A program made the position numbers and the translations under genes. Positions 1-64,000 of a DNA stretch of 64,000 nt are shown piece after piece. The DNA lies in assembly GCA_964247055.1 (NCBI GenBank), contig OZ176057.1, positions 4,402,001-4,466,000 of the forward strand. The letters are read 5' to 3'. The DNA is from Paragordius varius. Lineage: Eukaryota; Animalia; Nematomorpha. The notes under the pieces were generated by a model, which was not told the DNA's origin, ran no database searches, and saw only the letters and a list, made by a program, of their open reading frames with translations. Numbering within the stretch: the stretch's first letter is position 1; every line of letters begins with the position of its first letter.

Positions 1-297
1 ATTTAATACTGATTTAAGGTGGTTAAAAATTTTTACCTATTTTTTACATAAATTGTCCGGTGTGAAAATTTAATAAGTTTAATTTAATTAGCTATTGTCT
101 ACCTAGACCAAGCGGCTACCGAAAGAGTTTTTTCGTAGATATAAAAAATATGGACTACGGAAAAAATACAACTCACAATAGATACCTTGAAAGCAATTGT
201 AATAGTCAAACATAATATAGAAGAAATTGTGAATCTTTTTTCGATACATTTCACAAAACACTAAATTATTGGGAGAAATCCAAAAAATATAAAAATT
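1..297 (+). pseudogene. hAT-family transposase C-terminal (dimerisation domain) fragment, frameshifted
   Basis: Hand translation across frameshifts and stops gives ...DLRWLKIFTYF...CENL...CLP..AATERVFS*..KIWTTEKIQLTIDTLKAIVIVKHNIEE, matching the hAT C-terminal pattern LxLPxxSAxxERVFS...WTxEKxxL. Confidence 0.75.
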
Positions 298-879
298 GTT
301 AATTTTTGGACATTATTATTACTATTAAAAATAATTAAGTATTAATAATATATGTCACGTCATATACCATTGATTGGTTAGACCCATAACTATTTGATTA
401 TGTTGAATTTTACACTGTAGCAAAGTCGGTATTTATAAAATTTTATATCCATGCCACTATCTTTTTTTTTCATCCAGGCATAGAACTACTGTCAAATAAA
501 CATAACTTTTGAAAAAGCTATGGAACAGAAATCATAAGAACGTGTGTGAATGATTTTATCTGTACAGCAACATCATATGAACGAAATATATTTCCCTCTA
601 TTTTTGTTATCATATATTTGTATATTGTTTTTAGCAATTTGGTTAACATTTTTTTAAAACAAACATACCATTATGATCATTGTATATCCATATATATAAC
701 ATATGATATAATTTTATGTACATACATTTATATTAAGTTTTTGTTGGATATTTTAATTGTTTTTAATGAGATAAATAGGAACGAACAAGATAATTTAATA
801 TAAAACAACAAAAATCTGGTGTAACAAATAGGCAAAGTATGTTTTAATTTTGTATTGCGTCAGGGTTTAATATATCTTG

Positions 880-1450
880 TCGCATTATTCTAAAACGGGC
901 TAGGTTTTAAAACGCAAAAACCGGAATTTCGCAACTTAAATATATGTTTTGACATCAAAAAATAATTTAAAATGCATAGTTTTAGAAAATTGAATTTTTA
1001 GCAATTTTTCGGAGCATGCCTACTACTTTTTTAGGAATGTAAATTTAAAATACTAATAGATATTATAACATTTTTCAACATAACTGATAATAGTGAACAT
1101 GCTTCAAAATTTCAATTAGCATTTATTTTTAAATTTTGGTTTTATATAAAAACACAATTTATATTTGACAGGAATCTGCAGCCAAACGAATATAATTGGA
1201 GGGGATAGAAATGTTGCGCATATTTTATAAAAGTGTTTTTATAATACTTAAAAGCGTTTTTATACGTTTTCATTATGCCTAAAAAAGGATTAAATATGCT
1301 TCGGCATTAAACTGCTTGCTAAAATTTTTTGTTTTTTTATGTCAAAACTCAACATATGAATATAATGCCCAATCCCGGCCATTTGCCTTTATTTTAAAAG
1401 GGCCCGTTTTAAGAAAGCAAAAAAAATTGGGACTTTAGGAGTGGAAATTA
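880..1450. mobile_element. Family C foldback MITE, internal fragment
   Basis: Shares motifs (ccggaattt, gacatcaa, aaagcgtttttata..gttttcat.atgc, gggacttt) with the full-length copy at 9859-10802; boundaries approximate. Confidence 0.6.
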
Positions 1451-1479
1451 ATCTTTTATAGTTAAATCAAACTAGATGG

Positions 1480-3490
1480 TGCTGCTAAACCACTCAAAAT
1501 GTAACACTATTAGCTTTAGAAACCAAGCTAATGCATAATGATAAAATATTTATATCATTTATAAATGCGCCTATCGTCATCTTTGCAATAACTGTTTTTT
1601 TTAATCTGGTAGATCTGGTGGCTATTAAAATTTTTTTTTAATGTTTAACAATTGAAATATAAACGACTTTTTTTATATAGTGGTGAAGGGGGTGGTGAAA
1701 TATGTTTGGAGGTGAGCTTTAACTATGCACTTTACAAAAAAAACTTATCAAAGTTCTATATAAAGTGATGAAAAGAAGTAATGATTTTTCTAAAACAATT
1801 AACTTTTGATGATCTAATAAAACAATACATATATAACTATTATACCTGAGACAACTGCAAGGATTAATATTAGTATAATTTTCATTCTTCATTGTATCGA
1901 GGTTAAAATACAAAAATAATATTAAAATATATTAGGGAGGATTAACGCGTATCCTAAGTAATAAGTATACGATTAAATGGTTGGTGTACGTGTATAGTAT
2001 ATAATTTATGTTTATATAAACTTATCTAAACGCCAAAATTCTCCGAATTACAGTACTCTCTATCAAATTTTCTATCCCTATAACTAATAAGAGCTATTAA
2101 ATATAAACATATCCTTATTAAATAACATACAAAATTTATTAAGATATATTATTAAACCTTGATATGCAAAGCTCAACAAAATTTTTATTCAGTTTTATTA
2201 CAATATCTAAATATAAAAACGTTCGAATTTTATCTGCTTATATATTCTAGTCTAAATTATATTACTAATATATTACATTTATAAATTTTGAAATATTTAT
2301 TAATTTTAAGTTGTAACTTTATTGAAATTCTTGGTCCTATTTATATTTTAATGTAAATGGTTGTAAATATTAAAAAGGAACAAATGAGTTAGCTTACACT
2401 TTATTAACTATTCTTTTCTGCTCTTACGGTTTGGCAAAATTTTATGCACCACGGTTAAAACTTTAGATACTGGAGATTAATTATATGCAGTAAAAATTGA
2501 AAATTTACGGGCAAAACATAAAAAATGAAATTTTTTATACAATATAATCATGCTTAAAACATTATTTAATTTAACTCATTGTTTAAAATTGCCACGTATG
2601 GATAGATATGTGTTATTGGTAACAATCAATCATATAGTTTTTAATAAAATAAGATATATTGAAAAAGTATGGTTATTTTTTATAAATTATGTATAACGTT
2701 TTGTCCCTATAATTTGAATTTTTTATGTAATCATCAGTTTGTCAATATTATTTAACAGAATGTTGATAAAATAAAATATTTTAGCTTTTATATATAATAT
2801 CTATGGGCTCTTGTATTAGCGATTTTAGAGAATACAAAGATGATAGGTAGTAAAAAAGATAAGATTTTCTCAAAGTTTAACCTTTTTAAGGCTATTAATC
2901 CTACGTGTTTCGATCTAAGGATTTCTTTGGTGTACACCTTAAAAAATTAATTTTTATCTTAATACGATAATCTATATTCTATTATTATTTGTAAATAGTT
3001 TTAGCCTTTTCACAGCCAAAATTTGGTCGGTGCTGTTTTTAACGGCTACATATATTTTTTCATATTGATTTTATATACCCTGTGCGGAAAATTTTGCACT
3101 TTCTATATTAATCATGATCAATGTTCGTAAAATTTTATAGTGCCATGTTCGCAGATGTAAATTTTAAGTAATATACATCAGTGGTACGTATCAAAAAAAT
3201 TTACTTTTTAAATTATTTTTTGTTTTAAGAGTTGTCACACTACAATACAGACAATATTGCATAGCTGTTTATTTGAAATCTAACTCAGATACATCAAATA
3301 AAAATAGTCTGGCTAATCCGCATTTTCAATTTAACGGCCATCTTATTAAACAAATACTAGTGGACTAAATAAATATTTATCCTAACTTAATCATGGCTGT
3401 AATTAGTCATATTACATATATTACCAATTTGTATTCCGTTGCCAAATTAAAATGTTAACATTTGCCTACGTGTTCTTATTAATTAAATTA
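1480..3490. repeat. Segmental duplication block, copy 1 (paralogous to ~12700-15270)
   Basis: Many co-linear shared blocks, e.g. tatacctgagac, gaattacagtac.ctc, ggctattaatcctacgtg, gtcacactacaataca; ends approximate. Confidence 0.85.
1494..1885 (-). CDS. Candidate two-exon small secreted peptide, copy 1 (55 aa; possibly a pseudogene)
   Basis: Exon 1 (1885-1846) reads MKIILILILAVVS then G|gtata donor; 224-nt intron; ttttaatag| acceptor; exon 2 (1621-1494) reads ATRSTRLKKTVIAKMTIGAFINDINILSLCISLVSKANSVTF*. Splice sites are at homologous positions in copy 2. Confidence 0.45.
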
Positions 3491-5429
3491 TCTAAAAAAA
3501 ATTTAGTTTCTTGTTTTTGTTTATAAAAAAAATTGATGAATGATATTTTACATAGAGAACTCATAGTAAATGAAATCTAATTTAAGGGTAATATCTTCCA
3601 GACTTAAAAATTAACGGCTTGAAAATAGAACTTTAATAAGCAAAATTGAGATAAAACAAAATAAACATATTTTTGTAACAATCAAACCACAACAGCGGTA
3701 AGTAAAAATATTGTGATAAATATCTTAGTTTGCTATCCTGTCTTAGTGCTAAAACACTTTTAGACAGTAACTCTATATAAAATAATCACAAAATTAAAGT
3801 ATTATTTTATTTTATTAAAAATAGTTTTTATTAAATATTTAAGTAACCTCGTTATATTTAAAAAATGGCCAACAATATATATTTGATAATGAACATTTTT
3901 TCAACTCAAAAAGCTCTTTTTTGAATCTAATCAGGAGGATGAATTTTTAAATAACATGAGTTAATTGGTTTAATTCAAGAAATATGTGATTTTATAATCT
4001 GGTAAAGTTTTTTTATACCGTTTCTACCATGTCGAAATTCCATTAATTACATCTATTATTGTTAAAGATTAAATCTCTAAACTAAATTTTCTTTTATAAA
4101 AAAGTAATATGTAATAAGATAATTATTCCATATTTCGGCCACTGCTTTATTTATTCTGGTTTGGCTATTCCCGCTTATGCAAAGTTCCACAAAACAACTT
4201 TAAAATTATATTCATAAACCAGATGACAAAAAAATTAAAAAATAAATAATATAACATTGTGATATATTTATTTAATATAAATTTTAAGATATTGATAGTG
4301 AGTTTAGATAAGATTCAAAAATTAATTGATTATAGTTATAGAAAAATGATTTTTTTTTAGATTTGATTGTAATATAAACCTAAATTACATGATATAAAAT
4401 TATTTATAATGTAAATTTTGTGTTTTTGGCATTATATAAGTCATCATTGATTATTTTATAGCATAGTTTATAATTTATTCAGCATCTAACGAAATTCATG
4501 TTTCCTTGGAGAGTTTCTATTAATGTATTTCAAAAAATATAAAGGTAAAACTATATGTAGGTCAATTATAAAAACACTAAATAATGGCTTATTAGGTATA
4601 CATAGGTATACAGTATATATCCTTCATTATCTAAAAAATGTTTAAGGCAAATTTACAAGTTTAATTATATAGTAATTAAGGGTTTAATAATTCTTATTCA
4701 ACAAATCGGAGCTGTTTGTTAATTACATACGCTCATAATTAAATAGTACGGAATGACACACAAGTTGATATAAAAAACTGCTTATATTTATACTTTAGTA
4801 TTCGGGTCGAGTTTCGTGTCTGGAAAAAAAATATCGATCGCTCTGTATTTTTTATGCATTTGTATAAAAATTTTATGATTTGGTGGATTTATAACCAAAG
4901 TAGATTGAAATTGTGCATATGTAAATTTGTAGGCACTTTGATATAAAAATTATTTGATAATGGCCCACAGTGGCGTACCGATGGGGGGGCAAGGCGGTGC
5001 ATCATGCCCCGGGCCCCGTTATTTAGGGGCGCCTAAATGATCATTTTAAATTAAAATTAAATTATTCAAAAATAATAATAACTTTCAGGTAAGATTTTTC
5101 AGCAATTTACGTAATAATCCCTAAAACAATATAAAAATTATATAAATGAGATCAAAAGCAAACATTGTGCAAAAATAAACTTTCATATATGAATTCCCTT
5201 CAACATGTGCCAACCATTTTTTCGCTTAACACTTGGATAAAACACATTCATTTCAGTCCTTCGATATAAATTGGGGTAGTTGGATACCCCTGGCCTGTTT
5301 AGATTAATTACTTTAAAAACTATCAATGGAATTGAAACCATAGCAAAAGTTTGCATTTTATAACCAATGTACCGAAATTTTAAAAAAAAATTTATTCAAA
5401 AATACTTGATATAACATATTTTAAATTAA

Positions 5430-5726
5430 CACGTTGACGGACAATTGCGGCTATAGCCGTCAAAGCGAAGTTCACAATGTGGCATGACTGCTATTGCCGT
5501 CCAAAACGAAACGGTCGTTTTTATACACTACGGCTATAGCAGCACAAATGTGCACTTACTGGCGTATACGTAGAAGCATAGTGTCGTGTTTTTAAAGGTA
5601 CTAAATTAATCAAAATTAAGTTTATTTAAGCAGAAAGAGTAAAACTATACTTCTAACATTCTAAAAATCACAAAAACATATAGTGTCAATTTTCGAACTT
5701 CGCTTGTTCCTATGTCCGTCAACGTG
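5430..5726. mobile_element. Family B piggyBac-type MITE (297 bp)
   Basis: Perfect 14-bp TIR CACGTTGACGGACA...TGTCCGTCAACGTG, with TTAA at 5426-5429 and 5727-5730. Confidence 0.92.
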
Positions 5727-5834
5727 TTAAAACTCAAAGCTAAAAATTTAGTCAATATATGTGTGTTTTAGCAAAATTAAAAAATAATACAAAGTAAACC
5801 ATTTCTGTTTCTTTCAGTGATAGATGGGATTTAA

Positions 5835-6403
5835 CACTTCGATTCAAATTGGGGTATATAAATACTCCAGACTAAATTTAAAATTATTCAAAAAACTACT
5901 GAAGCAAACAATCCCAATTTAAATTTATGTTTCTATCCTTATAAAAATTATATAAAAAAACCAAAACATCTAAATTGAATTTCGTTTTGAAAAAAAGTTC
6001 CATGTCAAACTACTTGGACGCCATTTATAATTTAAAAAATTTTTGCAAAATATTGTGGTTTGATTCTAACGTTAAAATTAAAGCTAATTATTTATTTAAA
6101 TTACATCTAACATTGATAGAAATAGAAAGAGTGGTTCATATTGTATTAATATTCAATTTAGCCAATGCGCATATGTTACATTGATTGAATTTTTAACATT
6201 GGGTTTTACAATAAAAAAAGAAATATCAAGTATTTTTGAAAAGAATTTTTTATAAATTTCGGTTTATCAATGTTATATAGGTGCAATGCCATGGTTTCGA
6301 TTCCTTCTATATATTATAATTTATTTAATTTAAAACAGGTCTGGGGTATCCAAATACCCCAATTTTAACTGAAGGACTGAAATGAATGTCTTGTATCCAA
6401 GTG
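5835..6403 (+). mobile_element. Family A piggyBac-like MITE, inner copy inserted into its own family
   Basis: TTAA|CACTTCGATT...TATCCAAGTG|TTAA (TTAA at 5831-5834 and 6404-6407); co-linear with 44744-45261. Confidence 0.88.
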
Positions 6404-6889
6404 TTAAATAAAAAATTAGCTTAAATATTCGCTTTAAATTAAATAAACATGATATTTTGTAAAAATGGTGTCGAACTAGTTTGATATGTAACTTTTTTTA
6501 AAACTAAATTTTATTTAAATATTTCGGCTTATTTATATAATTTTTATTATTATAGAAGGATAAATTTAATTTGGAACCGTTTCGTTCAGTTTTTTAAAAA
6601 TATCAACTTAAATATCTGCCTATTTTGATATCCGAATTTGAATCGAAGTGTTTATAAACGTTTCTTTCTCACGCACATATTGTTAATTCCTTTTTGTATT
6701 TAATTATTTTTTTTTCTCTTTAAAACCTATCTCCTATTCTAATAATTATAATTGCTTTTTATTTTAATCATATTCAATTTTAAAATCCAATTTTATTTAT
6801 TTAAATGCCCAAGATCATTCATCTCTAACAAGGTAGGTTTTTATTATTATAGCCTTGTATTTTTATAATTATTTTCATTTTCATCAGAT

Positions 6890-7670
6890 ATCAATGCTTA
6901 AACTCAGCGGTTACGCAAGTAGGAAACGAAAAATCCAGGAAGAGAATAAAACAAACAAAATGCGAATGAATATGAAATCTCATAACGGAAATATTTAACA
7001 TAACATTGAAAAAAATGTATGGCGACACAAACATAACGGTACCCCTTATAATAATAACTTAAATAAACTTAAACCTTAGTTATTAATCCAATAAATAGAG
7101 ATGAGTAAACTACAAATAAACGACTAGTAATTCCAAGCGCTAATATAGTTTAATGATGTCACCATTTTAAAATTTACTAATAATAATGTTCCCGTAATAT
7201 CCAATCAACTTCGAACAAAAATGACTATTCGTGATCATGGATTTTAAAATAAATGCAATCTCTTTAAAACAAAAAATCATCGTTCAATGCCCCAATCTTG
7301 GTTTTTTCCACGTGTCGGTTAAAAAGAAGGATGAAGTATAGAGGTCTGAGCTTTTATATTCACAAATGAACAAATTTGTTTTTGTTGCTAACTTTTTGAT
7401 AGACTTAATTCCATCATCTTTTATAACTATGCATGGTTTTAATAAATGGAGGAAAAAAGATAAATTAATCCATCTGAAAATAGCCTCAATCATCCGAAAG
7501 CATTTACTACTTGGAAAGAGGCAGAAAGAAGATTGATAAATAGAGGAATTGATTCTGCTATAGAAGCTCATATACAATCGGAAAAGGATCGATGGCGAAA
7601 TATTTTACATCGAATATTGGCCTGCATGAAATTTCTAATCACCCAAAATCTCCCCTTCGAGGACATGTAT
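6890..7670 (+). pseudogene. hAT transposase N-terminal remnant (ZMYM1-like, TTF zinc finger/DUF4371 type)
   Basis: Translated pieces KLSGYASRKRKIQEE, RSMPQSWFF..EV*RSELLYS, GFNKW, ENSLNHPKAFTTWKEAERRLINRGIDSAIEAHIQSEKDRWRNILHRILACMKFLITQNLPF, with stops and frameshifts; lies inside the hAT TIRs. Confidence 0.85.
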
Positions 7671-8474
7671 GTCCTTATATATGGTTTTTAAGTTGCAACG
7701 TTTGTGTTTTTTAACTAAATTTTTTATTAACTCTCAAAAAGAGAAAGGGCGGGGGCGCCATAAAAGTTTTATGCCCCGGGCGCCGCAAACGGTCGATACG
7801 CCCCTGATGGCCCATCAATCAAATGGCGAACATTAACAAAAACTATGAGTGAAATATATGTATGAAAAATGGGATTAATAAGCTTGATAAGTTTATCCCA
7901 CATGCACCAATGTAAATAACTTTGATGAGCTTTAATATCAAGAATTATGGCTTATGCAAAAGTAGCTTTATTTTATATATTGGTTTTTGTAAATCTATTC
8001 CATATACAACAAATCTAAATGACTCTTGCAACAAAATTCTCAATGTGTCATAAGACGAGGTAACTTATTTGAAGCCAACACGTACACAGGTCATCGGCAA
8101 CAAATACCTTAAATTTTGGATTTATTGTAAAAACTTAACAAGTTTGTTCTCAAATAGCTCATATCAATAAAAGCAGTGATGTTGCTTGTTTAAGACGTAT
8201 TCTACTTAATTACTCCTATACAGGAGTACGCTGATAGAGCTGGGCTGTAATCAGTTCTACTTTAACAATGGCATATTATGTTATTTCCGGCATGGCACTT
8301 ATATATTATCTTAGAAATGGGCGAAATGTGTGTACGATGATTTATATTTTTTTAAAAAGACTTATCTCTAATCATTTGGATATTACACTAAGTTTGTGTT
8401 ATAAAATAATTTAATAATAATTTTAAAAGTAGATTTAGAATTCACTTATTAGCAAAAATATTTTTTAAATAATA

Positions 8475-8775
8475 TACCATTTACAATTCAAATTCACCCT
8501 TGAACAATTCAAATTCACCCCGAACAATTCAAAAGAAACCCTAAAAATAAATTATAAATTTTCGGGCTAATATAACTTAACATTAAAATATAATATATCT
8601 TTATGGGTTTATTATTTTTTCAGTAATATTTGAATTTAAAACCAAATTTTATTTATTTATATATAAAAAATATAGATAATTTTTATTCTTAAAAAACACA
8701 TAATATATTTTAGGGTGAATTCGAATTGTATGAGGGTGAATTTGAATGTTTTAAGGGTGAATGAATTGTAAATTA
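8475..8775. mobile_element. Family F MITE: TA|TACCATTT terminus with 21-bp subterminal units (TTGAACAATTCAAATTCACCC)
   Basis: Left arm tataccatttacaattcaaattcacccttgaacaattcaaattcacccc; inverted right arm gggtgaatttgaatg...gaattgtaaattata; a further right-arm fragment at ~8900-8970. Confidence 0.75.
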
Positions 8776-9858
8776 TATATTTTGCCTAAAAATGTAAGGT
8801 TTTATTGAAACATTCATATTTTGAGGGATGATAGAACCGAAATCAAAACGCTTTTAAAAAGGGGTGTCTAACACACGGCCCGAGGGTGGCTTTAATCTTA
8901 AAAAACACATGATTTATTTTAGGGTGAATTTGAATTGTTCGGTGATTTTGAATTGCTCAAGGGTGAATGAAAAATTTGGAAATAAATTAATTATCAAAAA
9001 GGCACAAGAAATAAAATTGATACTTTTTAAACAATTTTTCTAAATAAGTCTATAAATTGGCAAGAATTAGAATATTGTGTTTTTTACTTTATATTTGAAA
9101 TCTAATGAATTATCCATGTAAGCCCACATATATTTCGAAGGCAGCCTGACAGATTGTTTTAAATTTAAAAGGGCGATTCGCGAAGCCATTTTTATTGGAC
9201 ATCTCTGGTTTGTTTTGTAAAAAAATATTTTTTAATCCAATAATGCTGAACATTTTTAGCACCGGAGAATTTTGATTCAAAATTCTTTGCCTAATGTTTG
9301 ACAAATTTTTATTTACAATTAACCAAATAAGCATAAGAGCCTTTATTCGGAGATGGAAATGTTTAGCATCCTCCAATAATATAAATGTCTTAAAGCGTTT
9401 TCATACCGTTTTTTATCATGTTTCAAAATATATGAATTTTTCAAAAAAGATTTTAATGGTTTGTATGAATTGACATAAAATATTTAAATATAATTTAGTA
9501 ATAATAAAGTATATCCATCCCGGTAATTTGGTTACCAAAGTTTTAAATGAGTTTATATATATATATATTTAAAGTTATTTTTTTTGATGAAAACAAAATG
9601 AAAAATATCGATATCAAAAACATTTGTGTCTCAGAATGATGGTAAGAATATTATTGAATTTATTAAAGTCGATATCTTTTAGTGTATTTTTATCTGAAAA
9701 GTATCCAACAATATTTTAAGATTTTGGGCCTATGAATAACACAGTATACAAAATTAGGGATAATGAAAAACAAATCTGGATAAAATATATTCTGATAGAA
9801 TGTATAAGGATTATCATGGTGCTTTTGATTTTGACCTTTACGAATATTAGAATATTAA

Positions 9859-10802
9859 CACTTTGTGTAAGTTCTCCATATCAGAAAATGGCAAAATTTG
9901 ACTACATTTTTTGAAATAACTTTTTTTATATCAAAGCTAAATGCTTCATACCAAAAAAAATATTACTAAAATATATCATAAAATACTTATAAAGGCATTT
10001 TATTTTTTAGATGTGGGCTCCGAAAGTCTCAAATATTTTTGCCCTTCTAAAACAAGTTAGTTTAAAAGAAAGCAAAAATACCGGAATTCTACAATATAAT
10101 TATAAAATATAATAAATCAAAAAAAATATTTTTTAATAAATTTAAAAAATCAATGTTTAGCAAATTTTGTTGATGCGTGTTTTGCTATTTTTAAGCATGA
10201 TGGAAACGATATGAAAACGCTTTTAGATATGGTAAAAAGAACATTTGCTTCGAAATTTCCAATTAAAGGTTCGTTACTTTAAAATTTTGGTAATTTTTAT
10301 ATAATTACACAGTTTATATTTGACATAAATTTGAAGACACACGAAATAAATCGAATTTCTTAGGAAATAGAAATGTTTAGCATCGTCCTTATATAAAAAA
10401 AGTATTTATATTATATAAAAGAGTTTTTATATCGTTTTAATCATGCCTAAAAAAGGATGAAGTAGGCTTTAACAAAATTTTATAAAAGATTAAATTGTTT
10501 AAAAGGTATGCATTTTTTAAAAATATTTACTTTAATGCCCAAATTTAGTATATTTATAAATATTTTACTCCGCAATTCCGGCATTTTTGCCTTTGAAAAC
10601 TCATTTTGGAAGAGAAAAAAATTTAGGACTTTTGGTGCATATTTAAAATTAGAATATTATAAAAATTATATTTTGCTTATTATAAGTAGTTTATGATATA
10701 TTTTAGTGATTTTTGAAGTGAAGCATTAGCTTGCATTAAAATTTTATTAAAAAAAAAATGTGAATATTTGCCATTTTATGATATGGAGGACCTAAAATAG
10801 TG
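9859..10802. mobile_element. Family C piggyBac-like foldback MITE, full length (~945 bp)
   Basis: TTAA|CACTTTGTGTAAGTTCTCCATATCAGAAAATGGCAAA versus the reverse complement of the right end CACTATTTTAGGTCCTCCATATCATAAAATGGCAAA; imperfect inverted symmetry extends over most of the length. Confidence 0.8.
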
Positions 10803-10894
10803 TAAATAACTTTCTCATATCACTCCCAACCAAAAGCAACACGAGATATCTAATACATTTTTCTTTTGTATTTATATATATATATATATTATAC

Positions 10895-11083
10895 TAAAAG
10901 CATACCTTTTGGGTTGGTAGATGGCACCCGCAGAAGGGGCCGACCGAAAAAGCGGTGAATCGACATGCTTAAATCAATAACAAACCGAACTGTTGAGACA
11001 ATCACAGGATCGTCAAAAATGGAGAACACTAATTTATGAGAAAGCCAAGAGTCATTACATGACTAGCTTATAACACACACACA
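10895..11083 (+). mobile_element. RTE-clade LINE 3' end fragment
   Basis: GLVDGTRRRGRPKKR*IDMLK then QDRQKWRTLI, followed by a short (AC)n tail; typical RTE ORF C-terminus. Confidence 0.8.
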
Positions 11084-11230
11084 TACTAATATTTATGGTA
11101 TTTGTTAGCTCCGCCAATCGCCATTTTTTACTTTGATTTAATAATGTATATTTTATGGAAGATGATATCAGAATCGTGAAAAAAATTTGTTTATAATAGC
11201 ATATATATATATATTTTATAAAAGTTATTT

Positions 11231-11905
11231 ACACTTTTGTAATAGGTGCTCCGTATGTAATTACAAAAGCTGCGCAATTTTTTCAAATATATTTTTAGGT
11301 GAAAGCTAAATGCTTTATAAAAATAACACTAAAATATAACATAAATTACATATAAAAAGCAAAAAATATTTTTAAATTTCTAGATGTGGGCTATGAAAGT
11401 CCCAAATTTTTTGGCTCTTTTAAAATAAACTGTTCTTTTAAAAACGCATTCCGATATTGTGCAAAAATATTAAGTGTATACTAAATTTTGACATCAACTA
11501 ATTATATTTTTTTAAAAATACACACTTTCAAAAATTTAATTTTTAGTTTGTTGAAGCGTACTTTATATTATTTTGAGCATGGTGGAAACGATATAAACGG
11601 TTAAGATGGTATAATACATATTATATATATAATTCGATAATGCTAATTCTCAATCAAAATTTTTAAAAAAAAATATTCGTTCGTTTTCACATTTATATTA
11701 AATATAAATTGTGTTATTTTACAGAAATTCAGTAAAATTTGCAAGCAAACAAACCTTTAAATTGGAATTTTGAGCCTATAGTAATGTTTAACAGCATCGA
11801 ATTATTTAGAAAAAGGGATTTATTATATATTAAAGCGTTATACCGTTTTCATCATGCTTCAAAATCGTTAGAAGTACGCTACGAAATATCTCAAATTTGT
11901 TTAAG
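11231..11905. mobile_element. Family C foldback MITE, right-truncated copy
   Basis: acacttttgt start, gaaagctaaatgcttt, gatgtgggct..aaagtcccaaattttt, gagcatggtggaaacgatat, taccgttttcatcatgc, all shared with 9859-10802. Confidence 0.7.
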
Positions 11906-12442
11906 CAAAAAAATAAGAAAACTAATATGATTAGGAAAAAAATTAAGTAATAGCATACCTCCCACATAATGAGTATAGAAAACTAAAAAATCCTTATTTT
12001 TTAATACGAAAAAAAGTTATTTCGAAATCATATGCCATATATAATAAATTTTATATAATAGGTTACGGGAATAACAATTTTTTTATATAATTATCCGTTT
12101 AATAATTATAACAAAGAATTTCTAAACTTGATCAAACATTTATTAAAATTTCATAAATTAATTTTAATTTTAAATTTTGAGGCACCTATTTTGCGGAAGC
12201 CCTGAGAAGAGCCATTAGCCTTAATCTTACGGTGGGGAGTCCGAGGTTTATGTTTCGCCACTGCGCGAAAGGCTGCAATTCCAAGTTTTATGTAATACAA
12301 CCAGAAAAAATATTAACCAATTAAAAATAGACCAATCCTAGTTTTTTACCGCAAAATGAACCATTTTTTTACAATATATGGGGTTTTTTTAAGGGTAGTA
12401 TATTTAATTCTAGAAGAATTTTTTTGAATAAATAAAAGGTAA

Positions 12443-12499
<57 letters not shown>

Positions 12500-12745
12500 A
12501 TTTTTTTAATTCAAAAAAGCAGTATAAAATTGGGCGCGGTACTGATGGCGCAGTTTTTTTCTGAAAACCCAGTACTGTACTGCGAAAAACAGCCCATCTG
12601 GTCACATTATTTAACAAAGACCCTTTGAAAATTGGAAATATAATTATATCAAATACGAGAAACCAATGTTTTCTAGTTTAATCAAACAAATTTTCAAACA
12701 ATAACTAAATCACCCAATATGTAATAGCCTATTGGCTTTAGGAAA

Positions 12746-13195
12746 CTATGTTAACTTTAAGATAAAATATTTATTTTGTTTATAAATAAGGCTATCGAAG
12801 TCACCCCTTCTGGCCCTCTCTAATACATCTTTGCAAAAAATGTTGTTTTCGTTGAAACTGGTAGATTTGGTCGCTACTAAATGACTTTTTTCTAAAGCTA
12901 ATCTTTGATATTTAAACAACATTATTTATTGGTCGGAATGATAAAATATGTTTAGGCAGTATAAATTGTGGATTACAAGGTTTATTATAGAAACTACTCT
13001 ATTTGCCAGAACTGGAGAGGCGTTTAAACTACGAACTTTATAAAAAAGAGCTTAGTTTACAAAGTTTTATTTATTAAAGTGTTAAAAAAACTAAATTACT
13101 GATTATAAAACAATTAAATTTTGCTATATTCTTTAAATGAATAACATTGTTATACCTGAGACTATTGCAAGAATTAAAATTAGTATGAATTTCAT
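12746..13195 (-). CDS. Candidate two-exon small secreted peptide, copy 2 (55 aa, contains RGD)
   Basis: Exon 1 (13195-13156) reads MKFILILILAIVS then G|gtata; 282-nt intron; ttagtag| acceptor; exon 2 (12873-12746) reads ATKSTSFNENNIFCKDVLERARRGDFDSLIYKQNKYFILKLT*. VSA resembles a signal-peptidase site. Confidence 0.5.
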
Positions 13196-13735
13196 TTGTG
13201 ATCCTGTGTTGGAGGTAAAATACAAAATAAATTTTAAAATATGTTATAGATGATGTTATTAACACGTCTAAGTATTAAGTAAACGATTTCTGCGAAATAG
13301 AATGGTGTTTATAATACTCTATCTTTATATTTATCTAAAATAAGTTTAATCGCAACGCCAAATTCTCAGAATTACAGTACGCTCTCATATAATAAAAGTT
13401 ATCTATACTTATAACTATAAATAACAGCTATTAATAAATATATTCGTATTGTATACCAAACATATTATTTTTTAACGAACACATTTATTATCAAACCTTG
13501 ATGATGCTAAGCTCAACAAATTTTTATGTACTTTTATTAAGGTAAATATAATAAACGTTTATTTTATCTTATTGTATGATTTCTCATATATTACATTTAT
13601 AAATTGGTTAAATATTTATATTTAAAATTCTGTGGTCCATTTTATCTACTTTTTAATGTAAATAATAAAAAGGCACAAATCACCTTACATTTCATTTCTG
13701 CCCTTACATTTTGGCAAAATTATACCCCAGGCCAA

Positions 13736-14250
13736 CACTTCTATCCGAAATTGCATACCCCAAACAATATTTAATTGATATTTTTAAAAACTACTGAAAG
13801 AAACGGTTACAATTTAACTATCCTAATATATTATATAAATAAACCAAAATATCTATATAAAATTTAGTTTTGGAAAATCGTATCAAATACTTGGACGCCA
13901 TTTTTATTTTACCAAGTATTTGCAAAATATCATATTTATTTGATTCTAACCCTAATTAAGTTTACTTTCATATTAAAATTATATTAACATTGATATAAAC
14001 AGGAATAGTGGTTTCTCTTGCATATTATGCACACATGTCATGTTGGGTAAATTTTGAATCTTTAAGTTTCACCTCTGAAAAAGTAAGTATTTTTGAATAC
14101 TTTTTTTATTATATTTAGGCTCCTTCATATTATATAAATGACTTTTGTCATAGTTTCAATTCCAATTTCATAAAATATTTAATTTTAAGCAAGCTTGGAG
14201 TATTTAACCACCCCAATTCGAATCGAAGGACAATGTGTTGTAGCCAAGTA
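13736..14250 (+). mobile_element. Family A piggyBac-like MITE
   Basis: CACTTCTATCC...GCCAAGTA|TTAA with the internal caaatacttggacgccattt core; absent from the paralogous position (~2455) in duplication copy 1. Confidence 0.8.
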
Positions 14251-15619
14251 TTAAACTGTAAGTACTCGAGATGATTTATATTTGCTATAATCAAAATTTA
14301 CGGACAAAACTTAAAATAAAGACAAATATTTTTTTATGAAATATAATGTCACTTTGTAAATCTTCATTTTAATTTAACTCATTATTTAAAATTGCCAAAT
14401 AGGGATAGAAATGTTTGAAAACAAAATCAGTTATATATTTTATTTTAAATAAATAACATGAAAAAATAAATTAAAAAAGTATGGCTGTCTAAAAAAAAAT
14501 ATTTATTTCTATAATTTTAAGTTTTGTCTCATAAATATTTAATTTTTACTGTAATTATCGTGTGTTAATATTATTTAACAAAATATTGTTAAATAAAATA
14601 TTTTAGTTTTTATATACATCTATTGGCTGTTGTATTAGTGATTTAGTAATTACATTCCTAAAACAAGGCTATTAATCCTACGTGCTTCAATCTAAAGGTT
14701 TCTTTGTGATACACCTCAAAAGATTAATGTAATATTGTCTAATACGATAATCTACATTCTATTATTCGTAATCGTTTTTACATTTTACACTTTTCACAGC
14801 CAAATGGTCGATTCTGTTTTAAATGGCTACATATTTTCATTTATTTGTTTTATATACCAGCGGATCTATTATTGGAATGCATTTTTTTGACAATAATTAT
14901 GAATATCCGTTAAATTATAATAGTGTCGGGAATACACAGATGAAATTTTAAGTATACGATCCACCGGTGGAACTTATCATCATCAATTAAATATTTATTT
15001 TTTTATGAGTCGTCACACTACAATACATACAATATTGCATAACTGTTTTTATATTGGCTACTTTAACTCTAACTCAGGTACGTCAAATAAAAATGTCCTG
15101 GTTGGCCCGCATTTTCAGTTTAATAAAAACCTGCGATCCACATTAAAAAAATTACCCAGTGGATATTATTAAATATTATCTCATATCATGGCACTAAAAA
15201 GTATACCAAAAATATATATATAGCTACTAATATTGACATTTGCTTGCATATTTTCACATTTTAAATCTAATTATTTTTATGGTTTTCGGTTAGTCATAAA
15301 ATGCGCGATATTACCTTCATAATAATTTTTAGTATTTTTTGTATTTTTTTATTTAAAGTATATTACATATTCCGATATTATTTCTGAGTTGTAAAATGCG
15401 TATTTTATTTTTATTTATTATATATATTTATTTATTTTAGTTAATTTTTTGGATTCATTTTTTTTTAATTTTTAGTTACTATATATTTTAGTGTTATTTT
15501 ATCTATAATTACTCTTATTAATTGTATTTTTATTTTTTTTATATGTTTTGTTTGTAAAGTGTGCAGGCCAGACCTGGCCAGTCGCTGCACGGAGATAGGG
15601 GCAAATAGGGATAAAGAAT

Positions 15620-16480
15620 GTTGTAGGGCCTTATACAAATGTTGGTTAAGAAATAAGCTCTATGAATTAGTTAAAACTATGAGGGTAAAAATGTAAATTT
15701 TTTGTGCATTCAGGAGATTAGATATCGTGTAAGCGATAACGTTAGAGGGTAACTATAACATGTTTATTCAGGTTCTAAGGGCGGCTACAGTGGGGTCGCC
15801 ATAATAGTGTGTCGATTAGTCAATCAAGTAATTGTTAAACGTGACAGTAAAATTACAAGTATGGATCTATTGTTAAATAAGAGGGTTTTTACCATCTTTA
15901 GCGTTCATACTCCCCAGGTAGTTTGACTAAACCGGAGGAGGATAATTTTTGTGATTTGTTAGACGGAAACATTAATGAAAGCCAAAGAAATATTTTATGG
16001 TGATTTCATTTAGCATGTGGGACAAAAAAGAGGTTTTGAACATTGGCATGGCGGAAAAGGTTACGAGATTGAAAATGAAAAAGGGGCTTTATTGAGATTT
16101 GTTCAATCTTATAACTTCCTATAACAAATACTTTTTTACTAAAAGGGATAGATATTATTATTATTATTACATTACAAAGGGATAGCCATTACGTAATGCA
16201 AATAAGAAGTCACAAATCAATTATATCCTTGTACCGCGAAAGTCTTTAAAATATGTTGAGGACTGCAATGTCATACCTAACCTGCAGATTATTGCTTAAC
16301 ATGATTAAATTGTGGGTTAATATATGACAGATATACCAATAAATACTAAAAAGCAAAAGTTTATAGCCCCGAAAGTAATTAAATGGGATTCCTTAAGAAA
16401 CAGTAAAGAAAGATTTGTAGGAATCCTAGTGTTAGGTGTCAGGTAGCTAAAACAATTAGAGATGTGTCAATGATGATAAA
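15620..16480 (+). pseudogene. RTE-clade LINE apurinic endonuclease (APE) domain, decayed
   Basis: TNVG..KLYELVKTM, LCIQEIRY, YSGSKGGYSGVAIIV, SVHTPQV, YGDFI*HVG..GFEHWHGGKGY..ENEKG, TNTFF, SQINYILV; multiple stops and frameshifts. Confidence 0.88.
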
Positions 16481-16509
16481 AATATAATAGGGTTGAATAC
16501 AAGGGGTTC

Positions 16510-18450
16510 ATCTTCTTATGAGATGGAATAAAATCAGAATGATAATAGACCAAGCCTAATTTGAAAGTTGTCCTATCAACCGGTCTCGGGCAATTTTTTC
16601 ATGATTTTAAACCCTCTTTATCTAAGGTTTACCCTAAATAACCTACTGACGATTGAAAAAGTATAGTCTTATCTTTGCGTAGTTTAAGACCGGCATCTCT
16701 CCTTTTTTGGAAACCTCGATCTAAATTTTGTTTATGCTCCAACTATGTTCGGCCGGTTACGATAATCTAAATATAGTTGCCGGGATAATCGCTTAGAATT
16801 CGATCCATGATTCGTTAAAATATACTGGGAACTCATGATAGCCTAAAAGGGATTGGAAAGTGAATCCCAATGGTGTTGTTATTGACAAAAGGTGTTTACT
16901 CTCTTTGTGTATTGGGATTTAACACGCGTCTTGCTACTCCAAAGTTAACAATGTTTTACCCAACCTATTAAAAATCAATTTTTCGAACGAGGGAATGATA
17001 TTGCTATCTTCAACTAGAGAGGATTTATTATAGTTATTCTAAAATCGGCACACAATGTGAGATCCGCATTGAACTTGATTATATAAACAATATGGGTGGC
17101 CCATGTCAGTTTTTCTTTCGTTGGGTCTAATAGTTATACCGGATTTAAAGGCGTAATATCTTCCTTAATTTTTTATTGAAACGGCAATAACACCCTTCTA
17201 CACTTATTTTTTTTGTATACTCGTTTTTTAAAAACATCTTACAGAGCCTTTTATACATCCTAATTTCTCACAAAAAAATTGGTTAAATTTATTTAAAATA
17301 TTTATATTAATAAGATTGCACATATTATTAAATATTTTAATCCAATCCCAACCAAACAAAAGTCGTCGTTACTCATACATAACGCCTTCCAACCATTTTT
17401 CTTGATTTCCCACTACGGCCAAAGGCTTCACTTTGTTCAACGTTCTGATACCCCCATAGCTCACAACATCAATATTGAGTGTCCAAAGTTTTGGACTGCC
17501 GATCAATTTTTAACTCTAACGAATGGGGATTGATACGGATGGCCCGGTGTCGTACTATATTTGTATAACCTGTTAAGCCTTTCGGCTATCTCGACTGCAG
17601 TTTTGGACTTCAATACTATCCATCGTACATGGGGTTTCGTACATAATTCATAATTCTCCATCGTTTGTTAAAACATTGTTTTCCTAGTTTATAACGGTTG
17701 ATGGCGTGTCGGTACCCTTATTTGTCACACAATGTTGTTCCGTTCGAATTGCATTGCGGCAATTGTTCACTCACAGCGAACGACTTAGCATAATTCCTAG
17801 CGATATTAAATACGGTATTCAAACTTACCGGTTGACCATCAATTCTTGCATCAGGAAAAAGTGTTAGGATTTCTAACTCAATATGCAGTTGTCATTCGTT
17901 TATATATGTTTCCCGGATTTTCTTTCCCATATCAATACTGTGCGCACCCTTAGCTACAGGTTTCTTCAACCGTAGCAGATATTTGGTGAAGTGTTTATTC
18001 GGTGACTTTTTAACTTATCAAAATCGAACAGGGCTTTGAAAAGGTTTATATTCAAATCGATTGTTCCCGTCTCTCATATTGTGGTCCAATTACAATCGTT
18101 CAACGCCATAGGATACAAATATTGTTCCAGCTTGTTTGTCGTAGACATACCGGGATAGGCCAGGAATAAAACTTCACAAGTATTATCATTTATCACCCAT
18201 CTTTTGGCCATCGAAATCCGCTTCAGGCACTACAAATATTTTCCTAAGCTTTCTTTCCACATAAAGCATCAAATTTATTTTCGCGCCTATCGACCGTGAA
18301 AATATCAAGGGATAGAGTGAATATTAAACAACTAAAATATCTAATATTGTGCCGTTATGGGTGTTTACATTACTGTATATAAAATCTCGTTGCGTATACA
18401 TCCGAACATTATAACAATTTGCGCAATATAATATATGAAAGCATGAATTT
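16510..18450 (-). mobile_element. Ty3/Gypsy LTR retrotransposon remnant (gag-protease-RT, 3'-truncated)
   Basis: Minus strand: protease DTGPSVSI (D at 17551) ...LIGSPKL...LLFGWDW; RT WATHIV..LTLCADFRITI, IPIHKESKHLL, SIF*RIMDRILS, IIVTGRT*LEHKQNL, DAGLKLRKDK..FQSSVGYLG*TLDKEGL. The gag assignment (17650-18300) is weaker. No LTR seen. Confidence 0.85.
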
Positions 18451-18559
18451 ACATTCTCCCAATAAGGATAAATTAACGTCTACATATATTTATATATCAT
18501 ATGCAACATAAAGCATTATATACAATGCATTTTAATGGTTGCTAATTCGCATAGTAGAA

Positions 18560-21357
18560 CAGGGGTCGGTAACCTAGGGCTGGCGAGCCAAACTTGGCTG
18601 GCCCTGTGATTTTATTTGGCTCATCAAAGTCTTTAGAAAAATTTTAAATTAAATTATACGAGCCGAAACATGGCCTGTAAATAATGATACCTTTTCAGAA
18701 AATTCCTTTTTTTATTTCACCGGATACTTTTATAATCGTATGTTTGCACATTAACAATTCTTAAATTCACTAATTATGATCGTAATTTTTGATTTATTAT
18801 TCTATATATTTATAAAAATGAAAAATGCTGGCTTTGTTATATGTTTCTGGAAAACGGTAAACTTATTTAAATCCTAATGTCGAAAAAATATAATCATTAA
18901 AAAATGCCCCGACAATATCTTCGCCCATTTTTTAAATAAGAGCCCCAATTCAGGCCACACCGTGTGAAAACCGGATTTTTTTAACATAAGTCCACGAAAA
19001 CCATGTATTTACAATTTTCCGGAAAACAGGTTGGACCATTCGATTTCAAATATGATTTTTTTTTACATTTCGATTGCGCCGAACATAGTCGACTCGTTTT
19101 TTTAATTTAACTATTTTTACACGCTCCCCCCGTAAAATGCCATTTTTTTCAAAATAATTCCACAAAAATAATTTTTCTATTTTTCGCCCAAGGTATGAGA
19201 CCGTAAAAATTTAATGAACATTCCAGGTATTCCCTGTAAAAAACAATTTTAGCCGTGCGTTTTTTTATATTGGCTGCTGGATAAGGAGATACCCGCTAAA
19301 AACGCCTCGTCATATCGAAATAGAGTGCCTTTGGGGCTAAATTTCAGAAAACCTATCAAACCATATGAGTTCAATAAGTGCTTAAACTAGTACCCGTAAC
19401 AAGGCAAAAATTTATGTCGTGCGTTTTTTTAAAATTATCCGTCAATTAGGCCCTTTATGCCCTAAAAAATGCGCTATCATATAATATTATTTAGTTTTGA
19501 AACCATTCTTTCAAAAACCATTAAGAACATATGGAATGAATAATGTTTCCAGGTATTCCCCTATAAAGGCAAGAACGTCTTTTTTATATTGGCCTATGGA
19601 TAGAGGGCTACCCGCCTACAACTGCGCCACCATATCGATACAGCGTGACTTTAAATTAAATAAAAAACTCATCAGTTATGAGTTTAATAGAGGCTTCAAT
19701 CATAATTCCAGGTATTACCCATATTAAGGCGAATATTTGTTTCGCCCCTGGTTAGGGGGCTACCCGCGTAAATCTGCGTCACTTATCGACACAGCATGCC
19801 TTTGGAGCCAAATCGAAGAAATATGGGACTATGTGAGTTTAATAAGGGCCTAAAATATGTATTACCCCTTAAAATTTTAGTATAGGGGGCTATTTCAATG
19901 AGTCGCTAAGTAAAGTTTTACGCCCTGAAAAATGCGCCACCATAGAACAATTTTTTAGTTTTGAAGCAACTCCAAAAACTTATAGGAACATATGGAATTC
20001 ATGATAATTAAGATATTAATACAAAGGCACGCCTGTTAATAACTCCTGGGTAAGGAGCTACCCGCCAAAAAATGCGCTACTATAGAGAAATTGCGTTGTT
20101 TTGGAGCTAATTTACAATCGAAGCCATATTATCTCATTAAAAGCTTGAAATATTACCAGTAACTAGGTAATATTAAAAGTCAGGCGTTAGCCTTAATTTG
20201 GGACCTTTATGTCCTAAAAATAGGCCATCATATAACCATGATTTAGTGCTGAGGTTTTTTTTCGAATCACTTAGAGACGATGTGGTATCAAAGATGATTC
20301 CAAATATTTGTCTTATAAAGGCAAACAATTTAGCGCTTTTCCAGATTCTATGGGTAAGGGTCTAACGGTTTAAAATTGAGGCGCCATACATGGCGTGGTT
20401 TTGGAGCTAATTTTCATAAAACTTAAGAAGCCATACGCGAGTTCAATATAGGCTTTTAATAATACCCATGAAAAGGTAAAAATTATAGTATAGCGAGTTT
20501 TTCCGTTAGCCGTCAATTTGGTGCCTTCACACCAGTAAACAATATCTTAGTATAATTGCTTAGTTTTGAAAATTTTATGAGGCACTGTTTTGAAAATCCT
20601 ACGAGATCCTAACTATTAAATAATGTTTTGAAATAATCCATATATATATATATATATATTAGAATTTTGTTGAGCTTTTTTTAAAATAGCGGCTTCGCAG
20701 ACTCCAAATCAATTGTGTGTAAGCCATATATACGTATTCCATAAGGACAAATTACACTCATTACTTGATACACTGCATCACAGGTAATGAATGCATTAAT
20801 TATATATATAGGAATTTTACAAATGTGTGTAAGTCAAACCTCTTTACATTATAAGGACAAAATTATACATGTCTTTTTTATTATTTATATACCCGATGTC
20901 AAAAGTAAAGCTTTTTGTTTTACCCAATAATTGCTTATGTCTTATACTAAAATCATTGCTGAATAAATATTTTGTTAACTTTTGATATTGGTGGGCTTGG
21001 GGCTTTTATACCCTTAAACCCGCTCAACAATATGTTTTTGAGGCTATTTCTCGCCAAAATTTTAAGATCATACGCGAAGGGCAAGAAATTTGCCCCCCAA
21101 GAAGTTCGAAAGACTTCCTCGGGTTGCGTAGCAGCTGAAATTATGCTAGTTTTTATATTATAGAAAAATGAATAATCAAAGATAACAAAAATTAATAGGC
21201 ATATTTAATGAAAACAAATTATTTAATAATTCCAATAAATCGCTTAATCAGGAAATTTAACATGCGTCACTACAAAACTAAACATAGATAAAATTGATTT
21301 TTTGCGAAAGTCATTAGAAGCACAAGAAAACATATTAAAAAATGTTTTCAAAGAATA
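18560..21357 (+). mobile_element. Charlie/SPIN-type hAT remnant split by a Helitron
   Basis: Left TIR CAGGGGTCGGTAACCT at 18560; after the Helitron, 21253-21355 translates KFNMRHYKTKH and KIDFLRKSLEAQENILKNVFKE, like GTF2IRD2/EPM2AIP1-type transposase N-termini. No right TIR found. Confidence 0.5.
18801..21149 (+). mobile_element. Non-autonomous Helitron with internal ~300-bp tandem units, copy 1
   Basis: 5' TCTATATATTTATAAAAATG; 3' degenerate hairpin followed by CTAG|T (21146-21149); co-linear with 33333-35324; extra ~330-bp insert near 20630-20960. Confidence 0.82.
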
Positions 21358-21629
21358 ATTATTCTATTTTTTCTACTTTGCAATCCTTTTTAAATAACCC
21401 GATAAACTATGCCTTCGCATTTTTTTGAAACAGTAAATGTTGGATGAAAATTTTCGTCATCAGTTTCAAGATTTTTATACACAAGAAAGTTATATATTAA
21501 TTTTTGAAAATTCTTTTTTAAATTTGATTTTCTATGAACAGAAGAAAATTTACATAGATAGTTAATTCATTTGCAATATAAAAATGGATATAAACATGCT
21601 TTTATAAAAATAATTGATTTTTTATTCAA

Positions 21630-22470
21630 ATTTGTGGTTTTTCTAAAAATATTTGATGAAAGCTGCATGTTCATGCCAAAAAATATAACTAAAAGTATAT
21701 TTAAAAATCAATATTTTTAAAATATTTTAATTTGATGTGGGCTTCGAAAGTTCAATTTTTTTGCTTTTTTGGAATAGAGTTCTTTTTTAATAACCCAAAA
21801 ATGACGGGATTTCGGCATGAAAATTTTAAATATATACTAAATTTTGATATCAACTAAAAGTTTTTTTAAGAAATGCATAATTTTTGTACTTTATACCATT
21901 TTGGGGGATTGATGAAAACTTTGTATTTTATTAAGATACGCATTTCAGCTTAATTTTTAATATATTTCATAATATATAATGCGTAATTCTCTCAATTTTG
22001 CTAGGAAACGCTTTAAGATATGAAACAACCTTTTCTAAATAAATCGATGATGCCGAATATTTCTATCGCTTTAAGGTTTATTTCCTTTAAAATTTTGCTA
22101 AATTTCTGTCGAAATATCCAATTTTATATTATAATTTAATAACTAACGAATATATCAATCGAAATTCTGAATAGAAATGCTCAGCATCATCGAGTTATAT
22201 AATTAAAAGCGTTGGTTTACTGTTTTTATCCAGCCTCATATAGTATGAAATACGCCAAAAATTAAACAATATATTTTTCAAAAAAATGCATTCTGTTAAA
22301 AAAATTTTTATGTGAATCTATTAGTTAGTAGAGCGAAAAGATGCAGGACTTCGGAACCAACATCTAGAAATCTTTTTATATGTTTATTGTTCCTTTTTTG
22401 TATAAAGCATTTAGCTTTTACCAAAAAAATATTAAAAAAATTCCGCAAGTTTTTCCATTATCTACAGAAA
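21630..22470. mobile_element. Family C foldback MITE, diverged copy
   Basis: gatgtgggcttcgaaag, ttttgatatcaac, gaaatgctcagcatc, aaagcatttagcttttacc motifs in the expected inverted arrangement; ends approximate. Confidence 0.65.
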
Positions 22471-22948
22471 TGAATTTCGGGAATAATTATTCTCCGTAAT
22501 CCATACGCATATAGACCACAATTGGTACTTTAAAAAAATTAATTGATGTAACACTCACTTTTAATTATATCGCTTTACCATATTCACTTTTATATAAAAC
22601 GAAACCGAGTTTTCAAGTGCCAATTTTGCTATGTCTGGATGCCATACACTGGCAGTGCTTTAAGTGATTAGATATTTTTAATTTTTGTGTGATTATCAAC
22701 TAGCTTTCCATTTTTTGTTATAACAATATTTTTTTAAAGGTGAATGTTTATTATTCATTGGGACAGTGAACAATATTTAAATAAATAGATTTTTTAATTT
22801 TATAAATATGTACAGTTGACGATTAATTTTTTAATTTTATTTCCTTTAATCCTTTATATCAGGTGTCGGCAACCTTTTTAAAGGTGAGCCGTTTTTGATT
22901 GGCGAGCCCTATGAAAATATAATTAAAATAGTACTCTATGTGAATATA

Positions 22949-23508
22949 ATACCACTTTCAAGAGTCTTGAATACTTCGAGTTGGTCACTGAACATTTCAA
23001 GTTTGTCTTTGTACACTTCAATTGTTCCTTGAACACTTTAAGTTATTCCTTATAATTAAGTTTGGATTTAACCATAAATTTTGCCTGAATTTAGATAATT
23101 ATTTTTTTAATTTTATGGTATTATATATTTATTCATGTAAAACCTATATTTTTTATAACACTATTTTGTTTTTTCAAACTATTTTTTTTCAACTTAACAA
23201 TATTAATCAATTTTAAATGTTATTAATAAAAAATTGTAATTGATAACCCATAAATCTTATAATTCCGATTATCTTATTTTAATATATTTTTTAGAAAATG
23301 AAGATATAAGGTTTTCTAATGATTTAAAATAAATATTGATTTAAAATTTATGTAAAATAAATAAAATAGGTTATAAATGATAAAACAGATGAATGATCAC
23401 GATTAGATTAATAAGCGTTAAAAAAAATAAAATGTTCAAGGATGTGTAAGGTCCAATTTAAAATGTTTAAGGACCAACTTCAAGGACACTCTTGAGGTGC
23501 AAAGGTAT
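22949..23508. mobile_element. Family E MITE (21-bp-array TIRs), old diverged copy
   Basis: Degenerate ttgaacanttcaagttggtcc units on the left; aaggaccaactt...ggacactcttgaggtgcaaaggta on the right; shared AT-rich core. Confidence 0.75.
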
Positions 23509-24391
23509 AATTTATTACCGGTTGTGTTTTCTATACTTATTCTCAACAAATTTTGCAAATTTTCGTGCGTCAACTTCATTATGTATTTTGACCTAATGAA
23601 AGTCATTATTGAAAACGTTTGTTCTCAAAATAGGTGCTTAAATAAAATGCAAATCATTGATTTAGCAAAATTTTTAGTTTGGTGATGCATTTTCATATCA
23701 CAATATATATATTTCATTAGGTTATTTTAATATAGTCTCGATGGAAGCAGTGTATATAGAATAATTTATATATCAAACAAAACAATTTTTTATGGTAAAT
23801 GACGGATTGATTATGTTTTGTAATAATATGTAGTAAAATCCGTAATTTTAATATTATTTTCAAATTTTCAGTTTAATTTTCATGCATGTCAATTAAATTT
23901 AATTTAAATTCGTATAACCAACTGCATTTATACCGAAATTGCAAAGTTGGATACATATACGAAATCGATATGTGAAAACCCCAAGTCAAATAGTTGTGTC
24001 GTACTGATGAGTGCTAACAAGCACGAAACTAGTCTGCGATTACTATTGACGAAAGAATTTCACATATCGTTTATAATTTCTGTTAATAATTATCTTTCAA
24101 TTAATTATCTATTTAATTTTCGATTATCATTATATTACGAATTTTACAACTGTTATTACAATACAATTTTTTCATCACAAATAAGGCTTTAAAAAATATA
24201 GTAATGTTACATAAAAAGCAATTACCAAGATCATTTTTATGAGCTTATTCGGTTTTATATATTGTATGTTTTATCTATTAATTGCGTATTTTTATGTATA
24301 TGATTGTTTTTGTAAAATAACGTTAATAGATAATGAGAACTCTCACATGTAAATAAAAAATTACCCTAACCAATTCTAACAATGACGTTAA

Positions 24392-24746
24392 AGTAAATGG
24401 CAAAAAAACCCGTATAAACGATTTATAAAAAATAAATAGATAATTAATTTAATAAATATCTAATTTTTGGTTATATTTATATAACCTTTTTCAGGATAAA
24501 GAAAAAAAAGTTAAAAATGGAAAAAAAATATAAAATATGGAATATGATGTGTGGTAAAGGTATTTATAACTAGTGATAAAAAAAACCAGTAAACATTACC
24601 CATTTTGACCATTTTATATTTTTTTCCATTTCGTTTTATTTTTATTTATTTTTCTCTTTTATATATATCCAAAAATTAGATATTGATTAAATAAATTAAC
24701 TATTTATTTTTTAAAAATCATTTACATGCGTTTTTTGCCATTTACT
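24392..24746. mobile_element. Kolobok-like foldback MITE (355 bp)
   Basis: TTAA|AGTAAATGGCAAAAAA...TTTTTTGCCATTTACT|TTAA with more than 100 bp of imperfect inverted repeat. A TTAA target with RR termini is the established Kolobok signature. Confidence 0.75.
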
Positions 24747-24889
24747 TTAACTTGATTTATAAATGCGTGATTCCTAACTTTTTTCTAACAATGAAGTGTC
24801 GATATTTTTTTAAATATAAACATAAGTATATATTATTATAATCTACCTTAGTTGTCAGAAAATGTTTCACGAATAAACTTAAATGTTAA

Positions 24890-25790
24890 AAAACACATAT
24901 TTGTGACTTTCTAACTAGGGAATTGGCAGGGAAAATGTATCATCCGACTAGTCGAGGGATGCGTTTATGTGTCCGAGCAATTTACCATGATTTTAGTTTA
25001 TTTATTACTTGAAAAGTGTTAGAGATTAAACGCAACCCTAACGTAATCCTGTCTTCATTCAATCCAATTACTAGAGCCTTGGTGAATGAATATACTTAAT
25101 ATGGAGTTGGAAAACATTGTATGATCTATATTATGTGAGGGAAATGTCTCATCTGAATTAAAGTATAAGATAGGGTGGCTGATGTTGCTTAACACCATCA
25201 AAAAATGGATAAAGCAGTCAGTTTTCTTCTGAAATTTGAGTTGCTTTTCAGTTTTCCAGCGTGCAAATTATATCTCTACATCTCCCTTTCTTCCAGAAAT
25301 CAGCTTGTGTATCCAACTATTTCAGGATTAATATACCTTATATGTACAATAAATAAATAATTATGCTTGATTAATTAAGATAATTCTGTAATTGTTGCTA
25401 ACTTTATGTCGCTTTTAAGAGTAACATAGATTCGCACCAATCTCAATGGAGTGAAGCAGATAATTTGTGGAATAAATTAGTTATCTCCATAAAAATGATT
25501 GGACGTAGTACATAATGCACTCATTTATTAATGGACCATTGAGGTCAAGATTCAACTTCTTGTGTTAAAATTCGAGACCTTGCTGAAAGATATTTACTAG
25601 TTTTCGGATATCAGTGAATTTGTATTTTACAATGATTAGCTTTACAGAACGTCTCTTTCTCTTTTTTTCTGAGTAATTTATCCAATTTAGCTTTCACTAA
25701 ATTTTATTTAGCATAATGTACAGATATTTTCGATTTTTTAATATGGGATTTCCAGTTTTAATAAAGGCCCTGAAAGCTCCGTGGGAATCC
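24890..25790 (-). pseudogene. RTE-clade LINE reverse transcriptase fragment, heavily decayed
   Basis: Minus-strand motifs in order: DWCES, NNYRIILINQA, QADFWKKGRCRDII, GLR*GCV*SLTLF (GVRQGCVLSPTLF), *SDDT (YADD). Confidence 0.75.
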
Positions 25791-25800
25791 TGTAAAATTG

Positions 25801-25828
<28 letters not shown>

Positions 25829-25834
<6 letters not shown>

Positions 25835-28089
25835 CCCAGTCTAAATAAACGTTTTTTCAGTCAATTGAATTCCCAGTCAATCGAAACGTTTTCCCAGTCA
25901 ATCGAAACGTTTTCCCAGTCAATAAAAACGTTTTCCCGGTCAATAACGTTTTCCCAGTCAATAAAAACGTTTTCCCTCAATAAAAACGTTTTCCCAGTCA
26001 ATAAAAACGGTTCTATTTTTGATAATAAACATTAAAACAAGATACAAAAATAACTTTTAACCATTATCAGCGTGATATTAGGATATTATTTTGCAAAAAA
26101 ACACAATTATTGAATGACAATTTTTCCCATATAGTCCACTAAACAATCTTTAATGACTTATTTTTTAAAAGTTGAACTATTACTGTACAAATATACTTGA
26201 ATAAATCAATCATTGTTTCATTTTATTAGAGAGACAAATTGAGATAATATATTAAAAAATGATTTCATTTATTGTATATGTTATAAAAAGATCACATATT
26301 TGATAAACCGGCTGCCGCCTTTACCATATTTGTCATTATCTTTTCAGAATAATTTCTGCTATCCTCCGATGTTATGGAGCCCGCTGCCAATTTTATCAGA
26401 TTCAATTTCACAATCGCATTCATATTATTTAATATAATATTTTGTCGGACAAAATTTTTTTTTTTGAAAATGCCATTTCGATTGGGTTCAACATATAACT
26501 GTGCGAGGACCAAAAATCAATTTTGTATTTGTATAAATCGGCTCTACCTTTTAATTCATTTTTTTATGAATGCGTACATTGTCCATAATAAAATGATATT
26601 AAATATCGTCGCGCTTTAAATATTCACAAAGTCCATCAAAAAAACTTGTAAAGCGTTGGGAATTGACTGTTCTTTGGCTTTCTATTTAGTAATAAAACAT
26701 ACCTCTTAATGACAGAGCTCCAATAAAAGTGATGTTTCTGCCTTTTACGCTAGGCACCTCAATATTGGCTCTCGTGCCACTTTTGGATCGACCTTGGCTT
26801 CTTCTAATATGGTTATTATAACCGCATTCATCCAAATAAATAATATTTGTTAAGTCATCGGAGAAAGATTGTGAAAACCATATTGCGTATTTTTTCCTTA
26901 AATCTATTATTTGAGCATTGACTTTTTCATTAAGATGATGGGCTAACTTCGAAGTTATTCTTAAAGATTTGATAACTCGGTCTATAGATGATTTAGATAA
27001 TTTTATTTTTTTTATCTTTTTTTTCCGTATTTAGTGCCTCTACGAGTTAGAATTTCTGAACTATTATTTTATTTATTTAGACATAATTTGACGAGCAGTA
27101 TTATAGTTTATATCTAAATCCTTTGATACATCCACAGTCCATTCTCCATCAAAAAAAACTCGTTTTACTAATCGCTTCCTATCTCGTTGAGATATAACTA
27201 ATCTTGATTCCTCTTTCTGACATAACTAAAATATTACTAAATAAAATGAACCTTATATAGATAATTTGATGTATGCAAATAAAAAAATTATTGATATTTC
27301 AACGTAAGGTTTTTATCCAATAAATTTAAAGCAGACGAGAAAATAATGATATAATATTTATAATTACAATATTGCACACCAGATAGTCACAGAAAAGGTT
27401 AACAACTCGTTATCTAAAATTTAATCGCTGCATTGGATATAAGTAATCAGATTATATACCATTTGCATTTCAGGTTAGCCCTTAAACATTAAAATTTCAT
27501 ACTTAAACATCTCAAATTAACATAAACTTGCGTACCATGATATTATGTATTCGTATTTTATCCGATATATTTTTTCATTAAAATCAACTTTTCCATCGTA
27601 AAATTATTTTTTTAAACAGTATTTTGATCAAGGACATAGTTGAAAGGTTTCCTTTTTGATTGTAAAGAGTTGAAAATACATTTAAATTTTATAATTCAAT
27701 CCGAAACTATAGATATTTTAGGTTAGCCCCGAATATTAATGCGAACGATTAATAAAATAAATAAATTATTAGTTTTCTAAAAATATTTCAAAAACCATCA
27801 AATACTCATCCAGCTAATAAAATATAGCTTTCAAAGATAAGCTAAAGATTGTGTAGTGGAATATATGGGAAAAATTGTCATTCAATAATTGTGTTTTTTT
27901 GCAAAATAATATCCTAATGTCACGCTGATAATGGTTAAAAGTTATTTTTGTATCTTGTTTCGATATTTATTATCAAAAATAAAACCGTTTTTATTGACTG
28001 GGAAAACGTTTTTATTGACTGGGAAAACGTTTCGATTGACTGGAAAAATGTTTCGATTGACTAACGTTTATTTAGACTGGGAAATGGCA
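25829..28089 (-). mobile_element. IS630/Tc1-type transposon with ~250-310-bp TIRs containing 21-bp arrays (Family G)
   Basis: Inverted arms ~25831-26145 and ~27843-28089; unit TTTTCCCAGTCAATAAAAACG repeated about 7-8 times on the left and 4-5 on the right; right terminus reads TA|TGCCATTTCCCAG on the minus strand; left end runs into (TA)n. Confidence 0.88.
26292..27223 (-). pseudogene. IS630/Tc1-like DD34E transposase, frameshifted
   Basis: RLVISQRDRKRLVKRVFFDGE..DLDINYNTARQI, LSKSSIDRVIKSLRIT, IIYLDECGYNNHIRRSQGRSKSGTRA, KGRNITFIGALS, HFIMDNVRIH, SYMLNPIEMAFSK. There are 101 nt between the second D and the E, i.e. DD34E with a 1-nt loss. Confidence 0.9.
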
Positions 28090-28093
28090 TATA

Positions 28094-28773
28094 TACCATT
28101 TGCACTTCAAGAGTGTCCTTGAACATTTCAAGTTGGTCCTTGAACAATTCAAGTGGTCCTTGAACAGTTCAAGTTGGTCCTTGAACAGTTCAAGTTGGTC
28201 CTTGAACATTTCAAGTTGGTCCTTGAACACTTCAAGTTGGTCCTTTGACTTTTTTGTTTTGTTTTAAACTTTTATCAATCAAATCGTAAATAATTCATCT
28301 ATTTTATTATTTTTAACCTATTTTTTATTATTTAACATAAATTTTGAATCGATACCTACTTTTAATCTTTGAGAAACCGTATATTTTTATTAATTTCTTA
28401 AAATAATTTTGGATATTTATAATATTTTAACACGAAATGAAAAAATATATAAGTTTTCTGGGTTATTAATTAAAAATTTTTATTAAAAACATTTAAAAGT
28501 CAATAATTTTGTTCAATTGAAAAAAATAGGTTGAAATAAAAAAAGTGGTTTTTCAATAAAAAAATTTATTTTTAAATGAATAAATATATAATATCTAAAG
28601 AAAATTAGGTTAATAAATAATAAAATAAAAAAATAAGTGCAAAAATTATGGTTAAATAAAATTTATAAATTATAAGGACCAACTTGAAGTAAGGACCAAC
28701 TTGAATTGTTCAAGGACCAACTTGAATTGTTCCAGGACCAACTTGAATTGGACACTCTTGAAGTGTAAATGGT
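28094..28773. mobile_element. Family E MITE, abutting the Family G transposon
   Basis: TA|TACCATTTGCACTTCAAGAGTGTCC, 6 left and about 4 right 21-bp units, ends GTGTAAATGGT. Confidence 0.9.
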
Positions 28774-29420
28774 TACCATTTGCACTTCAAGATTGTCCTT
28801 GAACACTTCAAGTTGGTCCTTGAACAGTTCAAGTTGGTCCTTGAACAATTCAAGTTGGTCCTTGAACACTTCAAGTTGGTCCTTTGACTTTTTTGTTTTT
28901 TTTTAACTTTTATCAATCAAATCGTAAATAATTCATTTATTTTATTGTTTTTAACCTATTTTCTATTATTTAACATAAATTTTAAATCGATATTAACTTA
29001 AATTCTTTGAGAAACCGTATATCTTTATTAATTTCTTAAAATAATTTCGGATATTTATAAGATTTTAACACGAAATGAAAAAATATATAAGTTTTTTGGG
29101 TTATTAATTTAAATTTTTCATTAAAAACATTTAAAAGACAATAATTTTGTAGAATTGAAAAAAAATAGTTTGAAATTAAAAAGTGGTTTTTCAAAAAAAA
29201 AGTTTATTTTTAAATGAATAAATATATAATAAATAAAGAAAATTAGGCTTAAATAATGAAATAAAAAAATAAATGCAAAAATTATGGTTAAATCAAAATT
29301 TATAAATTTTAAAGACCAACTTGAAGTGTTTAAGGACCAACTTGAATTGTTCAAGGACCAACTTGAATTGTTCAAGGACCAACTTGAACTGTTCAAGACA
29401 CTCTTGAAGTGCAAATGGTA
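28774..29420. mobile_element. Family E MITE, head-to-tail tandem with the previous copy
   Basis: TACCATTTGCACTTCAAG...CTTGAAGTGCAAATGGTA|TA; 4 left and 4 right units; core near-identical to 28094-28773. Confidence 0.9.
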
Positions 29421-29823
29421 TATATGATTTATGAGTGTGTATAAGGATCTCCTGATACTGCATTTATTAGATTTTTAGTTATTTTTTGATTTTAAAATTA
29501 AGCTTAAATGCGTATAAATAATAAAAATTAAATTTTCAAATTTAATTGGAAAGTTTTTATTAAAAATACAACGAACTCGGATGTATTAAGGTAATTAACT
29601 AAATACAAACATCAAAATATTCGTATTAGAAAAAATCACCTTTTAAAATATTATAAAAGGGCAGAGATTATGATAGGTGAGATCGATTGTGTTATACAAT
29701 GGAATAATATTAAATTAATTTATATATAATAATTCTAAAATAGGACAGCACTAGACTATCGTCCCTATTGAATGATGCATTGTGTTTTTTAATTTCTATG
29801 ATTCGCGTATAAGACGCTTGTTA

Positions 29824-30092
29824 TCATGTTCTATTTTTGTTGTTATGACCTTGATGTCGGCTATGTAGCGTTTTACATTGACAAACGTCTTCATAGAGAC
29901 CCGAATCGGGTATCGTTAATCGGATGTATCCAGAATGTTCTCGTAAAAGAACGTTTTCATCTCCTTTTCCGCAGACAGTTTCACTGGATATCGCTAGCTA
30001 AAACCATTATATTTATTTTATAAATTTAACTTGCATATTTGACATGAAATATCACACCGTATAACTTGATTTAAACAGACGATAGTTTTCAT
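29824..30092 (-). other. Candidate CUB-like gene fragment, head-to-head with the transposase
   Basis: After a ttttag acceptor (30000-29998) an open frame reads LAISSETVCGKGDENVLLREHSGYIRLTIPDSGLYEDVCQCKTLHSRHQG; a possible first exon MKTIVCLNQ|gt has its ATG at 30092-30090. Resemblance to the start of a CUB domain is by eye only. Confidence 0.3.
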
Positions 30093-30118
30093 GTTTTTTA
30101 AAAAAATCGTCTGTTTAA
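30071..30118. promoter_or_regulatory. 13-bp perfect inverted repeat upstream of the transposase start
   Basis: TTAAACAGACGAT-N22-ATCGTCTGTTTAA, 25 nt before the ATG at 30144. Regulatory role is inferred. Confidence 0.55.
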
Positions 30119-30143
30119 CTAATTTATATTTCCAAAAAATAAA

Positions 30144-31151
30144 ATGAGTATTATTTTATTTTATATTTTAGATTCTAGGAAGTATTCTAAATTATCTGAT
30201 CAAAATAAAAAACGACTTATAAAGAGTGTTATTATAGAAGGTGAAAATATAATAAATATGGCACGCTCTCTAGAAAATATACTACTGCCAAACGTATCAT
30301 TAGTAAATACAAACAAAATCTAAATGAAAACACAAATCATGGAGGAAATATAAAAAGGTTGATGATAGTATTGTTGCCCTTATTGAAGGCCAAATTACCA
30401 TAAATCCACTCATAACACTAAAATCACTAAATTGTTTTTTAGTTGAAAAAAATATCCGCCTTTCTAATGCAACTATTAATAATGTTATTAGAAAGCTTGG
30501 CATTACAATGAAACAAACTCATATTGAAATTGATAAGGTTAACAATCCTTTAAGTTTAATTAAACGAAAAGAATACGCCCTTTGGTTAAATGAAACCTTT
30601 GGCTGCGACTATTCCAAAATAGTGTTCATAGATGAGTCAGGATTCCATAACCATTTAAGAAGAAACTATGGAAGGTCTAAGAAGGGAACCAGAGCGATTG
30701 CAAAGTTGTTAAACTTTAAAGGAAGAAACGTTACTTTGATAGCAGCTCTAGGTTCGGCTGGAATAGTGTACTCACATATAGAGTCGGAAAGAAATGTTAA
30801 TGCTAATATTTTTGCAAATTTTTTTCAGAATCTCTGTATACATCTCAACTCATCTAATTTGGAAGATATTCATTTTATTTTGGATAACGCAAAAATTCAT
30901 AATAGAAATTCATTAAATAATATTGCCGCCATTTATTCCTTTTTATTTCTATCTCCATACAGTTTTATGCTAAATCCTATTGAAAATGCATTTTCCAAAA
31001 TCAAAAATTATGTTTGCCACATGTTATCAAGTCCGAGTTAATTTTAGAAGCCTCTAAAGCTATCACAGAATCTGATGTGATAGGATATACAAAATTGTTA
31101 ACTAAGAATCTAATTAATGCAGCATCAGGAAATCCTTATACTCATAAATAA
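30144..31151 (+). pseudogene. IS630/Tc1-like DDE transposase with a putative 24-nt intron and frameshifts; the catalytic core ORF 30508-31041 is still open
   Basis: ATG A|gt..24 nt..ag|AT gives MNSRKYSKLSDQNKKRLIKSVIIEGE (HTH region); then LSNATINNVIRKLGITMK, IVFIDESGF, HFILDNAKIH, LSPYSFMLNPIENAFSKIK (D-32-E in this copy); the C-terminus ..LINAASGNPYTHK* is in a shifted frame. Homologous along its length to 26292-27223. Confidence 0.92.
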
Positions 31152-31357
31152 TCATATATTTATATTTGTGATTATTCTATAATATACAATAAATATATTT
31201 TATGAAAAATTAAATAAATGTTGGTTATTTCAAATATTTCTGATTATTTTACACTAAATAGGTTCATAATTTATAAAAATTAAATTAGGATAATCAAAAT
31301 TACTATTGCAAATAACAATAATAACCTAAAATTTAATAAAATATAAAAAAAATATTT

Positions 31358-31825
31358 AATTTAAATGGTTTAGAGTTTTTGGCATAGTTACAAATTCAAG
31401 GACCAACTTGAATTGATCAAGGACCAACTTGAATTGTTCAAGGACCAACTTGATATGTTCAAGGACCAACTTGAAATGTTCAAGGACCAACTTGAATTGT
31501 TCAAGGACGAACTTGAATTGTTCAAGGACCAACTTGAACTGTTCAAGGACCAACTTGAATTGTTCAAGGACACTCTTGAAGTGTAAATGGTATATTAAAT
31601 TTAAATGGTTTAGAGTTTTTGGCATAGTTACAAATTCAAGGACCAACTTGAATTGTTCAAGGACCAACTTGAAATGTTCAAGGACCAACTTGAATTGTTC
31701 AAGGACCAATTTGAATTGTTCAAGGACCAACTTGAACTGCTCAAGGACCAACTTGAACTGTTCAAGGACCAACTTGAACTGTTCAAGGACCAACTTGAAT
31801 TGAAGGACACTCTTGAAGTGTAAAT

Positions 31826-31829
<4 letters not shown>
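31358..31829. repeat. Tandemly duplicated right TIR (2 x ~240 bp), each with 8 Family E 21-bp units
   Basis: Copies begin at ~31358 and ~31598; unit AAGGACCAACTTGAAxTGTTC; each copy ends GGACACTCTTGAAGTGTAAATGGTA. Confidence 0.92.

Positions 31830-31894
<65 letters not shown>
31828..31894. repeat. (TA)n microsatellite, the longest in the window
   Basis: Pure TA tract directly after the TIR terminus. Other tracts at about 12446-12495, 25805-25830, 39887-39921, 43753-43793, 51813-51836, 52411-52444, 55297-55329, 59107-59130 and 63692-63729. Confidence 0.97.
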
Positions 31895-31896
<2 letters not shown>

Positions 31897-33332
31897 TTAG
31901 TAATTCTACCCCCAATAGTGAACACTCTATGTATTTAATTTTTGAAGCAAAGTTTTCATTAATTTTCAAGTTTTTTATACCTTATGTCACACGGTATGGA
32001 GTATATTAAGTTTTCGAAAAAATGGCTCAGTGACAGACACATTTGGAAAAAATTCAATGAATCCATTATTGAAACTAAATAGACCTATACGTTTTCAAGA
32101 AATATACTTGAAGGCCAATATTTTTCAGAATTCCTATTATTTTAGGGACGCGACTAAACTGAGAAATTTTTAAATCTCAGTAACATTCGGCGCATTTGCT
32201 AAAAAATTCATATTGAAAAAAATTGAGCCGCGTTTCTGTATGCGTGCTACAAATTTTTTTTTATCTTTTTCGAAAAAACCAAGTTTTACATGGGGTGGCA
32301 AAACTGAAGGATAATTTCCGTGGCTCAGTCACCAACACCATTATAAATCATTAAAATCAGACTTTTTGAGTGGACCTATAAGGTTGATCTGATCCACTAA
32401 AAAGAGACTTTTATATGGATCTATATTTATAAAATAGGTTATAGCTTTCTTCAAAAAAATTCATCCTCCTACTAAAATTATATTGACCATTTTTTCTAAA
32501 AAAAGGATAACTAATTTTATTAATAATCTTAGGCATTTCTTAAGGGTTAAGATTAATCATAAACCTAGCCCTTAAGCCCCAACCTATTTCTAAATGTAAA
32601 TGGGGGTTTTAGCTACGATGCTGCCAACAAAGTCTATGCAAAGTATTAGAAGTTGTTTGTGAATAGTATAAATAATAATAAAATATTTTAATCATTTGTT
32701 AAATACATACATAAAAATAAAAATCCTCATAATTTTTGGTTTTTTTTTTTAAATATTAGCCATCATAATACAAAAATTTAAAAAAGGTGTTTGGAATATA
32801 TGACGTGAATATATGATGTAGCCCCCTATACACAGTTTTATAAAAAATCGGAAATGATTAAACTTTAAAGTTTAAATCCATCACTATAAATTTTTTGACA
32901 AAATTAAAGAACATTTAATTGTTTACCCACACTTGACGTGTATATTTTCTCTCTATTATATGAAACAAATAATTTTGTTTAGCATTCCAGCCTAGGAAAT
33001 GTTTTCGTTTTTTACCTTACATTAGTATCAAACATTATGTATGAATGGTATTTTGTATATGTTATTTTTTGATTGTTTTTTTAGATTATTAAATATATAT
33101 TATTATGTAAAATAGAGAACCAATACATTTTATTTTTTCTGAGAAATTGGACGTGGAGTTCATATTTTTGTAAAATAAATATGAACATAGTGTGTACTCA
33201 CTTTCGAATAAATTGTTTCGATAGTTTATACGTAAAATATAATAAATTTTATTTATTATATCGTTAATATTCTACCCCGAGAATAAGAAATGAAATTCGA
33301 ATTGCTATTAATCCTTACAATCGTTTCAGGTA

Positions 33333-35324
33333 TCTATATATTTATAAAAATGGAAAGTGGTGGCTTTGTGATCTGTTTCCGGAAAACCGGTAGACCTATT
33401 CAAATCCAAATGCCAAAAAAATAATCATTAATGGATGCCCAGACAATAGCTTCGCCCTTTTTTTGAATGAGGTCCCCTGTTCGGGCCCACCCTGTGTAAA
33501 AAACGAAAAACACAAGTCAACAAAAATCGTGTCTTTGAGACAATTTTCAGGAAAACGTGTTGGATCATTCGATTTCAAATATGTTTTTTTTTACTTTTTT
33601 TCGATTGCGCCGAGCATAGTCGGCTCGCTTTTTTAATTTAGGACCTCTTTTTACCCGCTCCCCCCATAAAATGCTATTTTCTTCCAAAAAATTAAGTCCA
33701 CAAAAATAATTTTTTGAATCTATTTTTCGCCCAAGGTATGAGACCGTAAGAATTAAATGAGGATTCCAGTGTTCCCTGTTAAAAGGCAAAAATTTTAGTC
33801 GTGCGTTTCTTTTATATTGACTGCAAGGTAAGATATCCGCTAAAACTTGCCCCGTCAAATGGAAATAGCGTGCCTTTGGGGCTAAATTTCAGAAAACATA
33901 TCAGGCCATATGAGTAGGTGCTTAAAATATCTGTAACAAAGAAAAAATTAATGCCGAATTAGCCGCTAATTAGGCCCTGAAAAATGCGCCACCATAGAAT
34001 GACTTTTTAGTTTTGAGGCAATTTTTCAAAAAACTAATGAGAGCATATGGAATCAATCATGATTCCAGGTATTCTTTGTAAAAAGGCAAAAATCTTAATC
34101 CAGCGCTTTTGTATTAGCCTCTGATAGAGCTACCCACCTAAAACTGCGCCACTACGAAATTCCGTTGTTTAGGAGTTAATTTTCAGAAAACAGGCCATAT
34201 AATTTAAGTGGAGCGCTTTTTTTAAATTAGCAGTTGATTGGGCCCTTTGCGCCCTTAAAAAGGTCCTATCATTGAATGACTTTTTGGTTTTTAGGCAATT
34301 TTTCGAAAATCCCGCGAGAGCATATGGAATCAATCATGATTCCAATTGCCCGAATTAAGACAAAATTTTAATCGAGTTTTTTGTTTCGCCCCTGGTTAGG
34401 GGGCTAGCGTAAAACTGTCTCCCTTATCGACACAGCATGGAGCCAAATCGAAGAAAACCTATGCGACTATGTGAGTAAAATAAGGGCCCAAAATATTTAT
34501 TACCCCTTAAAAAAATTTTAGCATAGGGGGTTATTTCAATGGGTCTCTAAGTAAAGTTTACGCTTTAAAAAATGCGCGCCATTGAAATTTTTTTTAGTTT
34601 TGAAGCGATCCAAGAACTTATATGAACATATGGAATTGATGATAATTCCAGATATTCACCATATAAAGGCAAAAATTTTGCGCGACGCTTTTTTTATACC
34701 TGCCTCTGGGTAAGGATCTGCCCGCCAAAAACTGCGCCACTATATAGAAATTGCGTTGTTTTCGAGCTAATTTACAGAAAATTTATGAAGCCATATGAGC
34801 TCATTAAAAGCTTGAAATATTACCCGTTACTTGGTAAAAATTTAGGTCAGGCGTTTTTTATTAGCCGTTAATTTGGGACCTTCACCTAAAAATACGCCAT
34901 CATATAACGATTATTTAATGTTTAGGCATTATTTCGAATATCCCATGAGACGATGGTATCAATGATGATTCCAAATATTTGCCCTATAAAGGCAAAAAAA
35001 TTAACTCAGCGCTTTTTCGATATAGGTCTATGGGTAAGGGTCTACCGGTTTAAGGCGTGGTATTGGAGCTAAATTTCAAAAAACCTAAGAAGCCATACGA
35101 GTTCAATAAAGACATTAAATGATACCCAAATATAGGTAAAAAGTATAATATAGCGGTTTTTTCCGTTAGCCGTCAATTTAGGGCCTGCACCAGTAAAAAA
35201 TATATTAGTGTGAATGCACAGTTTTGAAAATTTAGGAAACCGTTTTGAAATTCTATAAATACCCCCCCCCCCAGAAGTCTGAAGGACTTCCTCGGGCTGT
35301 GTAGCAGCACGAGATTTACGCTAG
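33333..35324 (+). mobile_element. Non-autonomous Helitron with internal ~300-bp tandem units, copy 2
   Basis: A|TCTATATATTTATAAAAATG 5' end; 3' hairpin CTCGGGCTG-TGTAG-CAGCACGAG (35291-35313) followed by CTAG|T; inserted between A and T with no TSD; unit anchors at about 33766, 34065, 34342, 34648 and 34971. Confidence 0.9.
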
Positions 35325-36725
35325 TTTAAAATAGTTATCTGTATCGTTAAATGAGCTATTTTAGCCTTTAGTTTTATTATAAAGGACGGTTATAAATAAG
35401 TTATGAGCCCGTGTATCAGGGGTCTTCAACATGCTGTCCTTTAAAACATACTACCCGGGAAAATTTTTAAGTATAAAATTAAACCAAGATAAATTTTTTA
35501 ATAAATTTTTTGAATAATTAATCCGTATTTCGGCAGTGCACTAGCAAAAATAAATGAGATTAATAGTTTTTACAGTCTTATATTTGAAAACTAAGAAAAT
35601 ATATATTAATGCCCTTGTATGTCGCAAATGCGGCCACCAAAGCCATTTGTGCACCCTGATATGTTGATGTTGTTTATTACACTTTTACATAACTTATTAG
35701 TAATGATTTAATACAACATTTGTCTTTACACTTGCCTGACCGGATTTAAAAAAATTTGTTTTATATTTAAAAACTTCTGTACAACTATTACACATTGAAT
35801 ATCATTTTATAAGTATTGAAAACCAAAGCTAGTGTGGAATAACAATAAAAAACAAGTAGGGAGAAGTTGCATTATGTAAGCACCTACCAAATTAAATTCG
35901 ACTTGTGTTGCCGGTGTTTATGATCAAGATGCTCATAAAACCCATTTTGTTTTAATTAAAATTATATTTTTAATAATTATACCCCCGAGTAAAATCAATT
36001 ATATTTGAATAATGGGTACGGATATCATGATGGTATTGTCATTTAGATGAAACTCTCTAATTTAATTATAAATAATATAACTCTCAGATCCATTGTGTAC
36101 TACCCTTTTAGCTGTTAAAACATGTTTACTCATCTTAATAACTTAAGAAGATCATTAAATAAGTTTTTCTGAATTAGAACATGGGCGCCATGTTAAAAAA
36201 TAGGTTGTCAAATTGAAACTATATTTGCGCGTTATATGAATAAATTTCGATGATTGGCATCAGAATTTCATTGATGCTCCATAGAGGATATTCTAGAAAC
36301 TATGATAGACAAATTAAAGCTTTTAAAATTTATTTATTACACTTTTAGTAAAAATTGGAATTATACGAAAACGTATAAATTTTAAAAATTATAATGATGT
36401 ATATTTTATTAAAAATTAAGTTTGAAAAAGAAATACTAAGATTATGTAACTACTATTTGCTTTTCCAATTTTTGCCACTTTTTCAAAATTAAAAATTATG
36501 AGAATTTTTTAAAAAGATCAATTTGATTTTTAAATACCATATTTTAATTTTTTTCCGATTCCAAGCAAGCCGCATGTTGGACAACCCTAAGTTAAAATAT
36601 AGTGCCTAATTTTTATTTTATACTTATTTTTCCGTTTACCGGGTGTTTGAGATGGCGAAAATTATATAATCTTTATCTTAAAAAATTTATAAACTTGCTA
36701 AAAATATGATTAGTAACTATCCTAG

Positions 36726-36847
36726 AAGACATCAAAATGTATAGAAGATGGAGCAAAAAAATTATCATATCGAATTTGACTTATTCACCTATGGGATATG
36801 TGTCCTTGACATTTAGAGAATCGAAATCAACAATTGATTTTACGAAG
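36726..36847 (+). CDS. Candidate exon 1 of 7 of a spliced host gene (TGF-beta propeptide-like)
   Basis: cctag|..DIKMYRRWSKKIIISNLTYSPMGYVSLTFRESKSTIDFTK|gtttta; phase 1 in, phase 0 out. Confidence 0.5.
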
Positions 36848-39800
36848 GTTTTATTATTATTTTATTATATTGTATTTCATGCAACATTAAAAAATTTAAT
36901 TAATCACAACTTTTTAACCTTCTGCCAAAATACGGTAATCAAAATTTATAATTAATAATTTTGTTTGGTATACATATCTGAATATTTGCTTTATTAAAAA
37001 TATCTTAAAATTAGTAAATTTTTTGTTTTCGATTTGAAAAATGGAATATAATATTTATTAATTATAAAAAATTTAAAATTATTTATATGATAAGAATGTT
37101 CAACTGTGTAATTATGTGTTGACAATATTATAAGCTTTTTAAATTAAAAAAATACATATATTACTGATATTTTCGGGGAGCTGATTTTATTACTGACACA
37201 AAATGTTTGCACTATTTAAAAATTTTGTGAATGATGACATAAACATCTAAAATCTAAATTTTTACTTATGAAACTACATTACGTCGAAAAGTATTTGGAT
37301 CATATAATACTATATCTATGAGAAGCCTCTATCTGTATGGATTGTCCATTTATGATTGGATCCATAGTCCACTTGTTTCTTATAAAAAATATCATTTGAA
37401 ATACCTTTTATCCTTTCATTGTCAACAAAACTTAATTCCGAGAAAAAGTAAGCGTTAAAATTGAAACAAATTAAATGTAATTATTCAAGTTAACAAAATA
37501 AATCCATTTTGAAAATATTGACCTGAGGTAAAAATAAATTTTAAAAAAGGTTTATATATAAAATATTTTGGAAATTTCCAACACTTAAAAAGACAGATGC
37601 CAATGAAATTAACCCATATTAGGGAGTTTAAGATTTTCAAAAATGTAATTTTGAGTTCAGGAATCAAGATATTAGATTGCTAAAACTAGTGAAATTTGCC
37701 TTAGGACATACCTAACTTGTATAGAAATTTGGTTTTGATCATGCACCTCCTGGCATATTCGAAAATGAAATTATAAACAATTGACGCCCATAAACCACGT
37801 AAGAGCCGGTAATGACGTTACCCAGAGCTAAAAAGTCTTGGTTAAAATTAAGTATGTCAACTGATCCAATGTTTAGTATTATAATTTAAAAATTGTTCTT
37901 TAAACTAAATGGCACAAGAGGCATAGTTGCTATTTATATAGCAAAATACGTAAAAAAAATCTCTGCGTATAAGCCTAAAATTTTTTTATTCGGCCCGTTC
38001 AAATCTTTTGGTTAGTACCACTGCACTATACATATGTATGAATAAAATGTGGAAAAATAAATATTTTTATACATGGCCAATAAAAAGATCCAAAAATATA
38101 TACTGATAGATAAAAGCGTTACAATTCTTATTGTGTTTTTAACTCGATGATATTTTTAGTTATTTATATTGTAATTAAATTCATACCATAAAAATGACAA
38201 AATAATACCGCGGCCCGAGGGACGCATGCGATCTGTATTCTTTTTTATGGCCTTATCATTTATTAAATTTTTAGTTGATCTTATTTTGAGTATTTTTTTT
38301 CATATGTGTGAAACATTTATATATTGTTATCGGCAACGGCTTGAGACAAGATAACTATTTTTGCGGCCCTAAATATTTTTAGGTGAGTACTGTTATGCTA
38401 GATTATGCATTTTTAAATTCGTTTGTTTTTGAGTGGGGTGCCAACATAAATGGCTTTATGGGCATTTTTAATTTTAAAATCTAGAGGGCCGTATGTAAGA
38501 CTGTAAAATGCAAACACTATATAATAATTTTTTTTATTTGACCGTTGGGTATACCTTTTTAGTAAAATTGTTTAAGAAATATTTATTATCTAAGATTTTG
38601 TCAGCATATTTTTGCAAATCAGGATTTCCAAATTTTTCGCGCGGTTTAAGATATATGAAAAAACGCTTCCACTCTAATAGGGATAACTAATGACCTTAGT
38701 CCATATTTAAATTGATATCATTAAAAAAAACTAAAAGGCAAGATTTCAAAAATCCTTTATATCTAATTAAGCCAAATCTAAATAAAATTTAGATTTTAAT
38801 TAAAGTACATCAAACTACTTCGACGTCATTTTAATTTTACAAAATTTTGCGAAAATTCTGTTTTTTTTGTTTTTACTATAAAATAAATAATTTTTATGAA
38901 ATCACATATAACAATAATATAAATTCAAAAAAGTGGTGTTTTTTGAATTTATATTTAGCTAATCATGTAATTTTGACTAAATTTTTATCTTCAGGTTAAG
39001 CCATAAAATAAGGAGTATCTGGTTTTTTCGAGTAAATTTTTTTATATTTCGGTTCATCAATATTATTTAAGCGCAAACTTCAATGGTTTCAATTTACAAT
39101 TTTTAGTATTTGATTTTTAACAGGCCTGGTGTCATCAACGACTATTTGAATCGACTCATATTATTGTTGCATCCTTAATTAAATATTGTTTTTAAAAATA
39201 TTCCATTTTCATATGAAGTGAAACAATTAAAAAACGTTTATTCAAGCGTTTTGTACTATTTCTATCCTGCTTTAAAATTCGTATATAAAAAATTTTGCAA
39301 AAAATAGCAACTTTTTTAAAAAATTTTTTAGATGAGTAGAACATAAATCAATAAATTAGAGCGCAATATGAGCTACATCTAAAACACCGTATTAGATGGG
39401 TCATATAATTTAATGCCCACATGTTGCATTTATCTATCAGATACATATATATATTTTATAACGCACCGTTCACTTCCAGCTTTTACAATCAATTGAGACA
39501 AAAAATAGTTCATATCTAATCGGCGTAGGAGCTAATCAATGGTGAAATAATTTTGAAGCTATTCACTTGCAAACACTCTAGTTCAAATGAATTAAAAGTA
39601 AGGCTGCGTTTTTGATCGGTCAAAATAAAAAGCGCTTTGATTGCTTTTGAATGCAATCATCATTGCGAGAGTTATAAAATTGGATGAAACTAAGGGGGTA
39701 ACCGCAAATTTGGTCCCTATCATGTCATTATATATATATATAACAAAATAATTGTAATACTAACTGTTTTTCAATAAATTTAAAATAAAGGGTCAGATCC

Positions 39801-39880
39801 GCCCCTAGTCAATATTTTGATACTTTTTTGTTAGCAAGTAGGAATAATAACCTATATGCTTATTTCAATTTATTAATTGA

Positions 39881-39922
<42 letters not shown>

Positions 39923-39924
<2 letters not shown>

Positions 39925-40043
39925 ATCCGATTCTGTGTGTTTTAATTTGACTTTACCAGCCATACCCAATGTTTCATACCCAATGGTATTGTTGACATTT
40001 GATGGAGTTAATGTGAATGTGATCCAAAAAACTATTTATATCC
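39923..40043 (+). CDS. Candidate exon 2 of 7
   Basis: (TA)nTAG|GSDSVCFNLTLPAIPNVSYPMVLLTFDGVNVNVIQKTIYI+C|gtaagt; phase 0 in, phase 1 out. Confidence 0.6.
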
Positions 40044-41104
40044 GTAAGTTTTTGAGTATTAATATATATTATCCATTCTAATGATTTTATTATCACAAAA
40101 AAATTATTTTGTTGGTTGAAAAATATGTATTCATTCATTACCTTACAAATTGGGTTTTAGATGTTATATTTGTAATAAAAACAATAGAAGAAAGAAAACA
40201 TCACCGAAATTATAAATATATTAGGCATAATTTTTAATTAGAACAGTTTCGTTATTTGTACAATTTAAATATCTTTATAATTTCAACCGAAACAAACATT
40301 TTAAAATAATCATAAAGATTTTATTAAAAATAATTTAATCCTTAATCAAATTATGTTTAGCGATTTAGTAAATATCTCGAAAAAAACTTTGTAAAAGAGC
40401 AAATAATTACTTTAGTTGCCGCCGAATGTATTATTTTATATTAAGAATGGCAAATATCATAATTAAATAATTTTCAATTGGGTTAGTCCAAAAAACTATT
40501 GTATTTAAATTTGACTGATTTTTAAAAATTTACCAAATATTTTTTAGGACCAACACTTTTAATAAATTGAGCCAACAATTTATATATATAATATATTTTA
40601 TTTATAGCCCCGATTAAAAAAGGAGGTACATAATATGTTTTTTTATTAAAATACTGTGATCCACTTTATTAATTAATTTTATTTTTGATAATGGTTATTA
40701 AATTAAATTAAAACAATTTTGTAAGAATCCTTTTTTAAATATATTGAATTAAAATACTCAACAATTTGGAATTTAAAAGTAATTTTAATAATTATTTCAA
40801 AGTGATTGATTTACGTGTTATACCGTAGGATTAACTATGCATTGCTAGTTTTTCATTAATTTATTCAATCATGTAACCAAATAAATTAACTACTCACATT
40901 TTTGAAATAAAATTTTATTTTAATATCAATGTAAAACACATTAAAAATTATATTGGTTTATATAAGGTCACGGTCAGAAAAGCATCTGGTCAAACTACTT
41001 TGTTTATAATATCAAATATATTTTTTCAATATATTCTATATAATATATATTTTTGGCATAAATTAGTATTTAATAATTTAATACCACATTATTTTCATCG
41101 AAAG

Positions 41105-41229
41105 ACATGAAACTGTTTGTTAAAAACAACAAATGCTATGCAAATTTTAAATCAAACTACTTCCACCTAACAACCGAATTTATATTTAAACTTATTAACA
41201 ACCGAAACGTCATACAAACTTGGAATATG
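41105..41229 (+). CDS. Candidate exon 3 of 7
   Basis: aaag|(H)MKLFVKNNKCYANFKSNYFHLTTEFIFKLINNRNVIQTWNM|gttaat; phase 1 in, phase 0 out. Confidence 0.55.
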
Positions 41230-42348
41230 GTTAATTTTCTTATGTTATTTTTAAAATGTTTCATACAATTGGTTATAAAATATCGTTTATCATATCAGCT
41301 CGATTTATTTATTATTAATAAGTGGAAAATTTTGGAAAAACCATTTTTATTTAATTGTGGAAATTAGAATTAATTAATGACAATAAAATGGCGTTTTGGC
41401 GTCTTTTTTCTTTAAAGAGTCAATAATTTTCCTAAAACTTCCGTGATCAAAGAAATATAACGATATTATTCTTAAGATCGAATTAATAGAAAAAATATTT
41501 ATTTCATATATGTTTTTATGTAAATTTCTGATGAAAATTATTAACCTGCCTCCAAAATCGGAACAAAAAATATCTAATAATATATATACTGGAAAAATTA
41601 ATCAGGAATATAAGGGTTTTGGTGTTCGCTCTTACAAGAAAATTATTATCACTTATGTGGTAAATCCTCCATATGAGAAAATGGCACTGCGCAGATTGTT
41701 AACATTACATTACCTTTTGAGGTTGTATTTTATCACAGGGCGATATAAAATTTAAAAATCATAAGTATTAAAGGTATTAAATCTCGAATTTAAAAATATC
41801 TTATCTATAATCTTTTAGGCACATTATGAAATAAAATATTAAAAAATGTAAAATTGTAAAAAATCCTCAGCTCAAACTTTGTGCCATTTTTTCCATTAAT
41901 TTTTTTAATGCTAAACCAGGAATTAAATGTATATTTTGGTTAGGTGCAAATAATATCTAACTTTAAAAAGCTTCTACACTGTAACGGCAAAAATTTAATA
42001 TTTGATTTAATTATAACTGTTAGTTTCAATCGTGATTTAGAGCTTTTGTAAATTTAAACTCAAAAAGTAACAAAACTCTAAAAAATATAGGCTTTTATCT
42101 AAGGGTGTTTGACAATTAAATTTAAACGAAAAACTGCAGTGCATAAAAATTTTAACGAAATTTTTTTTTCTATGATAGCTTAGAAAAGGATTAGTGAATT
42201 TATTTGCCGTAAAATTATTTGTTTAGGAGTCCTAGTTTTTGAAATATTGAGAGAAAAGGGTAAAAAGTGAAAATTAAGCATAATTAGGAATATTAAAAAT
42301 AATGATAAACACATGATTTATTAAGATTTATTATCATTTTGACAAATA

Positions 42349-42858
42349 TACCATTTGCACTTTAAGAGAGTCCTTAAAGATTGCAAGTTGATTCTTGAAT
42401 ACTTCAACTAGGTCCTTAACCACGTCAAATTGGTCGTTTGACTTTTTTGTTTTGTTTTTAACTTTGATTTCATCTATTTTATCGTTTTTAACCTATTTTC
42501 TAATATTTAACATAAATTAAAATCCATAGCAACTTTCTAGAATATTTATTTGATTACATAATTAAAAAATAAGTTTTCTGGGTCATTATTTACATTTTTC
42601 ATTGAAAACATTTAAAAGTTAATATTTTGTTGAATTGAAAAAAAATAGTAACAAAAAAGTGGTTTTTGAATAAAAAATTTTATTTTTTAATTTATATGAT
42701 ATATAAAGAATATAATTTAAAAAATAATAAATTAAACTATATGCAAAAATTATGGTTAAATCAAAATTTAAAAATTTTAAAGACCAGAAGTGCTCATGAA
42801 CTTGCAGTATTCAAGGACCGACTTGAAATCTTCAAGGACACTCTTGTAGTACAAAGAT
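42349..42858. mobile_element. Family E MITE, diverged
   Basis: TA|TACCATTTGCACTTTAAGAG...TCAAGGACACTCTTGTAGTACAAAG; degenerate 21-bp units and shared core. Confidence 0.8.
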
Positions 42859-43749
42859 ATTTACAATTTAATAGCTCAAAATCATATAGATAGGGTTTAA
42901 ATAAAAACTCATAACAAATCGCGGCTACTTGAACGACAAAAAAATTAATGTAACTATATTATAGGTTATTTTAATTATTTACTAGCTAATCTCAAAAATC
43001 TTAACATTCATATGTACATTAAAACAAATTTATATAAAAAAAATAAAAATTATTGTTTTTTATTTTTCATTTTTTGTTGGTTTAAAAAATTCACTGTTTT
43101 ATTTTGGAATCCTACATAAGCGGGATTCATAAATTATTACAAAAGAAAGAAAGTGGTAAAAAATTAATCAAAATCCTACATCAAAAAAAATATATGTGTT
43201 AGACAACTTGTTACAAGGTACGGATTGTTAGTTGAGTATGGTACTTTTTCGTATTTTGCATATATTTATAAAATTTATTCCCGCTCATGTAAGATTTCAT
43301 AACAGTATAAATTTTTTATACACAAAATATTTTTTGGGTTTTATATTGATATGTAAGTTTTTTTTACTAAATAAATGAATGTTAAAATATTAATATTGAG
43401 TTAAGTTAGTAAATAAAATTAAAAAAATTATTTTAATATGTTCACTAAAAATTTTGTCTTTTAAGTATGTTAAAAAGATAACCCGATTTTTTAATCTGGG
43501 TTTTAATTAACACCCTAACTATATAATTTTAGCTATCAATATATTGATAATATCATAATCATAATATCTCAGGTTTTATCATTATTTTTTTAATTATCCT
43601 TGATTTTCACTTTTTTCCCAATTTTGATTTTCTCTTCATATTAAAAAACTAAGTCGCCAAAAAATAAAAATTTTAGCTGCAAATAAATTCGCTGTTAAGC
43701 TATCTCATGAAAATTTTTTTTTAAAATATTAATTCTCTTTTTGCACACA

Positions 43750-43794
<45 letters not shown>

Positions 43795-43796
<2 letters not shown>

Positions 43797-44482
43797 GAAT
43801 TTCGATATAAATATATTTTTAAAAAATGCATACTTTTTAAAATTTTTAAGCATAATACTATTTTGTGTAATGTGGAAACGACGGTATTAAAGCGTGTTGA
43901 AATATAGTTAAAACTCCTTTTTTATAATTCAAGGATTCTGAACATTTTAATCCCCTAGTTTTATTTAAAAGTTCGTTTGCTTTTAAATTTTTGTAAAAAT
44001 TTTGTGAAACACATTTTTTGTATAAAGCATGCCAAAAATTTTAGAAATCCTGAGGTAATGGAAATGTTCGTGACCAATGAATTACATTGATAAAGTATTT
44101 TATAATATCTCCAAGTGTTTTTATACCGTTCATGCGCGAAAATAGTATGAACTATGCTTCAACAAAATTTTGCTAAAAATTATAAAAAAGTTGCATTTTA
44201 AAAAATATTTTTAGATATCAAAATCTAACATAATTTTAAAAATTTTAACGCTCAGGATTTTTGCGTTCTTAAGAGAAACAGCCCATAGAAGAGTGATAAA
44301 ATTTGGGAGTTTCAGAGCCGAATCTAAACATAAAAAATGTTAAACATATATTTTTATTTTTTATATGTAATATATAATATTTTAGTGAATTTTTGGATTG
44401 AATTGAGTTTCCAACAAAAATTTTTATTAAATAATTCTCAAATTTTCTCATTTTTTGATATGGAAAACATACCACAAAAGTG
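43795..44482. mobile_element. Family C foldback MITE, left-truncated
   Basis: Internal family motifs and a right terminus ttttttgatatggaaaacataccacaaaagtg. Further Family C pieces at about 41650-42100, 45270-45620, 48560-48750 and 57990-58560. Confidence 0.65.
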
Positions 44483-44743
44483 TGAAAAACTTACATAAAT
44501 AACTCGTAAGAGCCAAAAGCACCATGTAATGATACATTATCAGAATATATAAACTTCATCAGTATATTTTATGGAGGACGTTATGTAATTCATAAATCTA
44601 CGTATTTAACAAACGCGAATTATTGGTTTTTTTATACACATTGTACAAAAAATATTTTGATGAAAATTTCCATAGAGTTAAGAGTTTTTAGAAAATTATT
44701 TTTTGTTCCATATGATAATCGTAAAATTTGTTTATTATGTTAA

Positions 44744-45261
44744 CACTTCGATTAAAATTGGGGAATCTAAATACCCCAGACAAAATTTAAGTTCGGATTT
44801 TTAAATTACTGCAGGATACGGTCCCAATTTAAAATTATGCTTTTATTCTAACAAAAATAGTATAAATATGCTAAAATATCTAAAAAATATTTGTTTTGAA
44901 AAAAAAGTTCCATGTCAAACTACTTAGACGCCATTTTTATTTTACAAAATTTTTGAAAAATATCGTCTTCATTTAATTTTAAGAGTAAAATTAAAGCTAA
45001 TTTTTTATTTAAATTACATTTTATAATTTTACCATTGACCAAATTTTACCTTTCGGTTTTAGCTTAAAATAAGTAATATCAACTATTTTTGAATAATTTT
45101 TTTTATATATTCCGGTTTATTAATGTTATTTAAGTGCAAAATTTTGCCATGGTTTCGATTCCTTTCATATTTTTTAAAGAATTCTATTTTAAACAGGCCT
45201 GGGGTATCCAACTACCCCAATTTGAACCGAAAGACTAAAATGAATGTCTTGTATTTAAGTG
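44744..45261 (+). mobile_element. Family A piggyBac-like MITE, complete
   Basis: TTAA|CACTTCGATT...GTATTTAAGTG|TTAA (TTAA at 44740-44743 and 45262-45265). Confidence 0.88.
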
Positions 45262-46915
45262 TTAAATCTTCATGGGAAAGCTAAACTTATCCGAAATCAC
45301 AATATCAAAATTTGTCATAAATGTTATAAAAGAATATTTTTAATTTGGATGTGAGTTCTGCAGATATCCCCTAACAAGCTAATTCAAATATGAACCTAAA
45401 AATGCTGATGCGCGATAATTTTTTTTAATAAATATCAAATTATGTCAAAAAAATATTTATTTAACGATTTGATCAGGATACTTTTTACCGCGGTTTTGGC
45501 TCTTATATAACAAACTTTATTGATATGTAAGCGCCGAAATTATTAAATATGAACCGATATATTTTCATAAAAATATAGATAGGAATTTTTAATAAATGCT
45601 AGTGTATGAACATCAAGAAAATATTTTTTAAAAAAGGCACATAACAAATTCGAACAAAAGAATTAACAATTTATTTTAAAAATCATAAAAAATGATTGTT
45701 ATAGATTATTTTAAACTATTCTTGGAAAAGAACATCGAAGTTATTATAATAATATTGTAGTGCATTTTAACATAACAAAATTCGTTGAGGCATGCACGGG
45801 TAATTTAAATTTTTAAAATTCATCGTATCCTGACGGACGTATATAATGTTATTATGTATAATAAAATGGTGCACAAATTATATAATATATCAGCAAAATT
45901 TGCTTAAAAATTTGAATTTAACAAAACTTTGAAACCGATGTTTTAAACTAAGGAAACGGTTTAAACTCATATTAGATAACAGAGAGCGCACAAAATTGGT
46001 GGGTAAAAATTATATCCTGTGGCTGAATAATTTTTTGATAAAATTTAAATGCTTTCATCCAAAAAATATCATTTAAAAATATCATAAACTATATTAACCA
46101 AAAAAATACTTGCGCGCGTCCTCACCTGATGAAACTTTTAAACACGAAAATTAAAAAATATTTTTCCCTAACTAGTCTTAAACCTTAACCTCATATAATT
46201 ATTTCAATTATTTTATTGTTATCTAGTTTTACTATCTTCTTCCATATTATATGCTTATTACCTTCTTTTACTTTATGTCATTCATACCATACCAATTCCC
46301 ATTTGTTTTGGTAGATCTTAATGCCTACCAATTTCCTATTTTACTTTGTCCTTTTCCTTGAAATATTATCATAGTTCTCTTATGTTTTAAATATTTTACT
46401 GGTTTCACGTTTTATAATAAATTATAGGCAAAAGATTTGGCTTTGCTAGCCACGCTTTTAGTGTAGTACCAACAATAAAGAAATGAATAGGAAAAAGGGA
46501 TGCTTGTATTTTGCTTGTTTATGGGTTATTGAAATAGTTAAACATATAGACATTGGGTGCTATAATAGCCGAATCATGAATGGTATTTTATAAGACACGA
46601 GGTCCCCCGCAAAAATAGGTTTATAACAAGAAAAGACAAATTTTATTGAATTCTAGACAAAAATTGGTCGCCCTCCCACAGCTCTGCGCCATATTTTTGT
46701 ATGTGTTTATATTTATCTTAGTTTAAGTATGGAATCCTTTGAAATATGGCACGGAGGACATTCTTTTGAAGAAATGACTTTGCATAATCCCATCTGTCTT
46801 AAGAGAGAGTCATTCGATAACCTAAAAAAGTGGTATTTAGTTACAAATTGATTTAATACTTGTCCCATGATATTTGTAAAGCTTGTATTTTACAAGGTTA
46901 TACCAAATTTAGTTA

Positions 46916-47992
46916 TACCATTTGCTCCTAAAAGTGTATCTGGGTCTTTTAACATATTAAATTGGTCCTTAATCACTTCAAGTTGGTCCCTGAATACAGG
47001 TTGTCGTTTGACTTTTTTGTTTTATTTTTAACTTTTATCAATCAAATCGTATATTATTTATCTATTTTATTTTTTTAACCTATTTTTTGTGTAACATAAA
47101 TATTAAATCAATATCAACTTTTAATCGTTATCATTATCTAAATTATTTAGGATATTTATAAGATTTTAACATGTAATAAATAAATATATAAGTTTTCTGA
47201 ATTAAAAATTCCATTTTTTCAATAAAAACATTTATATGGTAATAATTTTGTTAAATTGGTAAGTTTGATACAAAAAAATGGTTTTTCATTAGCACTTGGT
47301 TAAAACACATTTATTTTAGTCCTTCAATTCAAATTGGGGCAGTTGAATACAAGCCTGTTCAAAATTAAATTCTTTAAAAATATGGAAGGAATCGAAACCA
47401 TGGCAATATTTTGCACTTATATAACATTCATAAACCGGAATATATAAAAAAATTTATTCAAAGATACTTGATATTAGTTATTTTAAGCTAAAACCTAAAG
47501 GTAAAATTTGGTCAACGTGACATGTGTGCAATGGTAAAATTGAAAAATAATACAAAATAAACGTCTTTTTCTATTTCTATCAATGTTAGATGTAATTTAA
47601 ATAAATTAGCTTTAATTTTACCCTTAAAATTAAATGAAGACGATATTTTGCAAAAATTTTATAAAATGAAAATGGCGTCGAAGTAGTTTGACATGAAACT
47701 TTTTTTCCAAAACAAAATTTAGATAAATTAACATATTTATATAATTTTTATTAGGATAGCAGCATTTAAATTGGGACCGTTTCATTTAGTAGTTTTTATA
47801 AAATCATAACTCAAGTTTAGTCTGGGGTATTTGGATGCCCCAAGAATCAAAGTGTTAAAAAATTTATTTTAAAGAAAATAGGTTAAAAAAATAAATAATT
47901 GTAGAAATTATGGTTAAATCCAAACTTAATTTTTGGACTGAAATCTTTAAAAACCAACTTGAAGTGTTCAATACTTTTAAAATGCAAATCAA
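46916..47992. mobile_element. Family E MITE interrupted by a Family A MITE
   Basis: TA|TACCATTTGCTCC left end; the E core resumes after 47854 and ends ..aaccaacttgaagtgttca..aaatgcaaat. Confidence 0.75.
47293..47854 (-). mobile_element. Family A piggyBac-like MITE, reverse orientation
   Basis: CACTTGGTTAAAACAC...AATCAAAGTG|TTAA; reverse-complement homologue of 44744-45261. Confidence 0.85.
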
Positions 47993-49045
47993 CACCACGT
48001 GACATAATTTACTTATTTGTAAATTTTTTTAGCAAAGTTTTTATTTTAAAACGGAAACATTTTGTTAAATTCGACTAACAAATTATTTCCAAATAATGTC
48101 GGAAAGGTTTTGTATAGGGTGTGATTTTACACCGCTCCCTTTATGCAAATCGCCATTATGGTTCAGATTTTAAAAAAAAATTAATCAAAGTATTATATTT
48201 TCACTAGTAATTTTGATTCCCTACTCTTGTATTAAATAAATGTTATGGCGACTCAGCTCTGCGCTATTCGTTGTTTTTATCATAGTCCAAATTTAAACTC
48301 TTTTAAGATATTTATAGCTTAAATCTTGTCTATGTTCATTGTGAATTACATATTTTCATACCTAACGTATTTATTTTTGAACATATCTAATTTGGTTGAA
48401 TAATGAAGAAAACAAACATATCGAAAAAATTTTCAGGAACACTTACAGATAAGGTGAATCTTTTTGTTTGGTAAAGAAATACTTTGAAATAAAAAACACT
48501 TTTTCTATATGACACATTTGGATGTTAACTGCTAATTACTATCGAGCAATATTGACATCACATTATTAAAAAAATTACATTTTAGAGGGGTTCAATATGT
48601 AAATTTTGGAGCTCACATCTAAAAATTAAAATTTTGATTATATATTTTTTATCTTCTAATCTATTTTTAAAGTATTTTTTGGAAGCATTTACCAAAAATA
48701 TATTTAGCATAATATGATTATATTTAGCGATTTTTCTTACCACAAAAGTGTAGCTTTTCTTACATGAGAGAATATTGCTTTTTCTTTATAAAAATTTTTG
48801 GTTCACTGTCTAACATAAAGTTAAAGACTCGCCAAAATATTTTAATCTTATATATATATATATAATCAGCAACTTGTGTCTTAAAAGAGTATTTTTATTA
48901 TACATCAATTCATAAAAAATATTTTATCTTTGATGCGGTTTGATCTGCGATCGGCTTAAACGTGAAATATAGGTCGCACCAAATTACATTAAGTTAAAAA
49001 TTTATTTTGATTTATACCAATATATAAAAAATATATATGTTTTAG

Positions 49046-49154
49046 ATTAAGCCACCTTATGTATTTGACTTGAACATAAAATGTACGACATGCCAAATTT
49101 GCGTTAAGCCTATTATACCCCTGCTTGCCACGAATCCGTTCATAAAATGCAAAA
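49046..49154 (+). CDS. Candidate exon 4 of 7
   Basis: ttttag|IKPPYVFDLNIKCTTCQICVKPIIPLLATNPFIKCK+A|gtattt; phase 0 in, phase 1 out. Confidence 0.6.
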
Positions 49155-50139
49155 GTATTTGATTTTTTTATATTTATAATACATGTAACTAAAAAAAGTC
49201 AGAATAAAATTTACAATATTAGATCGTAAATATCATTTTAGCTTGAAAAAATTATAATTTATAAACATGTTTTAAAAGGATTGTATCAGATATAGATTAT
49301 TATAATTTCATGGAAGTCTTTTATAAAAAAATAAATATTTAAAAGAGAGACGACAAATGTTAATGTAAACGCATATTTTATTGTAGCTGAGCCAGCTCTA
49401 ATAATGATAATAAATGCTAGTTTTTATGAAATTTTGTCATGTAACATATGTATACAAAGCATAATGGCTAAAGCCAGAAAAGTCAATATATTTTTGGGCA
49501 CATTTACTCCTATTGTATATCCATAAAATATAGGTATTCTGTTTCGGTCCTATCTGAAGTTTTCGATAAATATTAAAAATCATACAATGATTGGTATACT
49601 GTTTGTGACATCCCGTCTAAGTAAATACTAAATATTATAAGGTTTCATTTCATTATTATATTGCTTGTTTTCAATTTTATCTATATATAATGTTAATCCT
49701 TTTGCAAAAAACGGTGATTTATCGCAACTTAATGTAAAACCCTAATTCTCGAACTGTTTTGGGCAAATTTTAAGCAACTTTTTGTAAACCGTTTAAAAAA
49801 TTTAAACGGTTTCAACACAGTTTCTATAACCGGACTGCCGTTATAATTATTAGAAAATTTTATTTTTATTATTAATTTCTATGCAACTGAGTTTTTAAGG
49901 TTATCTATATAATTTTTATTATAACAGTATAATTTTTGGATATTATGAAAAAATCTATTTTTATCTTATAATTTTTTTTTTATTTAAAAAATTTCGCAAA
50001 TTGTAAATCTCAAAAAATAAACTATAATCAGAACGTTTTGGCCAACATAAAATTAAATCAAAACCATAATCATACATTTTTTACAAAGGAATGCAGCAGT
50101 ATAACCAAACCTAAACGGTTTAAGTTCTTTTCCCTAGTA

Positions 50140-50368
50140 CAGTCATGTATCCTTTCTTTTATCAAAAATTTATTTTTTTTTGTTAAATGGGTATTATTTG
50201 GTAAAGAATGGAAAAAACAAGAGCTCTATGGTATTAACAATATCATATTCATCAAAAAAGTATAAGAATTACCATAGAGCTCTTGTTTTTTCCATTCTTT
50301 ACCAAATATTTATACTCATTTAACAAAAAAAAAATAAAATTTTTGATAAAATAAAGGATACATGACTG
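50140..50368. mobile_element. Young Tc1/mariner-type hairpin MITE (229 bp)
   Basis: TA|CAGTCATGTATCC...GGATACATGACTG|TA; near-perfect arms of about 95 bp around a ~38-nt spacer. Confidence 0.92.
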
Positions 50369-51188
50369 TAATATCAAAAATTAGGAAACAATATTTTTAC
50401 CATATTATATATTTTGGCTTACTGCTTATATAATTTTATTATATTCAAAAGATAGTTAGGCATTGTGTAGCTTTAACTAATGTAAAATCATAATATGTGG
50501 AATTAAAAACGGTTTCGACAGTTTTATAATCAAATGCACTACCAAGGTATCGAAAAATTTGTAAAATGGAAAACAGAGTCCATTACATAAATGATCTGTT
50601 GAAACATATTAACAGATCTGCCAGCATCTAAACATGTAAAGAAAGATACTACTGGTTATGTTAGAAATCGGTCCCAGTTGCCAATGCTTTCCTAATTGGT
50701 CAAATCCAACGCTTAAAATTACTTTGCCATTTAATTACATTATTAACACTTCATTACCCCTTAGGGTATCGATTTAAAATTTGCTTAACAAGTTTTTAAG
50801 GTATTGTGCCAAATTCAAAAGTTTTTAGGTGCATTCATTAAATTTTTTTAATTTTCTCATTCTTTAATTTTTAAATCGCTAATACAACAGAATAATAGAG
50901 AGCTTTTATGTAAGGTTAGCAAATATTGATTTATATTCAATATAAACCAGCTGTTTGTTTTATTTGGGTTTTGAAGTTATCTCAATTTGGTACTCTCGAT
51001 ATTTTTTATTTAATAGAGGAAAACAGTATTAAATTTAAACTAAAATAACTATAAAATAATTCACAAGTTAAAGTTCTGGGGTTGAAAACTACCCTAAAAA
51101 TGTAATATTCTAAAAAAGAAAAGGTAATCAAGTTTGTAAATAATTTAACTATTATGACATATAATTCGAGTTTATATTGTAAAAATAG

Positions 51189-51284
51189 AGTATGGGAGAC
51201 GGCGATTAATCTCTAATATGAATACGAACCAATCTCTGCCGGGTATTGTATCGAAGGCGGTTTTGACACGCCATAACAAAAATG
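51189..51284 (+). CDS. Candidate exon 5 of 7
   Basis: aatag|(K)YGRRRLISNMNTNQSLPGIVSKAVLTRHNKN+G|gtagtg; phase 1/1. An optional 39-nt phase 1/1 exon at 50616-50654 (LPASKHVKKDTT) could precede it. Confidence 0.6.
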
Positions 51285-51384
51285 GTAGTGTTAATTCATT
51301 AAATTAATTTTTTTATCTATAAGTTTATTCATAAATAGAATGTGATATATTGGTGTTCTTTTGTTTAATTAACTTTTTTTGCAG

Positions 51385-51465
51385 GAACAACCTTTGAAAC
51401 TTTGCTAATAAGAAAAGGCACAAAAACAAAACTTTTTAAATTGGATAAAAGAACCAATCGACGAG
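51385..51465 (+). CDS. Candidate exon 6 of 7
   Basis: ttttttgcag|(G)TTFETLLIRKGTKTKLFKLDKRTNRR+G|gtaatg; strong splice sites, 100-nt upstream intron, phase 1/1. Confidence 0.68.
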
Positions 51466-51834
51466 GTAATGTTTTATCATATTATTTGTCATATATATAA
51501 TAATTTTTTAAAAGAAACAAGATAATTAGCAGAGCTAAAGATTATAATTAAAATAAACAATAGTTGCAAAATAATGATTTTTGGTTTTTGGGAAAAATTA
51601 TTTAAGTGAATAAATATAGCATTTTATAAATTGCCATTTGTCATAGGATATATTCTTAAACACAGAAGGTTATTTCAAGCATTTCAGCTGTAGGAAAGAA
51701 TGTTAAAAGATAAATATCATATAATACACCATTTTTACAAGCACACTTTTTGACCAAACGCGACATTTTTTCAAGTTAAATCGTTGAAAAAGTGTTGATA
51801 TTGGCTAAAAATTATATATATATATATATATATA

Positions 51835-52408
51835 TACTATTTGCACTTCAAGAGTGTCCTTGAACAATTCAAGTTGGTCCTTGAACAATTCAAGGTGGTC
51901 CATGAACATTACAAGTTGGTCCTTGAACACTTTAAGTTGGTCCTTTAACTTTTTTATTTTGTTTTTAACTTTTATTAATCAAATCGTAAATAATTCATCT
52001 ATTTTATTGTATTTAACCTATTTTTATTTAACATAAATTTTTAATTGATATCATCTTTTAATCTCTGAGAACCGTATATCTTTATTAAATTCTCATAATA
52101 ATTTTGGATGTTTATAAGATTTTAACACGAAATGAAAAATATATAAGTTTTCTGGGTTATTAATTAAAATTTTTTATTAAAAACATTTGAAAGTTAAAAA
52201 TTTTGTTCAATTGAAAAAAAATAGTTTAAAACAAAAAAATTGTTTTTCAATATAATTTTTTATTTTTAAATGAATAAATATATAGTAAATAAAGAAATTA
52301 GGTTAAATAATAAAATATAAAAATAAATGCAAAAATTATGGTTAAATCAAAATTTATAAATTTTAAGGACCAACTTGAAGTGTTCAAGGACACTTTTGAA
52401 GTGCAAAT

Positions 52409-52412
<4 letters not shown>
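51835..52412. mobile_element. Family E MITE embedded in (TA)n
   Basis: (TA)n|TACTATTTGCACTTCAAG...GAAGTGCAAATGGTA|(TA)n; 4 left units and 1 right unit. Confidence 0.92.
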
Positions 52413-52447
<35 letters not shown>

Positions 52448-53385
52448 TGCCATTTTTTTATATTTTGAAACTATTTGGAAAACTATTTTTAACTAAAAAA
52501 GAGTACGTTGCATATAAGGGAAATACGAAAAATTTAAGCAGTCATATTTTTTAAAAATAATTATGTAATAAATTGTTTTCTAATCGAAATGGCCAAAACT
52601 TTGCATATCAATAGTTATTTATAAAATAAATTAATAAGCATATATGTCAACAAATTTTGATTAAAGCGTTTATGATTATTATTCAAAATACGATTAAAAT
52701 ACCTTTATGTATTGGAATTTAATTAATAAAAATATATATAGTTATTTTGCCGTCTTAGAGAACGGGTTTATCACATGTTTTAATGAGCAAGCCAGATCTT
52801 GACCTTTTCAGATTATCCTATTCTATTTTTAACTATAAGCAAATTTTTGTTTGAAACTTAAATTTGATATTTGCATTGTAACCAAATATCAAAGTTTATG
52901 GCAAGTCATTTGATTCATGGATAAAAAAAGTTAATTGAAAGAGCTGACTGATGAAAATCAGTTTTATGAGTTCATAATACTGATACCAAATTTCTTTCCA
53001 CCTGAAAGCTGGTGAATTAAATTATTAGAATAGAACTAAAAAAAATTTAAATTATATTGATCTTAAACAGTGTATAATCCATAGGGATTTACTCTATCTT
53101 CGTATCCCACAGTTCATAAATTAAAAGACAGCTAAAGCAGTGTTATATATATAAATTAAATTTAAAGTAGTTTAAATGATTCGTTTATGCTAGTGCTGAT
53201 ATTGATTTGATCTTTATTACATTAAGAGATATTAATTATCTTCTGTTTATAAAATTATTTTTGACATATTTTATCTTTAGTTAAACGTCGAATTCCTGGT
53301 ATATGATATTTATCCAATTTTAAAAATGTATTATATATCTATAATTGCAAAAAAATATTGAATAATTATTTATGTAAAGATATAG

Positions 53386-53472
53386 AGAATTTTGAAGTGA
53401 GCGATCCATTTTCCCAAATCGAGGATGATGAAGATACAGATGTGATAGGCGATTTAAATGAGAGTTTGGATG
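53386..53472 (+). CDS. Candidate exon 7 of 7 (the gene probably continues downstream)
   Basis: tatag|(E)NFEVSDPFSQIEDDEDTDVIGDLNESLD+G|gtaaat; acidic, purine-rich coding-like island, phase 1/1. Confidence 0.68.
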
Positions 53473-53816
53473 GTAAATATAGTTGATTTCTATATTTTGA
53501 TCCTTACAATAAGTTTAAAATTAAGCTATTTCGCAATGAAAGGGAAGTAGCAAAGCTACTGAAACTAGGCTAACTTTATAGACAATAATATGAATATCAT
53601 AAAACAAGTTGTAATAAAAACCTTATCCATATTAGATCAACATAAAAATTATATTCTCTAATAATAATTTGTTAAAGCTATGTCAAAATTTTGATCTGTT
53701 TAAATTATAAATATCCTAAATATATGTGAGATAACTTTAATACGAGTTATCTACTTACTCTTACAGTCGATCTTGTTATTAATGTGTCAAAACAAAACAT
53801 GTAATATTTAAAACCA

Positions 53817-54079
53817 CAGAGGCGTAGCTTCCATTATTGGCGCTTGGAGCATGAATGCGTGATGGTGATTCCCTCCCCTTCCATGCGACCCCTTGTGTTT
53901 TAAAAAATTATCAAATTCAAACCTTGCTCATGACCCTTCATAAATGGGTGATTTTTTCATGTATTATTAAAAATAAAACTTTTAAATACCTATTTTCTAA
54001 AATAAAAATATATTAGTATGGCGCAACTATGCCGTCCGGTACATCGGCCTCCTATTCCCTCCCTCTAGCTACTCCTCGG
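53817..54079. mobile_element. hAT-type MITE, degenerate
   Basis: CAGAGGCGTAGC ... GCTACTCCTCGG (10/12 inverted match), GC-rich subtermini; no TSD retained. Confidence 0.55.
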
Positions 54080-55290
54080 TCACAAATTAAACAGTTTTTT
54101 GCACCTTTCCCATTAGGAAGTTGGGTAGTTTTTAAACCTGCCATTATTACTTTAATTGTTTGTATCAATTTCTATTATATTTTAATGAAAATAAACACGA
54201 TCAAACATTCAAGATTACAATATGTAAATTTAAGGCTTCACATTCTTTTTGGACAATTGGCAATACAATAGCGTATTATGTAAAATATATTTTGCCCATA
54301 AATTAAATAATCTAGTGTTGCAAGATAGGAAAAATTGGTTATTAACCATTTATTTTTTTTACCCATATGATACTGTGTAGTCAACCAATAGTAATGTGAA
54401 TGGTTAACATAAATGCTGTATTATTAAATTTCATACATCATAGTAGCCAAATTTAAAGGCCGAAATATAGTTTTTTTATTCGTATTTTTGGGTAGAATAA
54501 CTCAAAATCTTCCGATTATGAAAAAGGCCTCTAGAAAAATTTAAAAAAAATAATTATAGTTATCTGTTTTATTAAAGATTATTGTTATTACGAACAAATT
54601 TATCAAATCAATAGATATTAGTACGATATATAACATATAAATTCTCAATTTAAATCCTTTTCATAATGCTATAAATGAAATAAAGTCGAAAATTAACTCC
54701 AAAATATGAAACTGGAAAAATGTTATGAGAAACACTTCGTTACTAGTTTCATGCTTATTTGTACCTATGATCAAAAACTTGGGTGAAAATATTTTAAAAG
54801 AGTATTTATATGGCAAAAAATATGCATATGGAAAAAATGGAAATTATAAGCATTTTAAATTAAATTTAAAAAAAAATTTAAAAAATATATATATACTTTA
54901 CATGTAAAGTTTAATTCAAGAAAACTAAATTGTATAATGTTTTTTAAAATTCATATATATTTTCATCCCATGTACCAAATATGTAATATAAAAGAGTTTA
55001 TACTAAATTAGCCTTTTTAGGCAGAATTATTTTTTATTTAAATTTGATCCCACATGCCAATTAATACTTTTAATATGATTTAAGCCGATTTTTCAATTTT
55101 ACGCTATTTTATGTAGAAACTCATTAAACAAGCTATAAAATTTGTTAATTATAATTTTTGTTGCAAATGCCTAAATAAAAAATTATTCGACAAACTCAAA
55201 AAACAGATAACTGTTTAGAGCGAGTATTTTTCATACATGAATAGTGGCCCCCAATTTTGAGGTTCTGACAGCATCTGACCAAAATTTGGC

Positions 55291-55332
<42 letters not shown>

Positions 55333-55799
55333 TATAAATATAGTTATAGATGAAAATTTAGAAAACTTGGAACAAAGCATTTTAAGTATCTAATATTTTA
55401 AAATAATTTTTATGCACGTTTTATTAAAACCAAATATTAGGTGGAGAAATGAGCGCAGGTATGATATATTAGATAAACTTGTAAATGTTATTTAAATTAT
55501 ACAAAATATTACATATATTAATTTTTAAAAGTGATATAAAGGCACAATAAATCCATCAAGAATAAAATTTGAACTGGTATTAATCTGATTTTTAGGGATA
55601 AGGATCTGCATAATTATTGACATACCACTAAATAACATCCTTTTATGAACTTTCATCCAGTAACTAAAGGATGTTACCTACTAATGAACTTTTTCTATGA
55701 AAGATATTACAAAATTCTGGTTAAAGTATTTTGTTAGCAAAAAATTGTAAGTAAATATTTATATAGAAATAAGTGTTGATAAATAAATTTCAGTATCTA

Positions 55800-56700
55800 T
55801 ACGCTATACATAGATTTGAGTGTAGAGAGATATTAATTAAAAATGAGAATTAGCTATTCGACCTCTTGATAGAATGGCTATTTATGTATGGAACGGATAG
55901 GATTGAGAAGATTCGCAACAAAACTTTACGAAAGTTAATACAATTTTTTCAAAAGCGGCAATATAGATCAATTATAAAACCATTGCTGTAAAATATATTA
56001 AGTAAGGCATTTCATTTTATATACATTTATAACGTTATACATGCGTAAGTTCAATCTCTCATTTTGTTAGGTCTGCAAAAAGTAATATAGAAGGAAATTA
56101 TAAGAGGCAAAAAGAAGGAGTTTTTAATACGGTTTAATGTGGTATAATCAATAACACAATAGTAACTGATCTGAAGATGAAAACAATGTTTGCTGATAAA
56201 ATATCGTACGCAATTATATAGAAAGCATGGTCTGATTGCATGTAAGGAGAAGAGACTATTTGAAAAGTGGTTGTTTAGCATTAAGGATTAAAATAAATCA
56301 TAATCATAGCTAGCTAAAAAAGTTTTATATTAAGTTGAATTCTAAAGAGGTTGTACAATTAATTCAACAGCAAATAGGAATTTAAATTTAATAAAATTTA
56401 TAAAATTAGGTAGGGAGGTTTGGCGTGTCAATATCAAACGTGGCAACAAGAAACGGGAGCTCATTTCTGGTGAATGGTAAATAGAGAAATATATTCTATG
56501 AAATAAGTAGATAAACACAAAAGTTTACCAATCACTTAAGTCAACAACAGTCATATTAATGGCAAAGGTCGAATTAAGAGAATGTTTAAAAGCTAATAAA
56601 AAAAACTACCATGCCAGATGATATAAATATTGGGCTCTGGAGTGGGTAGGATGTATATTTATCTAATAAAATATCATGGAAAGCCATTTTTAAGCTATAT
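55800..56700 (+). mobile_element. Possible highly decayed non-LTR retrotransposon 3' region
   Basis: Purine-rich strand with scattered motifs (IKLGR; ETGAHF followed by a frameshifted LV(E)C) resembling a LINE C-terminal zinc finger. Weak. Confidence 0.25.
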
Positions 56701-56889
56701 AATGTGGCTATTAACGAAAAGGGGGAAAAACATTCTAATACAGGGGCATACACGTTTACCACAAAATGAAGTTATTTGAATTATAGACTGTTGAGATAAA
56801 TAAGTGTAAATTAATTTCATGCAGTAAAAAGAGTGAAAAGAATAATAGCTGAAAAAGAAAAATGGTTTATACGCAGATTTGACATATAA

Positions 56890-57133
56890 CATTTTTTTTA
56901 CAGTTAAAATTCATTCTAAACAATTCGAATTCACCCTCAAACAATTCTTTACCCTAAAATAAAAAACTATATTTTTTTATATTTTTTTAATAAAAAGCGT
57001 TTAAAATTAATATAATGCTGAAATCTATGCCATAAGAATATATTTTATACCAATGATTATACCGAAAACACATAATTTATTTTTAGTTAGAATTTCGAGG
57101 GTGAAGTTGGTTGAATTTGAATTGTAAATGCTA
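56890..57133. mobile_element. Family F MITE, diverged
   Basis: aacaattcgaattcaccctcaaacaattc on the left; gagggtgaa..gaatttgaattgtaaatgcta|ta on the right. Confidence 0.7.
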
Positions 57134-59128
57134 TATAAAATTTTGAAATATCAAAAGAGGCGATTTGTTGGTGTCCAAAACAAAAGGAGTAGTACCGGGC
57201 TATTATGTTCTGTTGCCATGTATAAGGGACATTCAACCAGTGTAAAGACAGCTTAAGGGTCATGGTTTTGAATTAAAACAGCGACTATTATAAATCTGTT
57301 TAATATTTATAAGTGTGTAAAGGAAGATAGTTAGATTTTTATGTGTGCCCTATGATCTTACTCTCATATCTGAAAGTTTGGACTTATTTAAAAAATGGAT
57401 CTTTGAAAAGTTGTATTGCGGTTTGATGAATAATTATAAAAGAGCGTTTGTAGCTTTCGGCGTCAATTTAACGTATTTTGATTTAGGACATAATTCATAA
57501 AAGAGTAAATTAAATTGTTATTTGAGTACGATGTTGAGCAAACTATTAGACGTGAATGCTCAAAATAGAGAGATCACTATTATGGTAAATAAGCGATAGC
57601 ATGCTGTTCGTTATTATTTTTTATGAATTTTTATACTATCTTAATTGAATAACAAAAATTGCAATAAATGAACTAAGCGAATATTTCCATGTTTTTGCCA
57701 CAACTAGGGTGACTGTATATTAATAGAATTGTTTAACTTCAAATACATATAATTTATTACCATACCTTTAACCGAATAAATATTATTTGGATCGAATGCT
57801 GTATCTTTTAGTTTTAAATTATTTATTTTAAATTTTTTTTTGAAATCGTATAATATGGGAAAGTCGTTGCGAAGCTTAAAAAATTAAAGACTTTAAACCA
57901 AATGTTATCAGTAAAAATCAAAATAATATAATATTTAATAGTTGTAAAGTAAATATTGATCCCAGTTTAATGATTAGCTATTAAATTAAACGTAAAAATG
58001 CGCACGGTATCGATTATGGCGATTTTTTTATAAAATCTTTGCTTTGATATTTAAACTTTAGCGAATTTCGTTGAAGCGTTTTATGTTGGAAACGGTATTT
58101 GGGTTTTTTAAATAATCATTAAAAAGTTACCTATAAAAGCAAACAAATCTTCACATCCAAGTGAACAGATATATATACAAAGGTGATTTTAATATTAAAG
58201 TGTTATACCGACACCATGCCCCAAATTGCCCTAAAATACAGTTCAACAAAAAAGTTTAAGCCGATGCATTTTTTTAATCATCATGTTTTTTGTTAGAATC
58301 TAGCTCATATTAAAAATTCTTATCGTCCAATCACGGCATTTTTGTGTTTATTTTAAGAAAACTTATTTCAAAAAAATTATAAGCGGTTGATATGTGCAAA
58401 TTTCGGGATTTTTTCATATGACAATTTTAACTAAGTGATAACGGCTTTTTTTAAAAACTCGTTTGCCAAAAGCACTATAAAAATTTACTCTGAAAATAAA
58501 ATGTGTAATGCGATAAGCTATCAAAGCTAAAGCTTAACTAATTTTCAGAAATCATTCTCTAAAGTGCAAACGGTTAACAACTCAAATTATATATTATATA
58601 TATAAATCTAATTAAATTTTAGAGGAAGCCGAGCAACGTAATTTTACATTTGATTAAATATTGTATCCAATTTTGAAAATGCAATTTTCATGATTTAAAC
58701 GCTAGATTCAAAAAAAGTAGATTGAAAAAAAAATACCTCAAACCTTTTCATCTCCCTTTTTGTTTTTTTAAATTGTAAACAACAGGCTAATAATATATGC
58801 ATGGTAAACAACTTACATAACTTTTTAGAAAGCATTTACATTAAAACATCAATTTTGAAATCATTGATTTTACTAACAATTATTTGTATTAATCGGCTAC
58901 CCAATTTTGGAATGTAAAAATTTGAAAATACTCTTTATGACCATTAATAAAGGATGTTGTGATTTAATTTTTACAAATATAAGTACTGAGCCAGCCCCAA
59001 AATATAGTCATCTACAAAAAAAATTTTAATTGAAATGAACTGTAAATAATTTTGATTGATAATTTTAGGATAGAATTATTGGCATACGTTAATATATTTA
59101 ATATATTATATATATATATATATATATA

Positions 59129-59710
59129 TACTATTTGCACTTCAAGAGTGTCCTTGAACACTTCAAGTTGGTCCTTTGACTTTTTTTGTTTTGTTTTTAA
59201 CTTTTAACAATCAAATCGTAAAGTTTTATTGTTTTTTACATATTTTCTATTATTTAACATAATTTTTAATCGATATCAACTTTTAATCTTTGAGAAACCG
59301 TATATCTTTATTAATTTCTTAAAATAATTTAGGATATTTATAAGATTTTAACGCGAAATGAAAAAATATATAAGTTTTCTGGGCTATTAATTAAATTTTT
59401 CAATAAAAACACTTAAAAGTCAATAATTCCATTCAATAAAAAATAGTTTGAAACATAGTTTTTAAATAAAAATTTTTATTTTTAAATGAATAAATATATA
59501 ATAAATAAAAAAATTAGGATAAATAATAAAATAAAAAATAAATGCAAAAATTATGGTTAAATCAAAATTTATAAATTTTAAGGATTAACTTGAAGTGTTC
59601 AAGGACCAACTTAAATTGTTAAGGACCAACTTGAATTGATCAAGGACCAACATGAACTGTTTAAGGACCAACTTGAAGTGTTCAAGGACACTCTTGAAGT
59701 GCAAATGGTA
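59129..59710. mobile_element. Family E MITE embedded in (TA)n
   Basis: (TA)n|TACTATTTGCACTTCAAG...CTTGAAGTGCAAATGGTA|TATA; 1 left unit and 5 right units. Confidence 0.92.
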
Positions 59711-62060
59711 TATATATAATATTATTATATATAGAACTTCAAATATTAAGCCAAAATGTTCAACGTAAGTGATTATCTTATAAATATTTAAGTTTGTTTT
59801 TTTAATATTACAATACGATTTAAGATATTGGAAATCATGTGAACTATGATGGCTCAAATTGTAATATTATTTTCTTATTATAATCAATTTATATAATTAA
59901 CTTAAATCTTTATTTAAAGATTTTATTGTTTAAAATTAAAATAAATAATTATAATAAGGGGTTTTTGGGGTTTTTTTAGAGCATCGTATTTTAATAGTAA
60001 TCAAATTAAACTAAAAGTTATTTCTTCTGCTTTTAACCAATTTCATCCCTTATTGGGGCACATAGAAATAAACACAAATAATGGAAAACGCTTAAAATTT
60101 TATTTATTAATGTGTGTCGAGATTCGAAACTCACAACGGTATTTTTTAAATCTACACATTATGAGAAGTCTTGAAAGCTTTATAACCCAATAAACGTGTT
60201 TAAAAAATAATCGAAGCCTTATAAAATAAGAAATTTTTTGATATTTAGGACCAAAGCATAAGTAGCGTAAAATTAAAAAAACTTCATTATTTATGATATA
60301 GATATTTTTTCTATACAGCATATGCGGAAATTCATAGACACTTGATTTAGGAAATTTTCTTGCCTTAAAGCCGGAAAAAATAGCCAAAATGGCTTGGCAA
60401 AACATTTTAATACAATTTTTAGGCATATAAATACAAAAACTCAAGTTTTTTTCTGCATCGATCCATAAAAAATACTTAAATGGGAGTAGGTAAAAGCAAG
60501 GCAATAAAAAAAATTTTTAAGGCTTATATCATTTTTACACGCGATATATTGAATCAACTCCTTATGTATATATATATAGTAAATATATGATGAGTAAACT
60601 AAAATAATCTTTTGATATATTCGCAAGTCGTGATTCAAACCTGACGCAAAAGTGCGATTTTTCTTATTCATAGTATTTCAAAGATTTTTAAACCGTGGCT
60701 TTTATCCAAAGCATTTTGCGTTTAATATTATCTTTATAACACATAATATAATTCAGTTGACGCGTTTTCCTTCATTGTATTCATTTTTATTTGCCCTAAT
60801 GTACTATGAAAATAATGCATTTTTTTTATACCGGTAAAATACTTTTTTCTACTATTTTAACCGCTGATAATTATTTAAATGTTCATAATTGTAAAGCTTT
60901 TTCGGATTGAATTGTAAAATATGTTATATTTGAAGAAAAATTTGGCGTGTATCACAGTGTGAAAAATTGGGGATGAATTCCTCAAGGATTACACCTAGTT
61001 TAATATGACCGTTGTGACATCTACATGTCTAAAATGCAAAAATAAAAATATGACATTTTTGAAAACAATTTTCCCATTTTTTTAGCTATAATCGGGAAAA
61101 ATCTTATTTCCATATTATGTGATCATGAATTAAACTTATGCATGATATAAATGATATTGATTGAATTTTTTTAGAACCTGGCTTATATGAATGGATAGAT
61201 TTAAAACTAACCAATTTAGTAAAGGGGAAATTAAGCTTTTTATATTTACAACATAAAAACTAATCAGTTAAAATTAAAATTTCGGCCGAATTTTAGTTAA
61301 ACCTTATTTTATAATATATGTATTACTTTTATGAATTATATTGACTCCTATAAAGTCATTTAAAGAATTTTTACCTTAAATTTTTTCAAATAGTTTTTGT
61401 ATTAGCATTTCTAGTGTATGGTATTTTACCCATATTCTATTGATACCAAATACATATTGAAAAAACTATATAAACTTACCCCTAAATATGGATTCGGTCG
61501 AAATTCTCTGCCTTAACTCTGAGAATACCACATTAAAGAGCAGCTGATTGGCATTATATTATTTTTCCATATTCATATCACTTGATTATTGAATTAAAAA
61601 CTACTGCGTCATGATGGATTATTTCGTTACCAATTAAAAGCCACCCAAATACATTTTCTCTATATTTTTAAATATATCTATCCATTTTAAAGAGGCTTAT
61701 ATTTTTAGTCAAGGAATATTTTGTAAGATTTTTGTTGATAATATGGGCGAATTCCAATGGATAAGAAACTTTTTAGCAAATCCACATATTACAATTTATA
61801 AAGAAAATGAAGCAACCATACTCAATAAAGATACACCTTATTGATTAAAAATTGTGCAATGTATTGCAATTAAATTATAATAAAAATACATACTTATACT
61901 ATCAAAATTATTACGGTATAGAATTTTAATTTTAAACACCACATCGAGTTATAGCTTTTTAGGCGCATTTTAAAAGAAATTTAAAAATCCAAAGCTTTCG
62001 CTGATACAAATTTTTTGGTTAATTTGTTAAGAGATAGTTTGTGTCTAAGGAAGAAATTAA

Positions 62061-62500
62061 CACTTTGCACATCATATTGATTTCAGTCTCTCCAAATTGG
62101 GATCTTTGAGACCCTGACCATGTTTGAAATCACTTATGGAACAAATTGAAACTATTGCAAAAGTTTGCACTTGTGTAACATTGATGCGAAATATATAAAA
62201 ATTTATTTAGAAAATCTTAAAATTACTTATTTTATGGATAAAACTTAAATAAAAAATGAAAAAACATTTATCTGTTATATCAATGTTTTATGTGATTTAT
62301 ATAAAAATTAGCTTTAATTGCCTTAGAATCAAATATACACGATATTTTGCTAAAAAATTGTAAAAAAATGGCGTCCAAGTAGTTTGATATGAATTTTTAA
62401 AAACTAAATTTAGAGCTAAAAATTAAATTGAAATGGTTTTTTCAGTAGTTTTTTTAAATCAGCTTAAAACATATCGAGTTAAATCCAATTATATCACATA
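62061..62500 (-). mobile_element. Family A piggyBac-like MITE, diverged reverse copy
   Basis: TTAA|CACTTTG..gatttcagtc..aaattggg start and the aaatggcgtccaagtagtttga core; right end approximate. A smaller core fragment lies at ~38800-38870. Confidence 0.7.
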
Positions 62501-63686
62501 GTTAATAAACTTATGCTTGAATCTATTATAGATATAATCAGTTAATCAGGATACTATTTCCGACTTGTATGATTCCCTCAAATAGATTATATTGGAATTG
62601 ATAAACCGTTATTAAATTTGTTTATAATTAAGGCGTATCAAAATATTTAGCGTTTTGACTTGCAGGATAATGTTTTTTTTAAACAAAAGTTATTACTTTT
62701 GTAATCTGATATATGTATATATATATATATATTATATGATAATAAATTATTATAATAAAATTTTTAAATATATTTAAAAAAACATTATATAAAGTTTCAT
62801 AAAAAAGTGATTAATTTATAAAATTACTCATAATATAAAAATATTTTTAAATATTGGCACAAATTATTTTAATTTATTGAATAGTTTTTCTGTTGTAAAT
62901 AAAGGATCTTAATTTATTAAAATTATAAATTAGGGTATATTCTAAATCTATCCTGAGCCAATGTAAATATATTTAATCAATATATAAAGTTAAGTTTATA
63001 TTCTATTGCACATTATGAAAATAAAATGATTTTAAATTATAGCCATATATAGAAAATGTTGGAAATTTTTTCTATAATATCAATTTTTCCTGTTTTTATA
63101 AGATGTCACGAATGTCATATTGAGCTAGGTCTAATATCTGGAGAAATTTGTTGCGTTTGATTTATTATTGCGCATATTCAAATAAAAAATGAAACAAAGT
63201 ATACTTCAGTATTGATGATAAGTCGATATATAATTTTATGTCTGATTTTTAGCAATGTAAATTAAATAGTGTTAATTGGTAAAATCCGATGGCCGAAACG
63301 ACTAGCTCTTAGGTTGGATAGTTTCTTATACTTATTTCCCGGTTTTCATAATTTAAAAAAAAATGATATCTGTAAATTGAATATGCACCAGAAATTAAAA
63401 CGATTTAACCAAAAAACAAATTACATAAAATATTTATTTTGGTAAAAATATCGCGCTTTAATGAATTTAATTCTGAATAATAAAAAATTATAGAAATGAT
63501 CCCTGCTCCACTTAAATACAATTATTTTTTGGTGCGAAATCTATATTTAACGGTAAAAAATAATTTACCAAAGCTTTTTACTAGACAACTATTAATTGTC
63601 AGCCTGTCCCAATGACAATGTAGTAGAACAACATTCATTATTGTATATATTTTTAAATTTATATTTTAGTTGTGCCAGGTATAAAG

Positions 63687-63734
<48 letters not shown>

Positions 63735-64000
63735 TAAATATTATTAATATATGCTAAAAATATACAAATTGTCACTTAACTTTTTTGTAGATAGCGAATC
63801 TGAAATTAGCAATGGTTTTACATATATTATATATTTTCTAAATTTTATATTAAATTTATCATGTCTTATATTTATCAAAATGTATACTTTGATTTAGAAG
63901 ACTTTGAAAATGATATAGGCGAAAGCGGTAATATAATTTTATGTTTTTTCACATTTCAAATCGAAATATTTTTCAATAAAATCTTAAATTATTTAAAGTC

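Follow-up and report, generated by a model that had tools for sequence, protein, structure and literature searches.

DD34E transposons and MITEs of an animal genome with ends built from variable rows of 21-bp units, putative binding sites of the transposase

The analyzed window comprises 64 kb of an animal genome, which is very AT-rich. Its base composition agrees with that of Gordionus montsenyensis; in the GC-richer parts, no ORF of sufficient length for a quick test of host identity was found. At least nine elements were found in it whose inverted ends consist of a TA-flanked terminus, T(A/G)C(C/T)ATTT, followed by contiguous units of 21 bp (Table 1). Reading of the sequence confirmed the three unit types (E, F and G) and the shared TA-flanked ends described in the original prediction, and counts made for each end agreed with its statement that the unit number ranges from 1 to 8 and is unequal between the two ends of one element. 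By use of Tandem Repeats Finder (TRF), 21-bp arrays were detected in the region of the two transposase genes (25870-26009, 27982-28062, 28115-28245, 28674-28750, 28783-28884, 29308-29411, 31395-31571 and 31635-31802) and outside it (8483-8533, 8712-8770, 22967-23044, 51847-51949 and 59580-59701). The pattern of the E and F units matched 50 times in the window (0.25 expected), the E terminus 12 times (0 expected) and the G unit nine times (0.05 expected). TA flanks were present at both ends of the E MITEs, of the F and G elements and of the related loci L001, L005, L010, L014 and L036. Thus, the elements of the window and these relatives show the TA target-site duplication of the ITm superfamily. 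All copies in this window are dead.

Table 1. Transposon-derived features of the window
Feature	Position	Strand	Description
F MITE, ~300 bp	8475-8775	+	left end TA, then TACCATTTACAATTCAAATTCACCC and 2 units; right end 3 units, eroded terminus
Solo F right-end fragment	8896-8970		
Old E MITE, opposite orientation	22950-23507	-	4 and 2 decayed units; core 78% to consensus
G element, complete but dead	25831-28093	-	autonomous size, 2.26 kb; each inverted end an array plus ~150 bp of unique TIR
G array, 3′ side of gene	25831-26009	+	terminal-type unit and 8 internal units
G-linked DDE_3 transposase pseudogene	26292-27240	-	stops, frame breaks and a deletion (three-frame translation)
G array, 5′ side of gene	27982-28093	-	terminus TA, then TGCCATTTCCCAGTCTAAATAAACG, and 4 internal units; TRF period 21, 3.9 copies
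E MITE 1	28094-28773	+	left terminus and 6 units, right terminus and ~3.5 units; core 94% to consensus
E MITE 2	28774-29420	+	4 units at each end; core 95% to consensus
E-linked autonomous remnant	30000-31594	+	pseudogene (~30144-31151), 3′ non-coding stretch, right end of 8 units and terminus GGACACTCTTGAAGTGTAAATGGTA, then TA
E right-end module, second copy in tandem	31595-31831	+	95% identical to 31356-31594; 40 bp of subterminal sequence, ~8 units, terminus, then (TA)33
Older E MITE	42349-42859	+	~3 decayed units per end; 90% to consensus
Old E MITE with ~560-bp insertion (47290-47845)	46916-47990	+	84% to consensus
E MITE	51835-52412	+	4 units left, 1 right; (TA)n on both sides; 94% to consensus
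E MITE	59129-59710	+	1 unit left, 5 right; 94% to consensus

The inverted arms of the G element (25977-26152 and 27843-28018) are 96% complementary over 176 nt. Internal units of the array on the 3′ side of the gene read TTTTCCCAGTCAAT[AA/CG]AAACG, some of them being shortened, and the terminus on this side carries (AT)14 in place of its last ~5 nt (TRF: period 21, 6.9 copies, 88% matches). The left end of the element corresponds to the right end plus one CG-type and three AA-type units. Its transposase gene has suffered an N-terminal deletion located between the two HTH parts; the largest remaining piece (49 aa) still matched Pfam DDE_3 at 0.011.

The E-linked gene is free of stops from 30328 to 31038 (237 aa) and includes an ORF of 177 aa (30508-31041) matching Pfam DDE_3 (PF13358) at 4.1e-23. 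Three-frame translation disclosed at least three frame breaks, which identify the gene as a pseudogene. Micro-introns were rejected as the source of these breaks, since the breaks proved to be short indels that shift the frame, and public-run contigs have four extra letters at the two early ones. Contigs assembled from four public runs revealed many variants of the E family, among them some with four extra letters after 30274 and after 30347, the sites of both early frame breaks, and with additional sequence at ~31031. Thus, the E family is multi-copy, and other copies exist without these two breaks. Some run contigs depart from the window just before the E array (~31355-31362). E and G transposases are mutual nearest relatives (41% identity).

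Two homologous DDE transposase genes with terminal arrays had been predicted. The homology was corroborated, as both genes matched DDE_3 in the Pfam search and were placed as sisters in the phylogeny (SH-aLRT 93), while the E-linked gene turned out to be without a left array in the window and to possess a doubled right end. A search for a left subterminal inverted repeat of the E copy gave AT-rich, weak matches. The E transposase and the E array are linked by adjacency at one end only. Alignment of the two right-end copies with each other improves when they are shifted by two units.

Seven E MITEs (511-1075 bp) share terminus and units with the end beside the E transposase gene. They are short, non-coding and multi-copy, and have ends and target-site duplication in common with the transposase-bearing element, as is characteristic of MITEs. 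E MITE 1 has no coding capacity; E MITE 2 adjoins it head to tail with the junction AAATGG-TTA-CCATTT. Instead of the three MITE subfamilies initially assumed, the window contains two, E with seven copies and F with one copy and a fragment, because G is represented by a single full-length dead element.

To characterize the units, we compared 52 E units, in which 31 of 84 non-majority letters fell on position 8 (A21 C14 T8 G9) and between 0 and 6 on each other position. Hence, the E unit is almost invariant at 20 of its 21 positions and varies freely at the remaining one. Variation is concentrated at this single position and not spread over a 3-nt spacer, as had been proposed. Similarly, the proposed dyad did not prove to be a general feature of the units: among 23 unit types the best arm averaged 4.5 nt, the same as in shuffled sequences, and only E stood out (P = 0.044), by which dyad symmetry was ruled out as a family trait. 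The E terminal unit is a diverged unit agreeing with the internal one at 16 of 23 positions. A hypermutable position 8 was also considered but is disfavoured. Most differences between the two E right ends vanish after a shift of two units, and they therefore mark the gain or loss of whole units.

Intact homologues of the transposases comprise 330-390 aa with a PAX/paired-like N-terminus (PAX PF00292, HTH_28, HTH_Tnp_Tc3_2) and a DDE_3 domain. In the window copies the N-terminal HTH region can be recognised despite its frame breaks. Between the second D and the E, 34 residues were counted in the intact homologue P0001, and this segment can be aligned in the remaining intact homologues as well; two residues are lost in the decayed E copy, which leaves 32. 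The predicted IS630/Tc1/mariner-type DD34E lineage was thus borne out by the DDE_3 match and this spacing. RNase-H-like DDE_3 domain, TA duplication and bipartite paired-like HTH together place the elements in the ITm superfamily, and the DD34E signature is present. Profile comparison with PDB gave the Pax6 paired domain as best match (4e-5), followed by the catalytic domain of SB100X (2.8e-4) and Mos1 (4.7e-4), the latter two being about equal with regard to a strict Tc1 affinity. CCATTT is the terminus in the subclade of the window elements; in L017, L037 and L075, which bear arrays but are more distantly related, it reads CAG(T/G/A)G. The elements and their MITE derivatives probably constitute a deep-branching DD34E lineage within the IS630/Tc1/mariner superfamily.

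Related loci were drawn from public assemblies and metagenomes. Of 30 related eukaryotic loci, 20 have tandem units of 20-22 bp beside the transposase gene, while only two of the remaining 58, mostly bacterial-type loci revealed a 21-bp array. Arrays belong to all three subclades of the eukaryotic clade (32 rows) and were present, with a period of 20-22, in 15 of 22 full-length metagenome loci, at least 10 of which have inverted arrays on both flanks. The distance from array to gene amounts to 100-300 bp at both ends. Unit numbers are 7.7 and 7.8 in L036, 4.8 and 5.9 in L037 and at least 4.5 and at least 2.2 in L004; L001 possesses a terminus beginning with TA and TACCATTTCC, two units at one end and one at the other. 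Arrays were also found in L002, L003 and L008. In 10 of the 30 loci, several of them on contigs too short to judge, TRF found no tandem array; one of these (L005) contains three diverged 20-21-bp repeats, and L006/L007 and L009 disclosed no clear arrays. Period and terminus had been expected to stay fixed. The period did so in many relatives with differing unit sequences (21 bp; 20 or 22 in a few), CCATTT only in the closer ones. A constant unit length is equally expected from simple descent without indels.

L001, L004 and L010 share 76-86% identity in their units (z 2.7-4.4) at ~53-63% identity of the proteins, and the spacers between array and start codon reached 51-55%, which is the level of shuffled sequences (z < 1). 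As the units are conserved next to non-coding DNA at shuffle level, we concluded that they are selected cis-elements. Judged from these comparisons, purifying selection acts on the units. Moreover, close transposases carry similar units. Both results fit the idea of putative binding arrays that co-evolve with the protein.

The design recurs in ~20 relatives from other organisms. The repeats are therefore most likely docking sites of the transposase, whose paired-like DNA-binding domain would most plausibly bind them in phase. Each end consists of a terminal unit next to the cleavage site (TA, then T(A/G)C(C/T)ATTT...) and, directly adjoining it, 21-bp direct repeats in variable number, which are diverged copies of the terminal unit; one unit would correspond to one site for the bipartite (PAI+RED) domain. 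As 21 bp are two helical turns, bound proteins would all lie on the same side of the helix. The array may recruit transposase and aid end pairing in the manner of the several end sites of Mu, Tn7 and IR/DR Tc1-like elements, while cutting would take place only at the outermost unit, the bearer of the CCATTT motif. Unit number changes in steps of whole units, probably by slippage, by unequal exchange or, following excision, by misaligned gap repair. Terminus and one unit per end are apparently sufficient for movement. The MITEs at 51835-52412 and 59129-59710 evidently inserted although one end of each has just one internal unit, so that extra units are dispensable for mobility. To the reading as a whole, DD34E ITm transposons and MITEs with 21-bp units as binding sites and cutting only at the outermost, we assign a probability of roughly 0.65.

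The same dispensability would fit an unlikely alternative, in which only the terminal unit is functional and the internal ones are passive expansions, a neutral minisatellite slipping in an AT-rich, repeat-prone genome. The free unit number (1 to 8), the insertion of ends with one internal unit and the decay of the arrays together with the MITE core after insertion agree with it. A passive process, however, hardly accounts for the recurrence of the period in arrays beside related genes of numerous other organisms and samples, for internal units conserved where the proteins differ by ~40% and adjacent non-coding DNA is randomised, or for variation of the E unit concentrated at one of 21 positions.

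Selection on the units does not name the function selected, and the arrays may have another role, as a transposase sink, as promoter or enhancer of the transposase gene, or as source of a silencing hairpin RNA. At both ends they lie 100-300 bp away from the gene, which would suit such a role, and inverted arrays, if transcribed, would give a long hairpin. Yet MITEs devoid of a gene retain their arrays, the stretch was found in no RNA run, and the arrays always abut the cleavage terminus, whose terminal unit is a copy of the unit as in known transposase-binding repeats; we thus regard such a role as improbable. That the arrays are assembly artefacts or chance repeats can practically be dismissed, as match counts far exceed those of shuffled sequences, at least nine separate TA-flanked copies reside in the window, and independent assemblies show the design again. 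Nothing was found in favour of an artefact; contigs assembled from short reads of relatives are broken within arrays.

Beyond the binding-site reading, it is possible, if rather doubtful, that the elements represent an unnamed deep eukaryotic ITm branch in which the usual one to three end sites have given way to an expandable row of phased 21-22-bp sites, on which the transposase assembles as a multimer, whose length tunes the mobility of an element or its MITEs and which seeds 21-bp satellites. Transposase molecules would then be strung along the array, much as at the ends of Tn7 and Mu, and array length would be reset at each round of slippage or gap repair. In this lineage the number of putatively phased sites per end ranges naturally from 1 to 12, and single contigs contain intact elements (L036, L037 and L013 among them), with which effects of site number and spacing on synapsis, excision and self-regulation are open to direct test. 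New transposon tools with tunable ends may result.

Well-studied Tc1/mariner elements possess one to three transposase sites per end in fixed number, and the reason for the IR/DR layout is debated. The IR/DR Tc1-like elements (Sleeping Beauty, Minos, Paris, Bari3) resemble those of the window in TA target, DD34E, bipartite paired-like domain and long inverted ends with two or more transposase-binding direct repeats, of which the outer is a variant of the inner. In Sleeping Beauty this layout enforces end pairing ahead of cleavage (PMC5224488), and Bari3 has three repeats (PMC4120734, PMC8834629). The window elements do not belong to this subgroup, as its repeats are spacer-separated and fixed at two to three, whereas ours are contiguous with a 21-bp period and number from 1 to at least 8, unequally between copies and ends. 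Furthermore, its terminus is CAGTG instead of the CCATTT of the window subclade, and the transposase profile is no closer to Sleeping Beauty than to Mos1. In the literature searched, Tc1-like ends composed of unit arrays without spacers were not found described.

At the ends of Mu and Tn7, several transposase-binding sites of ~22 bp are partly contiguous and unequal between left and right, only the outermost lying beside the cut. MuA and TnsB are retroviral-integrase-type enzymes with other DNA-binding domains, act on a fixed number of sites and stem from bacterial hosts; at the family level, they are unrelated to the proteins studied here. Stowaway-like and Tc1-mariner MITEs are small and non-coding, with TA duplications and ends in common with a transposase-bearing partner (PMC3814204). 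The window MITEs (300-680 bp) share these properties but carry unit arrays, where Stowaway-like MITEs usually have short simple inverted repeats.

Tandem repeats of variable number within inverted ends are also known from Galileo and the foldback elements FB, Tetris and Tm1, which belong to the P (Galileo) and Mutator superfamilies (PMC3169594). Galileo repeats carry additional binding sites for its THAP transposase (PMC3688188), and foldback-type end repeats can seed satellites (PMC4079207); the architecture is thought to have arisen independently across superfamilies, according to a passage of PMC4079207 citing Marzo et al. 2008. In these elements, units are much longer (~220 bp in Tetris) and the ends make up most of the element. 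Here, units have 21 bp, arrays occupy at most ~150 of ~600 bp per end and a unique MITE core of 350-430 bp is left. With this core and an ITm-type enzyme, the elements are not foldback elements proper, and the term foldback-like used in the original prediction holds only loosely; in that sense ITm would be the third superfamily with such an architecture, after Mutator and P.

Array calls and pattern counts bore out, with corrections, the original prediction of a transposon family whose ends are arrays of 21-bp units. In the window, whose G+C content was 22-34% throughout, Tandem Repeats Finder called 21-bp arrays at eight places within the stretch to which the family had been assigned and at five more outside it. 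Pattern searches disclosed 50 E/F-type units, 12 E termini (the TA-flanked outermost units) and 9 G units, where 0.25, 0 and 0.05, respectively, were expected, and each element copy was also inspected by direct reading. Identity of the unique core to the consensus of the family was 94-95% for four E MITEs and 90, 84 and 78% for three older ones. At 28773-28776, one E MITE directly follows another in head-to-tail order, and only TTA separates AAATGG from CCATTT; had one element inserted cleanly into the other's terminal TA, there would be one more letter. Many element ends are adjoined by (TA)n microsatellites. The reason is either a preference of these TA-targeting elements for (TA)n or slippage that starts at the TA|TA junction.

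Features of the array-ended elements in the window
Feature	Position	Description
F right-end modules	8690-8970	two in direct orientation, about 120 bp apart
F MITE		n=1, about 300 bp; in addition one solo F end
G element, complete	25831-28093	inverted arrays, continued at each end by about 150 bp of additional inverted repeat
G transposase pseudogene		minus strand, within the G element
Fourth unit flavour, probable solo end	27457-27530	inside the G element; TA|TACCATTTGCATTTCAGGTTAGCCC, then TTAAACATTAAAATTTCATAC-type units
E transposase ORF	30508-31041	177 aa, Pfam DDE_3
E right-end module	31356-31831	40 bp, 8 units and terminus (237 bp); tandem direct duplicate, 95% identical
E MITEs		n=7, 511-1075 bp, one with insertion; each end has a terminus and 1 to 6 units, ends unequal
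Insertion in old E MITE (46916-47990)	47290-47845	about 560 bp
(TA)n microsatellites	25804-25831, 31828-31894, 51813-51836, 52411-52444, 59092-59130	

The arms of the G element were 96% complementary across 176 nt. On the 5′ side of its gene it ends in the terminus TA|TGCCATTTCCCAG... with four units, and on the 3′ side the unit variants follow in the same order with four additional units; the last approximately five letters of this left terminus were replaced by (AT)14. Three-frame translation revealed that the gene is disrupted by stops, frame breaks and a deletion. A search for an inverted partner of the fourth-flavour end inside the element gave no match, and hence this end probably is a solo end of another subfamily.

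The gene linked to the E units contained at least three frame breaks (three-frame translation), and no left end was found for this copy. The junction of its duplicated right end shares TAAATGGT with internal sequence, which hints at a microhomology-mediated duplication or at one-ended events. We also aligned contigs from four public runs to positions 29420-31395. The family proved to be multi-copy, one run alone contributing 146 pieces. Precisely at the first two frame-break sites, after 30274 and 30347, other copies were longer by four letters, and they had extra sequence at about 31031. Thus, the window contains one decayed copy out of a larger family. Upstream of about 30000, the other copies diverge into sequence resembling a degenerate E unit, suggesting that the left array was lost in the window. 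The stretch 29420-30000, located between the transposase and the E MITE just upstream of it, was high-copy in the public runs and therefore is another repeat, which may have taken the place of the element's left end.

That both genes encode homologous DDE transposases, as predicted, was affirmed by matches to the Pfam catalytic domain DDE_3 (4.1e-23 for E, 0.011 for the largest G piece) and by the tree, on which both were sisters (SH-aLRT 93, 41% identity) in a clade with the relatives found. A word-based protein search, performed with the 237-aa stop-free stretch 30328-31038 that contains the E ORF, yielded 108 relatives. The best ones came from Strongyloides papillosus (47%), the microsporidia Cucumispora and Dictyocoela, and many metagenome/SRA proteins of 330-390 aa. 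Intact relatives possess a PAX/paired-like N-terminus, whose top match among solved structures was the Pax6 paired domain, followed by DDE_3 with 34 residues from the second D to the E. A profile of 17 members matched the catalytic domains of SB100X (2.8e-4) and Mos1 (4.7e-4) about equally, which places the lineage within the IS630/Tc1/mariner (ITm) superfamily but not obviously within Tc1 proper.

DNA was compared around eight distinct relatives obtained by exact protein look-up and at 80 metagenome-contig loci. Among the former, locus L001 ends in TA|TACCATTTCCACGTCGATTTCAACA and has a further 21-bp unit at just one of its two sides. The gene of L004 is intact (364 aa), and its two flanks carry at least 4.5 and at least 2.2 units, respectively, with the short-read contig breaking within both arrays. 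F-like units were found at L002, at least 3.7 and at least 2 units at L008, 5.8 units of 21 bp at L003 from Dictyocoela, and TA|CACCATTT followed by three diverged 20-21-bp repeats at L005. At L002, three telomere-like TTAGGG repeats (1535-1552) lie between the transposase gene and the right array. Arrays outside the gene were present at 15 of the 22 metagenome loci covering most of the protein, with periods of 20 (one locus), 21 (eleven) and 22 bp (three); at least ten of these 15 had inverted arrays on both flanks, with up to about 8-12 units. By direct reading, L010, L012, L014 and L036 end in TA|TACCATTT, and the more distant L017, L037 and L075 (28-29% identity) in TA|CAG(T/G/A)G, a terminus of the classical Tc1 type. 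The remaining 58 loci, mostly bacterial IS630-like, disclosed any 21-bp repeat in two cases, both G+C-rich and without paired inverted placement. On a tree of these loci, arrays occurred in all three subclades of a eukaryotic clade (32 rows), which is adjacent to the bacterial group. As in the window, unit number was commonly unequal between both ends (L001, L010, L014, L037). The metagenome with the contig prefix Ga0307474 contained no fewer than 14 distinct families of this clade with array ends (L010-L015, L017, L028, L037, L040, L041, L054, L071, L075), and a single AT-rich eukaryote there thus seems to be rich in such families with intact genes. At the contig end of L015 (1873-2116) there is a second, unrelated 21-bp array of 11.6 copies with a 63-bp higher order, which possibly is one end of an adjacent element from a different family.

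The interpretation of the arrays as transposase-binding sites found partial support, and the evidence from other organisms strengthened it considerably. Of the 84 non-majority letters counted over 52 E units, 31 fell at position 8, where all four bases were frequent, compared with 0-6 at each of the other positions. The two E right-end copies differ chiefly at position 8, and a two-unit shift of one array removes most differences. Therefore, position 8 marks old unit variants that were reshuffled as entire units were gained and lost, the other 20 positions being held fixed. The rival reading of the internal units as a neutral minisatellite is one that we regard as unlikely. Units of L001, L004 and L010 were 76-86% identical (z 2.7-4.4 versus shuffles) with proteins only about 53-63% identical, and the spacers of 94-147 bp between array and start codon were no more alike than shuffled sequence. 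Conserved units beside randomised spacers are, judged from these alignments, a signature of purifying selection on the units. The arrays of the MITEs decay in step with their cores after insertion, as would follow from selection on transposition alone. The terminal unit itself is a diverged unit copy, and its relation to the internal units resembles that between outer and inner binding repeats of known elements. The dyad that had been proposed for the units turned out not to be general, since the best inverted arm averaged 4.5 nt over 23 unit types, the level of shuffles.

We give the binding-array reading as a whole a probability of roughly 65%; binding and any dose effect are what we infer. 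One unit, corresponding to two helical turns, would be bound by the bipartite paired-like domain of the transposase, and the array would align several proteins on one face of the DNA beside the cleavage terminus, possibly assisting recruitment of the transposase and pairing of the ends. The minimum in copies that inserted was a terminus with one unit. Unit number may drift through slippage, unequal exchange or misaligned gap repair.

The genome paper on the horsehair worm Gordionus montsenyensis treated repeats by automated masking alone (63.8%, mostly DNA transposons); the G+C content of that genome (26.9%) is in line with the window. Full-text literature searches turned up no account of an ITm lineage whose ends are contiguous unit arrays of variable number; a curated family of this design may exist in Repbase or Dfam. 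Foldback architecture is held to arise independently across lineages, mostly of Mutator type, and Tm1 of root-knot nematodes is counted among the cases (PMC4079207, PMC3169594). In Galileo of the P superfamily, tandem repeats of the inverted ends hold extra transposase sites (PMC3688188). In IR/DR Tc1-like elements the repeats are spaced and number two or three (PMC5224488, PMC4120734), whereas the arrays described here are contiguous and variable in number. The principle of extra transposase sites in tandem-repeat ends is already known; its ITm version with contiguous, variable arrays is new to the literature searched.
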